From: Chthoniobacterales bacterium
Lineage (GTDB): Bacteria; Verrucomicrobiota; Verrucomicrobiia; Chthoniobacterales; UBA6821
NCBI GenBank assembly: GCA_044236545.1
Contig: JBIIGI010000003.1
Span: 7,709-71,708 of the forward strand
DNA: 64,000 nt
Reading direction: 5' to 3'
In this document: one piece after another, positions 1 through 64,000 of the stretch
How the letters are laid out: every line of letters begins with the position of its first letter
Position numbering within the stretch: the first letter of the stretch is position 1
Made by a program: the position numbers and the translations under genes
The notes under the pieces: model-generated
The model's input: only the letters and a program-made list of their open reading frames with translations
Told to the model about the DNA's origin: nothing
Databases searched by the model: none

Positions 1-1
1 G

Positions 2-499
2 CCCGTCCATCTCGTCGACAAGATCGCAAAGATCCGCCGCGTAGGCGCAGGAATGAGTGACCAACTTGGACGCGACGTCACCGATGAGGAGATCGCGGAG
101 GAGGTGGGCATGTCCGCGGTCAAGGTGACCCAACTCAAACAAGCCGCCATCCGGCCGACTTCACTGGATGCACCCGTGGGAGAGGAGGACTCGACCGAGT
201 TCGGGGAACTGGTCGGTGACGAGGCGGCGGTCGACCCATTCGAGCATCTGCGGGACAAGAATCTTCAGGAGGAGGTTGGCGATCTGCTGGGCCAACTTGA
301 CGAGCGGGAGAGGAAGATCATCAGCGCGCGCTTCGGCCTTGATGGTTCCGAGCCGATCACCTTGGAGCAGGTCGGGGAGAAGTTCGGCGTCACCCGGGAA
401 AGGATTCGTCAGGTCCAGAACAACGCACTTGGCAAGATGCGCCGGTCCCTGGCCAAGAGGGAGCGGGTCAACCCCGAGAAACTTGCCCGTGCCGCCTGA
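2..499 (+). CDS. rpoD: RNA polymerase primary-type sigma factor, C-terminal part (5' end lies outside the window)
   Basis: The frame is open from the window edge (PVHLVDKIAKIRR...). Sigma-70 region 3/4 pattern ERERKIISARFGLDGSEPITLEQVGEKFGVTRERIRQVQNNALGKMR. Confidence 0.85.
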   Translation, partial: PVHLVDKIAKIRRVGAGMSDQLGRDVTDEEIAEEVGMSAVKVTQLKQAAIRPTSLDAPVGEEDSTEFGELVGDEAAVDPFEHLRDKNLQEEVGDLLGQLDERERKIISARFGLDGSEPITLEQVGEKFGVTRERIRQVQNNALGKMRRSLAKRERVNPEKLARAA

Positions 500-507
500 C
501 AGCAAAC

Positions 508-605
508 GGTGAAAGGGTGAAAGGGTGAAAAGGTGAAAGGGTTGAATTGGGCTGTTCGCGGAGATGATTCCTCCTTTCGGCCTTTTCACTTTTCAACCTT
601 TTAAC
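508..605. repeat. Tandem GGTGAAAG array (508-548) with an inverted copy (581-605) between convergent genes; possible bidirectional terminator
   Basis: The + strand reads ggtgaaag ggtgaaag ggtgaaaa ggtgaaag ggttgaat. Bases 581-605 (ccttttcacttttcaaccttttaac) are the reverse complement of the same unit. Confidence 0.6.
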
Positions 606-2824
606 TCTCCATCGGTCAACCGATGGAGCAGCCCCCCGTGCCGGTGGCGGGTGGATTCGTTCCGGACCGCCATGCCAAGCGCCTTCTTCTGGCCCACGAG
701 CACGACCATCCGCTTGCCGCGGGTGACTCCCGTGTAGAGAAGGTTCCGCTGCAGCAGGAGATACTGCTGCATGGCGAGCGGAATCACGACGACGGGGAAC
801 TCCGATCCCTGGCTCTTGTGGATCGTGATGGCGTAGGCCAGCTCGAGTTCGTCGAGTTCGCCATACTCGTAGATGACATCACGCTTTCCGAAACGCACCA
901 CGAGCTGCTTCTCCTCCCTGTCCATCGTGCGGATGCGACCGATGTCCCCGTTGAAGACCTCCTTGTCGTAGTTGTTCGAGGTCTGGATCACCTTGTCGCC
1001 GGTGCGGAAGAGGTTCCCGTAGGCCTGATATTCGTCCCGGTATTCGCTGCGTGGATTGAGAGCCGACTGCAGGCGTAGATTCAGTTCCTTGATGCCGAGG
1101 CTTCCCCGGTGCATGGGGCTGAGGATCTGGATTCCATCGACCGGGTCGACCCCGAGATGCTTGGGCAACCGGTCGCGCACCATTGAGACAAGAGTGGCGG
1201 CGCACTCCTCGGCATCCTCACGGTTGACAAAGAGGAAGTCGGAATCCTTCGGCGCCTCGATGATGTCGGGGATCTCGCCGCGGTTGATCGAGTGCGCTCC
1301 GCTGATGATCCTACTGTCGCCCGCCTGTCGGAAGATTTCGCGCAGATGGACGACCGGGATCATCCCGCTCCGGATGATGTCGCCCAGGACAAGCCCCGGG
1401 CCGACGCTCGGGAGTTGGTCGGCATCGCCGACGAGGATCAGGCGTGCCTTCCCGGGAAGGGCGTCGAGAAGGCGGCTCATGAGCGGCACGTCGACCATCG
1501 AGACCTCGTCAACCACCACGACATCGCCCTCGAGGGGATTGGAGGCATTCCTCTGGAAGCCCCCCCGGGCGGGCTGAAACTCCAGCAGTCGGTGCAGCGT
1601 GGAGGCCTCCAGGCCTGTCGCCTCGGCCAGGCGCTGGGCCGCACGGCCCGTGGGAGCCGCGAGAAGGCACTTGAGCTTCTTGGCAGTGAGGATTTTCAGG
1701 AGGGACTGGACCAGCGTGGTCTTCCCGACACCAGGACCTCCCGTGATGACGACCGCCCGGCTTCGCAGCGCTATCCTGAGGGCATCGTGCTGGCTGGGGG
1801 AGAGTTTGCGGCCGGTCTTTTCCTCGACCCAGGGGATCGCCTTCTCCGTGTCGATGGGAGGATCGGGTTCCTTGGCTTTCGAGAGTCTGAGAAGTTGGCG
1901 GGCAATCCGCTCTTCGGCATCGCGGAGGTTGGGAAGAAAGATCAGGTCCTCTCCGGCGATCTTCTCGGAGAGGATCCGCGCATCCTTGAGATGGCGCTCG
2001 AAGGCTTCGGCCACAACCGATTCATCGACCTCAAGGAGACGGGAAGCCCCTTCCAGCAGATCGCGGCGAGGCACGGCGCAGTGCCCCTCCGTCGTGGCCT
2101 GATCCAGGAGATGTTCGATGGCGGCGCGTGCCCGGAGCAGGGAGTCGGCCTCCAGTCCGAGCTTCTCGGCCACGCTATCGGCGGAGTGGAACCCGATGCC
2201 GTGGATGTCGCGGGCAAGCCGGTAGGGATCCGCGCGGATGAGTTCGATCGCCTCGGCACCGTAGGACTTGTAGATGCGCACGGCGCGGTTGGTTCCGAGG
2301 CCGTGGGCATGGAGGAAGAGCATGATGTCGCGCACCACTTTCTGCTCGGCCCAGGCATCCTTGATCCTCTGCCTGCGCTCGCGACCGATGCCCTCGACTT
2401 CCTGGAGACGCTTCGACTGGTTCTCGATGATGTCGAAGACCTTCTCCCCGAACTTCTTCACCAGCTTTGTCGCGTAGACGGGGCCGATCCCCTTGATCAT
2501 CCCGCTTCCGAGATACTTCTCGATGCCCTCGAGGGAAGTCGGTGGCTGGGTCTTGAGCCTGTGCGCCTTGAGTTGGATCCCGTGATCGCGGTCCCGTTCC
2601 CAGCTCCCCTGGGCGGTCACCCACTCGCCCGGTGCCACGGAGGGAAGACTGCCGAGGACGGCGACCGGTTCCTTCCGGCCCTGCACCTTCACCTTGAGGA
2701 TGCAGAATCCGGTCTCCTCGTTATGGAAGGTGACACGCTCCACCTGCCCGCTGAGGGCGTCATCGGGCCCGCCGGGAACCGGCTCATTGTCCGGCTTTTT
2801 TCGGAAAGGTCGGCGCGGAGGCAT
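593..2824 (-). CDS. recD2: RecD2-type (RecD/TraA family) SF1B DNA helicase
   Basis: 743 aa. Walker A GGPGVGKTT, Walker B VVVVDEVSMVD, C-terminal AYAITIHKSQGSEF motif, N-terminal OB/HhH-like region. Confidence 0.85.
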   Translation of the reverse strand: MPPRRPFRKKPDNEPVPGGPDDALSGQVERVTFHNEETGFCILKVKVQGRKEPVAVLGSLPSVAPGEWVTAQGSWERDRDHGIQLKAHRLKTQPPTSLEGIEKYLGSGMIKGIGPVYATKLVKKFGEKVFDIIENQSKRLQEVEGIGRERRQRIKDAWAEQKVVRDIMLFLHAHGLGTNRAVRIYKSYGAEAIELIRADPYRLARDIHGIGFHSADSVAEKLGLEADSLLRARAAIEHLLDQATTEGHCAVPRRDLLEGASRLLEVDESVVAEAFERHLKDARILSEKIAGEDLIFLPNLRDAEERIARQLLRLSKAKEPDPPIDTEKAIPWVEEKTGRKLSPSQHDALRIALRSRAVVITGGPGVGKTTLVQSLLKILTAKKLKCLLAAPTGRAAQRLAEATGLEASTLHRLLEFQPARGGFQRNASNPLEGDVVVVDEVSMVDVPLMSRLLDALPGKARLILVGDADQLPSVGPGLVLGDIIRSGMIPVVHLREIFRQAGDSRIISGAHSINRGEIPDIIEAPKDSDFLFVNREDAEECAATLVSMVRDRLPKHLGVDPVDGIQILSPMHRGSLGIKELNLRLQSALNPRSEYRDEYQAYGNLFRTGDKVIQTSNNYDKEVFNGDIGRIRTMDREEKQLVVRFGKRDVIYEYGELDELELAYAITIHKSQGSEFPVVVIPLAMQQYLLLQRNLLYTGVTRGKRMVVLVGQKKALGMAVRNESTRHRHGGLLHRLTDGELKG

Positions 2825-2862
2825 GGTTGATCATGCCACGGGAATCCCTTGACGCCAATGCA

Positions 2863-3405
2863 TCACTCTCCGGCGATCATGGCCAGAACCCGTTCTGCCT
2901 GCTTGAGGTGGAGACTGAGGTGGAATCCGAACATGCAGTGCCACTTGTGGGCATCAAAGGGGCCGAAGATCGGATGGGGGCGCTGGGCGGTTCCGCGCAG
3001 GGAGGGCAACGAGGATAGCATGGACAGATAATCGTCAACCGATTGCCGGAAATAACCAATCTGCTCGGATCCTGATACTCCAATGGGAAGAACATCGGTC
3101 TTGGGATTGATGAGCGCGGCGCCCGCCGGCTCCTTTCCCAGGGTCAGGGCCTCCACCATGGCGGCGATGCTTCGGTTCACGATCACGTTGTGTTCCAGAA
3201 TCTGAAAGAACGACCACCCGCGCATTTCTGGATCCACGCCGATCATGGGATGCACGGTCACTTGTTCCATTCCCTCGCCGGCACCGAAGCGATCCGCCAA
3301 CCTCAGGTAGGCATCGGCATTACTCCGGATCATCCCTGAGGCCTTATTACGGGAGGTCAGCAGAAACTTGGTGCGAATGATCGCCTTGATCGCGGGATTG
3401 CTCAT
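2863..3405 (-). CDS. Hypothetical protein, DinB/DUF1569-like four-helix-bundle family (tentative)
   Basis: 180 aa ORF with host-like composition. C-terminal pattern HPIFGPFDAHKWHCMFGFHLSLHLKQ resembles DinB-superfamily His motifs. Confidence 0.45.
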   Translation of the reverse strand: MSNPAIKAIIRTKFLLTSRNKASGMIRSNADAYLRLADRFGAGEGMEQVTVHPMIGVDPEMRGWSFFQILEHNVIVNRSIAAMVEALTLGKEPAGAALINPKTDVLPIGVSGSEQIGYFRQSVDDYLSMLSSLPSLRGTAQRPHPIFGPFDAHKWHCMFGFHLSLHLKQAERVLAMIAGE

Positions 3406-3749
3406 CGGAATGAATTAACCAAAAATTTGCATTAGGAACCGGAAAACCCATTATAAAGGGGTTAAAATGGTTAGAAACGTTACAATGTTACAAGGTGGAT
3501 CAGGAAACCCCTGAACCTGAATTCGAGAAGGTGCCTTCAAGAAGTTTGCTGATCATGGCAAGGCTGGGAGAGAGGATTGAGTGTCTGCTGTCAGCCCTTT
3601 GTAACGTTTCAACGCTTCAACGTTTTTAACTCCCTGAGTTACTGAGGCCCCACCATCCGGGTAAACCATCCAGACCTGTCGCCGCTACCCTATCGGATCA
3701 TCTAGGATTAAGATGGAACTCAGGAACTCAAGAAGAGACAAATACACCC

Positions 3750-4490
3750 ATGACCCTGCAGGAAGCCTCCCATTTTGATCTGCCCACCCCGACCGGTCCG
3801 ATGCGCGTGCACCGCTTCCTGCCGCAGGAGGGGAGTTGGCCAACCGTGATCCTCTACTCTGAGATCTACCAGATGACCGGGCCGATTCAGCGACTTGCGG
3901 CGAGGCTTGCCTGCGAGGGATTTGAGGTGCTCGTCCCCGAAGTCTACCACGAGTATGAGGCGCCGGGCACCGTGCTGGCCTATGACAAGGAGGGGACGGA
4001 TCGCGGAAACTTTCTCAAGTTCGAGAAATCGGTCGAGGGCTTTGATTCCGATGCCAAGGCTTTGATTGATTCCGTTAACGCGCGACCTGGGTATCGCTGG
4101 AAGGGAGTTGGAACGATCGGCTTCTGCCTCGGGGGACATCTCGCCTTCCGTGCGGCTTTGGATCCGAGAGTCACCGCCTCGGCTTGCTGGTATCCCACGG
4201 ACATTCACTCTGCCACCCTCGGCAAGGGAAAAAGCGACGACACGCTGGCACGGAGCGGAGAAATCGCTGCTGAGTTGCTCCTGATCTGGGGCCGGCAGGA
4301 TCCCCATGTCCCCGCCGAGGGGCGTCGAAAGATCTACGATCACCTCACCGAGGCCGGGAGAAACTTCACCTGGCACGAGTTCAACGCTGCCCACGCCTTC
4401 GCCCGTGATGAAGGGATTCGCTATGATGAGGCGGCGACGCGACTTGGGTGGGTGTTAACTCTCGAACTCTTTAAGCGGAAGTTGGTTTAG
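3750..4490 (+). CDS. Dienelactone hydrolase family protein
   Basis: 246 aa. Alpha/beta-hydrolase layout with nucleophile-elbow-like GFCLGGHLA and a C-terminal His (FNAAHAF), typical of the DLH family. Confidence 0.8.
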   Translation: MTLQEASHFDLPTPTGPMRVHRFLPQEGSWPTVILYSEIYQMTGPIQRLAARLACEGFEVLVPEVYHEYEAPGTVLAYDKEGTDRGNFLKFEKSVEGFDSDAKALIDSVNARPGYRWKGVGTIGFCLGGHLAFRAALDPRVTASACWYPTDIHSATLGKGKSDDTLARSGEIAAELLLIWGRQDPHVPAEGRRKIYDHLTEAGRNFTWHEFNAAHAFARDEGIRYDEAATRLGWVLTLELFKRKLV

Positions 4491-4679
4491 GCTCGGGATA
4501 TCGGCGGATAGCGTCGTTGGTCTGCGCCCGCATTGTGATTCACACAGCTTTTCTTTCCCGCCTAGCTCTCCATCCGATCTTTTGAGCCTTGGGGCATTAG
4601 TTAATAACTATTAACTTCGGCAGGGTCTGGTTCCTTGGTCTTTTCCTGACTTCCTGAGTTCCTGATTAAATCTGCATCA

Positions 4680-5777
4680 TCAGTCTCTCCTTATCCTCCC
4701 CGAGATCATCACATCAGGGCCGATTTTTTTGTAGGTAGCATTAGTGAGGCGGAGGGCTTCCTCATAGCAGTCAACCCCCTTGCCGCCGATGGCGGGAACT
4801 TTTCCACCTTGTATCACCGGTGCGATGAAGAAGCGGACTTCATCGACCAAGTTGCACTTGAAGGCTTCTCCGAGTGTCTGCCCTCCCCCCTCGATCAGGA
4901 CGCTCGAGATACCCCGCTTCGCTAGTTCCTGCAGAACCTTCCGCAGAGTCATGCCTGTAAAACGCAGGGTGCGGTCGCGGTGGGTGTCGGTGAGGAGTTG
5001 GGATTTCTTGGGGATTTTTCCGCTACGTGACCAGACGATGCGCCAGGGTTGCGGATGCCCCTTTGCTAGTTTGATGCCACGGATTGTGAGAGCGGGATCA
5101 TCAGCACGGACGGTGCCACCTCCGACAAGGATCGCCTCGACTGAGGCCCGGAGGCGCATCGCTTCCCTCCGACTGGCGGTGGAGGTGATCCATCGTCGCT
5201 GGGGAGGGGAGTCGATCCGACCATCGAGCGACATCCCCGCCTTGGCGATGACCCAGGGGAGCCCCGTGGATGCACGGTGGTTCCAATGGGAGTTCAACGC
5301 TGCACATTCCCTTGAGAGGATGCCCTCGGTCACTTCGATGCCGGCCTTGCGGAGAATCTTTGCCGCCCGTCCCCGGTGTCGTTTGTCGGGATCGGTAGCG
5401 CCGTAGACGACCCGTGAGATCCCCGCTGCGATGATGGCCTCGGTGCAAGGTGGGGTCTTCCCGTGTGAGGAGCAGGGCTCCAGAGTGACGTAGAGGGTGG
5501 CGCCTGCGGCTCGGAGTTGGGAGATGGGAGATGGGAGTTTGGGATGGCTCCTATCTCCGATCTTACATCTTCTATCTTCCAGTTTTCGGATGGCCTCGAT
5601 CTCGGCGTGGGGGAGGCCTGCGGCGCTGTGGTAGCCCTTGGCGATGATCTTGCCTCCCTTCACGATCACGGCCCCGACAGCCGGATTGGGGGCTGTCCGT
5701 TGAAGCGCACGCGAAGCTTCCGTAATCGCCAAACGCATGAAACGTTCCTCGGATTTGGAATTGGGCCTCGATTTCAT
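4680..5777 (-). CDS. ribD: Bifunctional riboflavin biosynthesis protein RibD (pyrimidine deaminase / uracil reductase)
   Basis: Deaminase zinc motifs HAE and LEPCSSHGKTPPC, followed by a RibD_C reductase domain. Contains an unusual ~20-codon insertion (see findings). Confidence 0.9.
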   Translation of the reverse strand: MKSRPNSKSEERFMRLAITEASRALQRTAPNPAVGAVIVKGGKIIAKGYHSAAGLPHAEIEAIRKLEDRRCKIGDRSHPKLPSPISQLRAAGATLYVTLEPCSSHGKTPPCTEAIIAAGISRVVYGATDPDKRHRGRAAKILRKAGIEVTEGILSRECAALNSHWNHRASTGLPWVIAKAGMSLDGRIDSPPQRRWITSTASRREAMRLRASVEAILVGGGTVRADDPALTIRGIKLAKGHPQPWRIVWSRSGKIPKKSQLLTDTHRDRTLRFTGMTLRKVLQELAKRGISSVLIEGGGQTLGEAFKCNLVDEVRFFIAPVIQGGKVPAIGGKGVDCYEEALRLTNATYKKIGPDVMISGRIRRD

Positions 5778-5822
5778 CCTTTTTGTTTTGCTCCTCTTTG
5801 CCTGATGCGTCGAGGCTAGGGA

Positions 5823-6953
5823 ATGTCCATTTCAGAAAACAGCACTGACACGTCCCCGGCTCCGAAAATCAGACCCGGGCAGGAGGTCTCCCTCGAGATC
5901 AATGATATCGGTTTTGGAGGGAAGGGCGTTGGCCGCATCGGCGGGATCGCCTGCTTTGTCCCCGGCGTGATCGATGGGGAGAAGGTCGGCGCGCGTATCC
6001 GCAAGGTGAAGTCGCGTTTACTGGAGGCTGATCTACTGGAGGTGACCGAGCCCTCGCCGCACCGGATTCCCGCCCCGTGTCCTGTTTTCCTGAAATGCGG
6101 TGGTTGCGCCTACCAGCATATCGACTATTCTCATCAGCTCCGCATCAAGGAGACGCAGCTTCGCGAGGCGCTTCGGAGGCTGGGAGGTCTTACCGATCCC
6201 CCCGTGGCCGCGATGATTCCGTCGCCGGAGCCTTATAGTTACCGCAACCGGATCACCGTCCATGTCCGTGAGGGGAAGGCCGGGTTCTTCGAGCAGGGCT
6301 CGAACCGCGTCGTTCCGGTGATCAAATGCCTGATCGCCTCCGGCGAGGTCGATCTCGGATTTCAGGATCTGCTCAAGTCCCGTCCGAGGGACGGGGACTA
6401 CCTGATCGGCGAGAAGAAGCGCTTCGGCGGCTTCCGTCAGGTCAACAACGCCGTGGCTGAGATCCTCAAGAAGACGGTCCGCGAGGCTGTCAGGCCCTCC
6501 GACGAGTCCAGCCCGATCCGTGAACTGCTGGTTGATGCCTATTGCGGTGCGGGTTTCTTCGCCCACGAGCTTCAGGGGCTCTTCACCAAGGTGATCGGGA
6601 TCGAGCGATCGATTGCCTCGGTGGCGATGGCGAGCCGTCAGGCGGCGGAGAATGAGGAGTATCTCGCCGGCGACGTGGAGCAGATGCTTCATGCGGCCCT
6701 CTCGGCCGGATCATCCGCAGGCACCGTGCTCCTGCTCGATCCTCCCTCGGAGGGATTGGCGGAGCTTGCCACGCAGACGATCCTGGAGCGCCCCCCCGCG
6801 AGAATCGTCTATGTCTCGTGCAATCCGGCAACGCTTGCCCGTGATGCCAAGCGCCTTGCGGAGCGCTACAGGCTCCTTCAGGTGACACCGCTCGATATGT
6901 TCCCGCAGACGGCCGAGATTGAGTCGGTTTCCGTTTTTCAACTCATTCCATGA
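5823..6953 (+). CDS. RNA (uracil-5)-methyltransferase, RumA/TrmA family
   Basis: N-terminal TRAM-like region, Cys cluster CPVFLKCGGCAYQH, SAM-MTase motifs LLLDPPSEG and VYVSCNPATLARD. Confidence 0.8.
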   Translation: MSISENSTDTSPAPKIRPGQEVSLEINDIGFGGKGVGRIGGIACFVPGVIDGEKVGARIRKVKSRLLEADLLEVTEPSPHRIPAPCPVFLKCGGCAYQHIDYSHQLRIKETQLREALRRLGGLTDPPVAAMIPSPEPYSYRNRITVHVREGKAGFFEQGSNRVVPVIKCLIASGEVDLGFQDLLKSRPRDGDYLIGEKKRFGGFRQVNNAVAEILKKTVREAVRPSDESSPIRELLVDAYCGAGFFAHELQGLFTKVIGIERSIASVAMASRQAAENEEYLAGDVEQMLHAALSAGSSAGTVLLLDPPSEGLAELATQTILERPPARIVYVSCNPATLARDAKRLAERYRLLQVTPLDMFPQTAEIESVSVFQLIP

Positions 6954-8134
6954 TCACGCGACGCTTCGGCCGGACCGGTCTCGAGATGCCCGTCCTCTCC
7001 TGCGGGGGGATGCGCTACCAGCACAGTTGGAACGACAAGGATGCCGGCGGGATCACGCCCGAGGGACAGGCCAACCTCGAGGAGTGCATCCGCAAGGCGC
7101 TCGCCTCCGGCATCAACCACATCGAGACCGCCCGTGGCTACGGCACCTCGGAGGTCCAGTTGGGAAAAATCCTTCCCCGTCTTCCTCGCGGGGAAATGAT
7201 CATCCAGACCAAGGTCGCCCCGTCCTCCGCCACGGACTTCCGCGCGACCTTCGATCAGTCGATGAGCAACCTGCAGTTGGGACATGTCGACCTTCTCTCC
7301 ATCCACGGGATCAACAACCGGGAGTGCTGGGAGGAGACGATCCGTCCCGGCGGGGCGCTCGAGGCGGCGCGGCAGATCATCCATGAGGGGAGGGCCACCT
7401 TCCTCGGTTTCTCGACGCACGCCCCGTGCGATCTCATCGAGGAGATCGTGGAGAGCGATGCCTTCGACTATGTGAACCTCCATTGGTATTTCATGAACCG
7501 CACTAACTGGTGCGCCGTCGAGGCGGCCACCAGGCATGACATGGGGGTCTTCATCATCAGCCCCACGGAGAAGGGGGGATGCATGCACCAACCCTCTGAA
7601 AAACTCTCCGGGCTCTGCTCTCCCTATTCGCCGATGGTCTTCAACGACCTCTACTGCCTCATGCATCCCGAGGTGCACACGCTGAGCATCGGAGCGGCGA
7701 GACCTTCGGATTTCGACGAGCATCTGAAGATCCTTCCCCTCATGGAACACAAGGATACCTGGGATCGGGTCCGCGAAACGGCGATGCGCCTCGAGGAGGA
7801 GTTTCAGCATACCAATGGATTTCCCATGCCCGCGCGCTGGGATCGGGATCTGCCACCCTTCGGGGAGGTGCCGGGCGGGATCAATCTGCAGGAGATCGTA
7901 AAACTCCGGGCGCTCGACCGGGCCTTCGACATGCAGGCATACGGGAAGCTCCGTTACAACCTGCTTGGGAACGGAGGGCATTGGTTCCCCGGCATCAATG
8001 CCGCGGAGTTCGACGAGGCCGCGATCGGAGAGATTGGCAGGAAGGCCGGATACCCCTCGTTGGTAAACTTCCTGCACGAAGCCCATGACCGCTTCGGCGA
8101 TGCGCCCCGGAAGCGTCTCCAGCAGAATGACTGA
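6950..8134 (+). CDS. Aldo/keto reductase family oxidoreductase
   Basis: 394 aa. N-terminal RRFGRTGLEMPVLSCGGM and INHIETARGYGTSE are typical AKR signatures. ATGA overlap with the upstream gene. Confidence 0.8.
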   Translation: MITRRFGRTGLEMPVLSCGGMRYQHSWNDKDAGGITPEGQANLEECIRKALASGINHIETARGYGTSEVQLGKILPRLPRGEMIIQTKVAPSSATDFRATFDQSMSNLQLGHVDLLSIHGINNRECWEETIRPGGALEAARQIIHEGRATFLGFSTHAPCDLIEEIVESDAFDYVNLHWYFMNRTNWCAVEAATRHDMGVFIISPTEKGGCMHQPSEKLSGLCSPYSPMVFNDLYCLMHPEVHTLSIGAARPSDFDEHLKILPLMEHKDTWDRVRETAMRLEEEFQHTNGFPMPARWDRDLPPFGEVPGGINLQEIVKLRALDRAFDMQAYGKLRYNLLGNGGHWFPGINAAEFDEAAIGEIGRKAGYPSLVNFLHEAHDRFGDAPRKRLQQND

Positions 8135-8458
8135 AGATGATTAATATGGAACTCAGGAAGGCAGGAAAAATTAGTCTGTCATTAAGACTAGGATATCAAC
8201 TGATGAATACCCATCGCAGGCTCTGCCCGCCGTGCGCATGGAGGCTTTGTCCATCGACTTTTTGCATGTGACTGAAGCGCGTCGGCACCACGCGGATTTG
8301 TGACGAACTTGTTACAATCGGGAATATGACATTTTTAGGGGGCAAGGGCATCCTCGCCGCAGTTCAGAAAACCAAACCCCGAACCGATCATCCGCAAAGC
8401 CTGATTTTATAAGCATCCGCATCCCACCAAAAGCGATTTTCTATCAGAATCCCCTGTT

Positions 8459-10696
8459 ATGCCCCGCCATCTAGAGATAATCGCGGTCGCACTCACGTTA
8501 CTCGCGGTAAGCTTGAACCTCTCCGCTTCCCCTGATTACCCGACCATCGTGCGCATGACAGGCGGCATGGGCGAGTTCGATATCCAGTTGCTCGACACGA
8601 GTACACCTAAAACAACGGCAAATTTCCTCGGCTACGTGCAGCGCGGCAACTTCAACAATTCGATCATCCACCGCAGCGTGCCGGGATTCATCGTGCAGGG
8701 CGGGGGATTCAGGCTGCGGAAAAACGAGATCGCCCCGGTGCCGACTCTAGCTCCGGTGACCAACGAACCGGTTTTCTCCAATGTACGCGGTACGGTGGCC
8801 ATGGCCAAGTTGGGGGGCAATCCGCACAGTGCAACCAGTCAATGGTTCATCAATCTTTCCGATAAAAATGCCGACAATTTGGACGACCAGAACGGCGGAT
8901 TCACGGTCTTCGGTTTCGTTTTGGGCAATGGCATGGTGGTGGCGGATGAGATCGCCGCACTGCCGAGATACAACGCGACCAACGAACTCGGCGGAGCTTT
9001 CGGTGAGTTGCCGCTGCGCAACCCCTCGCTGGATGTGGACAGCTTAGTGCTTTTCTCCAACGTGCGCCGCTTGGCCGCCGGCACGCAGGTTTTTCCCTTC
9101 GACTTCACGGAGAGGGACGAAGAGTTTTCCGCGGGTTTCGCCGATCTTCCCCCCGATTACGATCCCAGCTGGTATCTGCTGCAAAGCAGTCGGACCAACC
9201 TCCCGGCCAACCTCGGCGGCAAACCAGCGCTTTTCATTTCGGGGGTCAACCGCAGCGACGATCTCTGGATGTATTGGAAACGCAAAGTGACCGGGCTTTT
9301 GCCGAACACGGTGTACGAGGCGACTTTTGACCTCGAACTGGCCAGCGCGGCGGCCGAGGGCATGGCAGGGGTCGGCGGTGCTCCGGGTGAGAGCGTTTTT
9401 CTCAAGGCTGGTGCCTCCACGGCCGAACCAATCGCTGTGATCGGTCGGGAGGGTTGGCTCCGCATGAACGTTGACAAAGGAAACCAGAAGCAACCGGGTA
9501 TCGCGGCTTCTCTGCTCGGGCATGCGGCCAAGCCGGATGACGGCGGAAACAACTACGTCATCATCAGCCGCGACAACCGATCTTCACGCCTTCGTGCCAC
9601 CACTGCGGGCGACGGGTCATTGTGGCTCTACTTTGGCTCGGATTCCGGATTCGAGGGCAAAACCAGCCTTTACTATACCAAGTTCACCGCCGTGCTGGAG
9701 CCCCTCAAAGGGCAAAATATCACCTTCATGCAGCCGGCCAGTCCTCAGGTGTATGCGCCGAACAAGACTTTTAGGGTGTCGGCGACCTCGACGTCGGGTC
9801 TGCCGGTCAGTTTCGAGAGTTCGGACACCAATGTGGCGACTATCTTGAGCAATGTGGTGACGATCAAAGGGGCTGGGGTGGTGGAGATCACTGCCAAGCA
9901 GGGTGGCAACGCGACTTTCTCGGCGGCGGCTGATGTGAAGAGGACGGTTACCATCAATAAGTCCCCGCAAACCATAGCGCCCTTTATCAAGATCCCGGCT
10001 CAGGTCTACGCGCCGGACAAGACAGTGACGGTGACGACGGTGCCTGCGGCCACGAGCAAGTTGCCGGTGGTTTTGAGCGTGAAGATCGGCCCTGCGACGG
10101 TCGTGGGCAATGTGGTGACATTGAACGGAGTCGGAACGGTGATGTTGGCTGCCAACCAGGCGGGCAATGGCAACTTCAAGGCGGCGACGGAGGTAACAAC
10201 CTCCTTTGCCGTGAACAAGCAAAACGTGGGCGCGGCGTTGGTGTTGAGCAACACCAACCACGTGTTTGACGGGACAGCCAAGGGTGTGACGGTGTCCACG
10301 ACACCGCCCAATTTGGCCACGGTGGTGACCTACGCGGGATCGACCAACCGTCAGACTAATGCCGGGACCTATGCTGTGGTGGCCACGATCAGCAATGAGA
10401 ACTATCAGGGCAGAAAGAGCGGCAGTATGGTTATTGCCAGAGCTACGCAAACAATCAGCTTTGCCGCGCCGGTGGTTCCGGTCTTTTCCAACAACGCGAC
10501 ATTCCCGCTTGTGGCCAGCAACAGTTCGGGCTTGCCGGTGAGATTTGTCAGTGCGAACCCCGCCATTGTGACTGTCTTGGGGAATGTGGCGACGATCAAA
10601 GCGGCTGGTACGGTTGTGCTGACGGCGACCAATTCTGGCAATCGCAACTATAACGCAACCGGAGCGAGGCGGACGGTAACGGTGGCCAATCAGTAG
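8459..10696 (+). CDS. Secreted cyclophilin-type peptidyl-prolyl isomerase fused to a large C-terminal region with repeated Ig-like modules
   Basis: Signal-peptide-like N-terminus and a cyclophilin core (FHRSVPGFIVQGGGF ... SQWFINL). About four ~85-aa repeats of the form QTISF..SGLPV.F.S....VAT..GNVVTI.GAG.V.., plus one MBG-like module. Confidence 0.8.
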   Translation: MPRHLEIIAVALTLLAVSLNLSASPDYPTIVRMTGGMGEFDIQLLDTSTPKTTANFLGYVQRGNFNNSIIHRSVPGFIVQGGGFRLRKNEIAPVPTLAPVTNEPVFSNVRGTVAMAKLGGNPHSATSQWFINLSDKNADNLDDQNGGFTVFGFVLGNGMVVADEIAALPRYNATNELGGAFGELPLRNPSLDVDSLVLFSNVRRLAAGTQVFPFDFTERDEEFSAGFADLPPDYDPSWYLLQSSRTNLPANLGGKPALFISGVNRSDDLWMYWKRKVTGLLPNTVYEATFDLELASAAAEGMAGVGGAPGESVFLKAGASTAEPIAVIGREGWLRMNVDKGNQKQPGIAASLLGHAAKPDDGGNNYVIISRDNRSSRLRATTAGDGSLWLYFGSDSGFEGKTSLYYTKFTAVLEPLKGQNITFMQPASPQVYAPNKTFRVSATSTSGLPVSFESSDTNVATILSNVVTIKGAGVVEITAKQGGNATFSAAADVKRTVTINKSPQTIAPFIKIPAQVYAPDKTVTVTTVPAATSKLPVVLSVKIGPATVVGNVVTLNGVGTVMLAANQAGNGNFKAATEVTTSFAVNKQNVGAALVLSNTNHVFDGTAKGVTVSTTPPNLATVVTYAGSTNRQTNAGTYAVVATISNENYQGRKSGSMVIARATQTISFAAPVVPVFSNNATFPLVASNSSGLPVRFVSANPAIVTVLGNVATIKAAGTVVLTATNSGNRNYNATGARRTVTVANQ

Positions 10697-10940
10697 ATCA
10701 TGATGCCTTGGAGTCGGTTCGGCCCCAGATCCGGTAGAATGGGTCGCAATGTCTATTTCTAACTCCTCGCAGTGTTCTCTGGTGCTCAGCAGATACTGCA
10801 CAGTCGCATGGACTGCTGACAGCCCTGACTACCTTTCGGCTAACTTTCCCCCTTTGTTTGTGAGCCTGGGTGATGCCTCGGCGGGCAACGTGATTTATTC
10901 GTTCTCATCCGAAGGCAGCATCAGCGGAGACAGTCGCTGA

Positions 10941-11171
10941 GTAAGTATCACTTCGAGTAAGAGCCTCAAAAAGGAGCTTCAGCCGTCCGAGCGTGTGCGG
11001 ATGCTGCTGAGTTGGTGGAACTCGGGATTCAATATCCATAGCAGTCGCCGGATCGCTCTTTCGAGCCGAGAAGATCTCGAGTGCCTCATCCGCAACCCCT
11101 TCTCGGAGGTGAAAATGCACCCCAATGATAAGGTGGAATCGACGACCGGCTGGTTTTATGTTCCGTATTGA
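10941..11171 (+). pseudogene. Possible IS91-family (Y2) transposase C-terminal remnant
   Basis: Stop-bounded 76-codon frame without a usable start. It reads ...RVRMLLSWWNSGFNIHSSRRIALSSREDLECLIRNPFS..., resembling the LLSWxHSGFxVH...L..L.RY..RPP block of IS91/IS801 transposases. Confidence 0.3.
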
Positions 11172-11233
11172 TTCCCTGATGCTTTAGCAGGCAAGCAATT
11201 CATGATTCCCAGATTTCTTAACTTTCGGATCCG

Positions 11234-14149
11234 ATGACCGACGCTCAGGTCATCCGGATCAAGGGGGCGCGGCAGCACAACCTGCGCAACCTCGACGTTG
11301 AGATCCCGCGCAACAAGCTCGTGGTCATCACCGGGCCGAGCGGTTCGGGGAAGTCCTCGCTTGCCTTCGATACGCTCTTCGCCGAGGGGCAGCGTCGCTA
11401 TGTCGAAAGTCTCTCGGCATACGCACGGCAGTTTCTCGACCAGATGCAGAAGCCCGATGTGGATCACATCGAGGGACTCTCTCCCGCCATCGCCATCGAG
11501 CAGAGGATCGCCCCGCCGAATCCCCGCTCGACGATCGCCACGACGACCGAGATCTACGATTACCTCCGTGTCCTCTACTCCTCGGTCGGGGTGCCCCATG
11601 ATCCGAAGACGGGAGCCGCGGTGCGCCGCCAGTCGCCCCAGCAGATCGCGACCGAGATCCTTTCCTGGCCCGAAGGAACCCGCATGATGCTGCTGGCTCC
11701 GCTTGTCAGGAACGAGGCAGGTGAGTTCCGCGATGTCATCGATCGCGCCCGACGCGAGGGATTTGTGCGACTGAGGATCGATGGCGAGATCATCGATCTG
11801 GGGCGCCCGGAGCCGATCAAACTTCTCAAGACCAAGAAGCACACCATCGAGGCCGTGGTGGATCGTCTGGCACTTCGTCCCGAGGGCGAAGGGGAGGGAA
11901 TCCGTCAACGCCTTCTCGATTCGCTCGAGACCTCGCTGCGCTGGGGAAACAACATGATCACCGTTCTGCATCAGGCACCCGGTGCGGCACCCGACGCTTG
12001 GGTGGAGAGGCCCTTCTCCACCGATTTCTGCAATCCGGAGACCGGATTCACAATGCCTCGTCTGACTCCCCGGCACTTTTCCTTCAACAGCCATCTCGGC
12101 GCCTGTCCAGCCTGTCAGGGAATCGGCACGGAGCCGTTCTGTGATCCGGGCCTGCTCGTGGATCCCGAGATGACGCTCTCGAAGGGGGCGATCAGGCCGT
12201 GGCGGACTCCCGACAAGCGGATGGGGCAATACTATCAACTCGTTCTCGAAGCCCTCTGTGAGCAGACGGGAGCCGGTATCGATGTTCCTTTCCGCGACCT
12301 TCCCGAGGCATTCAAGCAGAAGCTTTTCCACGGAACCGGCGTGGAGTCGCTGGAGCTCGGCGGGACAAAAGGAAAAGGGGGGAGGGCGCCGCAGATCAGG
12401 CCGTTCGTGGGACTGGTGGCCATGGTGGAGAGGCAGATGGAGACCTCGGCCAGCGAGTTGAAGAAGAACCGTCTGAAGGCCTACTTCGCGCGGAAGGCCT
12501 GCGCGACCTGCGGCGGGGCGCGCCTGCGTCCCGAGATCCTCGGGGTGACGCTTGAGAGCTTTGTTGGGCCGGACAAGAGGGAATGGAATATCGAGGAGTT
12601 CTGTGCGCTTCCCGCCTCCCGCGCCTGCGAGGTGCTGGCGGGGTTGCAACTCTCGGCTGCGGATCGCAAGGTGACGATGGATCTCCTGCGGGAGATCGGC
12701 GCCAGGCTGGGGTTTCTGGTCGAGGTGGGGCTCGGCTATCTCACCCTCAACCGTGAAAGCGGGACGCTCTCCGGCGGCGAGGCGCAGCGCATCCGGCTTG
12801 CCACGCAGATCGGCTCCGGATTGGCAGGGGTGCTCTACGTGCTTGATGAACCGAGCATCGGCCTCCATCAGCGCGACAATGACCGCCTGCTGGGGACTCT
12901 CCGCGGACTCCGCGATCTCGGGAACTCGGTGGTCGTCGTCGAGCATGACGAGGAGACGATCCTGGCGGCCGACCATGTGCTCGACATGGGGCCCGGTGCG
13001 GGGCCGAGGGGTGGGGAGATCGTGGCGACCGGCACACCTGCCGAGATCCTGGCCAATCCTGCCAGCCTGACCGGGCAATTCCTCTCCGGCACGGCGAAGA
13101 TCTCGGTGCCCAGGATCCGTCATCGCCCCCCGGTGAAGGCCGCGCCGGGGCCGGGATGGCTCACCGTGACCGATGCCTCCGAGAACAATCTGAAGAACCT
13201 GACAGTCGGATTTCCCGTCGGTCTCTTCACGGTGGTGACGGGGGTTTCCGGAAGCGGGAAATCAACGCTGGTGAACGACATTCTTCACCGATCGCTTGCG
13301 CGCCAGTTCTACGGGGCGAAGGAGGCGCCGGGCGCCCATGGCCGCATTCTCGGGACAGAGGCCTTCGACAAGGTGGTGGTCATCGACCAGAGTCCGATCG
13401 GCCGCACGCCCCGCTCCAATCCCGCCACCTACTCCGGTGTCTTCGGACCGATCCGCGATCTCTTCAGCGGACTCCCCGCCGCCAAGGTGCGCGGATATGC
13501 CCCGGCCCGTTTCTCCTGCAACGTGAAAGGGGGGCGCTGTGAGCAGTGCGAGGGCGACGGGATGATCCGGATCGAGATGCACTTCCTCGCCGATGTCTTC
13601 GTGGAGTGCGAACTCTGCCGCGGGCGCCGATTCAATCGGGAGACCCTCGAGATCTCCTACAGGGGGAAGAACATCGCCGATGTGCTGGAGCTTTCGATCG
13701 ACGAGGCGGCGGGATTCTTCCGCTCCATCCCCGCCATCCACGGAAAGCTGGAGGTCCTGCAGGAGGTCGGTCTTGGCTACCTGAAGCTCGGCCAGTCGGC
13801 CACGACACTCTCCGGTGGGGAGGCCCAGCGCCTCAAACTCGCCTCCGAACTCTCCAAAAAAGCGACCGGCAGGACGCTCTACCTGCTCGACGAACCGACG
13901 ACGGGGCTTCATTTTGCCGACATTCAGAAACTGCTGGAAGTGCTCCTGAGGTTGCGCGACGGCGGAAATACCCTCATCGTCATCGAACACAATCTCGAAG
14001 TCATCAAATGCGCGGACTGGATCATCGACATGGGCCCGGAGGGAGGGGAAGGGGGCGGACAACTCGTGACATGCGGAACGCCCGACGAGGTGGCGGAGCA
14101 TTCCTCAAGCTATACGGGTCACTGGCTGGGGCGTGCCTTGCGGCGCTGA
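11234..14149 (+). CDS. uvrA: Excinuclease ABC subunit A
   Basis: 971 aa. Two ABC modules ([23 protein letters not shown]), LSGGEAQR signatures and CxxC zinc modules. Confidence 0.95.
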
Positions 14150-16578
14150 CCCTCTGCTTGGGATCTCTCTTCGGTGAGGAGCCGACCAATGTTCCGGTTG
14201 ATCCGGCCCGGGAGACCGACCTTGCCACAACGGCATCCTCGGAGCGCCTTCCGCAGGTTTCTGCCGCGGTGCTGCGCACCAGGATCCAGCAGGAACAGGA
14301 TCCCGCGCGCAGGTTGGATCTGACCCGGCGACTGGTCGCCCTGCTGGTCTCCGGCGGTCGCTTTGACGAGGCCGTGGCCGTGGCCACGACGGCGGATGCA
14401 ACAAAAGACCCCCTCCTTGCTTACTTCAAGGGCGTGGCTCTGCTCGGTACCGGGGAGAACCTCCCGGCACGCGATCTTTTCACCTCCCTCCTCGAATCGA
14501 AGGTCACGGTGCCAGGCATCCGATCCGACCAGATCGAGCTCGGATTGGCCCGGGCCCTGCGCGGGGGAAATGATCCGGCGGCGGCCCTTGAGGCGTTGGC
14601 TCGGATCACTCCCGACTCACCCGTGGCCGAGGATGCCATCCTGGAGAGGGGGGCTGATCTTCTGGCATTGGGGAGGACCGGGGAGAGCCTCGACCTGATC
14701 CGTAACTTTTCCCCCGGCACCGACGAGGGAAAGGCCGCCGCCGCTTACCTGAAGGCGCTCGCGTTATGGCGTTCGGGAAATATCGCCGATGCCAGGAAGC
14801 TTTTTGCGGTGGTTCCCCCGGCCACTCCCTGGACAACCTCGGCCTCCACACTCGGGACGGCTCTCTGTCTCTCCGCCTCGGCAAGGCATCAGCAGGGGAT
14901 CGATTTGCTGGAGAAGCGACTCGAGTCCGCGGATGAGACGCCGCTTCTTGAGGAACAGTTCCGATTGCTCGACCACCTCTACACGGCGGCGGCCACACCC
15001 GATACCAACCTGTTGAAAAAATGGTCGGGGGATACAACGAAGCCGATCCGTGGGCGTCTTGCCTCCTTCTATCAGGCAACGGGGGAATTGCGGCTTCGTC
15101 ATCACGACAAGGCCGACTCATTGCTGGAGGCCTTCATCAAGTCCCATCCCGACGATCCTCTTTCGGATCAGGCAAGACTCCTGCTTGCCTCTTCGAAGCT
15201 TCAGCAGGGAAAGGCGTCGGAGGTCATGACATCTGCAGCCGATCGCCCCTCGGCCCCAGCGCCACTGCGCGCGCGGCTTGCCTATCTCAGGGGGCTTGCA
15301 GCGGCTTCCGCCGGAAGGACCGTTGAGGCGAAGGAGGCCTTCGAGTCCGCCGGAGTCCTCGATCCCTCCCTGGGTGCAGACGCCCTCTTCAACAGGACTG
15401 TGCTGATCGCCAAAGCGGATAGGGGTTCGCTCGACCTCTCGGAGGAGGCCCGCAGGATCGTGAAACTCCGGGACGGTGTCACTTCCCCGGAAATGGAGTT
15501 CCAGATCGCGCTTGATCTGGCGCGACGGGGGCAGGCATCCGGTCTCTCCATGCTGCAAACACTGGCTGAGAACACCTCGGATCCCTCGCTCAAGGGGCGC
15601 GCCCGGCTTGCCGCGGCGGAACTGAACATGAGGTCTGGCAGGGGGGACGCGGCCAACCGCGACCTGGCCAAGGCCGTGAGGGAGAATTCCGGTGAACCGG
15701 AGCGGGAGGAATACCTCGATGTTTTTCTCAAGGATACTGGAAGGAAATCCGACGATGCCGCCGTCATCACCGCGGCGCATGCATTCCTCAAGGCGCATCC
15801 CGATTCCCGCTTCGGACTCGAGGTCCGGCTGAAATTGGCAGAGGCCCTCCTCTCTTCGGGGGATGTGCAGGGTGCGCGGATCGAGTTCGAGCAGCTCGCC
15901 TTTTCGGGATCAGGAACCGATCTCGGTCGCCGCGCCCTCTTCCTCGCCGCTCAGTCGGCCGCGAGGGCGATGGATCCAGCCTCGATCGACGATTCCCTGA
16001 TGCTCCTTGAACGGGTCGCATCCACCGGGGGCGGCGACCAACTGGTCTGGCAGGCGAGGCTCCAGCAGGGTGCGCTGAAAAACGCCCAGAATCTGCCGCT
16101 TGAGGCCCTGGCCATCTACGACAGGATCATCGCCTCCAGTGATCCCGATCCCGAACTCCGCGCCGCCGCGCTGATGGCCAAGGCCGACACGCTCCACCAA
16201 CTGGCGGGCAGGGATCCGGCCCGAGACCGGGAGGCACTGCAGGTATGGGGCCAGATCTCCACCGAGGGCACGATGCCGTTGCGTTGGCGCAATCAGGCCC
16301 TCTGCAAGAGCGGCATGGTCCTGGAGAAGCTCGGGGAGGGGGATGCGGCGCTGGCGGCCTACTACGAGGCCTTCAAAAATCCCCGGACAACCGATCCCGA
16401 GCAGCAGTGGCATGACAAGGCCGCCTTCGACGCCGCCCGCCTTCTGGAGGCTAGAAAGCAGTGGAATGATGCCGTCGCCCTGTATGGCCAGATCATTTCA
16501 GAGGGGGGTCCGAGGGCCGATGAGGCCAAGGCGCGGCTCTCCAAGCTGAAATTGGAAAACTTTCTCTGGGAAAATTGA
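14071..16578 (+). CDS. Secreted or membrane-anchored TPR-repeat protein
   Basis: The track ORF 13546-16578 overlaps uvrA out of frame. The first plausible start is ATG 14071, followed by a hydrophobic signal-like segment [18 protein letters not shown]. The rest is Ala/Leu-rich with TPR-like periodicity. Confidence 0.7.
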   Translation: MRNARRGGGAFLKLYGSLAGACLAALTLCLGSLFGEEPTNVPVDPARETDLATTASSERLPQVSAAVLRTRIQQEQDPARRLDLTRRLVALLVSGGRFDEAVAVATTADATKDPLLAYFKGVALLGTGENLPARDLFTSLLESKVTVPGIRSDQIELGLARALRGGNDPAAALEALARITPDSPVAEDAILERGADLLALGRTGESLDLIRNFSPGTDEGKAAAAYLKALALWRSGNIADARKLFAVVPPATPWTTSASTLGTALCLSASARHQQGIDLLEKRLESADETPLLEEQFRLLDHLYTAAATPDTNLLKKWSGDTTKPIRGRLASFYQATGELRLRHHDKADSLLEAFIKSHPDDPLSDQARLLLASSKLQQGKASEVMTSAADRPSAPAPLRARLAYLRGLAAASAGRTVEAKEAFESAGVLDPSLGADALFNRTVLIAKADRGSLDLSEEARRIVKLRDGVTSPEMEFQIALDLARRGQASGLSMLQTLAENTSDPSLKGRARLAAAELNMRSGRGDAANRDLAKAVRENSGEPEREEYLDVFLKDTGRKSDDAAVITAAHAFLKAHPDSRFGLEVRLKLAEALLSSGDVQGARIEFEQLAFSGSGTDLGRRALFLAAQSAARAMDPASIDDSLMLLERVASTGGGDQLVWQARLQQGALKNAQNLPLEALAIYDRIIASSDPDPELRAAALMAKADTLHQLAGRDPARDREALQVWGQISTEGTMPLRWRNQALCKSGMVLEKLGEGDAALAAYYEAFKNPRTTDPEQQWHDKAAFDAARLLEARKQWNDAVALYGQIISEGGPRADEAKARLSKLKLENFLWEN

Positions 16579-16604
16579 CGGGTTAGGGCAAAATCCATCC
16601 CTTC

Positions 16605-17678
16605 ATGAGCTCACACATCAAACTCTTCAGCCCGGGACCCGTCGAGGTCTCCGAGAAAACTTTCCAAGCCTTCCGCAAGCCGATGATCGGCCACCGGGGC
16701 AACGATTTCAAAAAACTCTACGCCTCGGTCCAGCCCGGTCTCCAGCAGCTCTTCAAGACCGAGCGCCCCGTCTTCATCTCCACCTCCTCCGCTTGGGGCG
16801 TGATGGAGGGGGCCCTCCGCAACATCGTGAAGGGAAAGGTTCTTAACTGCATGACCGGCGCCTTCTCCGACAAGTGGAACGATGTCGCCAAGCGCTGCGG
16901 CTACGAGGCCGACAAGCTTCAGGTCGACTGGGGCAACCCGATCACCCCCGAGCTCCTGAGGGAGCGTCTCTCCAAGGGTGACATCGACGTGGTGACCCTC
17001 ATCCACAACGAGACCTCCACCGGGTGCATGAACCCGATCAAGGAACTCACCGACGTCCTCAAGCAGTTCCCCGAGGTCCTTCTTGTCGTCGACACGGTCT
17101 CCTCCTTCTCCGTGCTCCCCGTCCCGATGGACGAACTTGGCATCGACGTCATGCTCACCGGCAGCCAGAAGGCGCTCGCCCTGCCTCCCGGCATGGCTCT
17201 CTTCTCCGTCTCCGAGAAGGCGATGAAGCGCGCCTCCGAGGTCAAGGGCCGCGGATACTACTTCGACTTCATCGAGTTCCAGAAGAACCACGAGGGAGAC
17301 ATGACACCGAGCACCCCGGTCATCTCGCACATCTACGCGCTTCAGTCGAAGCTCGAGGACATCGCCGCCGAGGGGCTGGAGAACCGCTACGCCCGCCACG
17401 CGGCCACCAACAAGCTCGTTGCCGACTGGGTCAAGGCCCGCGGCTGGGAGTTCTTCGCTCCCGAGGGATACCGCTCGCTCGGTCTCACCTGCGTGAAGAA
17501 CAACAAGGGCGCCGACATCGCCGCCTGGATCGGCCGCCTCAAGGCCAAGCACTCCTGCATCATCGACGGGGGCTACGGAAAGATCAAAGGCGAGACCTTC
17601 CGCATCTCGAACATGGGTGACGAGACCGTGGAGACCATCTCCCAGCTACTCACCTGGCTCGACGACACCGCCGAGTAA
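16605..17678 (+). CDS. Class V aminotransferase (serine/alanine-glyoxylate or phosphoserine aminotransferase-like)
   Basis: 357 aa. PLP-lysine context TGSQKALALPPG and overall class V layout. Confidence 0.85.
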   Translation: MSSHIKLFSPGPVEVSEKTFQAFRKPMIGHRGNDFKKLYASVQPGLQQLFKTERPVFISTSSAWGVMEGALRNIVKGKVLNCMTGAFSDKWNDVAKRCGYEADKLQVDWGNPITPELLRERLSKGDIDVVTLIHNETSTGCMNPIKELTDVLKQFPEVLLVVDTVSSFSVLPVPMDELGIDVMLTGSQKALALPPGMALFSVSEKAMKRASEVKGRGYYFDFIEFQKNHEGDMTPSTPVISHIYALQSKLEDIAAEGLENRYARHAATNKLVADWVKARGWEFFAPEGYRSLGLTCVKNNKGADIAAWIGRLKAKHSCIIDGGYGKIKGETFRISNMGDETVETISQLLTWLDDTAE

Positions 17679-17780
17679 GGCTTGGGATTTTTGCGCCGCG
17701 CAGCGTTGCTGTTCGCTTGCCGTAGGTTTACTACGGCATTCGCTCACGACGCCTCGCGCGGCATCAAAACTTCCGGCGCC
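17678..17780. repeat. ~100-bp hairpin-forming extragenic repeat, copy A
   Basis: Starts at the aminotransferase stop codon. It aligns along its whole length with 53354-53453. Internal arms gccgcgc...gccgtag / ctacggc...gcgcggc. Confidence 0.6.
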
Positions 17781-18061
17781 TTATACCATCTCCACTCTTA
17801 TTCCCGTGAAATCAGCTGGTTCTTTCGGCGATGGGCGTTGTTGTTATCCCTCGGGTTATCTTCAGATAGCCCTGGGTCTTCCGCCTAGCCCATCACCAAA
17901 ATCCCTTCGCTAATTCCACCAGACTAATCATGGAAATGGTATTACAGGCTGTACTTCAGCTTCAGTCTATCCACCTTTTCTTCTAGATCGGATTCATAAA
18001 CCTGCGCTCGCTGATTCCCTTCAGCCTTCAGTCTTCAGCCTAAACCCCTTCCGTCCCCACC

Positions 18062-20794
18062 ATGTCCCGCTACAAAGACACCGTCCGACTCCCCAAGACC
18101 GACTTCCCGATGAAGGCCGGTCTGGCCCAGCGTGAGCCGGAGTTGCTGGCCAAGTGGGAGAAGGAGGGGCTCTACGCCGCGATCCAGAAGGCCCGCGAAG
18201 GGGCTCCCAAGTTTGTCCTGCACGACGGGCCTCCCTTTGCCAATGGCGATGTCCACATGGGGACCGCGCTCAACAAGGTGCTCAAGGATCTGGTCGTCAA
18301 ATCGAAGACGATGGCCGGCTTCCAGTCCCCGTTCATCCCGGGATGGGATTGCCACGGACTGCCGATCGAGTTCCGCGTGGTGAAGTCCTCGGCCGGGCTC
18401 ACCCCCCTGCAGGTCCGCCAGAAGTCCGAGGAGTATGCCCGCAAGTTCATCGACATCCAGCGTGGCCAGTTCCGCAGACTCGGAGTCTTCGGTGACTGGG
18501 AGCACCCCTACCTGACGCTTGATCCCTCCTATGAGGCGGCGATCATTCGCTCCTTCGGACGGATGGTGGAAAAGGGGCTCGTCTACCGGAGCAAGAAGCC
18601 GGTTCTCTGGAGCACCGGTGCCCAGACTGCCCTTGCCGAAGCGGAGGTCGAGTATCAGGAGAAGACATCGCCGGCGATCTTCGTGAAGTTTGCCGTCGAT
18701 GCCGACGAGGCCGCCCGCCTTGGCCTCCCTGCCGAGAAGTCGCTCAGCGTCGTCATCTGGACCACGACTCCCTGGACTCTCCCGGCCAACCTTGCGATCG
18801 CCCTCCATGCCGACTTCGACTACGTCCTGCTGGAGAATGGCTCCGAGCGACTCATCGTCGCGGCGGGTCTGGCGGAGAAGTTCAAGGAAGCAACCGGACT
18901 GGAGTTGACCCAGCACGGCGTGGCCATCAAGGGTTCTTCCCTTCAGGGACTTCAGGCGCACCATCCCTTCCTCGATCGCTCCTCGACCGTGCACACGGCG
19001 GAGTTTGTGACGCTCGAGACCGGAAGCGGATGCGTTCACATCGCTCCCGGCCATGGTGACGACGATTATCAGTTGGGTCGGAAGGTCGGCCTCGATTTGC
19101 TCTCGCCTGTCGATGATTACGGCAGGTTCACCGAGGAGTGCGGCGTTCCCTCGCTGGTCGGCAAGAATGTCTTCGAGGGGAACGAGGAGGTGATCCGCAT
19201 CCTCACGGAGAAGGGGGCGCTTATCGGCCGGCAGGATTACCAACACAGCTATCCCCATTGCTGGCGCTCGAAGACCCCGATTCTCTTCCGCGCCGTCGAG
19301 CAGTTCTTCATCCGCATCGATGCGCTTCGCGAAAACGCCCTTGCCGAGATCGATGCCACCAACTGGATCCCGCATTGGGGCCGCAACCGTATCCGCGGCA
19401 CCGTCGAGTCACGTCCCGACTGGTGCATCTCCCGCCAGCGTACCTGGGGGGTTCCGCTGCCCGTTTTCTACACGCCCGAAGGGGAGCCGATCCTCGATCC
19501 CACCGTCATTGAGAAGGTCTCCGAAGTGGTCGCCGAGAAGGGATCGAATGCCTGGTTCTCCCTCGATGATGCCGAGTGGTGCCGCCTGACCGGCGCGCCT
19601 GCCGGATCGGTCCGTCGCAACGACACCCTTGATGTCTGGATCGACAGCGGCGTCAGCCACGAGGCGGTTTTGCGTGGCCGTCCCGAGCTTCAGTTCCCCG
19701 CCGATCTCTACCTTGAGGCGACCGACCAGCACCGCGGATGGTTCCAGTCGTCGCTGATGACCTCGGTGGCGCTCAACGGGAAGGCTCCCTACAAGACCGT
19801 CCTCACCCACGGCTTCGTGGTCGATGTCGACACGCGCCAGAAGATCTCGAAGTCGAATCAGGGAGCCGGCGGCTACCAGAAGCCGACCGAGGCCGATCAC
19901 TTCGTAAAGACCTACGGGGCCGACATCGTCCGTCTCTGGGCCAGTAGCGTCCAGTTCACAGACGATGTCCCGTTCTCGGAGGAGATCTTCGCGCGCCTCA
20001 CCGATTCCTACCGCAGGATCCGCAACACCCTGCGCATCCTCCTAGCCAATCTGGCCGACTACGATGCCTCGGCGCCTGCGGTTGAGCCCACGGCCATCGA
20101 CCGATGGATCCTGGCCCGTCTGCAGGAGACGGTGAACACCTGCCGCAAGGCCTACGAGGAGCTGGCCTTCCAGAAGGCTTATCAGGCGATCACCCAGTTC
20201 TGCGCCGTGGAGTTGAGCAGCATCTATGTCGACGTGACCAAGGACCGTCTTTACTGCGATTCCGGAAATTCCTCCCGACGTCGCGCCACGCAGGCCGTGA
20301 TGGCCAAGGTCTTCGAGGATCTCGTCCGACTGCTTGCGCCGATCCTTGCCTTCACCGCCGAGGAGGCCTGGGGACACTTTCGTTCCGGAAGCTCCGTCCA
20401 TCTGGAACTCTTCCCCGAGGAGAAGTCTCCCGATCAGGAAATCCTCTCCCGTTTCGAGGCGCTTCAGTCGCTCCGCGCCGATGTGGCGCAGGCCCTTGAG
20501 AAGGCCCAGCGTGATGGTGTGATTGCCAAGCCGCTGGAAGCCACCGTGGCCGTCACCACCGACGATCCCGTGATCCTGGCCGCCGCGGAGGGTGGGGGAC
20601 TGGCCGAGATCGAGGAGTTCCTTATCCTGAGCAATCTCTCCATCGCCAAGGGAGCCAAGGATGTCGTGATCGGCAAGACGGAGTCCGCCAAGTGCGAGCG
20701 CTGCTGGCGTCACCGCGATGAGGTCGGGTCCCATGCGGAGCATCCCACGCTCTGCGGTCGCTGCGTGGATGCTGTCGTTGCGTTGGAGGTTTGA
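18062..20794 (+). CDS. ileS: Isoleucine--tRNA ligase
   Basis: 910 aa. HIGH-type motif PFANGDVHMGTA, KMSKS-type KISKSNQ, C-terminal zinc motif CERCWRH...CGRC. Confidence 0.95.
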   Translation: MSRYKDTVRLPKTDFPMKAGLAQREPELLAKWEKEGLYAAIQKAREGAPKFVLHDGPPFANGDVHMGTALNKVLKDLVVKSKTMAGFQSPFIPGWDCHGLPIEFRVVKSSAGLTPLQVRQKSEEYARKFIDIQRGQFRRLGVFGDWEHPYLTLDPSYEAAIIRSFGRMVEKGLVYRSKKPVLWSTGAQTALAEAEVEYQEKTSPAIFVKFAVDADEAARLGLPAEKSLSVVIWTTTPWTLPANLAIALHADFDYVLLENGSERLIVAAGLAEKFKEATGLELTQHGVAIKGSSLQGLQAHHPFLDRSSTVHTAEFVTLETGSGCVHIAPGHGDDDYQLGRKVGLDLLSPVDDYGRFTEECGVPSLVGKNVFEGNEEVIRILTEKGALIGRQDYQHSYPHCWRSKTPILFRAVEQFFIRIDALRENALAEIDATNWIPHWGRNRIRGTVESRPDWCISRQRTWGVPLPVFYTPEGEPILDPTVIEKVSEVVAEKGSNAWFSLDDAEWCRLTGAPAGSVRRNDTLDVWIDSGVSHEAVLRGRPELQFPADLYLEATDQHRGWFQSSLMTSVALNGKAPYKTVLTHGFVVDVDTRQKISKSNQGAGGYQKPTEADHFVKTYGADIVRLWASSVQFTDDVPFSEEIFARLTDSYRRIRNTLRILLANLADYDASAPAVEPTAIDRWILARLQETVNTCRKAYEELAFQKAYQAITQFCAVELSSIYVDVTKDRLYCDSGNSSRRRATQAVMAKVFEDLVRLLAPILAFTAEEAWGHFRSGSSVHLELFPEEKSPDQEILSRFEALQSLRADVAQALEKAQRDGVIAKPLEATVAVTTDDPVILAAAEGGGLAEIEEFLILSNLSIAKGAKDVVIGKTESAKCERCWRHRDEVGSHAEHPTLCGRCVDAVVALEV

Positions 20795-20803
20795 GGCGCT
20801 TGC

Positions 20804-21292
20804 ATGAATCGCACGAAGGGAATCCCGATGGCGCTCGCATGGTCACTGATCGTGACCCTTGCCCTCGCTGATCAGCTTACCAAGATCCTGACGCTGCGCT
20901 TCATTCCGTATCAGGAATCGATTCCGGTCATTCCGGGATTCTTCAACCTGACCCATCTCCACAACACCGGAGCGGCTTTCAGCATGCTCCACGACAACAA
21001 CCTCTTCTTCATCCTTCTCTCGTGCGCTGTCTTCATCACTCTGATCGTTCTGCGCCGACACTTCTCCGGTCTGCTGATGCAGTGCGGATGGCTTCTCCTC
21101 CTCTCGGGAATCATCGGCAATGTGACCGACCGGATCAGGCTCGGCCATGTCGTCGATTTCCTCGACTTCCAGTTCGGCGGCTACCACTGGCCGGCATTCA
21201 ATGTGGCCGACTCCTGCATCTGCATCGCCGCCGGACTTTTCCTGATCTCTGGATTCGTCACCCCCAAGGAATCAACGCCAACCAACCCATGA
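20804..21292 (+). CDS. lspA: Lipoprotein signal peptidase (signal peptidase II)
   Basis: 162 aa with four hydrophobic segments. Conserved NTGAAFS and VVDFLDF...WPAFNVADS motifs, in the classic position after ileS. Confidence 0.9.
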   Translation: MNRTKGIPMALAWSLIVTLALADQLTKILTLRFIPYQESIPVIPGFFNLTHLHNTGAAFSMLHDNNLFFILLSCAVFITLIVLRRHFSGLLMQCGWLLLLSGIIGNVTDRIRLGHVVDFLDFQFGGYHWPAFNVADSCICIAAGLFLISGFVTPKESTPTNP

Positions 21293-21708
21293 AAACGCCA
21301 CGCACTCCCCACGACACGATCCACGGCCTAGTCTACTTTCCGCGCATGGTGGAGAAGATTCGTCTCCATGCCGCCGGGGAGTTGGCAGAGGATTGCATCC
21401 CGAACCTCGGAAAGGGGTTTGATGACCGCTGCTGCAAGTTTCTGGGAGTCCTCTACGACGAACTGGCCGCCCAGGTGAAGGCGGGGCTCTCCGATGAAGC
21501 GGTCTGGGATTGGGCCGTGAAGCACGGCGCCGAGCCGACCGTAGAGCAGATCGAGATCTGGAACGGCTTCATGACCAAGCGGGGGTGGCGGGATGACGTG
21601 AGCGAGATCCTGATCCGCCGCAAGAAAGAGAGCGGATTCGAGACCCGAGACGAGATCCAGACCATGTTCGACTACATCGACGCGGATGAAGGTCGGACTC
21701 TCCGTTAG
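21289..21708 (+). CDS. DUF5069-like hypothetical protein
   Basis: ATG 21289 overlaps the lspA stop (ATGA). MKTPRTPHDTIHGLVYFPRMVEKIRLHAAGEL... matches the pattern I associate with DUF5069. The longer track ORF (21022) would run through lspA. Confidence 0.6.
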   Translation: MKTPRTPHDTIHGLVYFPRMVEKIRLHAAGELAEDCIPNLGKGFDDRCCKFLGVLYDELAAQVKAGLSDEAVWDWAVKHGAEPTVEQIEIWNGFMTKRGWRDDVSEILIRRKKESGFETRDEIQTMFDYIDADEGRTLR

Positions 21709-21784
21709 GGATTCCCTAGATAAGGCTTACACATCCCCGTTTTTCACCCTTCATTTTTCATTCCGACCCTGCTAGGATGGGATC

Positions 21785-22243
21785 ATGAAGAAGTCCTCCC
21801 TCCTCTCGCTCGCTTCCAGTGCCGCCCTTCTTGCAGGTTGTACCACGGAAATGGGTCCGAATGGTCAACCCCGCTCCGTGATGACCCCGATGGGGGCCGC
21901 GGTGGTTCAAGGACTGACCGCTGCTGGAATAGGTGCTGGAACAGGCGCCCTGATGAGAGGCGTGAATCCCGTGGCTGCGGGTGCCATCGCGGCCGGAGCC
22001 GGCAGCGTCGGATCACAGGCCATCAACGCATTTATTCCAAAGTCGAGCGGTTCCGGATCGGGTGGAGGCTATCAACAACAGCCCACCAACCAACAACTCT
22101 ACACCCGCAACTCCAGCGGTGGCTTTGTTCCCGCCAAGATCAGCTACGTCCAGCAGCAGGACGGGACTTATATCCCCTCCTATCCGAGGGGGAGTCAACT
22201 CTTCCGTCAGTTGCCTAATGGCGCTTTCGCGCCGGTAAACTGA
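21785..22243 (+). CDS. Small Gly/Ala-rich lipoprotein
   Basis: Lipobox LLAGC after a signal peptide (MKKSSLLSLASSAALLAGC). Confidence 0.6.
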   Translation: MKKSSLLSLASSAALLAGCTTEMGPNGQPRSVMTPMGAAVVQGLTAAGIGAGTGALMRGVNPVAAGAIAAGAGSVGSQAINAFIPKSSGSGSGGGYQQQPTNQQLYTRNSSGGFVPAKISYVQQQDGTYIPSYPRGSQLFRQLPNGAFAPVN

Positions 22244-22362
22244 TCTTCCGAAAGAAGTAATCAGGAACTCAGGAAAATAGGGAGGGTCAAGGGAGTTGCT
22301 GTGGCAATTTCCGATGGGCAGGCCGCATTTTTTCAGATCACCAGCCTAAACTGCTAGGGCCT

Positions 22363-24375
22363 CTAAGCATCCTTTGATGACTCAGGAAGTTTGATTGCTA
22401 GCAACCGGAGGCTGTTGATCACCACGAGTAGCGTGCTGCCCTCATGGGCGGCGACCCCGAGTGTGAGTGGGACCGGGTAGATGAAGGCGGCGCAGACCAT
22501 CACGAGGACGGTGCCGAGGGCGACGATGATGTTCTGGGTGATGATTCCCTTGGCCTGAACGCTCAACAGGCGTGCCAGGAGGAAGTTCTCGATCCGATCA
22601 TTCATCAGCACCACCTCTGCTTGCTCGAGCGCGGCGTCGGAGCCGCGCGCACCCATGGCCACGCCGACATCGGCGGCCGCGATGCAGGGAGCATCATTCA
22701 CTCCATCCCCGATCATGGCGACGCGCACTTTGCCACCCTCCTTGAGATTCTCGACGGCCTCGACTTTCTTATCCGGCGACAGTTCTGAGAGGATCTCTCC
22801 GATGCCGACCTTTGTACCTATCAACTGGGCGGCATCTCGGTGATCTCCCGTGAGCATCACGGTGCGGACTCCCTGCCGGTGGAGGGCCTTGAGGGTGAGG
22901 GCCGATTCCGGCCTCACCTCGTCGGTGAAGACCATTCTTCCCAAGAGATTATCGCCTGCAACCCAGACAACGGCACCCGCTGTTTTTCCTGCGGGTGGCA
23001 GCTCCCGGCCCGCAAAACGCTCGAGTCCCAGAACGAGCTTCCGGCTTCCCATGACATAGGTCTCCCCGTTGACGTTGGCCCGGACTCCCTTGCCGAGGAT
23101 GGTTTCGAAGTTGGCCGCCTCCATGGCGGGAGTGCCCCAGGTTGCGGCGATCCTCCGGATCGCACGGGAGAGGGGATGCTCGGAGAGCCGTGCCAGTGAA
23201 TGGGCGACTTTGCGGAACTGTTCCTCCGATCCCTCGAAGACGTCGATCTCAGCGAGGGTCAGGTTTCCCGAGGTCAGGGTGCCAGTCTTATCGAGGGCGA
23301 CGACGCTGACATTGGCGAGTGTCTCGATGGCGGCGCCGCCGCGATAGAGGATTCCACGCCTCGCACCGCTTGCAATGGCCGAGAGGATTGCCGAGGGGAC
23401 CGAGAGAACCAGGGCGCAGGGGGATGCGACGACCAGCAGGGTCATGGTCCGGTAGAAGGCGCTGGCGCTTCCGTCGAGAGTCTCAAACGGGGGGAGCCCG
23501 AGCGCCAGCCACCAGACAAAGAACATCACGGTGCAGAGGGAGAGGATCGTCCAGGTGTAGCCGGTACCGAATTTGTCGGTGAAGCGCTGGGAGGGAGCCT
23601 TCAGATTCTGGGCGTTCTGGATCAGGCGGATGATCTTCTGCAGGGAACTCTCGCTGGCCGGTCGCAGGACGCGTCCTTCAAGAACGCCCCAGAGGTTGAT
23701 CGTGCCGGAGAGGGCGGTGTCGCCTGGTCGCTTCGGGACGGGAATGGCCTCGCCGGTCATGTTCGACTCGTCGCAGGCGCTCTCTCCCTTGACCACCTCC
23801 ATGTCGGTGGGGATCTGTTCGCCCGTGGTCACCAGCACGATCATCCCGGGGGAGAGTTGCTCGACCGGAATCTGCTCCTCCCGGCCTTCCCGGAGGACGC
23901 GGGCCATCTTCGGGGCGCCGCGGAAGAGGGCGTCGATCGCCTTCTTGGTCCGTCCCATCGCGAAGTGCTCCATGGCTCCCGAGGCCGAGAAGAGAAAGAG
24001 CAGGAGGGCCCCCTCGCGCCATGCACCGATGATCCCGGCGCCCACCGCGACGGCAAGCATCAGGAAGTGGACGTCGAGTTGTCCTTTCCGGATGCGTTCC
24101 CAGGCGTCCCCCGCCGCATCCCAGCCTCCGCAGAGATAGGCGAGGAGATAGAGGACCGTGGCGGCCATCTGGTTGTGGAAGATCCATTCCGTGAGAAGCC
24201 CTAGGACCCCGAAGAGAAGGCACCCCGCCGCCAGCGAGGCCATCAGGCGCCACTCCTCGTGCTCTTCATCATCGCCGAAGGGGGCGTGGGCACGCGCCGC
24301 ATACTGAGGGAAGCAGGCATTGCATCCCTCCTTGAGGCGTGAGAGGAGGTCGTGGTTGGCGGCTGACGGGGGCAT
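22363..24375 (-). CDS. Heavy-metal-translocating P1B-type ATPase (SPC motif, P1B-4-like)
   Basis: DKTGTLT phosphorylation site, GDGVNDAP hinge, transmembrane SPC motif (VASPCALV). Start is ATG 24375 or, as in the track, 24432. Confidence 0.85.
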   Translation of the reverse strand: MPPSAANHDLLSRLKEGCNACFPQYAARAHAPFGDDEEHEEWRLMASLAAGCLLFGVLGLLTEWIFHNQMAATVLYLLAYLCGGWDAAGDAWERIRKGQLDVHFLMLAVAVGAGIIGAWREGALLLFLFSASGAMEHFAMGRTKKAIDALFRGAPKMARVLREGREEQIPVEQLSPGMIVLVTTGEQIPTDMEVVKGESACDESNMTGEAIPVPKRPGDTALSGTINLWGVLEGRVLRPASESSLQKIIRLIQNAQNLKAPSQRFTDKFGTGYTWTILSLCTVMFFVWWLALGLPPFETLDGSASAFYRTMTLLVVASPCALVLSVPSAILSAIASGARRGILYRGGAAIETLANVSVVALDKTGTLTSGNLTLAEIDVFEGSEEQFRKVAHSLARLSEHPLSRAIRRIAATWGTPAMEAANFETILGKGVRANVNGETYVMGSRKLVLGLERFAGRELPPAGKTAGAVVWVAGDNLLGRMVFTDEVRPESALTLKALHRQGVRTVMLTGDHRDAAQLIGTKVGIGEILSELSPDKKVEAVENLKEGGKVRVAMIGDGVNDAPCIAAADVGVAMGARGSDAALEQAEVVLMNDRIENFLLARLLSVQAKGIITQNIIVALGTVLVMVCAAFIYPVPLTLGVAAHEGSTLLVVINSLRLLAIKLPESSKDA

Positions 24376-24460
24376 GGGAAAAAAGCTATCGGGGCTACGG
24401 AGAGTGTCAAAACAGGAGAATCTGCTTCCCACGCGGCTTCAGGAGGTTTCCCATAAGGGG

Positions 24461-24940
24461 ATGAACCGACTCGTAGCTGCGGATGAATTGGCGGCCCTTG
24501 GCGCGGAGTATGCCGCTATGGGGAAGAAACTGGTGCTCACCAACGGCTGTTTCGATCTGCTTCACACGGGACATGTCCGCTATCTCGAGCAGGCGCGGGA
24601 GTGCGGGGACGCCCTGATCGTGGCCGTCAACAGCGACGCCTCGGTCCGCGAACTCAAGGGCCCCGATCGCCCCCTCAACGGCGAGCTCGACCGCGCCGAG
24701 GTGCTGGCGGCGCTCCGCTGCGTGGACCATGTGACGATCTTCACCGGGAAGCGCGTGACCGAAGTGATCCGCTCCCTGCGGCCCGCCATCTATGCCAAGG
24801 GAGGAGACTACACCCTGGAGACGCTTGATTCCGGGGAACGGGAGGCCCTCGAGGAAGTCGGGGCCAAGATCAGCCTTCTCCAATTGGTGCCGGGTCGCTC
24901 GACCACGGGCATTCTGGAGAGGGCCAGACGGGAAGAATAA
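24461..24940 (+). CDS. D-glycero-beta-D-manno-heptose-1-phosphate adenylyltransferase (RfaE domain II-like cytidylyltransferase)
   Basis: HxGH motif NGCFDLLHTGHVRYL, with ATG at 24461. The upstream part of the track ORF overlaps the divergent ATPase start. Confidence 0.8.
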   Translation: MNRLVAADELAALGAEYAAMGKKLVLTNGCFDLLHTGHVRYLEQARECGDALIVAVNSDASVRELKGPDRPLNGELDRAEVLAALRCVDHVTIFTGKRVTEVIRSLRPAIYAKGGDYTLETLDSGEREALEEVGAKISLLQLVPGRSTTGILERARREE

Positions 24941-24949
24941 GGCCTCCGA

Positions 24950-25423
24950 TCAGTACTGGGGCGGGCCGATGAGTCGGACGGAGGGGTCGGTCCAGCGCTT
25001 GTCGGGATAGATGAGGGGTGCGTTCGTTGAGGTGACGGTGGCGCCGGTGAGGACGAACTCCGGGTAGAAGCTGTCGCTGGCAGGTTCGTAGACTTTCTCT
25101 CCTGAGAAGTGTCCGGTGAGGCGGTACTCGTAATTGTTATCACAACCGATGTCGTTTCGATCGCGGTCAGGTGCCAGCTTCTTCTGCTCGTTGAACATGA
25201 CAAGCTGCGACTGCTTCCAGGGCTCTCCCGGCTTCCTGACCCAGCCCCACATCTTGTAGTCGACCTTGTAGAAGCGGCGCCCGATATAATAGGGACCCTG
25301 CTTTTCACCGGAAATGGCCCGGGAAAGAGCCTGGCGGTCCTCCGGGGTCTGGTACACGATCGGCGCCTCGCATCCTGCAAGGAGAAGGAGGCAGGCAATC
25401 AGTGAGGGCAGGAGTCTTTTCAC
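24950..25423 (-). CDS. Hypothetical lipoprotein
   Basis: Signal peptide with lipobox (LLLLAGC). 4-nt overlap with the upstream gene. Confidence 0.6.
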   Translation of the reverse strand: MKRLLPSLIACLLLLAGCEAPIVYQTPEDRQALSRAISGEKQGPYYIGRRFYKVDYKMWGWVRKPGEPWKQSQLVMFNEQKKLAPDRDRNDIGCDNNYEYRLTGHFSGEKVYEPASDSFYPEFVLTGATVTSTNAPLIYPDKRWTDPSVRLIGPPQY

Positions 25424-26352
25424 GGGTGGTCTCGGAGGATGGGTGTCAGGAGTTCAGTGAGAGAGGATTCGTCTTCCGGATCCATTCCGGCCGGGGCTTT
25501 CATGAGATGCCATGTCTCGGGATGGGATGTGCTTTCACCCGGGTGTAGGGTTGCCAGGGGGCCGAGCGACTCGATCTCAAGCATCTCCCCGTTGGTGAAG
25601 GTCTCGAAGTTGCAGCCGCCATCCGGATAGGTGGCTCCTTTCACCAAGGGGAATTTCTTGAGGAAAAGCTCCCCGCCCAGCAGGTATCCAACCCATCGTT
25701 CCTCGTGTGCCAAGCCGATCTTTGTGGGTGTTCCATGCTCCTGCTGCCGGAGGAGCATGAAGGAGCGGCCGATCTTCCAACGGGGGTCACTCAGGTCGGT
25801 GTAGGGCCAGAGAACCATCGTCCTGTTCGGTAGGAGGTCGCGGGGGTGCTCCCCGAGGGAGGGCTGGGGGATGATCTCGGTGCCGCCCGGCGCCATGACG
25901 CTCAATGCCCAGGTTGCCAGCGTGACGGGGGAATCCCCCTCGTTGGTGACTGTGTGGAGTAGTTCAAGGCGTGATCCCGAGGTGCCGAGGAGCAGTGTGA
26001 GGTCCTTGCGCAGAGGATGGGGTGAGTTCATCCGGCTCGAGATGACGATCTCCCCGTTTTTTCCCCGCGTCCAGGAGACGGGCTCGTTGTCGCGGTGATA
26101 GCTGAGCAACTCGTCCTCAGGGGCGATCCAGAGGCGGTGTCCTCCGCGGATCATCCACTCCCGCTCGCGTGTCCCGCCGAGCTGGTCGGGGTAGTTTTTC
26201 AGTACGTTAGTTTCTCCGGGCCTCCGGTAGACGAGGATGCGGGGGCCAACGTCAAGCGTGGCGACGATCTCAACGTCGCCATTGGCAAGGCGCAGGCAGT
26301 TGGGCCATCCGCCGTGGGAGACGGTCTCTGGGGCGGCTGTCTGAGGGGTCAA
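25420..26352 (-). CDS. Hypothetical protein (possibly aldose-epimerase-like beta-sandwich)
   Basis: 310 aa ORF with host-like composition, coupled to the downstream lipoprotein gene. No motif confidently recognised. Confidence 0.55.
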   Translation of the reverse strand: MTPQTAAPETVSHGGWPNCLRLANGDVEIVATLDVGPRILVYRRPGETNVLKNYPDQLGGTREREWMIRGGHRLWIAPEDELLSYHRDNEPVSWTRGKNGEIVISSRMNSPHPLRKDLTLLLGTSGSRLELLHTVTNEGDSPVTLATWALSVMAPGGTEIIPQPSLGEHPRDLLPNRTMVLWPYTDLSDPRWKIGRSFMLLRQQEHGTPTKIGLAHEERWVGYLLGGELFLKKFPLVKGATYPDGGCNFETFTNGEMLEIESLGPLATLHPGESTSHPETWHLMKAPAGMDPEDESSLTELLTPILRDHP

Positions 26353-26399
26353 GGAGTTCAGGCTGTGGTCGTGATGCGACGCTACGCCTCCTTCCGGTT

Positions 26400-27512
26400 T
26401 TACACCGAGACGCGCATCGGCATCAGCACGTAGAGAAAGCGCTGGGCCGAGTTGATCTTGATAACGCCGGGACTCATCTCGTCGATGAGTTCCAGGGCGA
26501 TGGTGTCGTCGGAGAGATTGCGGAGAGGATCGATCAGAAACTCGGGATTGAACGCGATCGCGAGGTCGCGGCCCTTGTAGGCCACGGCAAGCGATTCCTT
26601 GGCCTCGCCGACCTCGGGGGTGTTCGAGGTGATATCGAGGTTGTTCTTGGTGAAGTTGAGGCGAACGGAACCGCTCTTGTCACTGCTGAGCAGGGAGACG
26701 CGGCGCACCGACTGGAGGAGGGTCTCACGCTCAAGGGAGACGCGCTCCTTGGCCTCGCCGGGAATCACCTGGCGGTAGTTCGGATAGGTGCCGTCGACGA
26801 GTTTGGTTGCAAGCACGGTGGCGCCGAGGTCGAAGGCGACCATGTTGTCACCGACGTGGAGGCGGACATCCCTGTCATCGACGAGGAGGCGCTGGAGTTC
26901 GCCGATCGCCTTGGTCGGGACGATGAAGTCGCGCTCGTGACCCTCAGGATACTTGATCTCTCCAAGTTCGGCATCGCAGAGGGCGAGGCGGCGTCCGTCC
27001 GTGGCCACCAGGGTGAGGCGACCGTCGCGGAAGGAGAAGAGGATTCCGTTGAGGACATAACGGGATTCGTCGAGGGAGATGGAGTAGGAAGTCTTGCGCA
27101 GGCCCTCCTTGAGTTCGCCCTGCTTCATCGAGAATCCACGCTTTTCCTCCAGTGAGGGGAAGGCTGGATATTCTTCCTTCGGGAGGCCGAAGACCTTGAA
27201 GAAGCTGGGACCGCTGCGGATGGAGGTGACGTTGCGGCCGTCGGTCTCCATCTCGACCTCCTCGGCGGGAAGTTCGCGGATGATGGAGAGAAGGCGACGG
27301 GCCGGAAGGGTGGTCGATCCGGGTTTCTCGACGGTGGCCGGGGTTTCCGTCCGCACGCTCACATCGAGATCGGTGGCCGTGAGTTGAAGTCCGCTCCCCG
27401 TTGTCTCGAGAAGGACGTTCGAGAGGACGGGAAGGGTGACCTTGTTGGAGACGATGTTCTGGATGCGCTGGAGTCCGTCGAGCAGCGCCTGCTTGGTAAC
27501 CGTGAATTTCAT
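26400..27512 (-). CDS. dnaN: DNA polymerase III beta sliding clamp
   Basis: 370 aa. MKFTVTKQALLDGLQRIQNIVS... three-domain clamp pattern, directly downstream of dnaA. Confidence 0.9.
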   Translation of the reverse strand: MKFTVTKQALLDGLQRIQNIVSNKVTLPVLSNVLLETTGSGLQLTATDLDVSVRTETPATVEKPGSTTLPARRLLSIIRELPAEEVEMETDGRNVTSIRSGPSFFKVFGLPKEEYPAFPSLEEKRGFSMKQGELKEGLRKTSYSISLDESRYVLNGILFSFRDGRLTLVATDGRRLALCDAELGEIKYPEGHERDFIVPTKAIGELQRLLVDDRDVRLHVGDNMVAFDLGATVLATKLVDGTYPNYRQVIPGEAKERVSLERETLLQSVRRVSLLSSDKSGSVRLNFTKNNLDITSNTPEVGEAKESLAVAYKGRDLAIAFNPEFLIDPLRNLSDDTIALELIDEMSPGVIKINSAQRFLYVLMPMRVSV

Positions 27513-27610
27513 GAATTGTGTGAGATGCTCCGGAAATCCGGAATAGACTTCTGGATAGATCCGGAGAGGGGTGCTGTCAAAGTGATTCTGGCAAAATCAC
27601 CCCGGAACCA

Positions 27611-29053
27611 CTATCGCTGGAGCTGCTGGTCGAGGAGACGCACCAGATGTCGTGCCTTGGGATCTTCTTCCATCCGCTTTTTGACGAGTTTGCAGGCGTG
27701 GATCACGGTGCCGTGATCCTTGCCGCCGAAGGCGTCGCCGATCTCGATGAGGGTCGAGGGAGTCATTTCGCGGGATAGATACATGGCGATCTGCCGGGGG
27801 TAGGCGATGCTGGCCTGGCGACGTTTGCTGGTCATGTCGGCAAGGCGGATGTCGAAATGCTCGGCGACCTTCTTCTGGATCTGGTCGATGGTGACGGCCT
27901 TGCGTGCCTGTTCCTGGAGGACATCCCGGAGGAGGTGCTCCAAGGCGTCGTTGGTCAGGGGTTGCCCGCTGAGTGACTTGTAGGCCGCCACGCGCATCAG
28001 CGCCCCTTCGAGGCGGCGGATGTCGCTGCGGATCTTATCGGCGAGGAACTCGAGCACCCATTGCTCGATCTCGATGTGCATCCGGGAGGCCTTCCCCTGA
28101 AGGATGGCGATGCGGGTCTCCATGTCTGGGGGCTGGATCTCCGCGGTCATCCCCCATTCGAAGCGGGAGACGAGGCGTTGCTCCAGGTTGGCGATCTCGC
28201 TGGCGGGGCGGTCGCTGGAGAGGATGATCTGCTTGTGGCCGTCATGCAGGGCGCCAAAGGTATGGAAAAACTCCTCCTGGGAGCGTTCCTTGCCGGCGAA
28301 GAACTGGATGTCATCGATCATCAGGATGTCGGCCTGACGGTAGCGCTTGCGGAAGGCTACAAGGGCATTGTTCTGGATCGCGTCGATGAACTCATTGGTG
28401 AACTGCTCGCTGCGCAGGTAGACGACCCTGGCATTCTTCTTCACGGAGAGAATGTGATGCCCGATGGACTGCAGGAGGTGGGTCTTGCCCAGGCCGCTGC
28501 CGCCGTAAATGAAGAGGGGATTGTAGGTTCGCGCCGGGGAATTGGCGACCGCTTGGGAGGCGGCGTGGGCAAACTGGTTGTTCGCGCCGACAATGAAGCT
28601 ACCGAAGGTGTAGGAGGGGTTCATTCCCGCCGCGGTGGAGGAGGGAGGGGAGAGCCTTCCCCCTTTGTCGGCGGGAGTCTGTTCCGGTTTGCGGCGCTCT
28701 TCCGGGGATTCCGCCTCCCCGCCCTGCTCGCGGCAGTTCTCCGGGCAGTCCAAAAGGAGCGTGCAGGATTGGCCGAGGACCTCTTCCAGGGCCGAGGAGA
28801 GGAGGGCCGAATAGTTGCTCTCGATGAAGAACTGATGGATCGGGTTGGGCACCCCGAGGGTGACGCTATCCGGGCTGATGGAGAGGACGGCGACGCCGCT
28901 GAACCAGCGGTCAAAGCTGTCGGCGCTGACCCGGTTTCGGATCACGGAGGAGAGCCGGTCCCAGAGAAGGGCGTTCGGGTTGGTTTGGGCGGGCTCGTGT
29001 TCCTTCTTGAGTGAGGAATCGGTCTCGGTCGGGAATCGAAGGGAGGAATTCAA
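27611..29053 (-). CDS. dnaA: Chromosomal replication initiator DnaA
   Basis: AAA+ Walker A GGSGLGKTHLL, Walker B MIDDIQF, domain IV HTH (GGKDHGTVIHACKLV). Confidence 0.95.
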   Translation of the reverse strand: MNSSLRFPTETDSSLKKEHEPAQTNPNALLWDRLSSVIRNRVSADSFDRWFSGVAVLSISPDSVTLGVPNPIHQFFIESNYSALLSSALEEVLGQSCTLLLDCPENCREQGGEAESPEERRKPEQTPADKGGRLSPPSSTAAGMNPSYTFGSFIVGANNQFAHAASQAVANSPARTYNPLFIYGGSGLGKTHLLQSIGHHILSVKKNARVVYLRSEQFTNEFIDAIQNNALVAFRKRYRQADILMIDDIQFFAGKERSQEEFFHTFGALHDGHKQIILSSDRPASEIANLEQRLVSRFEWGMTAEIQPPDMETRIAILQGKASRMHIEIEQWVLEFLADKIRSDIRRLEGALMRVAAYKSLSGQPLTNDALEHLLRDVLQEQARKAVTIDQIQKKVAEHFDIRLADMTSKRRQASIAYPRQIAMYLSREMTPSTLIEIGDAFGGKDHGTVIHACKLVKKRMEEDPKARHLVRLLDQQLQR

Positions 29054-29137
29054 GGCGATGGAAAGTTTTAGGGGGAGGATCAGAATAGAAACCGCCGCTT
29101 TTCCCCCTCAAGAAGAAACGTCCCTCGCCGGCGTTTT

Positions 29138-30790
29138 TTATTTTCCGGAACGACCTGAAAACCCTTGACCCGGATTTTCATCAAGGGAGGGAGAGCCTCC
29201 TGTCCGGAATGGCACGGCAAGCAGGAGGGTGGCGCAGCAGCCGATGAGAACGTACCAAGGCCAGGCGATCACCGGCCACCATGCCGGCATCCAGTTGCCG
29301 AAATCAACGAGGCCCGGCAGGCGGACCTTACCCACGAAAAAGACGGCGAGCACACCGCCCGCCATGGCGACCACATTCATCCGGTCACATCCGCGCCGTG
29401 ACGAGAGCATCCCGAGCAGGAAGATCCCGAGCAGCGAGCCGTAGGTATAGCCGAGGATCCCGATGGCGATCGGGATGATGGTGAGGCGCGGATCATTGAG
29501 TACGGAATATGCGGCGAGTGTCCCGACGGCGACCATCAGCAGTCCGAAGACCAGCGTGGCTACGCGGGCCGCCCGCACCGCGGAGAGGTCATCCGATCCC
29601 GGATTGAGGTAAGGGAGGTAGAAGTCGGCGGTGAAACTGGTTGCCAGCGCATTGAGCGCGGCCGAAGTCGAGCCCATCATCGTGGCGAAGACTCCGGCGA
29701 TGATGAGTCCCCGCAGACCTGGGGGAATGTCGTGGACGATGAAATGGGCGAAGATCTCGTTGTCGGGGATTCCCGGAGCCCCCCCTCCCGGACCGGCATA
29801 ATAGAGGGCCAGCAGGATGCCGACACCGAGGAATGCCAAGGCGATGGGAATGTCGGCAAAGCCGCTCAGAATGAGGGAGAGACGCGATTTTTTGGGATCG
29901 GGGGCCGTCAGGAGACGTTGCACCATGTCCTGATCGGTTCCGTGGGTGGCCATCGTGAGAAAGGTGGAACCGATCAGCGCCGCAAAGATCGTGTAGGGTT
30001 CGGAAAGCATCTTTCCAAGCGCCTCCCCGAAGGGAAGGGATCCATTCCAGCCCCACTGGATCCAACGCAGATTCCCCCATCCGCCGAGCAAGGATCCCGC
30101 GGCCCCGATTCCGCCCAGCTGATGGAGCAGGAACCAGAGGACAAAGGCGACCGAGCCAAGCATCAGGGCCGCCTGGATCAGGTCGGTCCAGATCACCGCC
30201 TTGATTCCTCCGGCCATGGTGTAAGCGGTGGTCACGAGCGTCACGAAGAGGATGCCCCAGAAATAGTTTCCCAGGGTTACCGGGGCTTCCGGAAACAGGT
30301 AACGCCATAGCACCACGAGGATCACGCCGCCGAGGTAGAGGCGGACGCCGATCCCAAGGATGCGGGTGAAGAGGAAGATGCCGCTGGCGGCGTTTTTCGT
30401 GCGGGGCCCGAAGCGCACCATCAGGAACTCGTAGATGCTCTCGACGCCGTATTTGTAGTACGGCCCGATGAAGGTAAGGGCGATCAACACCCGCGCGAGC
30501 ACCGTGCCGATGGCCAGTTGGCCGTAGAAGAAGGCGCGAGTCTTGTATCCCTCGGCGGGGGTGCCGAGGAAGGTGGCTGCGCTGGTCTCCGCGGCGATGA
30601 TGGAGGCGAGCACCGCCCACCAGGGGATGGAGCGTCCACCCAGGGCGAACTCACGCAGCGTCGTGTTTCCTCGTCCGGCACGCAGGCCGATTCCGACGAT
30701 GAGCCCGAAGTAGAGAAGGATGACCGCGGCATCAATCCAGACCGTCGGGAGCAGTTCCCGGAGGCGGACCATGGAAATGCAGTCGGACAC
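29138..30790 (-). CDS. Sodium:solute symporter (SSF) family transporter
   Basis: 550 aa with about 13 hydrophobic segments. SSF-like N-terminal region (GRGNTTLREFALGGRSIPWW). Confidence 0.85.
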   Translation of the reverse strand: MSDCISMVRLRELLPTVWIDAAVILLYFGLIVGIGLRAGRGNTTLREFALGGRSIPWWAVLASIIAAETSAATFLGTPAEGYKTRAFFYGQLAIGTVLARVLIALTFIGPYYKYGVESIYEFLMVRFGPRTKNAASGIFLFTRILGIGVRLYLGGVILVVLWRYLFPEAPVTLGNYFWGILFVTLVTTAYTMAGGIKAVIWTDLIQAALMLGSVAFVLWFLLHQLGGIGAAGSLLGGWGNLRWIQWGWNGSLPFGEALGKMLSEPYTIFAALIGSTFLTMATHGTDQDMVQRLLTAPDPKKSRLSLILSGFADIPIALAFLGVGILLALYYAGPGGGAPGIPDNEIFAHFIVHDIPPGLRGLIIAGVFATMMGSTSAALNALATSFTADFYLPYLNPGSDDLSAVRAARVATLVFGLLMVAVGTLAAYSVLNDPRLTIIPIAIGILGYTYGSLLGIFLLGMLSSRRGCDRMNVVAMAGGVLAVFFVGKVRLPGLVDFGNWMPAWWPVIAWPWYVLIGCCATLLLAVPFRTGGSPSLDENPGQGFSGRSGK

Positions 30791-30803
30791 CGTGGCGTGG
30801 TGT

Positions 30804-32099
30804 TCAGGAACCCCGTGGGCGGAGTTCCTTCACGAGGATCCGGGAGTTCCGTCCGCTTCCCTCGTAGCGGGACCTCCTCTCTTCCGGGAGGACTGATGGA
30901 TCCGCCTCGGCATATCCGCCCTTCTGCTGGAGGTAGTTCACGGCGCGGGTCGAGAGGGCGTAGATCCGCCCGATTCCCTTTTCCCGGGCCAGGTTCTCCG
31001 CAAAGGCCATCAGCTTCCGTCCGAAGCCCTTGTTTTCGTGGCCCCTGCTGACGTAGAGGCAAGCCATCTCGGCAAGGGAATGATCCCTGTCGACATGGAG
31101 CGCGACGCAGGCGATCGGCGTCCGGTCGATCTCCAGAATCCAGTAATCCTCGATCCGTGCCAGGATGTCGGCCCGTGTCCGCCGCGCGATCTCCTCGTCC
31201 TCGACGGACTGCCGGATGAGCGCCATGACGGAACGGACATCCTTTTTGAAGATCCTCCGGATCTGCTGGTATTCGTTGGAATAGACCATCGTCCCCGAGC
31301 CCTCGTGGCTGAAGATCTCGGTGAGCAGCGCCTCGTTGACTCGACCGTCGAGAAGGTGGGCGCGAGGGACGCCGCCCCGGCAGGCCCGTGCCGCGCATTC
31401 GATCTTGGAGATCAGGCCTGCCGGGCCGCCGGTCGCCCGGAGCTTTTTGATCAGTTCCTCCGACTCGTCGATGGAAAGCTGCCGGGGGAGGGGATGGGTA
31501 CCGCCAACCACCTCGTCGGCACCAAGGAAGATGATCTTGGAGGCATGCAGTGCCTCGGCTACCTCGAGGGCGATTCCATCGGAGTTGACCCGGTAAGTGC
31601 GACCCTCCCCGTCGAAGCCGAGTGGAGGGATGACCGGAATGATCCCCTCCTTCAGGAGGAGTTCGAGCGCGTGGTTGTCGATCCGCTCGACCCGCCCGGT
31701 GAACAGTTGGTCGGTCCCGCCGAGAATGCCGGCGGGGTGGGCGATGATCGCGTTGGCGTAGGCGGCCCGGAGGTCGACTGCGGAGAGCCCCTCCATGATC
31801 CTGTTGGTGAGCCGGATTCCGGCGTCGATGGAAAGTTCGAGCGTGGCCTCGTCGGTGATTCCGGTCCCGTCGCTGTTGGTGATCTTCATGCCGCGCTTGC
31901 GGGCCAGTTCGGTGATCTGATGACTGGCGCCGTGCACCAGCACCACCCGAACGCTCAGCGAGCGCAGAACGGCGAGGTCGAGGAGTATGTTGGGAAAATT
32001 CTCCGAGGCGGCCGCCGCGCCATCCACGGCGATCACGAAGATCCGCTCCCGGAAGCGGGGGACATACTGGAGGATTTCCCTGAGGTCGGATACGTTCAC
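30804..32099 (-). CDS. argA: Amino-acid N-acetyltransferase (N-acetylglutamate synthase)
   Basis: N-terminal amino-acid-kinase fold (VIAVDGAA...VLVHGAS) followed by a C-terminal GNAT domain (RGHENKGFGRKLM). Confidence 0.85.
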   Translation of the reverse strand: MNVSDLREILQYVPRFRERIFVIAVDGAAAASENFPNILLDLAVLRSLSVRVVLVHGASHQITELARKRGMKITNSDGTGITDEATLELSIDAGIRLTNRIMEGLSAVDLRAAYANAIIAHPAGILGGTDQLFTGRVERIDNHALELLLKEGIIPVIPPLGFDGEGRTYRVNSDGIALEVAEALHASKIIFLGADEVVGGTHPLPRQLSIDESEELIKKLRATGGPAGLISKIECAARACRGGVPRAHLLDGRVNEALLTEIFSHEGSGTMVYSNEYQQIRRIFKKDVRSVMALIRQSVEDEEIARRTRADILARIEDYWILEIDRTPIACVALHVDRDHSLAEMACLYVSRGHENKGFGRKLMAFAENLAREKGIGRIYALSTRAVNYLQQKGGYAEADPSVLPEERRSRYEGSGRNSRILVKELRPRGS

Positions 32100-32146
32100 G
32101 TCAAAGTGCGATCGTGGCGCCGGTGCCCGCCGCGGCGCAATTCAAA

Positions 32147-33154
32147 TCATCCGTTTTCCGTGTGCGGGGCCGAGAGTTCCCTGGCGATCGCCGCGGCCAC
32201 TGCGTCGGATTCGGCAAGCGGGGCTAGCGCGCCCAGCGCCGTCACCTCGACGATGGAAAAGCGGTTCACCAGCGGCCTCAGGTCGGCGATGGCGGAGGAG
32301 GAGTCTTTTCCTGAACCTCCCGCCAGGAGCATCGTGACGGGGGATGAGAGATGGCGCAGACCCGTGCGGAGGCTTCTCCAGTAGGACTTGGAGGATTCTG
32401 CCAGGAAGGCGTGCTCTGCGCCGTACTGCTGGGCGGTCGAGGTGATGACCGAAAGGCACTCCTCGAGCCCGGCGGCCTCGTGGGTGAATCCCGAGCGCAG
32501 GAGCCATGCGCGGAGGAAGGAATCCGTCGCGAGTTGGTAGCGGTAGACCAGGCGGGCCATCCGCGGGAACCAGCCCAGCCTGTGCCATTCACGGGAGGGG
32601 TTGGCCTTTCCGAGCGCGACGTCCGGCATCCAGAGGATGAGCCGGGTCGTCTTCTCGGGGAAACGGGCGGCGAAGAGCAGGGCGATGTTGGCGGTGAGGC
32701 CGGAGGCCACGATCACGGCGGACTCGCCCGGCACCGTCTGGTCGAGGAATTCCGCCAGGGAGCGGACCTGTTCCTCGGCGGTGATTGCGGGAGAGGGCCT
32801 CTGCGATTCCCCGAAGCCGATCATGTCGGGGACGAGGACCCTCCACGAGTCCGCGAACCTGGGATAGATCTTCGACCACTCGAATGAGGAGGCTCCGGGG
32901 AAGACGCCGTGAAGGAAGAGGAGGGGCGGTCCCGGGAACTGGCTGTCGGCGGTGTGGTAGACGATCTCACCCGACGAAGTGTCGGCCACACGGGTCGCGA
33001 AGACGGCGGGGGAGATGGCGTCGGGGATGATCCCCCGCAGGGTTTTGCGCCAACCGTAGCGCATGGCAAGGGCCACGGCCCCGAGCAGTCCCGCCCCCAA
33101 TCCGACCCCGAGCGCCTTCCGGTGCCCCGTGATGTTCTGGGATTCCTCGCTCAT
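32147..33154 (-). CDS. Alpha/beta hydrolase with N-terminal membrane anchor
   Basis: HG oxyanion motif (LLFLHGVFPG) and an alpha/beta-fold layout. The nucleophile motif is not classical. Confidence 0.7.
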   Translation of the reverse strand: MSEESQNITGHRKALGVGLGAGLLGAVALAMRYGWRKTLRGIIPDAISPAVFATRVADTSSGEIVYHTADSQFPGPPLLFLHGVFPGASSFEWSKIYPRFADSWRVLVPDMIGFGESQRPSPAITAEEQVRSLAEFLDQTVPGESAVIVASGLTANIALLFAARFPEKTTRLILWMPDVALGKANPSREWHRLGWFPRMARLVYRYQLATDSFLRAWLLRSGFTHEAAGLEECLSVITSTAQQYGAEHAFLAESSKSYWRSLRTGLRHLSSPVTMLLAGGSGKDSSSAIADLRPLVNRFSIVEVTALGALAPLAESDAVAAAIARELSAPHTENG

Positions 33155-33172
33155 GCGGAGGGGAGTGTGATT

Positions 33173-34291
33173 CTATTCCCCCGGTTCGGGATTGAAGCGG
33201 ACAACGCCGCTTCCCTTGACGACGCCGCCTATGACACGGCCGCCGAGGGTCTTGGCAATCTTCTCACCTTCCTTGCCCGGAACGACGAGAACCATGCCGA
33301 TGCCCATGTTGAAGACCTGGTACATCTCCAGGGGATCGACGTTCCCCCCGCGCCCGATGATGCCGAAGATTGCAGGAACTTTCCAGGAGGTCGGGTCGAT
33401 CACCGCGTCGCAACCCTTGGGCAGGATGCGGGGAAGATTATCAATGAGTCCACCGCCGGTGATGTGGGCTGCCGCATGAAGCGGCTTGCCCTTCATGGCG
33501 TGGAGTTTCCTGAACGCGGGGAGATAGCTGCGATGGACCTTGAGGAGTTCGGCCCCGACGGTGGTGCCCAGACCCGCGGGACGGTCGGAGAGTTTCAGGC
33601 CGAGGAGGTCGAAGAGGACCTTGCGGGCGAGGGAATAGCCGTTGGTGTGGAGTCCGTTGGCTGGGAGTCCGACCAGAACATCCCCCGGCCGGACGCGACT
33701 GCCGTCGAGCAGGTCCTTGCGGTCGACGATGCCGGTGATGGATCCGGCGAGGTCGTATTCCCCTTCTCCGTAGAGGCCCGGCATCTGGGCAGTCTCGCCC
33801 CCGATGAGGGCGCACCCGGATTCTTTGCAGGCGCGGGAGAGGCCCGTGATGATCTCCTTGAGCACCCTCGGGTCGAGCTTCGCGGCGGCGATGTAGTCGA
33901 GGAAGAAGAGGGGCATGGCGCCGGTGACGGCGATGTCGTTGACGCAGTGGTTCACCAGATCCTCGCCGATCGTGTCATGCTTGTCGGTGGCAAAGGCGAT
34001 TTTCAGCTTGGTGCCGACGCCGTCGACGCTCGAGACAAGGACGGGGTCCTTGATTCCGCGCTTCTTGAAGTCGGGGCGGAAGAGGCCTCCGAAGCCGCCG
34101 ATGCCGCCCAGCACCTCGGCGCCGTGGGTCGGCCGGACAAGCGCGCCGATGCCGGACTTCACCCTGTTGCCGAGCGCCACATCGACGCCGGCCTTCGCAT
34201 AGGAACTCTTGGAACCCTTGGCGACGGATGGCGCGGCCGGTTTTCTGCTGGTGGCTTTCTTTTTGGGACTCTTCGTTTTCTTGGTGCTCAT
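33173..34291 (-). CDS. purM: Phosphoribosylformylglycinamidine cyclo-ligase (AIR synthetase)
   Basis: SYAKAGVDV..., DGVGTK and the PurM core. Carries a ~28-aa Lys-rich N-terminal extension. Confidence 0.9.
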   Translation of the reverse strand: MSTKKTKSPKKKATSRKPAAPSVAKGSKSSYAKAGVDVALGNRVKSGIGALVRPTHGAEVLGGIGGFGGLFRPDFKKRGIKDPVLVSSVDGVGTKLKIAFATDKHDTIGEDLVNHCVNDIAVTGAMPLFFLDYIAAAKLDPRVLKEIITGLSRACKESGCALIGGETAQMPGLYGEGEYDLAGSITGIVDRKDLLDGSRVRPGDVLVGLPANGLHTNGYSLARKVLFDLLGLKLSDRPAGLGTTVGAELLKVHRSYLPAFRKLHAMKGKPLHAAAHITGGGLIDNLPRILPKGCDAVIDPTSWKVPAIFGIIGRGGNVDPLEMYQVFNMGIGMVLVVPGKEGEKIAKTLGGRVIGGVVKGSGVVRFNPEPGE

Positions 34292-34328
34292 GAAATGAAA
34301 GCGGTGATGGGTGCCGGGAATTGCGGGA

Positions 34329-35840
34329 TCAGGATTTATGGGGGAAGAGCGGTGGTTGCGCGCTCTGGTCGGGAAGGAGTTGGGCGCTTCCCTTGCGGCG
34401 CTCCATGATCAGTTTGTCGAATGCGGCGTCGAAGGGGATCGGGTAATCGCCGTTGAAACAGGCCATGCAGAAGGAATTCTTCGCGAGGCCCGTGGCCCGA
34501 ACCATCCCGTCGACATCAAGGTAGCCGATGCTGTCGGCCCCGAGGTAGTCGCAGATCTCCTGATGGGTCTGCTGGTTGGCGATGAGCTTCTCGGGATCGG
34601 GGAAGTCGATTCCGTAGTAGCAGGCATGGCGGTGGGGAGGGCAACTGATGCGGAGATGGACCTCCTTGGCGCCCGCCTCGCGCAGGTTTACCACGCGCGC
34701 CTTGGCGGTTGTGCCGCGCACGACGGAGTCGTCGACGACCACGACGCGCTTTCCCTGAACCGACTCACCGATGAGGTTGAGCTTCACCCGGACGTTGAAG
34801 TCGCGGATGAGTTGGGTCGGTTGGATGAAGGTGCGGCCGATGTAGTGGTTGCGGACAAAGGCGGGGTCGTAGGGAATCCCCAGTTCCTCGGAGAAGCCGA
34901 GCGCCGCATAGATGCCGGAATCGGGAACGGGCACAACCACGTCGGCCTCGACGGGATGGAGTCGTGCCAATTCGCGGCCCATGTTGATCCGGGCTTTGCT
35001 GACGGTCACTCCCCGCAGACGACTGTCAGGGCGCGCGAAATAGACATACTCAAAGATGCAGAAGGCCTCGCGGGTTTCCGTGAACGGGAACTCGGAACGG
35101 ATCCCCTTGTCATTGATGATGACGACCTCACCCGGCTCGATGTCGCGGACGAAGGATGCGCCGATCAGGTCGAAGGCGCAGGTTTCGGAGGAGAGGACCC
35201 ATCCGTCATGAAGCTTGCCGAGGGATAGGGGGCGCAGACCGCTGGGATCGCGGAAGCCGATGATTTCGTTCTCAGCCATGACCACCACGGAGAAGGCGCC
35301 TTCGAGACGGCGCAGCGCGCCGATCGGTCCACCCATCGTTTCGTCGGGTTGGGCAAGGAGGTGGAGAATGATCTCGCTGTCGACCGTGGTCTGGAAGATC
35401 GAGCCGCGGGTCTCGAGTTCGTGGCGCAGGGAGGCGGCATTGACCAGGTTGCCGTTGTGGGCGACGGCAATCTGCCCGCGGGCTGTGTCGACGGAGAGCG
35501 GTTGCGAGTTGAGCAGGGTGCTCGAACCGGTGGTTGAGTAGCGCACGTGGCCGATGGCGCGGGTGCCGCGGATCGACTCCAGGTGTTCGGGATCAAAGAC
35601 CTGGGAAACCAGCCCCATCCCCTTGTGGAGGAGGAATGACTTTCCGTTGCCGCTGCTGGTCGCTATGCCGGCGCTCTCCTGGCCCCGGTGCTGCAGTGCA
35701 AAGAGACCGTAGTAGGTCAGAAGGGCTGCGTCGTCGTGGCCGTGCACGGCAAATACGCCGCATTCATGTTTGGGACGGTGGGATTCGGACAAGTGATGCG
35801 GGGCGTTGATGGATGCGGATTGAAAACAAGAAGCTTTCAT
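34329..35840 (-). CDS. purF: Amidophosphoribosyltransferase
   Basis: Ntn nucleophile context HECGVFAV, PRTase motif VVVVDDSVVRGTT, C-terminal Fe-S cysteines. Confidence 0.95.
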   Translation of the reverse strand: MKASCFQSASINAPHHLSESHRPKHECGVFAVHGHDDAALLTYYGLFALQHRGQESAGIATSSGNGKSFLLHKGMGLVSQVFDPEHLESIRGTRAIGHVRYSTTGSSTLLNSQPLSVDTARGQIAVAHNGNLVNAASLRHELETRGSIFQTTVDSEIILHLLAQPDETMGGPIGALRRLEGAFSVVVMAENEIIGFRDPSGLRPLSLGKLHDGWVLSSETCAFDLIGASFVRDIEPGEVVIINDKGIRSEFPFTETREAFCIFEYVYFARPDSRLRGVTVSKARINMGRELARLHPVEADVVVPVPDSGIYAALGFSEELGIPYDPAFVRNHYIGRTFIQPTQLIRDFNVRVKLNLIGESVQGKRVVVVDDSVVRGTTAKARVVNLREAGAKEVHLRISCPPHRHACYYGIDFPDPEKLIANQQTHQEICDYLGADSIGYLDVDGMVRATGLAKNSFCMACFNGDYPIPFDAAFDKLIMERRKGSAQLLPDQSAQPPLFPHKS

Positions 35841-36089
35841 CTTTTTCTCCTGTCATCAAACACGATTTGGAAAAAGACTGAGCGGGGCTTTTCCATCCCT
35901 CCGGAAAAAACCGATTGACCATGCCCCACTTTTGTCTTTCCCTTCACAACCTTTCCGATGGTTTCAAGAACTTCCTCCGGTCCCTCCGGCATCCCTTCCC
36001 TTCCGCGATCCCCGATCCTCTCCTCCCCTGATGCCGCTCTCGCCGGGGGACTGCAAAGCAGTCCGGTCGCTCGCCGCCCCTCCACCTGG

Positions 36090-36608
36090 ATGCGCTTCAA
36101 CTGGCAGACCGGCAACCTTTCCACCTTTGCCCTCATCCCCGCGACCGACCTGATCCGGCCCGCCACCCACGAGGAGGCCGAGCAGGTCCTCCAGGTGCTC
36201 CTGCTTTCGCTTGCGATGGACAGCGGTTGGAACGACTCGGTCACGAAGGTCGAGGAGTATCTCAAAAACTCGGTCAAGCGCCTCTTCAATGCCGACGAGC
36301 CCCTCTGCCTGGTCATCCCCAAGGGGAACAGGCTCATTGCCGCATCCCTTCTTGATCCGGATGCCGGGTCGCCCTGCCAGTTGGTGAGCGGTCCCTCCGT
36401 CCTGATGGAATACCGCAATCGCGGAATCGGTTCCCGTCTCCTTCACGAGTCGCTGCTCGCCCTCCGTGACCGTGGCCTCTCCTCGGTGTCCGGTTTTACC
36501 AAGCCCAACAGCGTGGCCGCCCGGCATGTCTACCCGAAGTTCGGCGGCATTGGGGAAACGTGCGAGTTTTCACTCGTGACGGCCCCCCAGCGGGAAGCAA
36601 AGTCTTGA
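36090..36608 (+). CDS. GNAT family N-acetyltransferase
   Basis: Acetyl-CoA motif YRNRGIGSRLL. Start chosen at ATG 36090; the track start 35958 adds a low-complexity Pro/Ser leader. Confidence 0.65.
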   Translation: MRFNWQTGNLSTFALIPATDLIRPATHEEAEQVLQVLLLSLAMDSGWNDSVTKVEEYLKNSVKRLFNADEPLCLVIPKGNRLIAASLLDPDAGSPCQLVSGPSVLMEYRNRGIGSRLLHESLLALRDRGLSSVSGFTKPNSVAARHVYPKFGGIGETCEFSLVTAPQREAKS

Positions 36609-36672
36609 ACCCTCCCATGGTTTTGGTCAGAGTGAGCAACTTGGAAATCCCCCGCTGAGAAAAATTTTCCAC

Positions 36673-36693
36673 TGCCTTGTGGTGTAACGGTAG
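36673..36693 (+). repeat. attL: 21-bp copy of the 5' end of tRNA-Gln
   Basis: tgccttgtggtgtaacggtag is identical to 45367-45387. The sequences diverge immediately on both sides. Confidence 0.75.
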
Positions 36694-36767
36694 GACTATT
36701 CTGGGTTGTTTGGGATGCGCTTCTACTCTGTTAGAGTGTTTTTTTCTTCGGTAGAATGAAAGAGGTG

Positions 36768-36785
36768 TGGGGAACTATGGGGAAC
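36768..36785 (+). promoter_or_regulatory. Two TGGGGAAC repeats 10 bp apart, inside attL (candidate integrase arm-type sites)
   Basis: tggggaac at 36768-36775 and 36778-36785. The related pair ttttggggaag/ttttggggaac lies inside attR at 45312-45333. Confidence 0.4.
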
Positions 36786-36833
36786 AAGTCCTATTGCCTT
36801 TGATACTAGGGGATTCAACATTGATGAGTCTGC

Positions 36834-36869
36834 CAAAACAAAATGGGTGCCCTTGGGGGCACCCATTTT
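36834..36869 (-). terminator. Rho-independent terminator downstream of the integrase gene
   Basis: Stem atgggtgccc / gggcacccat with loop ttgg. On the minus strand it is followed by ttttgttttgg. Confidence 0.65.
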
Positions 36870-36891
36870 GCACAACACACACATTTACAGT

Positions 36892-37914
36892 TCAGAAAGG
36901 ATCTGGTGGTGGAGTGACACGAGACAGTGCCGCCTCCGAATCTTTGATGTTCAGGCGAGAGTAAATTTTGTGCACATCATCAGATGAGTGATTTACCAAC
37001 TGCATTGCCTCCAATGCAGTCAATCCCGCCCTGTGGCATCTAGTTATAAAGCTGACTCGGCATGAGTGTGAGGTGGCTTCGCAAACAGATTTCAAGACCT
37101 CATTGAATCTCTGATTGGATGACTTCTTGAACTCAGGAACGGAGTATCCCTCCTCCCATTTGAGACCTTGGAGGTACTCCACAAATCGTTCCTTCATTGG
37201 CACTGTGTAGAGTTTGCGAGGATCGTTTGCCTTCCTTTTGCTGTCCTCGATCTGGATAGTCTTGTTTACAAAGTCCACACGAGATTTGTGGATTCGTGCC
37301 TCATTGAAGCGACAACCCAAGTTGATCAAGATCTCAAAGACTGTACCCATCCATTCGTCCTTGGATTTTAGTGTTTCACGGATTTTTTGAATTTCATCAG
37401 AGGTAAGCTCTTTTTTTTGCTTTGCTGGCACAATAGGGAAACGAGCAAGGCTGATAACGTTCTTATCCAAGAACTCCCTTGCACAAGCCTCCCTCAAAAT
37501 GCCTTTGAAAAAGCCGATCTCAAGTCGTGCTGTGTTGTGTTTGACCTGCTGCTTTCTCCATTCAACGTACTCCATGACATGCTGGTACTTGAACTCCCTT
37601 GGGTGACGTATTTTTTTACCTTTCAACCACCCAGCGATGGTATCCCAAGCGATCTGGTAACGTTCTAGGGATCTAGGATTCTTGTAGTGGGATTGAAGGT
37701 GCATTGGTACCCATGCTGAGAAGTCACCACCATTTTGTGGGGAGACCGCTTGCTCTGCGGCGGTGCGTTTGGCGCATTCCTTGTGGGCTTTGATGGTGTC
37801 TTGATCGTTATCATGCCTCAATTTCAGGCACTCATCCTTCCAAATGCCCGTCTCCAAATCCCGGAAGCGAATATACCAGTATGGGGACCTTTTGACTTTT
37901 TTAAGCGATGCCAT
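36892..37914 (-). CDS. int: Tyrosine recombinase / phage-type integrase
   Basis: Start MASLKKVKRSPYWYIRF (typical integrase N-terminus). Catalytic elements GCRFNEA (Arg), HSCRVSF (HxxR) and VHKIYSR (Tyr). Confidence 0.85.
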   Translation of the reverse strand: MASLKKVKRSPYWYIRFRDLETGIWKDECLKLRHDNDQDTIKAHKECAKRTAAEQAVSPQNGGDFSAWVPMHLQSHYKNPRSLERYQIAWDTIAGWLKGKKIRHPREFKYQHVMEYVEWRKQQVKHNTARLEIGFFKGILREACAREFLDKNVISLARFPIVPAKQKKELTSDEIQKIRETLKSKDEWMGTVFEILINLGCRFNEARIHKSRVDFVNKTIQIEDSKRKANDPRKLYTVPMKERFVEYLQGLKWEEGYSVPEFKKSSNQRFNEVLKSVCEATSHSCRVSFITRCHRAGLTALEAMQLVNHSSDDVHKIYSRLNIKDSEAALSRVTPPPDPF

Positions 37915-38158
37915 GATCAGCCCCCCCAGAGATTGATGCCATGAATTGCCGAACCCAACGGACGGTAGTTTTTCGCCCAATGAACCTGCATCCACGCCTT
38001 TTCCAAAAATTGATCGTTTCCTTTCGAACTCCGATGATGTCGGCAATGTTCTGGGGGAATTCGAGTCGATCCAAGTCCCAAGCAAGCTTCTGATTGGGAT
38101 TTTGAACAATGAAGCCCTGATCATCCAAACCTTTAGATATTCTTATCAGATTATTCAT
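37901..38158 (-). CDS. Excisionase/AlpA-like helix-turn-helix protein
   Basis: 85 aa, overlaps the int start by 14 nt. HTH-like segment NIADIIGVRKETINFWKRRG. Confidence 0.5.
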   Translation of the reverse strand: MNNLIRISKGLDDQGFIVQNPNQKLAWDLDRLEFPQNIADIIGVRKETINFWKRRGCRFIGRKTTVRWVRQFMASISGGADHGIA

Positions 38159-38165
38159 GGCTATC

Positions 38166-38178
38166 TCTATTTAAATAG
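38166..38178. promoter_or_regulatory. Palindromic candidate operator TCTATTTAAATAG just upstream of the xis-like start
   Basis: The same 13-mer recurs at 41442-41454, upstream of the other leftward operon. Confidence 0.4.
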
Positions 38179-38829
38179 CCCTAACTAGTTTTCCTTGTTT
38201 AATAACAAGAATCCGTAAGATATAAAAGCAATGGGATCTTTTAATACCTTCTCTGTGGAATTTGATTAACTGCGCTTCTCGATTCATGATGGCTGAATCA
38301 TAGCAATTATTTCCGGTAAAGCCGAGACTATAGTTCAATAAACAAGACCCATCAGTGTAATTTTCTTATTTCAATTAGGATTTAATCGTACAGGACGATT
38401 CTTATTGACTTTACCAGAAATCTCTTATAGCATAGCGACACTGATTGCTCATCCATGAGCGATTGGCTACATACCTAAAAACACCCAGATTCGAGGGAAA
38501 AGTTGCTATTTTAACGATAAAAGTAGTCGTTTTAAGCGATTTTCTGAGATCCTAGAGGTGGGTTTACTCTGAAGGATATTCTAATCTTACGGAATAAAGA
38601 CCACCGGGCGTGATTGGGCTTTGTATTAGACTCAAGTTCACTCTCCCAATCACAAAAATTATTGAAATGAACAAGCCAGTTGTAAGTAAGACTGTTATAC
38701 ACGGAATCAGGCAACTCACTTGCAGAACCTAATGAAATGTATTTCTCACATACCTAAAACGCAGCTATAGGCTGTAGTCTACAGTATTGATAATATATAA
38801 AACACTTCAATCATGATATAATATTCAAA

Positions 38830-39657
38830 ATGAAACCTTCTGTAGACATACTTGATCACATTCATCGCAATAAGGATATTATATCCATCTGTGATGGAGT
38901 CCCAATTTACCAAGTAGGGAGGTATCTCTATTATGGTCAAGATCGGGTGACTTCAGAGTTCATCTCTTTTATCAAGATTCCTTTCTCTTATGTCTCTCAT
39001 ATCAGATTTAATCCCAAGAGGTACTTAAACTCTAATTCTAGAAGGCTTAGAAGTGCATTTGTAAATCTTCTGCTTAAAGAGATAAACGCATACATAATAG
39101 GATCTTATCCCAAAATTATTTCTGGGAAACGTACCATTAGATGTATTTTAAAGACCGAGTATGGATCAATTGATGATCAGGCTCATGTCCACATCCTTTG
39201 GCTGATTGATGAAAGAGTCAGAGATCTGGTGTCTGAAGCTGTCTTTGAGTTTTTTTCCAATCATATGGATAAGACTTCCGGACCGATACAGTCGATTGTC
39301 ACCCAACCGATTCAGAATGTAGGCGAACAAATCTCATATTTCTGTAAAGTTCAAGGAACAAGAGATCCTGATTATCAGTACTTTAATGGGTTTAAGAGGA
39401 TCTTGAAAAAGTATCAAACCAGTGCTGCCGTATCGCTCCCCGATCATCTAGCATACCAAAACCAATGTCATTCTTTACCAGCTTTCCTTCAAAGGACTGT
39501 TCTACTCCCAGGGATTACCAGCGGCTTTTCAAAACCAAAGACATCCCATTCTTGGGACTTCTCCTTTCAAAGCCCTGTTCTGAGAATGTTCATGAGACCT
39601 TCGATTCCCCTTTGGGATACTACTCTTACAGCTTCGAGAAACCAGCTGACGGAATGA
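38830..39657 (+). CDS. Hypothetical protein with HUH-like (HVHILW) and YxxK-like (YFCK) motifs; possible HUH endonuclease/Rep
   Basis: 275 aa, island-like composition. QAHVHILWLID is followed about 50 aa later by EQISYFCKVQG. No other family signature recognised. Confidence 0.5.
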   Translation: MKPSVDILDHIHRNKDIISICDGVPIYQVGRYLYYGQDRVTSEFISFIKIPFSYVSHIRFNPKRYLNSNSRRLRSAFVNLLLKEINAYIIGSYPKIISGKRTIRCILKTEYGSIDDQAHVHILWLIDERVRDLVSEAVFEFFSNHMDKTSGPIQSIVTQPIQNVGEQISYFCKVQGTRDPDYQYFNGFKRILKKYQTSAAVSLPDHLAYQNQCHSLPAFLQRTVLLPGITSGFSKPKTSHSWDFSFQSPVLRMFMRPSIPLWDTTLTASRNQLTE

Positions 39658-40109
39658 AGATTACCTCTCAGATCAGTCAGAAGACTCTGAGGAGGCTCTT
39701 CAGAGAGAAGTTCTTCGGATTTAGAGAGGCTTTAACCCAAACAGGCATCGGAAACTGTGGGTACGAACTGAGGATCAAGGAACGCCCTTTACGCCTTCCA
39801 AATTCTCGGATGGGTAAAGACCTAGAAAGGTTCGGAAAAACGATTGTACGCCCATTTACGGCGCAGGAAGACCCATTCCTGATGAAGCTCAAGGACGTTC
39901 CCCTGTACTCATGGCTTGATGACAGTGAAGAAGAGCGTGTGAACCTGCCTTTCTGCCCCTTAGATGGTCCTGGAATATCCCTTCTTAAAGCATCCATACG
40001 CACACCAAGAACCCATTGGAACGGATGCGGAAGGGAATGGGGATTCAGGATTTGCGGTGACTGCCTTGGAGTTCTTGGATCCCTTCCTGTCTATTTGAAG
40101 CAATCCTGA
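39654..40109 (+). CDS. Hypothetical protein, Cys/His-rich C-terminus (possible zinc ribbon)
   Basis: ATG 39654 overlaps the upstream stop (ATGA). C-terminal FCPLDG...HWNGCGREWGFRICGDC. Confidence 0.5.
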   Translation: MKITSQISQKTLRRLFREKFFGFREALTQTGIGNCGYELRIKERPLRLPNSRMGKDLERFGKTIVRPFTAQEDPFLMKLKDVPLYSWLDDSEEERVNLPFCPLDGPGISLLKASIRTPRTHWNGCGREWGFRICGDCLGVLGSLPVYLKQS

Positions 40110-40624
40110 AAAGCCTTCTCTTCTTGGGAGTCGAGTAGAAGTCCGTATTCCCTGAGATTTTCCAAGGGCCAACGCTGACCTGCAATTTTCTCCACAGGAA
40201 TATACTCGTTCATCAGTTCTGCAATCTGGTAGTAATCGGTCACAAAAGTTGGCTCATGGATCTGATTCTGTCCTCTGCGAGTTGCCTTGTCTTCAAGAGC
40301 AGCCCAATCAGTCTCTTTGAGCTTCGTAGGTGAATCCAACTGAACCCAGCTAAGTGGACGCACCTTTCTTTCGTCTGCCATCAGGAGCAACAGAAGGCTT
40401 CCATCGAACAATGAGGTTCTGGCATGGACTGAGAGAACGGTCTTGGAAGATCTGTTCATCAACATATCCCACACCATCAGGATCGAATTCGGTTTTTGAT
40501 GTCCGAGCCCAATCAAATCAATCTCTAAACGATCTGGTTGCTCCTCCAGAGCCTTTAACACCTTTTCGTAGAGTTCTTTAACTCCATCATCAGCAAGGTT
40601 TAAGACCAAACGGTAAGTCTTCAT
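40091..40624 (-). CDS. Hypothetical protein, degenerate ClpP/S14-like fold (tentative)
   Basis: 177 aa. IDLIGLGHQKPNSILMVWDMLMNRSSKTVLSVHARTSLFDGSLLLLLMADERKVRP aligns by eye with ClpP IYLYINSPGG...GQAASMGAFLL..G..GKR. The C-terminal LREYGLLLD resembles ClpP A.EYGL.D. The catalytic His position is not conserved. Confidence 0.45.
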   Translation of the reverse strand: MKTYRLVLNLADDGVKELYEKVLKALEEQPDRLEIDLIGLGHQKPNSILMVWDMLMNRSSKTVLSVHARTSLFDGSLLLLLMADERKVRPLSWVQLDSPTKLKETDWAALEDKATRRGQNQIHEPTFVTDYYQIAELMNEYIPVEKIAGQRWPLENLREYGLLLDSQEEKAFQDCFK

Positions 40625-40875
40625 TGGATGGGCTTATCCAAAAGTCGATTCACGTTCAAAAACTCTACCAAGGCATCAAACAATAAGTCGGGAATCACAT
40701 CTGAATCGACATCGACTTCAAAGTACTGCTCAAAGGCTTCAACTTCAGAGATTGTTGCCTCTACCTCGAAGGTTTGGGACTCGTTTTCAAAGAAGCAGAC
40801 TTCAGGACATCCATTGGAACGAGCATCATCAGTGTAAAGGAGTTTCCCAGCCTCCTTGGTGGTGAATTTGATCAT
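40621..40875 (-). CDS. Small, strongly acidic hypothetical protein
   Basis: 84 aa with 19 Asp/Glu against 6 Lys/Arg by my count. ATGA-type 4-nt overlap with the downstream gene. Confidence 0.5.
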   Translation of the reverse strand: MIKFTTKEAGKLLYTDDARSNGCPEVCFFENESQTFEVEATISEVEAFEQYFEVDVDSDVIPDLLFDALVEFLNVNRLLDKPIQ

Positions 40876-40880
40876 CAGGG

Positions 40881-41366
40881 TTATCCCTTGAGGGAATACT
40901 GAGTGGTTTTCTTGCTACCCGTGATCTCAAGGAAGTCTTTGCAGTTTTTCTGGAAGGCTATGAACCTCGGGCGAGAGATATCCAAAGCGGCAAAAATCTC
41001 TTTGCTTCCTGCCTTCCTGCCACCAGCTAGCAATGTCGAAAGCTTCTGTTTCAACACCTCATCAGTAACAGTGGGATGGAATTTACGGATGCCCCGATGT
41101 TTGGATGCGGTCGGAGTGCTTTCCACAGTGTGACCAAGCTCTTTTAACTTATCATGTATCTCCTTTAACTCTGCTTTGAGTTTAACCTGAAGACCTTCGA
41201 TCTGTTGATTATACTGGGTCTTGATATGATTTTCTCTGATCAAAAGCTGTTCAATTGCCTTCTGCTTCATCTGCTTAAACTCATCAAAGAAGTTTTTATC
41301 CAAATTAGAGTCAGGGGATTTAATATCAGAAGTCTTTGGCTCAGAAGACTTGAATGGATTAATCAT
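40881..41366 (-). CDS. Hypothetical coiled-coil protein with a possible C-terminal winged-helix
   Basis: 161 aa. The central region (KQMKQKAIEQLLIRENHIKTQYNQQIEGLQVKLKAELKEIHDKLKEL) has heptad-like character. First gene of a three-gene leftward operon. Confidence 0.5.
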   Translation of the reverse strand: MINPFKSSEPKTSDIKSPDSNLDKNFFDEFKQMKQKAIEQLLIRENHIKTQYNQQIEGLQVKLKAELKEIHDKLKELGHTVESTPTASKHRGIRKFHPTVTDEVLKQKLSTLLAGGRKAGSKEIFAALDISRPRFIAFQKNCKDFLEITGSKKTTQYSLKG

Positions 41367-41441
41367 TTGACCATTAAATCAAAAATAACTGGTAAACGCA
41401 AGAACGAAATTCAATATGAATGCTATTCAATAAAACGGCAA

Positions 41442-41455
41442 TCTATTTAAATAGA
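41442..41455. promoter_or_regulatory. Perfect 14-bp palindrome TCTATTTAAATAGA within a putative promoter of the 41366-40091 operon
   Basis: On the minus strand it lies between TTGAAA and TAGATT (16-nt spacer), about 75-88 nt upstream of the ATG at 41366. Confidence 0.4.
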
Positions 41456-41590
41456 GGTTATTTTCAAAATCCTGTTTTATTACAAGATTTGATATTATCC
41501 TTACCCATCTGTTAATTTTTCTTACTAGCAGGAGGCGATGACTGGTCGATGGTATTGCATATTCGATCTTACGGGTAAGTAACTACCGGC

Positions 41591-41866
41591 ATGAAAAGAA
41601 AGAAACGCAAACCGAACTCCCTATATGCAAATGCATCCCTAACCATCAGACTCCCGTACAGTGCAAAAGCTCTTATCCGAGACTTCTCAGAGACCAAGAA
41701 ACGCACACTAACCAAGACGGTCTTGGATGCTATCGACAGGTATCATCCACTCAGAGCCTTCCATGACAGGAAACTGGATGAGATGGCTAGAATTTGCGGA
41801 GAACTGCCTCCTGAAGTAGAAAAAGAGACCACTGCCCTATTTCCCTTCATGCTGGAGAGCGAGTAG
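41591..41866 (+). CDS. Hypothetical protein, possible ribbon-helix-helix DNA-binding protein
   Basis: 91 aa. SLTIRLPYSAKALIRDFSETKKRTLTKTVLDAI has the strand-helix-helix pattern of CopG/Arc-type proteins. Confidence 0.4.
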   Translation: MKRKKRKPNSLYANASLTIRLPYSAKALIRDFSETKKRTLTKTVLDAIDRYHPLRAFHDRKLDEMARICGELPPEVEKETTALFPFMLESE

Positions 41867-42019
41867 TCGATACAGGACACCTCAAGACTCGCTACAAAAT
41901 TCTTGGAGAGTGATATTCATGCAAGCGATTACATGATCTTTCTACACCAAACGGCTTTCAGTGCAATCACTACGTGCAGTCATGCTGCACCGTCTGATGA
42001 TTGTCATATGACTTGAGAG

Positions 42020-42577
42020 TCAAGCAGCCTTCGCCTTCAAATCCCTGTAAAACGTAGCTCTAGAAATTTTCAACGTCTGGCAAATCTGATTGATGCTCAT
42101 TTTGCCGTCCTTGTAGAGAGTGGATGCGCTGGCGATCCGATTCTCATTCACAGACTTGGGCCTCCCTCCCAGCCGCCCTCGTGCCCTGCTTGCCAATAGA
42201 CCTGCCTGTGTCCTTTCTCGAATGAGGCTTCTCTCGAATTCTGCCATTGCTCCAAATATTTGGAACACGAGCATCCCTGCCGAGTTTGTTGTGTCCACTG
42301 GCTGAGTCAGGCAACGAAATCCGATGCCTCTATCCTTGAGCGTGTTGATCGTCTCGATCAGGTCTCGAAGACTCCTTCCAACCCGATCCAACTTCCAACA
42401 AACGATCACATCACCACTTCGGGCAAACTCGATTGCTTCCCTCAATCCCTTTCGATCTGATTTCGCACCAGAGGCAATATCTTGGAATATGCGCTCACAC
42501 CCAGCCTTCTTCAGTTCATCCTCTTGTAAGTAAAGGAATTGATCCGAGCACGAAACTCTCATGTACCCAATGTTCAC
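42020..42577 (-). CDS. Serine recombinase (resolvase/invertase family)
   Basis: 185 aa. N-terminal IGYMRVSCSDQ (catalytic Ser), VCWKLDRVGRS, and a C-terminal HTH (SINQICQTLKISRATFYR). Confidence 0.9.
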   Translation of the reverse strand: MNIGYMRVSCSDQFLYLQEDELKKAGCERIFQDIASGAKSDRKGLREAIEFARSGDVIVCWKLDRVGRSLRDLIETINTLKDRGIGFRCLTQPVDTTNSAGMLVFQIFGAMAEFERSLIRERTQAGLLASRARGRLGGRPKSVNENRIASASTLYKDGKMSINQICQTLKISRATFYRDLKAKAA

Positions 42578-42744
42578 TTGGGAAGATTACCAAGAATATC
42601 TCATAAAGTCAACTAAAAAACATAAAATGAGACATAGAAATATGAGACGAGTTTATGAATCATATTTTATGCGTTTCTAGAGTATCAACAGAAAAAATCT
42701 CTTTGAATCATCAAGGCTACGTTTTTTGAGACAGTTCAAGGCAG

Positions 42745-42781
42745 AAAAAAACCCATCCCCAGTATAAGAGGATGGGTTTTT
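42745..42781. terminator. Bidirectional rho-independent terminator
   Basis: aaaaaaa-cccatcc-(11 nt)-ggatggg-ttttt. Lies immediately downstream of the 62-aa gene on the minus strand. Confidence 0.65.
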
Positions 42782-42799
42782 GAGAAGTTATCTTTTAGA

Positions 42800-42988
42800 T
42801 TACCTTTGATACTTGAACTCACCATCGGAACCATACGTTATGGATGCGCCAACGCTGTCCTTAACCGTAACAGTTGAAGATGTGTATCCGATCAACTCTG
42901 TTCCATCCTTTTGAAACTTATAATTTCCATTTTCATCATAAACAATCACTGAATTCCCATCTTGCTTTGCAGATCCTATTGCGCTCAT
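42800..42988 (-). CDS. Small hypothetical protein (62 aa, beta-rich)
   Basis: Followed by a strong terminator and divergent from the XRE gene. No family recognised. Confidence 0.45.
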   Translation of the reverse strand: MSAIGSAKQDGNSVIVYDENGNYKFQKDGTELIGYTSSTVTVKDSVGASITYGSDGEFKYQR

Positions 42989-43158
42989 GTAGTTATTATG
43001 TTAGTTTTGCTCTAGTGTTTTAAAAGCAAGTAGTTACCTTGCCTTTAATTGGATGTATGTCAATTTCTTGACCACGCAATCGTAATGCATGGCAAGAGCC
43101 ACGCAAGCAAGAATATCCCGAAAATCGGATAATCCTGTTTCTGGGTTAATTCTAGCCC

Positions 43159-43416
43159 TTGAAAAAGCGGCTATCTAAATCCCTCTACTCAGACCGCTGG
43201 GAGCAGTTGCTCAAAATCCTGAAACGCCTTCGTGTTGAAAAAGGGCTGACTCAAGTGCAGCTTGCAGCCCAGCTTGATCGCCCACAGTCGCTCATTGCCA
43301 AGATTGAATCTGGAGAGCGCAAGTTGGATGTCTGTCAGTTCCTCGACTACTTGGAAGCTCTGGACGCAAGCGCAGAGGAAGTAGTTCGAGAGATTGAGCA
43401 GACTGTGAAGGAGTGA
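43159..43416 (+). CDS. XRE-family helix-turn-helix transcriptional regulator
   Basis: LRVEKGLTQVQLAAQLDRPQSLIAKIESGERKLDV is a canonical HTH_3/XRE motif. The track start is a TTG codon. Confidence 0.7.
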   Translation: MKKRLSKSLYSDRWEQLLKILKRLRVEKGLTQVQLAAQLDRPQSLIAKIESGERKLDVCQFLDYLEALDASAEEVVREIEQTVKE

Positions 43417-43426
43417 AGAGCGATCC

Positions 43427-44272
43427 CTAAAAATCAAGGAACCACTGCTCATCAACCATCACTTCTTGAACAACTCTCTCCTTCACGGAAATGCCTAGTC
43501 GAAAGTCTTTGAGCATCTGAACCAATTCACTCCCATCAATCAGATCCAGTGGAGTAGCCCCGTCCCGAAGTGCTTCTAACCTAGCTTCTCTGGTGAAGGT
43601 ACCTGTTGTGATAATGATCCCTTTATCAGCCCTGCCATCCATTGCTCCTCTGAAATCTCTAATCACAGCATTGGAGACACTTCCTTTGTACCGTTTGCAC
43701 TGGAAGAAGACGTGAAACGATAGGATTGCACCCATTTTCAAAATCCCCTTGCCATCAATACCTCCATCTCCAGAGCGTCCAGTAACTTCAACTTGAACGA
43801 AACCTGCCTCCCTGAGGACCCGTTGGCATAATCTCTCGAAAGCCTCTGGTTTGATATTCTTAACAGCCTCAAGAACTTCCGTTTCCCATTTTCTACCATC
43901 ACCATTGATATCGGTCTTTGGCTGCTCAGGTTTTTTGGCATTTTTACGGAGGGCATAGCTTTCAGACCTGTTTTTCCGTTTAACCTCATCCTTGTTAACC
44001 TGCTTGGTCTTTTGACCTTCAGAGGTCAAAGCCCATACTCCTCTCGCGGAATTCTCAATCAACCCAAACTGTTTCAAGTAGGATCTTGCCCAAGCAAGAT
44101 TGTACGAAAACTTTGGTCTATTGCCTTCGTGGATTACCTCCAGATCTTTGTCTGTCAACTTGAGGTCAGCGGCAACTTTCTCTTCAAGCTCTGATATGCT
44201 GGCTGAACCACCAAGAGCGTGAAGTGCCTTTAAAAGCGGGTTGATGAGTTCGTCATATTTTGGAACAGCCAT
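43427..44272 (-). CDS. mrr: Mrr-type restriction endonuclease (Mrr_N winged helix + Mrr catalytic domain)
   Basis: N-terminal PKYDELINPLLKALHALGGSASISELEEKV and catalytic region GRSGDGGIDGKG...FQCKRY. Confidence 0.85.
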   Translation of the reverse strand: MAVPKYDELINPLLKALHALGGSASISELEEKVAADLKLTDKDLEVIHEGNRPKFSYNLAWARSYLKQFGLIENSARGVWALTSEGQKTKQVNKDEVKRKNRSESYALRKNAKKPEQPKTDINGDGRKWETEVLEAVKNIKPEAFERLCQRVLREAGFVQVEVTGRSGDGGIDGKGILKMGAILSFHVFFQCKRYKGSVSNAVIRDFRGAMDGRADKGIIITTGTFTREARLEALRDGATPLDLIDGSELVQMLKDFRLGISVKERVVQEVMVDEQWFLDF

Positions 44273-44392
44273 AAATCATTCAATAATGGGCGATGGTGAA
44301 AACTCTGGTGATACGGAGTTCTGAAGGATGATGCTAGGCAATGCAACCTTCTTATCTTGATGGATCATCAGGAAAGGCAGCATTCTGTGGAT

Positions 44393-45241
44393 ATGGCTAC
44401 TTGGATCTTTCAAGGGAATCCCAATCTTTTTGATATAGATGACTACCTCACGAGATACCAACAGTTGGTGTACTGGAGAACTCCCACCCAGAGAAATTCG
44501 ATTGCCCTTGGTGATCGTGCCTTCATGTGGAGGTCAGGCGATTCCAGCGGAATTGTTGCTTCGGGCGTTGTCGTAGAGCTTCCTGCCATTGAATCACAAC
44601 TCAAGCATCCTGAAGCTTTAGGAGCCGATCTCTGGATTGCAGATGAGTTGGCAGCAAGAAGGACAGATCCAAACGCTCCCAAGGTGGGAATATCTCTGGA
44701 TTCTGTTCGTTTGAACGAAGAGGAAGGGATGATCTCTCGCTCTCTTGTCAAAGAAGACCCAATTCTTTCTCAGAACACGATCATCAGGCAGCCAAACGCT
44801 ACGGTCTTTTCCGTTACTACAGATCAGGCATCAAGACTTGAAGAGGTGTGGGGAGGCTCGGTGGCGAAACTCAACGAGTCCTTTGAAACGTCAGCGATAG
44901 AAGGTGATAAAAAGGTCTACTCCCATCGAAAGAGGGAGAGATCCAGATTCCTTGTCGGAAAGAAATTGGAACAGGCAAGAAGGGCAGGTGCAATTCGGTG
45001 TGAAGTCTGCCAAATCACCGAGGAAGGTGTGTATCCACAGCCTTTTGCAGCACGGATTTTTGAGGTTCATCACTTGATGCCTCTTTCTCAGGTCGAAACT
45101 CCAAGGATGACCACTCTCGATGACCTTGCGGTGGTGTGCGCAAACTGCCACAGAGCAATCCATGCCACGACTCAGGTGGAGGAAAACTTTCTGGCGCTGA
45201 AGCGATCTTTTGGGAAAAGCAATCTCACGGAATCAGGTTGA
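44393..45241 (+). CDS. Putative PUA/EVE-like domain fused to an HNH endonuclease
   Basis: The N-terminus WIFQGNPNLFDIDDYL...ALGDRAFMWRSGDSSGIVASGVVVE looks EVE/PUA-like by eye. C-terminal HNH: CEVCQ...FEVHHLMPLS...CANCHRAIH. Alternative start at 44357/44360. Confidence 0.65.
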   Translation: MATWIFQGNPNLFDIDDYLTRYQQLVYWRTPTQRNSIALGDRAFMWRSGDSSGIVASGVVVELPAIESQLKHPEALGADLWIADELAARRTDPNAPKVGISLDSVRLNEEEGMISRSLVKEDPILSQNTIIRQPNATVFSVTTDQASRLEEVWGGSVAKLNESFETSAIEGDKKVYSHRKRERSRFLVGKKLEQARRAGAIRCEVCQITEEGVYPQPFAARIFEVHHLMPLSQVETPRMTTLDDLAVVCANCHRAIHATTQVEENFLALKRSFGKSNLTESG

Positions 45242-45311
45242 TCCAATTGGATTGTGTTGGCATAATCACTCTCCCTTCGACCTAGCTTGAAGGGCATGTT
45301 CATCAGCCCCC

Positions 45312-45333
45312 TTTTGGGGAAGTTTTGGGGAAC
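45312..45333 (+). promoter_or_regulatory. Two TTTTGGGGAA(G/C) repeats 11 bp apart, inside attR (candidate arm-type sites)
   Basis: ttttggggaag at 45312-45322 and ttttggggaac at 45323-45333, in the same orientation as the TGGGGAAC pair at 36768-36785. Confidence 0.4.
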
Positions 45334-45366
45334 AGCCCGTAGAGCCAGTGTTTAAGAGGTACAAAT

Positions 45367-45440
45367 TGCCTTGTGGTGTAACGGTAGCACAGCAGACTCT
45401 GAATCTGCTTGTCATGGTTCAAATCCATGCGAGGCAGCCA
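45367..45440 (+). tRNA. tRNA-Gln (anticodon CTG), CCA encoded
   Basis: A 74-nt cloverleaf folded by hand: acceptor tgccttg/cgaggca, D arm gtgt-aacggta-gcac, anticodon arm gcaga-ctCTGaa-tctgc, T arm catgg-ttcaaat-ccatg, discriminator g, then CCA. The first 21 nt are attR. Confidence 0.9.
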
Positions 45441-45446
45441 CTTTTT

Positions 45447-45620
45447 AAGGGGATAGGTTATGGGGAGCAGGTGATAGGGTATTAGCAACTCCATAGAGGG
45501 CGCGCCTAGTTTCGGCAAAGACCATAGAAGGTTTACGAGACCATTTTCTCAACTGCGCGGGCCATGAAAGTCGCTTGGGCAGGATCCCCCTTATAGCCTA
45601 TCCCCGATAACCCATCCCCC
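45447..45620. repeat. Inverted pair of two-unit GGGGATAGGYTAT arrays just downstream of tRNA-Gln
   Basis: Left arm aaggggataggttatggggagcaggtgatagggtat (45447-45482). Right arm cccccttatagcctatccccgataacccatccccc (45586-45620) is its imperfect reverse complement. Confidence 0.5.
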
Positions 45621-45626
45621 AAGATG

Positions 45627-46301
45627 TCACTTCTTCCTGACCGGCTTGGAGTAGCTGAGGACGCGAGCGGGGGGGAAATTCTGAACCACCGTTCTGCTCC
45701 CATGATGGTCATGGAAGTGGTCGGCCACCAGACGGCGGAAATGAACCGTGCCAGGGTTGAGGCTGGAGAGAAGATACGTGAAGGTCCGGAACGTGCCGTC
45801 GCACTCGAGTGCGGCACTGGTTGCCTGAATGATCCGTGCCTGCAGATTCTCGGGCATGTTCGCAAAGGGAAGGCCGGAAACAATCAACCGCGCGCGTCCG
45901 AGTCCGTGGCTGGCCAGGATGTCGGCCGTATCCTCCGCGGATCCATGGTGGAAGCGCATCCCGGGGAAGCGCCGAACCAGATTGCGGTGCAGTTCGTGGT
46001 CGAACTCGATCCCCAGATACTCGACTCCCGCCGGCATCCTTTCCCGAAGCACGCTGGTGAATGGGCCAGTTCCCGGCCCGTATTCCACGACGACGTCACC
46101 GGGTTTCAGGTTCACCTCGTGAATCATGGCCTCCCCGAGTTGGCGTGAACTCGGCCAGATCGAACCCACCGTTCCCGGCCTGGTGGCGAAACGGGTGAGA
46201 AAATGCAGGGCATCCACGAGGCGATGCCTCTCAGCGGGTCTGTGTGGAGTCTGATTGGAGCCGGTCATCGAAGAGGGTGGGGAGGGAGGGAGTTGGTACA
46301 C
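45627..46301 (-). CDS. Class I SAM-dependent methyltransferase
   Basis: Motif [13 protein letters not shown], then LGIEFD and IVSGLPF (rRNA adenine / phospholipid N-methyltransferase-like). Confidence 0.75.
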
Positions 46302-46387
46302 GGAGCGGCCCGTCGAGGCAAGTATTGCGATGGCGAGGGAAGCAACAATCCCTTGCCCGTTTTCTTATCATCGGGCTTGATAGGGTG

Positions 46388-46861
46388 ATGCGCCTGCCTC
46401 CAGCGCCCAGCGTGGATCGTCCCTTGATGGCGGTGGTCCTACTCCTGCCGCTTTTCTTTACGGGATGCGCCATGCTGACGCCTCCTGCCGCGTCACCGGC
46501 GATCTATGAATCCAAGCCCACCTCCATCGAGTATGGCAAGGCCTCCTTTTACGGCGGTAGGGATATCGGGAGAGCCACTGCCAATGGAGAGCGCTACCAC
46601 GCTTCAAACTGCACGGCGGCCCATAAAAAATTACCATTCAACACCATGGTCAAGGTGACCAATCTCAAGAACGGCAAGAGCGTTCTTGTCCGGATCAATG
46701 ATCGGGGCCCTTTCGTCAAGGGGCGGATCATCGACCTCACTGTGGTCGCCGCCCGGAAGATCGAGATGATGTCCGACGGCATTATCCCGGTACGGGTGGA
46801 GGTCTTGAAGCCGATCGAAGTAATCCGGAAGCCGAATCGCGTTCTGGAACAGGGACGGTAG
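46388..46861 (+). CDS. rlpA: Septal ring lytic transglycosylase RlpA-family lipoprotein (DPBB domain)
   Basis: Lipobox LFFTGC. DPBB core GKASFYG...TANGERY...[34 protein letters not shown]. Confidence 0.8.
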
Positions 46862-46924
46862 TGAATTTCTTCTGGGAAATGAAAAGGGGTTGACTCTTTC
46901 AAAAACATATCATCAAATGCAGAT

Positions 46925-47566
46925 ATGTTGATTAAAGAGATCTCAAAAGGCTTGCTTTGTGCTTCAGCCCTTGCATTCCTCGCTTCCATCAGTACTCTAA
47001 AGGCAGCGGTTCTGACTGGCATTGATCCGGTCAGCTTTACCGTGGGTAGCGGGCCGGATGTCTCTTATCTCTTGATTGATGAGTCCACCCTCTCATCGGC
47101 GCCCCTGCTTTTTGAATATCGCTATACATATGATATTCTTAACCCGATTTCAGGGTACGAACTGCTGCATGAGGTCGCGAGATTCTCCTCCTTGGACTTC
47201 ACTACCATTTTCTACGGTGGCGGGTTGGGCAATGCGCTCGATTCGGTCAGTTATGGAGGGATAACGGTTTCCTCTTTCACTGCGCCTGATTTGTCTACTG
47301 GAACCTATTGGTCCTATTATGTAGCGGGTGGTTCTGAGGTCGATGAGCCGCTTGCCGCAGGTTTATGGAAGTATGCCGAGGTCGGCATGGATTCGCGGTT
47401 CATCACACCGGGTTCATGGGATGGTTGGACTTTGGCAGGTTGGAACCCCAGTTTTGGCGAAGCACCCTCAATATCCCCAGTGCCCGAGCCGGCCCCGTTG
47501 CCGCTTGCGGTTCTTTCCTTGGCTGCGCTTTTCTTTTTCATTCGATGGAAACAAAAGTGGTCCTGA
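46925..47566 (+). CDS. PEP-CTERM sorting-domain secreted protein
   Basis: N-terminal signal peptide. C-terminal VPEPAPLPLAVLSLAALFFFIRWK (PEP motif, TM segment, basic tail). Confidence 0.7.
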   Translation: MLIKEISKGLLCASALAFLASISTLKAAVLTGIDPVSFTVGSGPDVSYLLIDESTLSSAPLLFEYRYTYDILNPISGYELLHEVARFSSLDFTTIFYGGGLGNALDSVSYGGITVSSFTAPDLSTGTYWSYYVAGGSEVDEPLAAGLWKYAEVGMDSRFITPGSWDGWTLAGWNPSFGEAPSISPVPEPAPLPLAVLSLAALFFFIRWKQKWS

Positions 47567-48291
47567 AATCTTCACGGCGTGGTGCCTTCACCCTGACTGA
47601 GTTGCTTATCACGATATCGATCGTGGCTGTGTTGGGGGTCATCCTGATCCCGGCGGCGCAAAGCGTTTTTGCCTCCTCAACCGGGGCCACCAGCGCCCAT
47701 TGCATCGCTCAGCTCAATGCCGCCGCCCAGTCCTATCTGGCCGAGAACAACATGACCTACTGGCCATACAGGGTCAGCACGAACGGTGGAACCCAGTGGT
47801 GGTTCGGTTTTGAATCACAGCAAAGCCTTCGCTCCCCGGAAGGAAAGCGTTGGCTCGATCTCAATCAAGGCCCGCTTGGCCCATACATTGCGGCCTCCGG
47901 GGGAATGTCTACGGACCCTTCGTTTTCACGTGCAAGGAACACGTTCAAGCCGAAATACGGTTCCACTCATTTTGCCTACGGCTACAATCTCCTCCTCCAG
48001 GGCAGATCTTCACTCGCTCTGAGCAGTCCGGGAAAGGTTCCTGTTTTCGCCACCTGTGCCCAGGTGAACACGTTCCAAGCTCCCGCCTCCGCAAGAAAGC
48101 CGATGGTGGAGGAATTCTACTATTTCAACACCACCGAGAGAACCGTCCACTTTCGCGTGGGGGGGCAGGCCATGGTGGGGTATGCCGACGGATCAGCCGG
48201 ATATCTTCCAATGATGGCCGGAACGCTTGATTCTCGGATGCCCGGTGCCAATATCGGCCGACTTGATCCCACCCTTATCACTCCTCAATAG
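47545..48291 (+). CDS. Prepilin-type N-terminal cleavage/methylation domain protein (pseudopilin-like)
   Basis: GAFTLTELLITISIVAVLGVIL is a class III signal. Start ATG 47545; the longer track ORF overlaps the preceding gene. Confidence 0.75.
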   Translation: METKVVLKSSRRGAFTLTELLITISIVAVLGVILIPAAQSVFASSTGATSAHCIAQLNAAAQSYLAENNMTYWPYRVSTNGGTQWWFGFESQQSLRSPEGKRWLDLNQGPLGPYIAASGGMSTDPSFSRARNTFKPKYGSTHFAYGYNLLLQGRSSLALSSPGKVPVFATCAQVNTFQAPASARKPMVEEFYYFNTTERTVHFRVGGQAMVGYADGSAGYLPMMAGTLDSRMPGANIGRLDPTLITPQ

Positions 48292-48891
48292 ATGAATTCC
48301 AACCAACTCTCCTCTCGTTCGGCGATCATGGCCCTGATCCTGCTCTTTGCCGGCCTCTTCTTCCGGGTGATCCGCGTCGAGGTGGCTCCCGATATCCTTC
48401 CGAACTTCTCGCCGCTCATGGCGGCCGCCCTCTGCGGTGCGGTGTTCATTCCGGGATGGCTGGGGTTGGTTGTTCCTGTCGTGGCCTTGCTGTTTTCCGA
48501 TGCCGCGCTGAATGCTCACTATGGAGAGCCGGTGATTTCCCCGCAGCTTCTCTGGACGCTGCCCTGCTATCTGATCGCAGTCGGTATCGGTTGGTTGCTC
48601 AGGGAACAAAGAGAGCGCCGCGCAGGTCTTTGGCCGATTCTCGGTGGCACCTTGCTCTCCTCGGTGATCTTTTACGTGGTGACCAACACGGGTAGTTGGC
48701 TCGGCTTCACCGCCTATCCTCAGAACCTTGCCGGATGGTTGCAGGCTCTCACCACGGGTCTGCCCGGCTATCCGCCGACCTGGACATTCTTCCGCAACAG
48801 CCTGATCGGCGACCTCCTCTTTGCGGCGTTCTTCATCGCGGTGGAACGCTCCGTCGCGCCTTCCCCGCAACCCGCCAAGGCGAGGGCCTGA
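48292..48891 (+). CDS. Integral membrane protein of unknown function (DUF6580-like, tentative)
   Basis: 199 aa with five to six hydrophobic segments. Confidence 0.6.
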   Translation: MNSNQLSSRSAIMALILLFAGLFFRVIRVEVAPDILPNFSPLMAAALCGAVFIPGWLGLVVPVVALLFSDAALNAHYGEPVISPQLLWTLPCYLIAVGIGWLLREQRERRAGLWPILGGTLLSSVIFYVVTNTGSWLGFTAYPQNLAGWLQALTTGLPGYPPTWTFFRNSLIGDLLFAAFFIAVERSVAPSPQPAKARA

Positions 48892-48896
48892 AAATG

Positions 48897-49544
48897 TCAA
48901 CGACCGGCGAGCCAATGCAGCGCGGGTCCGAGGCGCTTCCGCCACGATGCGGGATCGTGCGAGCCTCCCTGTGCGCGGGTGATCCGGAACTCCCTGTCGT
49001 CCTTCCACCCCTTCGCGCGAAGGATCGCCCCGAGGTCGCGGTGGTACGGTTCGTAGCATTCGTCCAGTCCGACCGTGCCGTAGTCGAAGTGGATCCTGAT
49101 TCCCTCGGGAAGGGAGTGCCGCCCTTCGAGTTCCCTCAGCATCGGGGAATGGATCGGCGGAGCCCCCTCGGTTCCCTCGAAAGAGGTCGAGAGACAGGCG
49201 GCCGCGCCGAAGAGACCGGGATGATCCAGAACCTCACGGAGGGCCGCGACGGCATCGTGCCCTGCGCCGCAGATCCATCGTGCCGCAGGAGATTCCAGCA
49301 CACGGTATCGGGCCGTGATCCCGTGAAGCAGTTTCGAGGGGGACGATCCTTCACCGCCCTCCGCGGTGACGAGAATCATTTTCGGAAGGATTCCCTCCGC
49401 ATGGAGGCGGTCGGCCCATTCCTTCGCATCCAGGGAGTGCGTGAGCGCCAGCAGCAGCGGATAACGTCGTGCTCCCTCCATGGCATGGGATTCGGGAAGT
49501 TCCGCCTGCAAGTTCACCCCGTCAATTTTGAGTCGTTCCGTCAT
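48897..49544 (-). CDS. Putative esterase (alpha/beta hydrolase, esterase-D/enterochelin-esterase-like)
   Basis: YPLLLALTH... and [10 protein letters not shown]...GGSHD pattern. Start ATG 49544, or 49583 as in the track. Confidence 0.55.
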
Positions 49545-49591
49545 ACCCGACCCGTAACAGGCGGCGCCGACTTCTCCAATCACTGATCATC

Positions 49592-53350
<3,759 letters not shown>

Positions 53351-53353
53351 AGG

Positions 53354-53453
53354 AGGCTTGGGATTCGGGCGCCGCGCGTTGTTGCTGCTCGCTCGCAGTA
53401 GTTCACTACAGCTTCGCTCGCGCGTCTAGCGCGGCATCCCGACTTCCAAGCTT
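53354..53453. repeat. ~100-bp hairpin-forming extragenic repeat, copy B
   Basis: Begins 4 nt after the metH stop (aggcttgggatt...gccgcgc...gcgcggcatc...acttcc). Aligns with 17678-17780. Confidence 0.6.
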
Positions 53454-53503
53454 GATCGAAAAATGCCTAATGCCTGATAACTGCGAGCAGCGCTACCGAG
53501 TAA

Positions 53504-54509
53504 TCAGTCGGAAATTCCTGAAAGATCCCGTTCTAGAAGTTGTGATGCTAACAAATCCAAATCTATCGCAGGTCGAACTAAAATCTTATCAGGATTATCT
53601 TCAAGAATATCTTTTACTTGAGGGGGTGTATTAGGATTTTTAATGATGGCTTTGCGTAATTCACAATCATCTTCTTTAGCAAGGAGTGCCAGAACATGAG
53701 AAGGTGTCTTTGTGCTTTCAGCCAAACTAATACGAACCAACTTACTTTTATCATCAGAAATACGCATTATAATATCTGTAGAAACATTTGGATTTTCAAT
53801 GATAGCAACACGCAATTCGCAATCGTCTTCTTCTGCAAGGATCGCTAGCAACGTAGATGGAGTATTTGGATTTAAGGCCACGACAAATCGGACATGACTG
53901 TCTTCATCTTTTGTGAGGCATGATAACATTTCTAGGGAGGAAGAAGGAAGCTTTGCTATGCATGCACGTACATCCCGATCTTTATCATTAATTAGCCTTT
54001 TGATTGTCTCCAAATTGGTATTTGGATTATTTACAATCGCTTCTCTAACTATAGAAGCTTCATTGTTAGCCAGTCGGTCTAATACACTAGGGTGTGTGTT
54101 TGTGTTTTCAGCTACTAGAGCGCGAACTTCAAAATCAAGAATACCTTCATCTAAATCTCTAATTCTAGTAAGCCGATCTAGCACATCTTGGCTGGTATTA
54201 GGATGCGCGGCTATCGCTTGATGAATCCCAGTATTAAACCAATCTACAGAACCAGCTAGTAGCGCCAAAGCACTACTAGGTAGTGTTTGGGTTGCGTGCT
54301 ACTTTGTAAAGAACATAAGGATAGGAATCTTCTGCAAGTTCTAACAAGGCATCACTAGGAGTATTCAAATTACTAGCAACCAGCTCTCTCACATCGCTAT
54401 TCTTATCGCCCGAAAGACACCGCAGTATTTCGGCTGGAGTATTAAGGGATGCTCCCAGAGATCTTTTTTCTTCAAGGCTTCTTTCCGAAGCGCCTTTAGG
54501 GTTTCTCAT
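53504..54509 (-). pseudogene. NPNTP-repeat (leucine-rich-repeat-variant / HEAT-like) protein gene interrupted by a 1-nt frameshift
   Basis: About 11 units of ~26 aa (NPNTPxxxLxxLAxDxDxxVRxxVAx). Track ORFs 54276-54509 and 53504-54268 join into ...VARNPNT-PSSALALLAGS... if the single base near 54281 is skipped. Confidence 0.6.
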
Positions 54510-54614
54510 AGTGGGCTGATTATCCTCATCAACGCAGATATTATGTGTCTATCCGCAAAAAGTGTTGGGAACTAAACCTGATTAGATGAAGAGGGATCAA
54601 AATCAAGAGAAGGA

Positions 54615-54824
54615 TCAAGAGTTTCTGGTTTTTAGAGCCTCTAAAAAGATATCGCCCCACCGTTCATAGAACTCAAGCACTTTGGGGTGAAATCGGTATC
54701 CCCTAGTCGTGATCAAAACAATCCCTGTTCCCCGCAGGGCTTTAAAGAGTTTTTCATTCGTCTCACCATCGTACGTACTGAAGATTCCGAAACGAACAGG
54801 TTCCAACAATCCCACAAGTGTCAT
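54615..54824 (-). CDS. Hypothetical small protein
   Basis: 69-aa ORF in AT-rich accessory DNA. No family recognised. Confidence 0.3.
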   Translation of the reverse strand: MTLVGLLEPVRFGIFSTYDGETNEKLFKALRGTGIVLITTRGYRFHPKVLEFYERWGDIFLEALKTRNS

Positions 54825-54894
54825 TCGAACGGCGTCATCGAGCTCTTACTGTTGCGTGTTATTCATGAAATTGAACGAGTGTAGCGAATCCGTG

Positions 54895-55173
54895 TTATCG
54901 GGCCGTGTTCTGTGATTTCGATTGGACAGCTGCGGCGACGTTCCCGATCTCTTCCTCCAGATCATGGGGATTGAATCGGGGAGCCTTCGTCTTCTCCACA
55001 ATGCGGGTGATGGCGCTCTCATCGATACCGGGCAGGAGTGCTTTCAGGCCGGTAAGTTGTTCGGCGAGTAGTTCGGGGTTGCTCCCGAGGAGTTTCGCGA
55101 TTCCGTTGATCGCCTGCTTGATGACTTGTTGGTTCATATGCGTTGGGTTGGTTGTTGAAGCCTGAGACACCAT
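54895..55173 (-). CDS. Hypothetical protein
   Basis: 92-aa ORF with a natural-looking composition. The overlapping + strand ORF (54905-55165) is Ser/Cys-rich and looks spurious. Confidence 0.45.
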   Translation of the reverse strand: MVSQASTTNPTHMNQQVIKQAINGIAKLLGSNPELLAEQLTGLKALLPGIDESAITRIVEKTKAPRFNPHDLEEEIGNVAAAVQSKSQNTAR

Positions 55174-55255
55174 GTCGTCGCGGCTTTTCAGATTTTACCG
55201 TCTTATGTTGCGGTTCTTTCCTCGATCTGTCGCATGCCGTCAAGGGCCATTCTCG

Positions 55256-55278
55256 AGCCCCCTAAAGGGGGCTTTTTT
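55256..55278 (+). terminator. Orphan rho-independent terminator-like hairpin
   Basis: agccccc-taaa-gggggct followed by tttttt. No + strand gene is recognised upstream. Confidence 0.5.
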
Positions 55279-55403
55279 GCACTTTTTACTCTCGTTTTAT
55301 TTTTTTCGACTGGATGCTTTCTAGTTTTTCCCCTTCCTGAGTTCCTGCTGCAACGGATGCGAAGCAACGGCCAGGCAAGCAATTCCTGATTAAAAACTCT
55401 TCC

Positions 55404-55505
55404 ATGCTCCCCACACTCACTTGGTCAAACCGCCAACGCGCGGTGAAGGTCGATCTCCCGAAGATCCGCCGGATCGTGGAGGTGGTGTTGCCTTGTGTGG
55501 ATTGA
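55404..55505 (+). pseudogene. Truncated duplicate of the ybeY 5' end (33 codons)
   Basis: MLPTLTWSNRQRAVKVDLPKIRRIVEVVLPCVD* compared with YbeY MLPVLTWSNRQRTVRLDLPKIRRIVDVALPLCVS... Confidence 0.6.
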
Positions 55506-55536
55506 CGCCCTGTGCTGCCGGGGGTAAGTGTGGGGC

Positions 55537-55857
55537 ATGAATCCGGTGGTCAATGATCTGCTCTTCCAGAATCGGGAGGCCCTGAAGGAGTTATGCCATG
55601 CCCAGAAGGTGCGTGAACTGGATATTTTTGGTTCGGCCACCAGGGCCGACTTTGATCCTTCGCGGAGCGATCTCGATTTTCTCGTTGAGTTTCAGGATCC
55701 GGATCGTCCCGGTATAGCCGACAGGTTCCTTGGCCTTGCCGAGGGGCTTGAGCGGATCTTCCAACGCAATGTGGATCTCGTGACCCGGAGGTCGCTGAAG
55801 AATCCGGTCTTCATCGGGGCGGTCAACCGCTCCAAGCAGGTCGTCTATGCAGGATGA
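55537..55857 (+). CDS. mntA: MNT-type nucleotidyltransferase antitoxin
   Basis: Nucleotidyltransferase motif IFGSATRADFDPSRSDLDFLV. Overlaps the downstream HepT gene by 11 nt. Confidence 0.8.
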   Translation: MNPVVNDLLFQNREALKELCHAQKVRELDIFGSATRADFDPSRSDLDFLVEFQDPDRPGIADRFLGLAEGLERIFQRNVDLVTRRSLKNPVFIGAVNRSKQVVYAG

Positions 55858-56182
55858 GGCGCTCAAGCTCCTGACGGATATCCGTGAGGCATTGGAGGAG
55901 GTCGACGGCTTCACTGCCGGGATTGATCTTCCTGCCTATGAAGCGGATCCAATGAGGAGAGCGGCAGTGGAGCGCAAGTTTGAGATTATCGGTGAGGCCT
56001 GTAATAGGCTTTCCCTTCGTGATGAAGGGGTCTTCGAGAAAATTACCCACGCCCCGCAGATCATTGGTTTCCGCAATCGTTGGATCCACGGATACGATGC
56101 GGTGGATCATGCGATCGTCTGGGATGTCGTGAAGAACAAGCTCCCCCTGCTCAAAGCAGAGGTGGATTCCTTGCTTGGATAA
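55847..56182 (+). CDS. hepT: HepT (DUF86/HEPN) toxin
   Basis: HEPN Rx4HxY motif RNRWIHGY. 111 aa. Confidence 0.85.
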   Translation: MQDEALKLLTDIREALEEVDGFTAGIDLPAYEADPMRRAAVERKFEIIGEACNRLSLRDEGVFEKITHAPQIIGFRNRWIHGYDAVDHAIVWDVVKNKLPLLKAEVDSLLG

Positions 56183-56334
56183 CACCAGCTGGCAAAAGGG
56201 AAACCATCCTGCCTCTTTCCTCTGCGATCTCAGTGCCTTTGCATACTCGGCCGTTGCTGCGCATCCGTTACGGGCGGGATATCCTACAGTTTTTCCCCTT
56301 CCTGAGTTCCTGAGTTCAATATTCAAATTCCCTG

Positions 56335-56766
56335 ATGCTTCCTGTCCTTACTTGGTCCAACCGTCAGCGCACGGTGCGTCTGGATCTGCCCAAGATCCGG
56401 CGGATCGTCGATGTGGCCTTGCCGTTGTGTGTTTCAAAGCCACGGAGGAAGGGTATGGAGCTTCCCGACGAGGTGGAGATCACGCTGCTGGGGGAGGCGG
56501 CGATCGCGAAGGTGCACGGGGAGTTCCTCCACGATCCGACGCCGACGGATGTGATCACCTTCGAGCATGGGGAGATCCTGATCGGGGTGCCGATCGCCGC
56601 CGCTAATGCCCGGAAGTTCCGCCACCCAGCGGATCATGAGGTGGCCCTCTGCGCGATTCATGGTCTGCTGCACCTGCTCGGCTACGATGATCTGACCGAG
56701 AAGGAAAAAGTGATCATGCATGCCCGGCAGGAGGAGATTTTAGAAGAAGCCCTGCGAGCATCGTGA
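56335..56766 (+). CDS. ybeY: rRNA maturation endoribonuclease YbeY
   Basis: Zinc motif HGLLHLLGYDD. 143 aa. Confidence 0.9.
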   Translation: MLPVLTWSNRQRTVRLDLPKIRRIVDVALPLCVSKPRRKGMELPDEVEITLLGEAAIAKVHGEFLHDPTPTDVITFEHGEILIGVPIAAANARKFRHPADHEVALCAIHGLLHLLGYDDLTEKEKVIMHARQEEILEEALRAS

Positions 56767-56779
56767 TAGCTTTCCCCAC

Positions 56780-57364
56780 ATGGGAGAAGCCGCCATCCAG
56801 AAGGAGCAGATCGATTCCGGGAGCGATCTCGGGGTGATCGTGCGTGCGGCGGAGCTATGCAATCCCTTCCTTGATGCCTTGGGTGCGGTGACGCTTGAGG
56901 TGAGGGGGGCGGTGGCCGCCTCGGTAGTGAACTGGAATGCCGCCCTCTTTTCCCCGGTGATCAGGCCCGCTCTGGCTGACGTGCGGCGGGAGTATTCCCT
57001 GGGAGGGAATCTCGAGATCGCCGTGATCGACTGTCGTCTGGAGTCATGCCTTCCAAAGGGGCTCTCCCTCCAGAGCAGGACGGAGGGAAAGCGTCTGATC
57101 GGCGGGTTGCTTCCGCCACGGGGAGACCGGGTCGTGGAGCGTTATCGCGAGGCCGTCCTCTCGGGTGACGCTCCGGGACACCTTGCCGTGATCCATGCGC
57201 TCCGCGCCGCTCTCTTCAGCCTTCCCCCGCGAGTGATGGAGGGGGCCTATCTCCTGCAGGAGGGGACCGGTTCGGGGCTTGATGGCCGCGATATTTCACG
57301 CTTCCTGATCAATGGAATCCTTGGTCGGGAGGAGAATACTCCCGCTACTATCGCGGTGGCATGA
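56780..57364 (+). CDS. Hypothetical protein
   Basis: 194-aa ORF with host-like composition. 4-nt overlap with clpS. Confidence 0.55.
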   Translation: MGEAAIQKEQIDSGSDLGVIVRAAELCNPFLDALGAVTLEVRGAVAASVVNWNAALFSPVIRPALADVRREYSLGGNLEIAVIDCRLESCLPKGLSLQSRTEGKRLIGGLLPPRGDRVVERYREAVLSGDAPGHLAVIHALRAALFSLPPRVMEGAYLLQEGTGSGLDGRDISRFLINGILGREENTPATIAVA

Positions 57365-57657
57365 CGATGGCGACGCCGGATCTTCTGGAATCGCCCGAGA
57401 CGGAGTTGTCCGAACGGTTCGACCGTCCTTGGCTAGTGATCGTCCACAATGACCCGGTGAATCTCATGAGCTATGTGACGATGGTCTTCCGGAGGGTCTT
57501 TGGCTGGAATCGGGAGCGGGCCGAGCAGCATATGATGGAAGTCCATCACAAGGGACGTTCGATTGTCTGGAGCGGGGAGAGGGAGAAGGCGGAGCTCTAT
57601 GTTCAGCAACTCCACGGCTTCCTCCTGCTGGCAACGTTGGAACAGGCAACAGGTTAA
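57361..57657 (+). CDS. clpS: ATP-dependent Clp protease adaptor ClpS
   Basis: WLVIVHNDPVNLMSYVTMVFRRVFG...AEQHMMEVHHKGRSIV is the canonical ClpS core. Confidence 0.9.
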   Translation: MTMATPDLLESPETELSERFDRPWLVIVHNDPVNLMSYVTMVFRRVFGWNRERAEQHMMEVHHKGRSIVWSGEREKAELYVQQLHGFLLLATLEQATG

Positions 57658-57661
57658 CCCC

Positions 57662-58159
57662 GTGATCTTCGAGATTTCCCCATCGGGTCAACCCCGCTTT
57701 AGCAGGATCCACCCCCTTCTTGCGGAGTTGCTTCGAGCCGCGACGCTCGATCCCTGGGAGCATTTTCCCGAGGGGTGCGCCCGTCTCCTCCCTCCTCCGG
57801 GCACGGATGAGGAACTCTGTGCCGACTGGCAGGACCATGTGCAGCCGGAGTTGCGACTCCATTTTGATTCTGAGCGTGCCGTGGTCGGAGCCGATCTAGC
57901 ACTCATGAAGGAGGGGAGAGGAAAAAATGCCTTCTCCTCGCTCGAGATTCCACGGGACAACGCCGATGCCTGGCTCACCACGCTCAATGCACTGCGCCTC
58001 GCACTCGTGGGTGATCATGGTCTTACCGAGGAGGATCTTTCCCGCAACGCGGAGCCTGATCTTTCCTCCCCGCGCGGACTCGCACTCATGCAGGTGAACC
58101 TTTACGCTTTCATGCAGGAGTGTCTCATAAGAGCCGTTGGTTTTCCCGACGGGGAGTGA
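57662..58159 (+). CDS. Hypothetical protein (DUF2017-like, ClpS-associated)
   Basis: GTG 57662 lies just after the clpS stop. The track start 57563 would overlap clpS. The function call rests only on position after clpS and weak resemblance. Confidence 0.5.
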   Translation: MIFEISPSGQPRFSRIHPLLAELLRAATLDPWEHFPEGCARLLPPPGTDEELCADWQDHVQPELRLHFDSERAVVGADLALMKEGRGKNAFSSLEIPRDNADAWLTTLNALRLALVGDHGLTEEDLSRNAEPDLSSPRGLALMQVNLYAFMQECLIRAVGFPDGE

Positions 58160-58179
58160 GCGTAGGAGATTCCCCGCCG

Positions 58180-58707
58180 ATGGATCAGTCCCATGCCATC
58201 CTGCTGAGGAGATATCGTTTCTCGGAGAACAGCCTGGTCGTGGTCTGGCTGACCGAGCGCCATGGCAAGGTGAAGACCGCGGTCCGGGGAGCCACGAAGC
58301 CCGGCAGTCCCTTTGCCGGAAGGCTCGAGCTCTTCACCGAGGCGGAGATCGCCTTCAAGGCGCCCAAGTCGGGCGATCTGCACACCCTCAGCGAGGTGGT
58401 CATGGCGCCCGATGCTGCTCTCCCCGCGACCTATCCCACGATCCTGACCGCTTCCTATTTTGCGGAACTCTGCGATCTGCTCACCGAGCCTATGCATCCC
58501 GTCCCGGAGATATACCGCCTGCTTGCGCGTGCCTGGGGTTATCTGCGTTCGGAAAAGCCGGACAAGCGCGCAACCGAACACTTCGAGGCTGAACTTGCCA
58601 AAGCCCTCGGCATCCACGATCCGGCGATCCCAGCCCACCGCTCCCTGGCATCCGTCGCGCACAGACTCCCTGCCAACCGCGGCCGTCTGCTCGAGGAACT
58701 GGCGTGA
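58180..58707 (+). CDS. recO: DNA repair protein RecO (short form)
   Basis: MDQSHAILLRRYRFSENSLVVVWLTERHGKV is the OB-fold N-terminus typical of RecO. AGGAG lies 11 nt upstream of ATG 58180. Confidence 0.75.
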   Translation: MDQSHAILLRRYRFSENSLVVVWLTERHGKVKTAVRGATKPGSPFAGRLELFTEAEIAFKAPKSGDLHTLSEVVMAPDAALPATYPTILTASYFAELCDLLTEPMHPVPEIYRLLARAWGYLRSEKPDKRATEHFEAELAKALGIHDPAIPAHRSLASVAHRLPANRGRLLEELA

Positions 58708-58808
58708 TGGGCGAGCGAGGGTATCGAGGGGGAAAGAAACCCGTGGAAGGGGTCTCTGTCTCCCCGGCAGCGGTTTTCCCGCAACGCAACCGGCGCTGAA
58801 GGAATTTC

Positions 58809-60872
<2,064 letters not shown>

Positions 60873-60916
60873 TGATGGTTGCACTAGACTAAACCAGATA
60901 ACACACCCTGCCGCCA

Positions 60917-61750
60917 ATGCAAACTGCGCCGCCCATCCATTCCTCGGAATCCCCCCGCGATGAGGTTGCCGGGGCGGCCTCAGGGAGGGGGGGCGAAGCC
61001 CGGCGTTCCCTTGTCGTCTCGATCCATGATGCCTCCACGGTGACCCGCGCCGCCGTCGGGCGAATGCTGGAGGATCTCGACAAGGCGGGGGTCCCGGTCA
61101 CTTCCCTCCTGATTATCCCGGATCACCACCACAGGGGGAATATCGATGCCGACGCCGGCTTCGCCGCATGGATGCGGGGGCTCGTCGAGCGGGGGCACGA
61201 AGCCGTTCTCCACGGGTTTTACCACCTGAGGCCCGCAAAGCGGGGCGAGGGGGTGGCGACCCGGATCATCACCCGGTCTTACACGGCTGGCGAGGGGGAG
61301 TTCTTCGACCTCACCTTCGGGGAGGCTTGTGGACTCCTGCACAGGGGACGCGGGGCACTGGCTGCGTGCGGAGTCGTTCCGGAGGGGTTCATCGCCCCGG
61401 CCTGGCTGCTGGGAGGGGATGCCGAATCCGCGGTGCGAGCCGAGGGGTTCGGCTATACCACGAGGATCGGCTCTGTGATCGACTGCCGTCACGGGCGGGA
61501 TTTCCGCGCGCGCAGCATGGTCTACAGCGTCAGGGCTCCATGGAGAAGGGGCGTCAGTCTGCTCTGGAACGAGGCACTCTTCCGCTCCCTGCGCCGGGCC
61601 CCCCTGCTTCGGATCGGACTGCACCCGCCCGATTGGGAGCATGAGTCGATCCGGAACCATGCCCTGAAATGCATCCGCATCTCCGCCGGCGAGCGCCAAG
61701 TGACGACCTACGCGAAGTGGGTGGGGGAGTGGCGGAAGGATCGGGGATGA
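60917..61750 (+). CDS. DUF2334-like predicted polysaccharide deacetylase family protein
   Basis: LVVSIHDAS...[13 protein letters not shown]...[10 protein letters not shown] pattern. Confidence 0.6.
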
Positions 61751-61863
61751 AGCAGTGGCAGTGAATTCTTGGATCGCTGCACCCCCCGGTATTTTTCCCA
61801 TCGTTGCTTTTGCCTTTCCTGCGGGCTCGCGGGAGGGCATGAACGGATGAGACGGTAATTCCC

Positions 61864-64000
61864 ATGGCCCGAGCCGACCTTCATCTTCACACCCGCCACA
61901 GCCGCCGCTCACCCGAGTGGCTTCTCCGTCGTCTCGATGTGCCGGCCAGCGTTTCCGTTCCGAGGCAACTGCACGCCAGGCTCCGCGAGGTCGGGATGGA
62001 TTTCATCACCTTCACGGATGATGACTCGATCGGCGGATGCCTGGAGATAGCCGATCTCCCCGGCGTCTTCCTGAGCGAGTCGGTCACGGCCCTCTTCCCC
62101 GAGGATGGGTGCCGGGTCTCCCTGCTGGTCTGGGGGATCACGGAAGGCCAGCACCGTGAGATCCAGAAGCTCCGCGCCAACATCTACGAACTCCAGCAGT
62201 ATCTTCAGGAGCATGGCATCGCCCATGGCGTCGGCTCGCCGCTTCGCGGACTTGAGGACAAACTCCGCCCGGTCCACATCATGCGGCTTGCGCTGCTCTT
62301 CCGGCATTTCGAGGGGGTGAACGGCAGGGAGGACCGCCTCCTCTCCATCGTGACGCGCCATCTCCTCGATCTCCAACCCGCCGACATCGAGCGCTTCAGC
62401 TCCGCGACCGGACTCCAGCCGACCCACGCGGAGCCGTGGCGCAAGGTCTGGTTCGGAGGATCCGACGACCACGGAGGAACCCTCCCTGGCAATGCCTTCA
62501 CCGAGACGCCCCAGGCCCGGGATGTCGGGGAATTCCTGAGGCATCTTCGCGACGGGCGATGCGAGCCCCATGGAGAGTCCGGCACTCCGCTCCAGGCCGC
62601 TCTCGACACCTATCAGGTGGCCTTTTCCCATGCGAAGGAGCGGCTCGCCGGTCACGCCGCCTCCCCGACCATCCGGCTTTTGGAAAAGGCCTTCGGCCGC
62701 TTCATGGAGGGGCGCGACCCGACGGTCTTCACCGCCGGAGAGAAGTTCGCCTTTCTGGCCCAGGGAATCGCCAGCGGGAAAATTTTCGAACTGGCAAACC
62801 CCGGCCCCCGCTCGCTCTGGAAGGAACTTTCAGGCGCCCTGCACGAACCGGCCATGCGCGCGGAGCTCAATCAGGAACTCGAGGGAGTGGAGGAACCGAG
62901 TCGTCGCGCCTTCCTGATGGCCAACATGATGGCCAGTCGGCTCGCTTACCGGCTCACGATGCAGTTTTTGCAGCAGCTGATGGAGGGTCGTTTCCTGGAG
63001 AGCATCCAGATGGTCGGTCCGGTGGTGCCGCTGGTGGCGCTCTTGAGTCCTTATCTCTACGCTTTCCGGACGCCTCCGCGTGAGCGCCTCCGCGAGGCCT
63101 CCATGTTGCTGCGGGGTGACCTGCCTGGGGAGTTGCGCAACACGCGCCGCGCCTGGTTCACCGACACGCTTGACGATGTGAACGGTGTCTCGACCACGAT
63201 CCAGCGCATGAGCGGCGCGCTTGCCGCAAACGGAAAGGCCGTGGAGGTCATGGTGTCGCGCAAGGAGGTCTCCGTACCGGGGATTCCGCTCAAGAACTTC
63301 CCGCCTATCGGGGAGTTTGAGTTGCCCGAGTACGAGTTGCAGAAGCTGAGTTTTCCGCCGCTCCTGCAGATCATCGATTATCTCCAGGCGGGGAACTTCA
63401 CCGAGGTCATCATCAGCACACCCGGCCCGGTGGGCCTTGCCGCGCTTGCGGCCGCCAAGGTGCTTGGCCTCCCCTCCACCGGCATCTACCACACGGATTT
63501 CCCGGAGTACGTCCGCATCCTCACCGAGGACGGACTGATGGAATCGTTGACCTGGAACTACATGCACTGGTTCTACGCCCAACTCGACACCGTCTACGTC
63601 AACTCCGAGCACTACCGCGGGTGCTGGATCGACCGCGGCATCGCCCCCGGAAAGCTGCGTATCCTCCCGCGAGGCCTCGATACCGGCCTCTTTCATCCCG
63701 GGAAAAGGAAGGACGACTTCTGGAAAAGGCGAGGCCTTCGCGACGGCGAGCTGGGTGTCCTCTATGTCGGCCGCGTTTCCCGGGAAAAGAACCTCGACCT
63801 CTTCGCCGCGGCGATGCGACGCCTGCTCGCGGCCGGTGTCCCCGTCCGCCCCCTCGTCGTCGGTGACGGTCCGTATGCCGGCATGATGAAGGAACTGCTT
63901 CCCGAGGGGATCTACACCGGCAGTCTGCATGCCGAGGAGCTCGCCGCCGCCTATGCCTCGGCCGACTTCTTTGTCTTCCCCAGCACCACCGACACCTTTG
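61864..64000 (+). CDS. PHP-domain / family 4 glycosyltransferase fusion protein (3' end outside the window)
   Basis: Not in the ORF track because the frame never closes. MARADLHLHTRHSRRSPEW (PHP His motif). Later FTDTLDDVNGVSTTIQRM and a terminal ASADFFVFPSTTDTF (GT4 pattern). Confidence 0.75.
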   Translation, partial: MARADLHLHTRHSRRSPEWLLRRLDVPASVSVPRQLHARLREVGMDFITFTDDDSIGGCLEIADLPGVFLSESVTALFPEDGCRVSLLVWGITEGQHREIQKLRANIYELQQYLQEHGIAHGVGSPLRGLEDKLRPVHIMRLALLFRHFEGVNGREDRLLSIVTRHLLDLQPADIERFSSATGLQPTHAEPWRKVWFGGSDDHGGTLPGNAFTETPQARDVGEFLRHLRDGRCEPHGESGTPLQAALDTYQVAFSHAKERLAGHAASPTIRLLEKAFGRFMEGRDPTVFTAGEKFAFLAQGIASGKIFELANPGPRSLWKELSGALHEPAMRAELNQELEGVEEPSRRAFLMANMMASRLAYRLTMQFLQQLMEGRFLESIQMVGPVVPLVALLSPYLYAFRTPPRERLREASMLLRGDLPGELRNTRRAWFTDTLDDVNGVSTTIQRMSGALAANGKAVEVMVSRKEVSVPGIPLKNFPPIGEFELPEYELQKLSFPPLLQIIDYLQAGNFTEVIISTPGPVGLAALAAAKVLGLPSTGIYHTDFPEYVRILTEDGLMESLTWNYMHWFYAQLDTVYVNSEHYRGCWIDRGIAPGKLRILPRGLDTGLFHPGKRKDDFWKRRGLRDGELGVLYVGRVSREKNLDLFAAAMRRLLAAGVPVRPLVVGDGPYAGMMKELLPEGIYTGSLHAEELAAAYASADFFVFPSTTDTF

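What the first reader, a model, noticed from the sequence alone, without database searches (positions are those of the whole stretch)
36673..45387. 8.7-kb AT-rich integrative island at tRNA-Gln with recombinases, restriction-type genes and two operons of unknown function
Composition drops abruptly between the GNAT gene and tRNA-Gln. The segment is bounded by a perfect 21-bp direct repeat (36673-36693 and 45367-45387). It encodes a tyrosine integrase with an HTH excisionase-like gene next to attL, a serine recombinase, an XRE regulator, Mrr and a putative EVE-HNH nuclease. Seven further ORFs could not be confidently assigned to a family: 38830-39657, 39654-40109, 40091-40624, 40621-40875, 40881-41366, 41591-41866 and 42800-42988. 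Unknown operons sitting beside restriction genes on a mobile element are a classic setting for novel defence, anti-defence or satellite functions.
Basis: partly seen in the sequence, partly recalled or inferred. Interest (0 to 1): 0.7.

Follow-up and report, generated by a model that had tools for sequence, protein, structure and literature searches.

The report
Small integrative rolling-circle island at tRNA-Gln
This is a real 8.7-kb mobile island inserted into the front end of a glutamine tRNA gene of a Verrucomicrobiota bacterium; its "unknown" genes are the conserved replication and control backbone of a rare, undescribed element family, and the restriction genes are swappable cargo, so it is an interesting but fairly ordinary kind of mobile element rather than a new defence system.

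Summary
A perfect 21-bp direct repeat (36673-36693 and 45367-45387) is the first 21 nt of tRNA-Gln(CTG). GC falls from about 0.63 to 0.35-0.50 between the copies. A related genome has the empty site, with the GNAT gene followed directly by the tRNA. Two other genomes or contigs carry related islands at the same site with the same 21-mer.

The seven unassigned ORFs are not a defence operon. They belong to a backbone conserved across about ten related loci:
- a tyrosine integrase and a small Xis-like gene;
- a 670-bp conserved non-coding region;
- an HUH/YxxK rolling-circle Rep, distantly related to Pfam REP_ORF2-G2P;
- a 214-aa gene, whose true start is 39465 and not 39654;
- a ClpP-fold protein without a conserved catalytic triad;
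- a coiled-coil protein with a conserved C-terminal domain;
- a CopG-like ribbon-helix-helix protein;
- a small serine recombinase and an XRE regulator.

Cargo varies between relatives. Here it is Mrr plus EVE-HNH; elsewhere it is Dcm/Vsr restriction-modification systems or PEP-CTERM surface proteins. A sister element was found both integrated and as an 11,401-bp circle carrying the predicted attP.

Most likely this is an integrative element that excises and replicates, or is mobilised, through its Rep. It is a new member or variant of a known kind, of moderate interest.

The parts
36673..36693 (+). attL core: the displaced copy of tRNA-Gln nt 1-21, still joined to the native upstream region of the tRNA
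   Evidence: The same junction is present in L008 and L014. The outer flank matches the empty site in L010.
36694..36891 (.). Inner arm of attL (P' arm). It has two TGGGGAAC repeats (36768-36785) and a perfect 14-bp hairpin (36839-36870) just downstream of the int stop.
   Evidence: Sequence blocks are conserved with L008 and L014. All three TGGGGAAC copies in the window lie in the att arms. The hairpin is inverted repeat I7. The roles as arm-type integrase sites and as a terminator are inferred.
36892..37914 (-). Tyrosine integrase, 340 aa from M71 (the open frame runs on to 38124)
   Evidence: Pfam Phage_integrase E 2.5e-9 and PHROG 1 E 5e-35. The 340-aa orthologues in L008 and L014 start with MASL(K/R)KVKRSPYWYIRFRD.
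37901..38158 (-). Xis/RDF-like small protein (85 aa), overlapping the int start by 14 nt
   Evidence: It is conserved upstream of int in L008, L014 and L015. No profile or PDB support was found. The function is inferred from position.
38159..38829 (.). Conserved non-coding region between xis and rep, a candidate origin and control region. It contains the palindrome CTATTTAAATAG (38167-38178), ATCTTACGG motifs (38213-38221 on the minus strand and 38584-38592 on the plus strand), and a hairpin at 38513-38531.
   Evidence: It is 74-88% identical to relatives whose rep gene is only 63-67% identical. Motif counts are well above chance. There is no Rfam hit and only weak covariation. A short conserved minus-strand ORF at 38171-38338 is possible.
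38830..39657 (+). HUH rolling-circle Rep (275 aa). The catalytic domain spans about aa 1-200; the tail is disordered and overlapped by the next gene.
   Evidence: E110, H119, H121 and L123 are invariant, and Y170 and K173 are at least 90% conserved, across 29 family members. 15 of 29 members hit PF23343, and two pass its gathering score. The order of secondary-structure elements in the AF2 model fits an HUH fold.
39465..40109 (+). Conserved 214-aa protein of unknown function with a Cys-rich C-terminus (CGREWGFRICGDC).
   Evidence: Substitutions in 39430-39653 follow this reading frame, not the rep frame. The start MSFF..PRD..KTKDIPFIG is conserved in all close relatives. No Pfam or PDB hit.
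40091..40624 (-). ClpP-fold protein (177 aa), a core backbone gene
   Evidence: AF2 model has pLDDT 86. The top 50 PDB matches are all ClpP, with probability 1.0 and TM 0.55-0.60. No Ser-His-Asp triad is conserved. Homologues occur in L001-L009, L014, L015, L019 and L022.
40621..40875 (-). Acidic 84-aa protein, an accessory gene
   Evidence: It is present in L008, L009 and L019. In L001-L005 it is replaced by a 416-552-aa DUF2628/GYF protein, and it is absent from L014.
40881..41366 (-). Protein with an N-terminal coiled coil and a conserved C-terminal domain (161 aa), a core backbone gene
   Evidence: Homologues occur in all related loci, including the divergent L022 (hhalign 99.5%). No family or PDB hit. 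DNA binding is inferred.
41367..41590 (.). Divergent control region with the second copy of CTATTTAAATAG (41443-41454) and the third ATCTTACGG (41566-41574)
41591..41866 (+). CopG-like ribbon-helix-helix protein (91 aa)
   Evidence: The best PDB profile hits are CopG-family regulators, AmrZ and MazE4, at weak E-values of 0.018-0.58. It is conserved in L008, L009, L014 and L019.
42020..42577 (-). Small serine recombinase of the resolvase/invertase type
   Evidence: Pfam Resolvase E 1e-42 and HTH_7 E 2e-14. It is conserved in all long-enough related loci.
42800..42988 (-). 62-aa beta-rich protein upstream of the recombinase, an accessory gene
   Evidence: A 61-aa homologue is present in L001-L003 and absent from L014. 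No family hit.
43114..43131 (.). Palindrome TATCC-N8-GGATA in a conserved 50-nt block upstream of the XRE gene
   Evidence: In L001 this block is duplicated on either side of a cargo gene.
43159..43416 (+). XRE-family HTH regulator (85 aa, TTG start)
   Evidence: Pfam HTH_31 and HTH_3. A close homologue is conserved from the first residue in L014.
43427..44272 (-). Cargo: Mrr-type (type IV) restriction endonuclease
   Evidence: Mrr_N E 3e-22 and Mrr_cat E 6e-30. PADLOC mREase_IV and PDC-S02. It is absent from all related islands.
44357..45241 (+). Cargo: EVE-HNH nuclease, predicted to be modification-dependent
   Evidence: EVE E 2.6e-7 and HNH E 2.7e-7. PADLOC mREase_IV E 2e-4.
45242..45366 (.). 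Inner arm of attR (P arm). It has one TGGGGAAC (45326-45333) and a promoter-like site (45238-45266) that could drive the re-formed tRNA.
   Evidence: It is 83% identical to the L014 arm although the adjacent cargo differs. Searches give the motif and the promoter match. The promoter is a consensus match only.
45367..45440 (+). attR core (45367-45387) and the intact tRNA-Gln(CTG)

Best explanation
The segment 36673-45387 is an 8,694-bp site-specific integrative element in the chromosome of a Verrucomicrobiota bacterium (Chthoniobacterales/Spartobacteria-like).

**Integration.** It sits in the 5' part of tRNA-Gln(CTG). The tyrosine integrase recombined a 21-bp core shared by attP and the first 21 nt of the tRNA gene. 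The intact tRNA now has island DNA upstream of it. The displaced 5' fragment stays with the native upstream region next to int.

**Family.** The element belongs to a small, undescribed family with a conserved backbone:
- an exchangeable integrase/Xis module;
- a 670-bp conserved non-coding region;
- an HUH/YxxK rolling-circle Rep;
- a 214-aa protein;
- a ClpP-fold protein;
- a coiled-coil protein;
- a CopG-like RHH;
- a small serine recombinase;
- an XRE regulator.

**Proposed cycle.**
- Int plus Xis excise a circle. This is shown for a sister element.
- Rep nicks an origin, probably in the conserved region upstream of rep, and drives rolling-circle replication and/or serves as a relaxase for transfer. 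This is inferred.
- The resolvase-type recombinase resolves multimers. This is inferred.
- A shared palindromic operator upstream of xis-int and in the divergent ORF161/ORF91 control region couples excision to backbone expression. This is inferred.

**Cargo.** Mrr and EVE-HNH are cargo that give the host modification-dependent restriction.
For: **Boundaries and site**
- The empty site is in L010.
- Related islands with the same 21-mer lie between GNAT and tRNA-Gln in L014, a 7,070-bp island, and in L008.
- A Logan contig equals window 36664-45396 exactly. It therefore breaks at both junctions, as expected if occupied and empty sites coexist in that sample.

**Family and mobility**
- Backbone synteny holds across L001-L009, L014, L015, L019 and L022.
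- At least three integrase types are used.
- L003 is a circular contig of 11,401 bp. Its junction is exactly the attP predicted from the attL and attR of L001.
- The same element has two different outer flanks (L001 versus L004).

**Rep**
- The invariant residues E, HxH and YxxK are shown.
- The model's secondary-structure order is beta-alpha-beta-beta-alpha-beta-alpha, with HUH on a strand and Tyr on a helix.

**Cargo varies**
- The window carries Mrr and EVE-HNH.
- L008 and L019 carry Dcm, Vsr and a restriction enzyme.
- L001 and L014 carry PEP-CTERM proteins.

**Control sites**.

**Literature**: integrative mobilisable elements that carry rolling-circle initiators or Rep-related relaxases are known (PMC5704250).
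Against: - The window's own Rep has no Pfam, PHROG or PDB hit. Its model is weak (pLDDT 51.5), and the fold searches were not decisive.
- No origin or nick site has been identified.
- No circle or attP was seen for this exact element. The Logan contig shows no attP branch.
- No transfer genes, relaxase accessory genes or coupling protein are present, so horizontal spread is unexplained.
- Three core proteins (ORF214, ORF177 and ORF161) have no assigned function.
- The ClpP-fold protein lacks a conserved triad.
- The role of the serine recombinase is untested.
Confidence: 0.78

Rival explanations
1. It is an integrative mobilisable element in the strict sense. The HUH protein acts only as a relaxase at an oriT in the conserved non-coding region, and the island is transferred by the mating apparatus of a conjugative element. 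It does not replicate autonomously.
For: Relaxases related to rolling-circle initiators are documented in such elements (PMC5704250). The island has no transfer genes of its own. The 670-bp conserved non-coding region could be an oriT.
Against: No conjugative element or coupling protein appears in the window or in any related locus. The circular contig of the sister element is more easily assembled if the circle is maintained at appreciable copy number. Relatives of the ClpP-fold module occur beside a primase-helicase-type gene (DUF5906) in L020, which points to replication modules being swapped.
Confidence: 0.2
2. It is a phage satellite. The backbone operon (ClpP-fold protein, acidic 84-aa protein, coiled-coil protein) senses or hijacks a helper phage, and the island is packaged in helper capsids.
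For: The size (7-11 kb) and gene content (int, xis, a replication gene and regulators, with no structural genes) resemble satellites. ClpP-fold proteins serve as prohead proteases in some phages (my own knowledge, not tested here). Defence cargo is common on satellites.
Against: No hallmark satellite genes (terS, capsid-size redirection, a pri-rep type primase, Psu/Sid) were found in Pfam or PHROGs. No relative was found in IMG/VR or in phage genomes. The catalytic triad of the ClpP-fold protein is not conserved. No helper phage is known.
Confidence: 0.08
3. This is the first reader's view: the unassigned operons are a novel defence or anti-defence system travelling with the restriction genes.
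For: The genes lie between restriction genes and have no family assignment. The 84-aa protein is very acidic, as DNA-mimic anti-restriction proteins are (my own knowledge, not tested).
Against: The same genes are kept in islands whose cargo has no restriction genes (L001-L005, L014). They always travel with int and rep, and one of them is the Rep itself. No PADLOC hit is better than a coiled-coil artefact. The acidic protein is the one dispensable member.
Confidence: 0.07
4. It is a degraded filamentous (inovirus- or plectrovirus-like) prophage, of which only the Rep and regulators remain.
For: The Rep family is closest to Pfam REP_ORF2-G2P and YagK_YfjJ_C, families of filamentous-phage-type initiators.
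Against: No Zot/pI-type morphogenesis ATPase or coat-like small membrane proteins were found in any of about ten related loci. The backbone is conserved and under purifying selection, it is mobile, and it is absent from viral collections.
Confidence: 0.04

Closest known systems
tRNA-gene genomic islands as defined by Islander (tyrosine-integrase islands bounded by an intact tDNA and a displaced tDNA fragment)
   Same: It has an intact tRNA-Gln and a same-orientation fragment, an integrase inside, a length of 8.7 kb, an AT-rich composition, and an empty site in a relative.
   Different: The duplicated part is the 5' portion of the tRNA (nt 1-21 here; nt 1-46 plus 4 upstream nt in the tRNA-Gly sister elements). 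The island therefore sits upstream and must supply the tRNA's upstream region. This configuration is accepted by Islander (PMC4383910). The review read here lists the 3' end as the usual tRNA-gene site (PMC5704250).
Integrative and mobilisable elements that encode rolling-circle initiators or Rep-related relaxases (e.g. streptococcal IMEs with Rep_trans; review PMC5704250)
   Same: It is a small element with a tyrosine integrase, an Xis-like gene, a single HUH protein, regulators and adaptive cargo, and it has no mating-pore genes.
   Different: The Rep belongs to a different and rare clade (27 clusters among 1.8 billion representatives), nearest to REP_ORF2-G2P. The host phylum is Verrucomicrobiota. 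The backbone also includes a ClpP-fold protein, a 214-aa Cys-rich protein and a resolvase. No oriT or helper is known.
Integrative plasmids of the pSAM2 type in actinomycetes (my own knowledge, not tested here)
   Same: Both use tRNA-gene integration by Int/Xis, followed by excision and replication of the circle with an element-encoded initiator.
   Different: The pSAM2 type carries an FtsK-like transfer protein and integrates at the 3' end of a tRNA gene. Neither is the case here.
ClpP (S14) proteases and ClpP-fold NfeD-type proteins
   Same: ORF177 has the ClpP fold. One distant family member lies next to a Band_7/SPFH gene, as NfeD proteins do.
   Different: No Pfam CLP_protease or NfeD hit was found, and no Ser-His-Asp or Ser-Lys set is conserved. 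It is probably not a canonical protease.
Mrr and EVE-HNH modification-dependent (type IV) restriction enzymes
   Same: The domain architectures match: Mrr_N+Mrr_cat and EVE+HNH.
   Different: Nothing unusual. These are ordinary cargo.

Membership tests
tRNA-targeting integrative island (Islander-type) | An intact tDNA plus a displaced fragment of the same tDNA, in the same orientation, with a 5' fragment lying upstream | tested here: met
   The configuration rule is taken from PMC4383910.
tRNA-targeting integrative island (Islander-type) | A tyrosine integrase gene inside the interval | tested here: met
   Pfam Phage_integrase and PHROG 1.
tRNA-targeting integrative island (Islander-type) | An unoccupied site in related genomes | tested here: met
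   In L010 the GNAT gene is followed directly by tRNA-Gln.
tRNA-targeting integrative island (Islander-type) | Excision to a circle carrying attP | tested here: inconclusive
   This is shown for the sister element (L003 circle versus L001 integrated). It was not seen for the window's own element.
HUH endonuclease / REP_ORF2-G2P (PF23343) | An HUH metal-binding motif and a downstream catalytic Tyr (YxxK) | tested here: met
   H119, H121 and E110 are invariant, and Y170 and K173 are at least 90% conserved, in 29 sequences.
HUH endonuclease / REP_ORF2-G2P (PF23343) | The window protein itself scores above the Pfam gathering threshold | tested here: not met
   No hit even at E 1.
HUH endonuclease / REP_ORF2-G2P (PF23343) | Homology reached through intermediate family members | tested here: met
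   15 of 29 members hit PF23343. P0011 (29.5 bits) and P0013 (32.1 bits) exceed the 27.8-bit cut-off, and they match the window's family profile at E about 1e-21.
HUH endonuclease / REP_ORF2-G2P (PF23343) | An HUH (ferredoxin-like beta-alpha-beta-beta-alpha-beta) fold | tested here: inconclusive
   The model has pLDDT 51.5, though the order of its elements fits. Foldseek finds only generic ferredoxin-like matches, with HUH transposases far down the list. The BFVD search was weak.
HUH endonuclease / REP_ORF2-G2P (PF23343) | Nicking and joining activity at an origin | not testable with these tools
   This needs biochemistry.
ClpP (S14) serine protease | ClpP fold | tested here: met
   The model has pLDDT 86. 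The top 50 PDB matches are all ClpP, with TM 0.55-0.60.
ClpP (S14) serine protease | A conserved Ser-His-Asp catalytic triad | tested here: not met
   The invariant residues are G39, L49, L72, L78, L81, R86, R89 and P143. The candidate Ser positions vary between S and T, and no His is conserved.
Integrative mobilisable element | Own integration/excision module plus a relaxase and oriT, but no mating pore | tested here: inconclusive
   The int/xis module is present and no pore genes were found. The Rep could act as a relaxase, but no oriT or helper has been identified.
Phage satellite (PICI, P4-like, PLE) | Hallmark genes: a primase-helicase replicase, small terminase, capsid-redirecting proteins | tested here: not met
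   None were found in Pfam or PHROGs.
Inovirus/plectrovirus prophage | A pI/Zot-type morphogenesis ATPase and coat proteins | tested here: not met
   None were found in the window or in related loci. There were no viral-collection hits.
Type IV restriction (Mrr; EVE-HNH) | Mrr_N+Mrr_cat, and EVE+HNH, domain architectures | tested here: met
Small serine recombinase (resolvase/invertase) | An N-terminal resolvase catalytic domain plus a C-terminal HTH_7, about 185 aa | tested here: met

The most novel reading that the evidence does not exclude
The backbone defines a new lineage of verrucomicrobial integrative replicons with three distinctive features. It enters the 5' half of tRNA genes and brings its own tRNA upstream region. 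It uses a new clade of HUH initiators. Its conserved trio of ClpP-fold protein, coiled-coil protein and 214-aa Cys-rich protein forms a new control or helper-exploitation module, for example a protease-like switch for induction or a satellite-type interaction with a phage. The 670-bp non-coding region, which is better conserved than rep, could hold a new kind of origin or a regulatory RNA.
Probability: 0.15. Interest if true: 0.65.

Novelty: new variant of a known kind. Interest (0 to 1): 0.38.

Why it matters
- **Poorly known phylum.** Mobile elements of Verrucomicrobiota are almost unknown. This gives a delimited, apparently active family with known att sites, a circular form, an empty site and defined cargo slots. 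Such a family could be a starting point for genetic tools in this phylum.
- **Annotation lesson.** Unknown genes next to restriction genes on an island can simply be the element's own replication and control backbone.
- **Restriction cargo.** Sibling elements carry either cytosine-methylating restriction-modification systems or modification-dependent nucleases. This hints at competition between related elements, but that is speculation.
- **Overall.** In kind, this is a familiar type of element.

Tried and rejected
- **Profile scans.** Pfam, PHROGs, PADLOC and NCBIfam scans of all unknown ORFs gave nothing significant.
- **PDB sequence searches.** Profiles of Rep, ORF177, ORF161, ORF214 and the Xis-like protein gave nothing. 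Only the RHH gave weak CopG hits.
- **Rep fold searches.** The PDB and BFVD searches with the low-confidence Rep model gave generic ferredoxin-like matches or low-TM matches, which are not decisive.
- **Public collections.** The Rep has no relatives in IMG/VR, INPHARED phages or PLSDB plasmids. The metagenome scan added only one locus.
- **Conserved intergenic region.** Rfam found nothing on the island. RNAalifold on this region showed weak covariation with only five sequences, so neither an RNA nor an origin could be established.
- **50-nt duplication in L001.** I considered it as a recombinase site. It is more simply the XRE operator/promoter block reused upstream of the cargo gene. This was not resolved.
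- **Inverted repeat around the recombinase.** I considered an invertible segment flanked by 41785-41803 and 43139-43157. The match is only 79% over 19 nt, and I did not pursue it.
- **ORF214.** A Walker A motif was checked by eye and rejected.

Full report

Yes. The 21-mer TGCCTTGTGGTGTAACGGTAG occurs at 36673-36693 and 45367-45387. With one mismatch the identity runs to 24 nt, and the two copies are 8,694 bp apart. The right copy is the first 21 nt of tRNA-Gln(CTG) at 45367-45440 (ARAGORN; Rfam tRNA at 63 bits). GC is 0.61-0.67 on both sides and 0.35-0.50 between the copies.

- tyrosine integrase;
- Resolvase+HTH_7 (E 1e-42);
- XRE HTH;
- Mrr_N+Mrr_cat;
- EVE+HNH;
- GNAT on the left flank.

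The seven unassigned ORFs have no significant hit in Pfam, PHROGs, PADLOC or NCBIfam.

**2. Is it an insertion?**

- A protein-guided scan of one genome per species found GNAT homologues only in Verrucomicrobiota (Chthoniobacterales/Spartobacteria) MAGs.
- In L010 the GNAT stop is followed after 65 nt by "aaccac" and then tRNA-Gln, with no island. The window's left flank "ttttccac" + 21-mer matches that empty site.
- L014, a 230-kb NCBI contig, has purF, GNAT, a 7,070-bp island bounded by the very same 21-mer, tRNA-Gln and then a DPBB gene. This is the same chromosomal neighbourhood as in the window.
- L008 is 80% identical to the window from the GNAT 3' end through the left junction and the backbone, but it carries other cargo.
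- A Logan contig (L018, 8,733 nt) equals window 36664-45396 with no mismatch. It holds exactly those 31-mers that contain at least one island-specific base. The assembly graph therefore branched at both junctions. My inference is that occupied and empty sites coexist in that sample. No attP branch was seen.

**3. What are the unknown ORFs?**

They are the conserved backbone of a small family of elements. ORF 38830-39657 has only five close homologues among 5.8 billion proteins. Their contigs, and those of more distant relatives, share the following gene order:
- Int;
- a small Xis-like gene;
- a long non-coding region;
- this ORF;
- the next ORF;
- ORF177 (reverse strand);
- ORF84 or a larger replacement (reverse strand);
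- ORF161 (reverse strand);
- a small plus-strand ORF91;
- cargo;
- a serine recombinase.

The divergent island L022 keeps Int, Rep, ORF177 and ORF161 (hhalign 99.3-99.5%).

Cargo differs from island to island:

| Locus | Cargo |
|---|---|
| window | Mrr + EVE-HNH |
| L008 | Dcm + MvaI/BcnI + Vsr |
| L019 | Vsr + unknown 285-aa ORF + Dcm |
| L009 | MvaI/BcnI |
| L001-L004, L014, L015 | PEP-CTERM surface proteins |
| L005 | BatD/GYF proteins |

The restriction genes are therefore the variable part and the unknown genes are the constant part.

**4. The family is mobile.**
- L003 is a circular contig, with identical 141-nt ends from a k=141 assembly and a unit of 11,401 bp.
- L001 carries the same element integrated. 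It is flanked by a repeat at the same 11,401-bp spacing whose 50-nt exact core covers tRNA-Gly(GCC) nt 1-46 plus 4 upstream nt.
- The L003 junction is exactly the right end of the L001 element, then the core, then its left end. This is the predicted attP.
- L004 has the same left junction but a different outer flank.
- The integrase modules are exchangeable. There is a 340-aa type at tRNA-Gln, a 377-aa type at tRNA-Gly, and a third 428-aa tyrosine-recombinase-like protein in L019.
- Both mapped types duplicate the 5' portion of the tRNA gene. Islander's rules foresee this configuration (PMC4383910). The review read here names the 3' end as the usual tRNA-gene site (PMC5704250).
- As a consequence, the re-formed tRNA has island DNA upstream. 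In L001 the island-borne upstream stretch resembles the native one (85% over 106 nt). In the window a promoter-like site lies at 45238-45266, but this is a consensus match only.
- The inner att arms are conserved between the window and L014 although the adjacent cargo differs. All three TGGGGAAC octamers of the 64-kb window lie in these arms. I read them as candidate arm-type integrase sites.

**5. The 275-aa protein is a rolling-circle Rep.**
- An exhaustive profile search found only 27 representative clusters.
- In an alignment of 29 sequences down to 22% identity, the only invariant residues are E110, H119, H121 and L123. Y170, K173 and N86 are at least 90% conserved. This is an HUH motif with an acidic third ligand and a YxxK tyrosine downstream.
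- 15 of 29 members hit Pfam PF23343 (REP_ORF2-G2P), three hit YagK_YfjJ_C, and single members weakly hit Phage_GPA and Gemini_AL1.
- P0011 and P0013 exceed the curated cut-off (29.5 and 32.1 bits against 27.8).
- The window protein itself has no Pfam hit, so strict membership by that criterion fails. Homology is transitive.
- The AF2 model is weak (pLDDT 51.5). Its element order is beta-alpha-beta-beta-alpha-beta-alpha, with HUH on strand 118-126 and Y170 on helix 164-172, which fits. Residues 174-275 are disordered.
- The fold searches were not decisive.

**6. A gene boundary is corrected.**

In 39430-39653, substitutions against four relatives fall mainly on the third codon position of the downstream gene's frame, not of the rep frame. 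An ATG at 39465 followed by MSFF..PRD..KTKDIPFIGLLLSK is conserved in all close relatives. The gene is therefore 39465-40109 (214 aa) and overlaps the disordered tail of rep. It ends in a Cys-rich motif and has no detectable relatives of known function.

**7. Other backbone genes.**
- **ORF177.** It gave a confident model (pLDDT 86) whose top 50 PDB matches are all ClpP (probability 1.0, TM 0.55-0.60). The family of 59 proteins conserves no Ser-His-Asp set, so it has a ClpP fold but is probably not a canonical protease. A distant member lies next to a Band_7 gene. Another lies beside a DUF5906 gene and a resolvase.
- **ORF161.** It has an N-terminal coiled coil and a conserved C-terminal domain, and matches no known family.
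- **ORF91.** Its profile weakly matches CopG-family RHH regulators (best E 0.018).
- **ORF84 and ORF62.** These are accessory: they are missing from or replaced in some relatives.

**8. Non-coding signals.**
- The 670-bp region between xis and rep is 74-88% identical to relatives whose rep is only 63-67% identical. It has no Rfam match and only weak covariation. I take it as the likeliest place for the origin and control sites, but this is inference.
- The palindrome CTATTTAAATAG occurs twice in the window (none expected by chance). One copy is just upstream of xis and the other lies between ORF161 and ORF91. It is conserved in relatives.
- ATCTTACGG occurs three times against 0.22 expected, at conserved positions.
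- Together these suggest that one regulator controls both excision and the backbone operon.

**9. Comparison with known systems, and verdict.**

In kind, the island is a small tyrosine-integrase element with an HUH initiator, a resolvase, regulators and adaptive cargo. It is closest to integrative mobilisable elements or integrative plasmids that carry rolling-circle initiators (PMC5704250).

It is not a recognisable phage satellite or filamentous prophage. No hallmark genes were found, and there are no relatives in viral or phage collections. Nothing supports a new defence system in the unknown operons.

What is new:
- the family itself;
- its rare Rep clade;
- the consistent use of the 5' half of the tRNA gene;
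- three core proteins of unknown role.

I rate it a new variant of a known kind, of moderate interest.

Noticed in passing
window 17780-17942: A 163-nt intergenic stretch is 95% identical to L004 123-285, a contig from a different verrucomicrobial host. It has no Rfam match. It could be an unannotated conserved small RNA or regulatory element.
   Followed up: partly
window 46500-48500: There is a second patch of lower GC (0.49-0.58) to the right of the tRNA. It encodes DPBB, PEP-CTERM and N-methyl (pilin-like) proteins. A DPBB gene also follows the tRNA in L014, so at least that gene is chromosomal synteny and not part of the island.
   Followed up: partly
L001 11808-11857 and 13731-13780; window 43082-43131: In the sister element, a 50-nt block holding the palindrome TATCC-N8-GGATA, which lies upstream of the XRE gene, is duplicated on either side of a PATR/PEP-CTERM cargo gene. 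Either the operator/promoter is reused for the cargo, or this is a cargo-insertion site.
   Followed up: partly
window 43427-45241 versus L008 5547-8322 and L019 5958-8752: The window's island carries modification-dependent nucleases (Mrr, EVE-HNH), while sibling islands carry Dcm-type methylase systems with Vsr. Related elements might exclude one another through these systems. This is speculation and was not tested.
   Followed up: no
L020 2822-5422: A homologue of the ClpP-fold backbone protein lies beside a DUF5906 (primase-helicase type) gene, a resolvase and a GYF protein, rather than beside an HUH Rep. This suggests the module travels with different replication genes.
   Followed up: no
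L010, L011, L012 contig ends: Three MAG contigs end within about 150 nt after the GNAT gene. L010 ends exactly at the 3' end of tRNA-Gln. Assemblies seem to break at this site, as expected for a hotspot occupied by variable islands.
   Followed up: partly
window 41785-41803 and 43139-43157: Imperfect 19-nt inverted repeats (79% match) flank the serine recombinase and ORF62 genes. This raises the possibility of an invertible segment, but the match is weak and may be chance.
   Followed up: no
window 38171-38338 (minus strand): A short open frame of 38-64 codons just upstream of the xis operator stays open in four of five relatives. It could be a small regulatory gene within the conserved non-coding region.
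   Followed up: partly

What the first reader, a model, noticed from the sequence alone, without database searches (positions are those of the whole stretch)
40091..41366. Three-gene operon of unknown function: coiled-coil/wHTH-like, highly acidic 84-aa, and degenerate ClpP-like proteins
The genes are tightly packed on the minus strand (5-nt gap, then a 4-nt overlap) behind a promoter carrying the shared palindrome. The last protein aligns by eye with the ClpP core and its C-terminal EYGL.D helix, but it lacks the catalytic His. It may be a non-proteolytic Clp-fold scaffold or a Ser-only variant. The middle protein has 19 acidic against 6 basic residues in 84 aa, a composition typical of DNA-mimic anti-restriction proteins. 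The first has a long heptad region and a basic C-terminus, like small nucleoid or regulator proteins. I know of no described system with this combination. Hypotheses include an anti-defence module, a defence module or a satellite-type capsid-interference module.
Basis: inference. Interest (0 to 1): 0.65.

Follow-up and report, generated by a model that had tools for sequence, protein, structure and literature searches.

The report
Control operon of a restriction-shuttling integrative element
The three genes are real and conserved, and they belong to the fixed backbone of a small mobile DNA element that inserts into tRNA genes of freshwater bacteria and carries interchangeable restriction enzymes; they most likely form a DNA-binding regulator with a catalytically degenerate ClpP-shaped partner, not a defence or anti-defence weapon.

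Summary
Three minus-strand genes are packed as described: A (40881-41366), B (40621-40875) and C (40091-40624). All are under purifying selection. A is a long helix, a disordered linker and a C-terminal winged helix. C has a ClpP/SppA fold without a conserved catalytic triad. B is acidic (19 D/E against 6 K/R).

The context changes the interpretation. The genes lie in an 8.7-kb low-GC element bounded by a 24-nt repeat of the 5' end of tRNA-Gln. The element encodes a tyrosine integrase, an HUH-motif Rep-like protein, a ribbon-helix-helix-like protein and a serine resolvase, and it carries restriction cargo (Mrr, EVE-HNH).

In relatives the cargo is swapped for various type II restriction-modification systems, while A-(B)-C keeps its place next to Rep and the integrase. 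One relative was also found as its excised circle. B is optional: it is absent in two lineages and truncated in one locus. C sometimes occurs without A. Two C-family members are fused to an HTH domain.

Best reading: a backbone control module, with A as operator-binding regulator, C as its non-proteolytic partner and B as accessory. The biochemical function is still unknown. No described family matches.

The parts
36673..36696 (+). Left attachment-site repeat: a 24-nt copy of the 5' end of tRNA-Gln, marking the left end of the element
   Evidence: Direct repeat D3, 23 of 24 identical to 45367-45390
36892..38124 (-). Tyrosine integrase (410 aa)
   Evidence: PF00589 E=2.5e-9; conserved in relatives
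38167..38178 (.). Palindrome CTATTTAAATAG, 43 nt upstream of the integrase start
   Evidence: 2 copies in the window, 0 expected; conserved at this position in L001, L002 and L022
38830..39657 (+). Rep-like protein (275 aa) with invariant HUH (H119, H121) and YxxK (Y170, K173) motifs; putative rolling-circle initiator
   Evidence: Alignment of 5 orthologues; Rep genes at the equivalent position in L020, L024 and L025 hit PF23343 REP_ORF2-G2P. No Pfam hit for this copy itself
39465..40109 (+). Conserved 214-aa ORF of unknown function; overlaps the Rep 3' end in another frame and converges on C (19-nt overlap)
   Evidence: tblastn 64-79% identity over the full length in relatives; no Pfam hit
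40091..40624 (-). C: 177-aa ClpP/SppA-fold protein without a conserved catalytic triad
40621..40875 (-). B: 84-aa acidic protein, an optional member of the operon
   Evidence: absent in L009 and L010-13
40881..41366 (-). A: 161-aa protein with a long helix (20-76), a disordered linker and a C-terminal winged helix (102-159)
41443..41454 (.). Palindrome CTATTTAAATAG in the A-operon promoter region (putative operator)
   Evidence: overlaps the spacer and -10 of a promoter-like site at 41467-41440
41591..41866 (+). Divergent 91-aa ribbon-helix-helix-like protein
   Evidence: Sequence pattern read by eye; no Pfam hit. A homologue (similarity read by eye, no alignment run) lies divergent from C in L026; present in L001, L002 and L022
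42020..42577 (-). Small serine recombinase (resolvase) at the edge of the cargo slot
   Evidence: PF00239 E=1e-42 and PF02796; 93-95% identical in relatives with different cargo
43427..44272 (-). Cargo: Mrr-type type IV restriction endonuclease
   Evidence: PF04471 and PF14338; PADLOC mREase_IV
44357..45241 (+). Cargo: EVE-HNH nuclease
   Evidence: PF01878 and PF01844
45367..45440 (+). tRNA-Gln(ctg); its first 24 nt form the right attachment-site repeat

Best explanation
A-B-C is the conserved control operon of an 8.7-kb integrative element. The element inserts into tRNA-Gln, probably replicates by a rolling-circle (HUH) Rep, and shuttles interchangeable restriction cargo. It resembles the tycheposons described in marine bacteria.

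Shown here:
- the element and its boundaries;
- the backbone position of the operon;
- excision to a circle in a relative;
- the predicted folds of A and C.

Inferred:
- A is a dimeric DNA-binding regulator. Its flexibly tethered winged helices bind the inverted half-sites CTATTT/AAATAG over its own promoter and upstream of the integrase, coupling operon expression to the integration/excision decision.
- C is a ClpP-fold protein that has lost the Ser-His-Asp triad. It acts as a non-proteolytic protein partner (co-regulator, sensor or oligomerisation module) of DNA-binding proteins: A in trans here, and an HTH in cis in fused family members.
- B is a dispensable acidic accessory, translationally coupled to C, that modulates A or C.
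For: Element and mobility:
- A low-GC island (0.40-0.45 against 0.62 in the host) is bounded by a 24-nt tRNA-Gln repeat.
- An identical 8733-bp stand-alone contig exists (L001).
- The relative L012 is a circular contig with a 141-nt terminal overlap. It equals the element integrated in L010 between 97-bp repeats at tRNA-Gly.
- All relatives checked lie at tRNA or tmRNA genes.

Backbone, not cargo:
- A-(B)-C keeps its place beside Rep and the integrase while the cargo varies: Mrr+EVE-HNH, MTase+MvaI/BcnI+Vsr, MTase+NotI-like, HindVP, Eco29kI, or unknown genes.
- The triad persists at C 41%, B 38% and A 28% identity in L024/L025.

A as regulator:
- The wHTH fold.
- The palindrome is shared by the two promoter regions and conserved in relatives.
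- In the L005/L009 lineage the half-sites are kept but are 16 bp further apart, which fits a flexible linker.
- The predicted third (recognition) helix of the wHTH is nearly invariant.

C as partner of DNA-binding proteins:
- P0088 and P0090 are HTH(LuxR/GerE)+C fusions.
- C lies beside an RHH-like protein in L026 and beside a LuxR-type regulator in L016-19.

C as non-catalytic:
- No Ser, His or Lys is invariant in 72 family members. The topological equivalents of the triad are S76 (Ser in 30/72), D97 (His not among the four commonest residues) and G149 (Asp in 24/72).
Against: - No direct evidence exists for an A-C or B-C interaction or for A binding the palindrome.
- The divergent RHH-like protein could be the palindrome binder. 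However, L010-13 keep the A-side palindrome without that RHH-like gene.
- No shared palindrome was found between the two promoter regions in the L024, L005 or L009 lineages.
- C occurs without A in L020 and L026, so its function cannot depend on A alone.
- S/T at position 70 (62/72) and S/C at position 71 (46/72) leave room for a non-canonical nucleophile.
- The residue mapping onto ClpP rests on secondary-structure order, not on a superposition I could inspect.
Confidence: 0.45

Rival explanations
1. Repressor-plus-protease switch (ImmR/ImmA-like or a split LexA-like). C is an active but non-canonical serine or cysteine peptidase. It cleaves A in its disordered linker or conserved N-terminal peptide, separating the dimerisation helix from the wHTH and derepressing integrase and replication. 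B inhibits or times C.
For: The ClpP/SppA fold belongs to a peptidase clan. S/T70 is present in 62/72 members and S/C71 in 46/72, within a conserved SSLxDG motif. A has a 24-residue disordered linker and an invariant disordered N-terminus. The HTH+C fusions have the same layout as LexA or CI, with an N-terminal HTH and a C-terminal peptidase domain. B and C are translationally coupled.
Against: The family has no conserved general base: no invariant His or Lys, and the positions equivalent to the ClpP His and Asp are variable. Ten of 72 members have Pro and 10 have Asn at position 71. No sequence match to any peptidase family.
Confidence: 0.15
2. Anti-defence establishment module. B is a DNA-mimic anti-restriction protein and C is a decoy ClpP that interferes with host Clp proteolysis. 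Both are expressed on entry into a new host under the control of A.
For: B has 19 acidic against 6 basic residues in 84 aa, pI 4.05, which is the size and charge range of known DNA mimics (my own knowledge). The element moves between hosts and would face restriction. That B is dispensable fits an accessory role.
Against: B matches no ArdA, Ocr or other Pfam or PDB family. Its invariant residues are mostly non-acidic (RSNG, SDVI, FLN.NR). The operon is backbone with a fixed position, behind an autoregulated-looking promoter shared with the integrase. No member was found in phage, plasmid or IMG/VR collections.
Confidence: 0.12
3. Addiction, exclusion or defence module of the omega-epsilon-zeta type: A as regulator, B as acidic antitoxin and C as toxin or effector.
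For: The gene order regulator / small acidic protein / larger protein, with tight coupling, mirrors tripartite toxin-antitoxin operons (my own knowledge of omega-epsilon-zeta).
Against: C stays intact and under strong purifying selection (dN/dS 0.045-0.074) in lineages that have cleanly lost B (L009, L010-13), and it occurs alone in L026. No PADLOC hit. Defence genes occupy a different, variable slot.
Confidence: 0.08
4. Satellite-type capsid-interference module. C derives from a ClpP-like prohead protease or scaffold and redirects a helper phage's capsid assembly.
For: Foldseek against viral models also hits phage ClpP-like and head-maturation proteases. The size and layout of the element resemble small phage satellites, and some tycheposons are PICI-like (bioRxiv 10.1101/2020.12.28.424599).
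Against: The element has no capsid, terminase or packaging genes. No relatives were found in IMG/VR or phage genomes. No PHROG hit. Some family members sit in a chromosomal, non-mobile context (L016-19) or are fused to an HTH.
Confidence: 0.03

Closest known systems
ClpP (peptidase S14) and SppA (S49), ClpP/crotonase superfamily
   Same: The predicted fold of C matches in full topological order, including the C-terminal 'EYGL' helix. Foldseek probability 1.0, TM 0.55-0.65.
   Different: No detectable sequence similarity. The Ser-His-Asp triad and the Ser-Lys dyad are not conserved. Different conserved motifs appear instead: GxGxxxPD, SSLxDG, GDxRxIR, DY, YLPVxE. Found as a mobile-element backbone gene and in HTH fusions.
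ClpR-type inactive ClpP paralogues (cyanobacteria and plastids)
   Same: A ClpP-fold protein lacking the catalytic triad that would act structurally rather than catalytically (analogy from my own knowledge).
   Different: ClpR is clearly homologous in sequence to ClpP and assembles with it. C is not detectably similar in sequence, and its partners are unknown.
ImmR/ImmA of ICEBs1, and LexA/CI-type self-cleaving repressors
   Same: A DNA-binding repressor and a peptidase-fold partner are encoded together, or fused, next to the integration genes of a mobile element.
   Different: ImmA is a metalloprotease and LexA carries an S24 domain. C has a ClpP fold and no conserved catalytic residues. Cleavage was not tested.
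Rok/sRok and H-NS-type proteins
   Same: A has the same architecture: an N-terminal oligomerising helix, a flexible linker and a C-terminal DNA-binding domain (winged helix in Rok). It is encoded on AT-rich foreign DNA in a GC-rich host.
   Different: No sequence match. The best structural matches are ArsR/SmtB-type wHTH domains, not Rok. A discrete palindrome suggests site-specific binding.
Tycheposons (Hackl et al., bioRxiv 10.1101/2020.12.28.424599)
   Same: Shared features: tyrosine integrase, tRNA/tmRNA targets with partial-tRNA repeats, a replication module, a small serine recombinase, a modular variable cargo slot and 'conserved unknown' backbone genes.
   Different: Different host (probably Verrucomicrobiota, Chthoniobacterales-like). 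HUH Rep rather than primase/helicase in most members. The cargo is almost exclusively restriction systems. The A-B-C operon does not appear in the preprint's main text, where a search for 'ClpP' found nothing. Integrase phylogeny was not tested.
ArdA, Ocr and other DNA-mimic anti-restriction proteins
   Same: B is small and strongly acidic.
   Different: No homology. Conservation is not centred on the acidic residues. B sits inside a regulator operon.

Membership tests
ClpP, peptidase S14 (PF00574) | ClpP/crotonase alpha/beta fold with handle region | tested here: met
   AF2 pLDDT 95. Foldseek against PDB and BFVD is dominated by ClpP and SppA, probability 1.0.
ClpP, peptidase S14 (PF00574) | Ser-His-Asp catalytic triad | tested here: not met
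   The topological equivalents are S76, D97 and G149 in the window protein. In 72 relatives Ser is present in 30, His is not among the four commonest residues, and Asp is present in 24. The mapping uses secondary-structure order only.
ClpP, peptidase S14 (PF00574) | Significant sequence match to the family profile | tested here: not met
   No PF00574 hit for the protein or for any of 72 relatives. hhalign and Smith-Waterman against E. coli ClpP are not significant.
ClpP, peptidase S14 (PF00574) | Heptameric rings that dock ClpX, ClpA or ClpC | not testable with these tools
   No multimer prediction was available.
SppA, peptidase S49 | Ser-Lys catalytic dyad | tested here: not met
   No conserved Lys anywhere in the family alignment, although SppA (4kwb) is the top Foldseek hit.
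Winged-helix (ArsR/SmtB/MarR-like) DNA-binding proteins | H1-(S1)-H2-H3-S2-wing-S3 fold | tested here: met
   A residues 102-159, pLDDT about 90. Matches HlyU, CzrA, SmtB and SqrR at about 2 A rmsd over about 60 residues.
Winged-helix (ArsR/SmtB/MarR-like) DNA-binding proteins | Sequence membership in a named wHTH family | tested here: not met
   No Pfam or NCBIfam hit above noise. The PDB profile search found only coiled-coil noise.
DNA-mimic anti-restriction proteins (ArdA, Ocr) | Homology or structural mimicry of B-form DNA | tested here: not met
   No Pfam or PDB sequence match for B or its family.
DNA-mimic anti-restriction proteins (ArdA, Ocr) | Strong net negative charge in a small protein | tested here: met
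   19 D/E against 6 K/R, pI 4.05.
Tripartite toxin-antitoxin (omega-epsilon-zeta type) | Antitoxin always accompanies an intact toxin | tested here: not met
   B is cleanly absent in L009 and L010-13 while C remains intact and constrained.
Known anti-phage defence systems (PADLOC-DB) | Match to a defence-protein model | tested here: not met
   No credible hit for A, B or C. The one hit for A (DrmMII, E=2e-4) covers only residues 30-83 of the long helix. The neighbouring cargo (Mrr) does hit.
Tycheposon-like integrative elements | Tyrosine integrase; tRNA/tmRNA target with partial-tRNA flanking repeats; excision to a circle | tested here: met
Tycheposon-like integrative elements | Own replication module plus a variable cargo module | tested here: met
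   HUH and YxxK motifs. PF23343 or DUF5906 in relatives. Cargo swapping.
Tycheposon-like integrative elements | Integrase falls in the tycheposon tyrosine-recombinase clade | not tested
   No reference integrase sequences were at hand.

The most novel reading that the evidence does not exclude
A previously undescribed family of catalytically dead ClpP-fold proteins serves as the protein-sensing or oligomerising subunit of transcription regulators. It acts in trans with the wHTH protein A here and is fused to an HTH elsewhere. It controls integration, excision and replication of a widespread family of tRNA-targeting elements that shuttle restriction systems among freshwater Verrucomicrobiota. 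This would be a new regulatory use of the ClpP fold.
Probability: 0.25. Interest if true: 0.7.

Novelty: new variant of a known kind. Interest (0 to 1): 0.5.

Why it matters
- **The element family.** It defines a family of small integrative elements whose cargo slot is filled almost exclusively with restriction enzymes. This gives a concrete vehicle for horizontal spread of restriction systems in an understudied phylum.
- **The conserved core.** It identifies backbone genes that have no annotation anywhere.
- **The ClpP fold.** If the ClpP-fold protein is a non-proteolytic regulator partner, that extends the known uses of one of the best-studied protease folds. It also gives a handle on how such elements decide between integration and excision.
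- **Annotation.** C-family genes found beside integrases should not be labelled as proteases or as defence genes.

Tried and rejected
**Family and collection searches with no result**
- Pfam, NCBIfam, PHROGs and PADLOC scans of A, B and C gave nothing credible.
- PDB sequence-profile searches for the A, B and C families gave only noise.
- tblastn of A (plasmids only), B and C (phages and plasmids) found no match.
- IMG/VR had no relative of C.
- GTDB genomes held only one relative, a Chthoniobacterales MAG.

**Attempts to link C to ClpP by sequence**
The by-eye alignment therefore cannot be used as evidence.

**Other negative results**
- A search for a palindrome shared by the two promoter regions in the L024, L005, L009 and L026 lineages found none.
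- Rfam found only the tRNA in the island.
- Literature searches for ClpP-like proteins in defence or mobile elements found nothing relevant.

**Readings rejected**
- Toxin-antitoxin, because B-less elements keep an intact C.
- Defence cargo, because the operon is invariant backbone.
- Prophage or inovirus, because there are no structural or morphogenesis genes.
Full report
**1. The observation**

A is 40881-41366 (161 aa), B is 40621-40875 (84 aa) and C is 40091-40624 (177 aa), all on the minus strand. The A-B gap is 5 nt and B and C share a 4-nt ATGA overlap.

They are genuine genes. Against five to seven independent orthologous loci, dN/dS is 0.08-0.15 for A, 0.11-0.19 for B and 0.04-0.08 for C. 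B has 19 D/E against 6 K/R and a pI of 4.05.

The palindrome CTATTTAAATAG occurs exactly twice in the 64-kb window, with none expected from shuffles.
- One copy lies 77 nt upstream of A and overlaps the spacer and -10 of a sigma-70-like site.
- The other lies 43 nt upstream of the integrase start.

**2. Folds**

*Protein C.* A word-index search found only five close clusters. An exhaustive HMMER scan found 96 representatives. With a 72-sequence alignment, AlphaFold2 gave a pLDDT of 95. Foldseek returned B. subtilis SppA and dozens of ClpP chains (probability 1.0, TM 0.55-0.65, E about 1e-4), and phage ClpP/S49-like proteins in BFVD. So the ClpP-fold claim holds.

It holds only at fold level. 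Pfam CLP_protease is not hit by C or by any of the 72 relatives. hhalign and Smith-Waterman against ClpP are at noise.

By order of secondary-structure elements, the triad positions correspond to S76, D97 and G149. Across the family these are Ser in 30/72, His not among the four commonest residues, and Asp in 24/72. No Ser, His or Lys is invariant. The conserved residues form other motifs: GxGxxxPD, SSLxDG, GDxRxIR, E124, DY, YLPVxE and an ExGLL motif (EYGLL in the window protein).

*Protein A.* AF2 (pLDDT 81) gives one long helix (20-76), a disordered linker (77-100) and a winged helix (102-159). The winged helix superposes on HlyU, CzrA, SmtB and SqrR at about 2 A. A single-register heptad test is weak, so 'coiled coil' remains plausible but unproven.

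*Protein B.* It has no match anywhere.

**3. What surrounds the operon**

The genes lie in a low-GC island (0.40-0.45) in a 0.62-GC genome. The island is bounded by a 24-nt direct repeat of the 5' end of tRNA-Gln (36673-36696 and 45367-45390). That makes an 8,694-bp element. It contains, in order:
- a tyrosine integrase;
- a 275-aa protein with invariant HUH and YxxK motifs, so a putative rolling-circle Rep;
- a conserved 214-aa ORF;
- C, B and A;
- a divergent RHH-like 91-aa gene;
- a serine resolvase;
- Mrr and EVE-HNH nucleases.

An identical 8,733-bp contig exists on its own in another data set.

**4. Relatives**

Contigs encoding close homologues keep the same backbone (A, with or without B, then C, the 214-aa ORF, Rep and the integrase). 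The cargo next to the resolvase is swapped:
- MTase+MvaI/BcnI+Vsr in L002;
- MTase+NotI-like in L003;
- MTase+MvaI/BcnI in L005-8;
- unknown genes in L010-13.

At C 41% identity (L024, L025) the triad is still there: A-like (hhalign 83%, wHTH region), B-like (38% identity, E 1e-11) and C-like. It sits beside a PF23343 Rep and an integrase, with HindVP or Eco29kI restriction-modification cargo.

L012 is a circular contig with a 141-nt terminal overlap. It corresponds exactly to the element integrated in L010 between 97-bp repeats at tRNA-Gly. These elements therefore excise.

Other members sit at tRNA-Gln, tRNA-Arg, tRNA-Lys or tmRNA. The window, L005, L009 and L026 occupy the same chromosomal locus, between purM-purF and tRNA-Gln-methyltransferase-RlpA. 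L009 is a Chthoniobacterales MAG, so the host is probably a related verrucomicrobium.

**5. The three genes are not an obligate unit**

- B is cleanly absent in L009 and L010-13, where A is followed directly by C. It is truncated in L006.
- B is nevertheless ancient: B-C pairs are seen at C 45% (L015) and 41% (L024) identity.
- C occurs without A or B in L026, divergent from an RHH-like homologue and upstream of the integrase. It also occurs alone in L020 beside a PF23343 Rep, and in a chromosomal context next to a LuxR-type regulator (L016-19).
- Two family members (P0088, P0090) are fusions of an N-terminal LuxR/GerE-type HTH with the C domain.

**6. Interpretation**

The invariant position of the operon, against a changing cargo slot, makes it backbone. 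This argues against a defence module: the defence genes are the cargo, and PADLOC finds nothing credible in A, B or C.

The toxin-antitoxin reading fails because C stays intact and constrained where B is lost.

The satellite or capsid reading has no support. The element has no structural genes, and there is no presence in IMG/VR or phage genomes.

The best-supported model is regulatory.
- A binds the CTATTT/AAATAG half-sites at its own promoter and at the integrase promoter. The half-sites are conserved in relatives, and in the L005/L009 lineage they lie 16 bp further apart. That fits winged helices on flexible tethers and a nearly invariant recognition helix.
- C, a ClpP-fold protein without the triad, is a partner of DNA-binding proteins. 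The HTH fusions and its recurrent adjacency to regulators point the same way.
- B is an accessory modulator.

The DNA-binding, the interaction and the non-catalytic status are all inferred, not shown. A protease-switch variant (ImmA/ImmR-like or split LexA-like) remains a serious rival because S/T70 and S/C71 are common in the family.

**7. Comparison and novelty**

The element resembles tycheposons. It shares the tyrosine integrase, tRNA/tmRNA targets, replication module, small serine recombinase, variable cargo and conserved unknown genes (bioRxiv 10.1101/2020.12.28.424599). It differs in host, in mostly having an HUH Rep, and in carrying restriction-only cargo.

C belongs to the ClpP/crotonase superfamily by fold but fails the sequence and catalytic tests for S14 and S49. 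A is a wHTH protein with an H-NS/Rok-like layout but no homology to them. B is an orphan.

I rate this a new variant of a known kind. It is a mobile-element control module built partly from a new, apparently non-catalytic ClpP-fold family. Interest is moderate (0.5). It is real, conserved and unannotated, with a testable and unusual use of the ClpP fold, but its function is not established.

Noticed in passing
window 36673-45390: The low-GC island is a complete 8.7-kb integrative element bounded by 24-nt repeats of the 5' (not 3') end of tRNA-Gln. The intact tRNA therefore reads out of element DNA, and the element supplies its upstream region.
   Followed up: yes
L012 (whole); L010:1913-2009 and 13314-13410: L012 is the excised circular form (11,401 bp) of the element integrated in L010, L011 and L013. 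The att repeat is 97 bp and covers the 5' 46 nt of tRNA-Gly(gcc).
   Followed up: yes
window 42020-45241 and the cargo slots of L002, L003, L005, L024, L025, L026: The cargo slot next to the small serine resolvase almost always holds restriction systems: Mrr+EVE-HNH, MvaI/BcnI, NotI-like, HindVP or Eco29kI with Dcm-type methylases, and once with Vsr. The resolvase stays 93-95% identical across different cargos, which suggests resolvase-linked cassette exchange.
   Followed up: partly
window 38830-40109: The Rep-like orf275 (HUH and YxxK motifs) and the conserved orf214 overlap by about 190 nt in different frames. Both frames are conserved in relatives. In L004 and L009 the Rep-like gene is replaced by a 378-aa protein while orf214 is kept.
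   Followed up: partly
P0088, P0090; P0093, P0060 (C-family members): P0088 and P0090 are HTH(LuxR/GerE)+C-domain fusions. P0093 and P0060 carry a shared unknown C-terminal extension (RxWFIxxNxxGxxTLxGG...).
   Followed up: partly
window 40881-41366 (A residues 1-11): A has a nearly invariant but predicted-disordered N-terminal peptide, MINPFKSSEPK. It could be a short linear motif such as a partner-binding site or a degron.
   Followed up: no
L010:8390-9640 and L020:329-1573: A 414-416-aa GYF_2/DUF2628 membrane protein follows C in the B-less L010-13 elements. It recurs in the distantly related L020 element.
   Followed up: no
window 55528-56182: A nucleotidyltransferase (PF01909) and HepT-like (PF01934) toxin-antitoxin pair with overlapping genes, inside a second GC dip (54-56 kb).
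   Followed up: partly
window 53504-54509: A leucine-rich-repeat-variant (LRV) protein of 254 aa, followed by a 77-aa fragment with the same NPNT repeats, in lower-GC DNA next to metH.
   Followed up: no
window 38125-38830: A 700-bp non-coding AT-rich stretch between the integrase and Rep, with several short inverted repeats (for example 38309-38321 / 38409-38421, containing TTTACCAG, which also occurs in the conserved A leader). It is a candidate origin or nick region.
   Followed up: no
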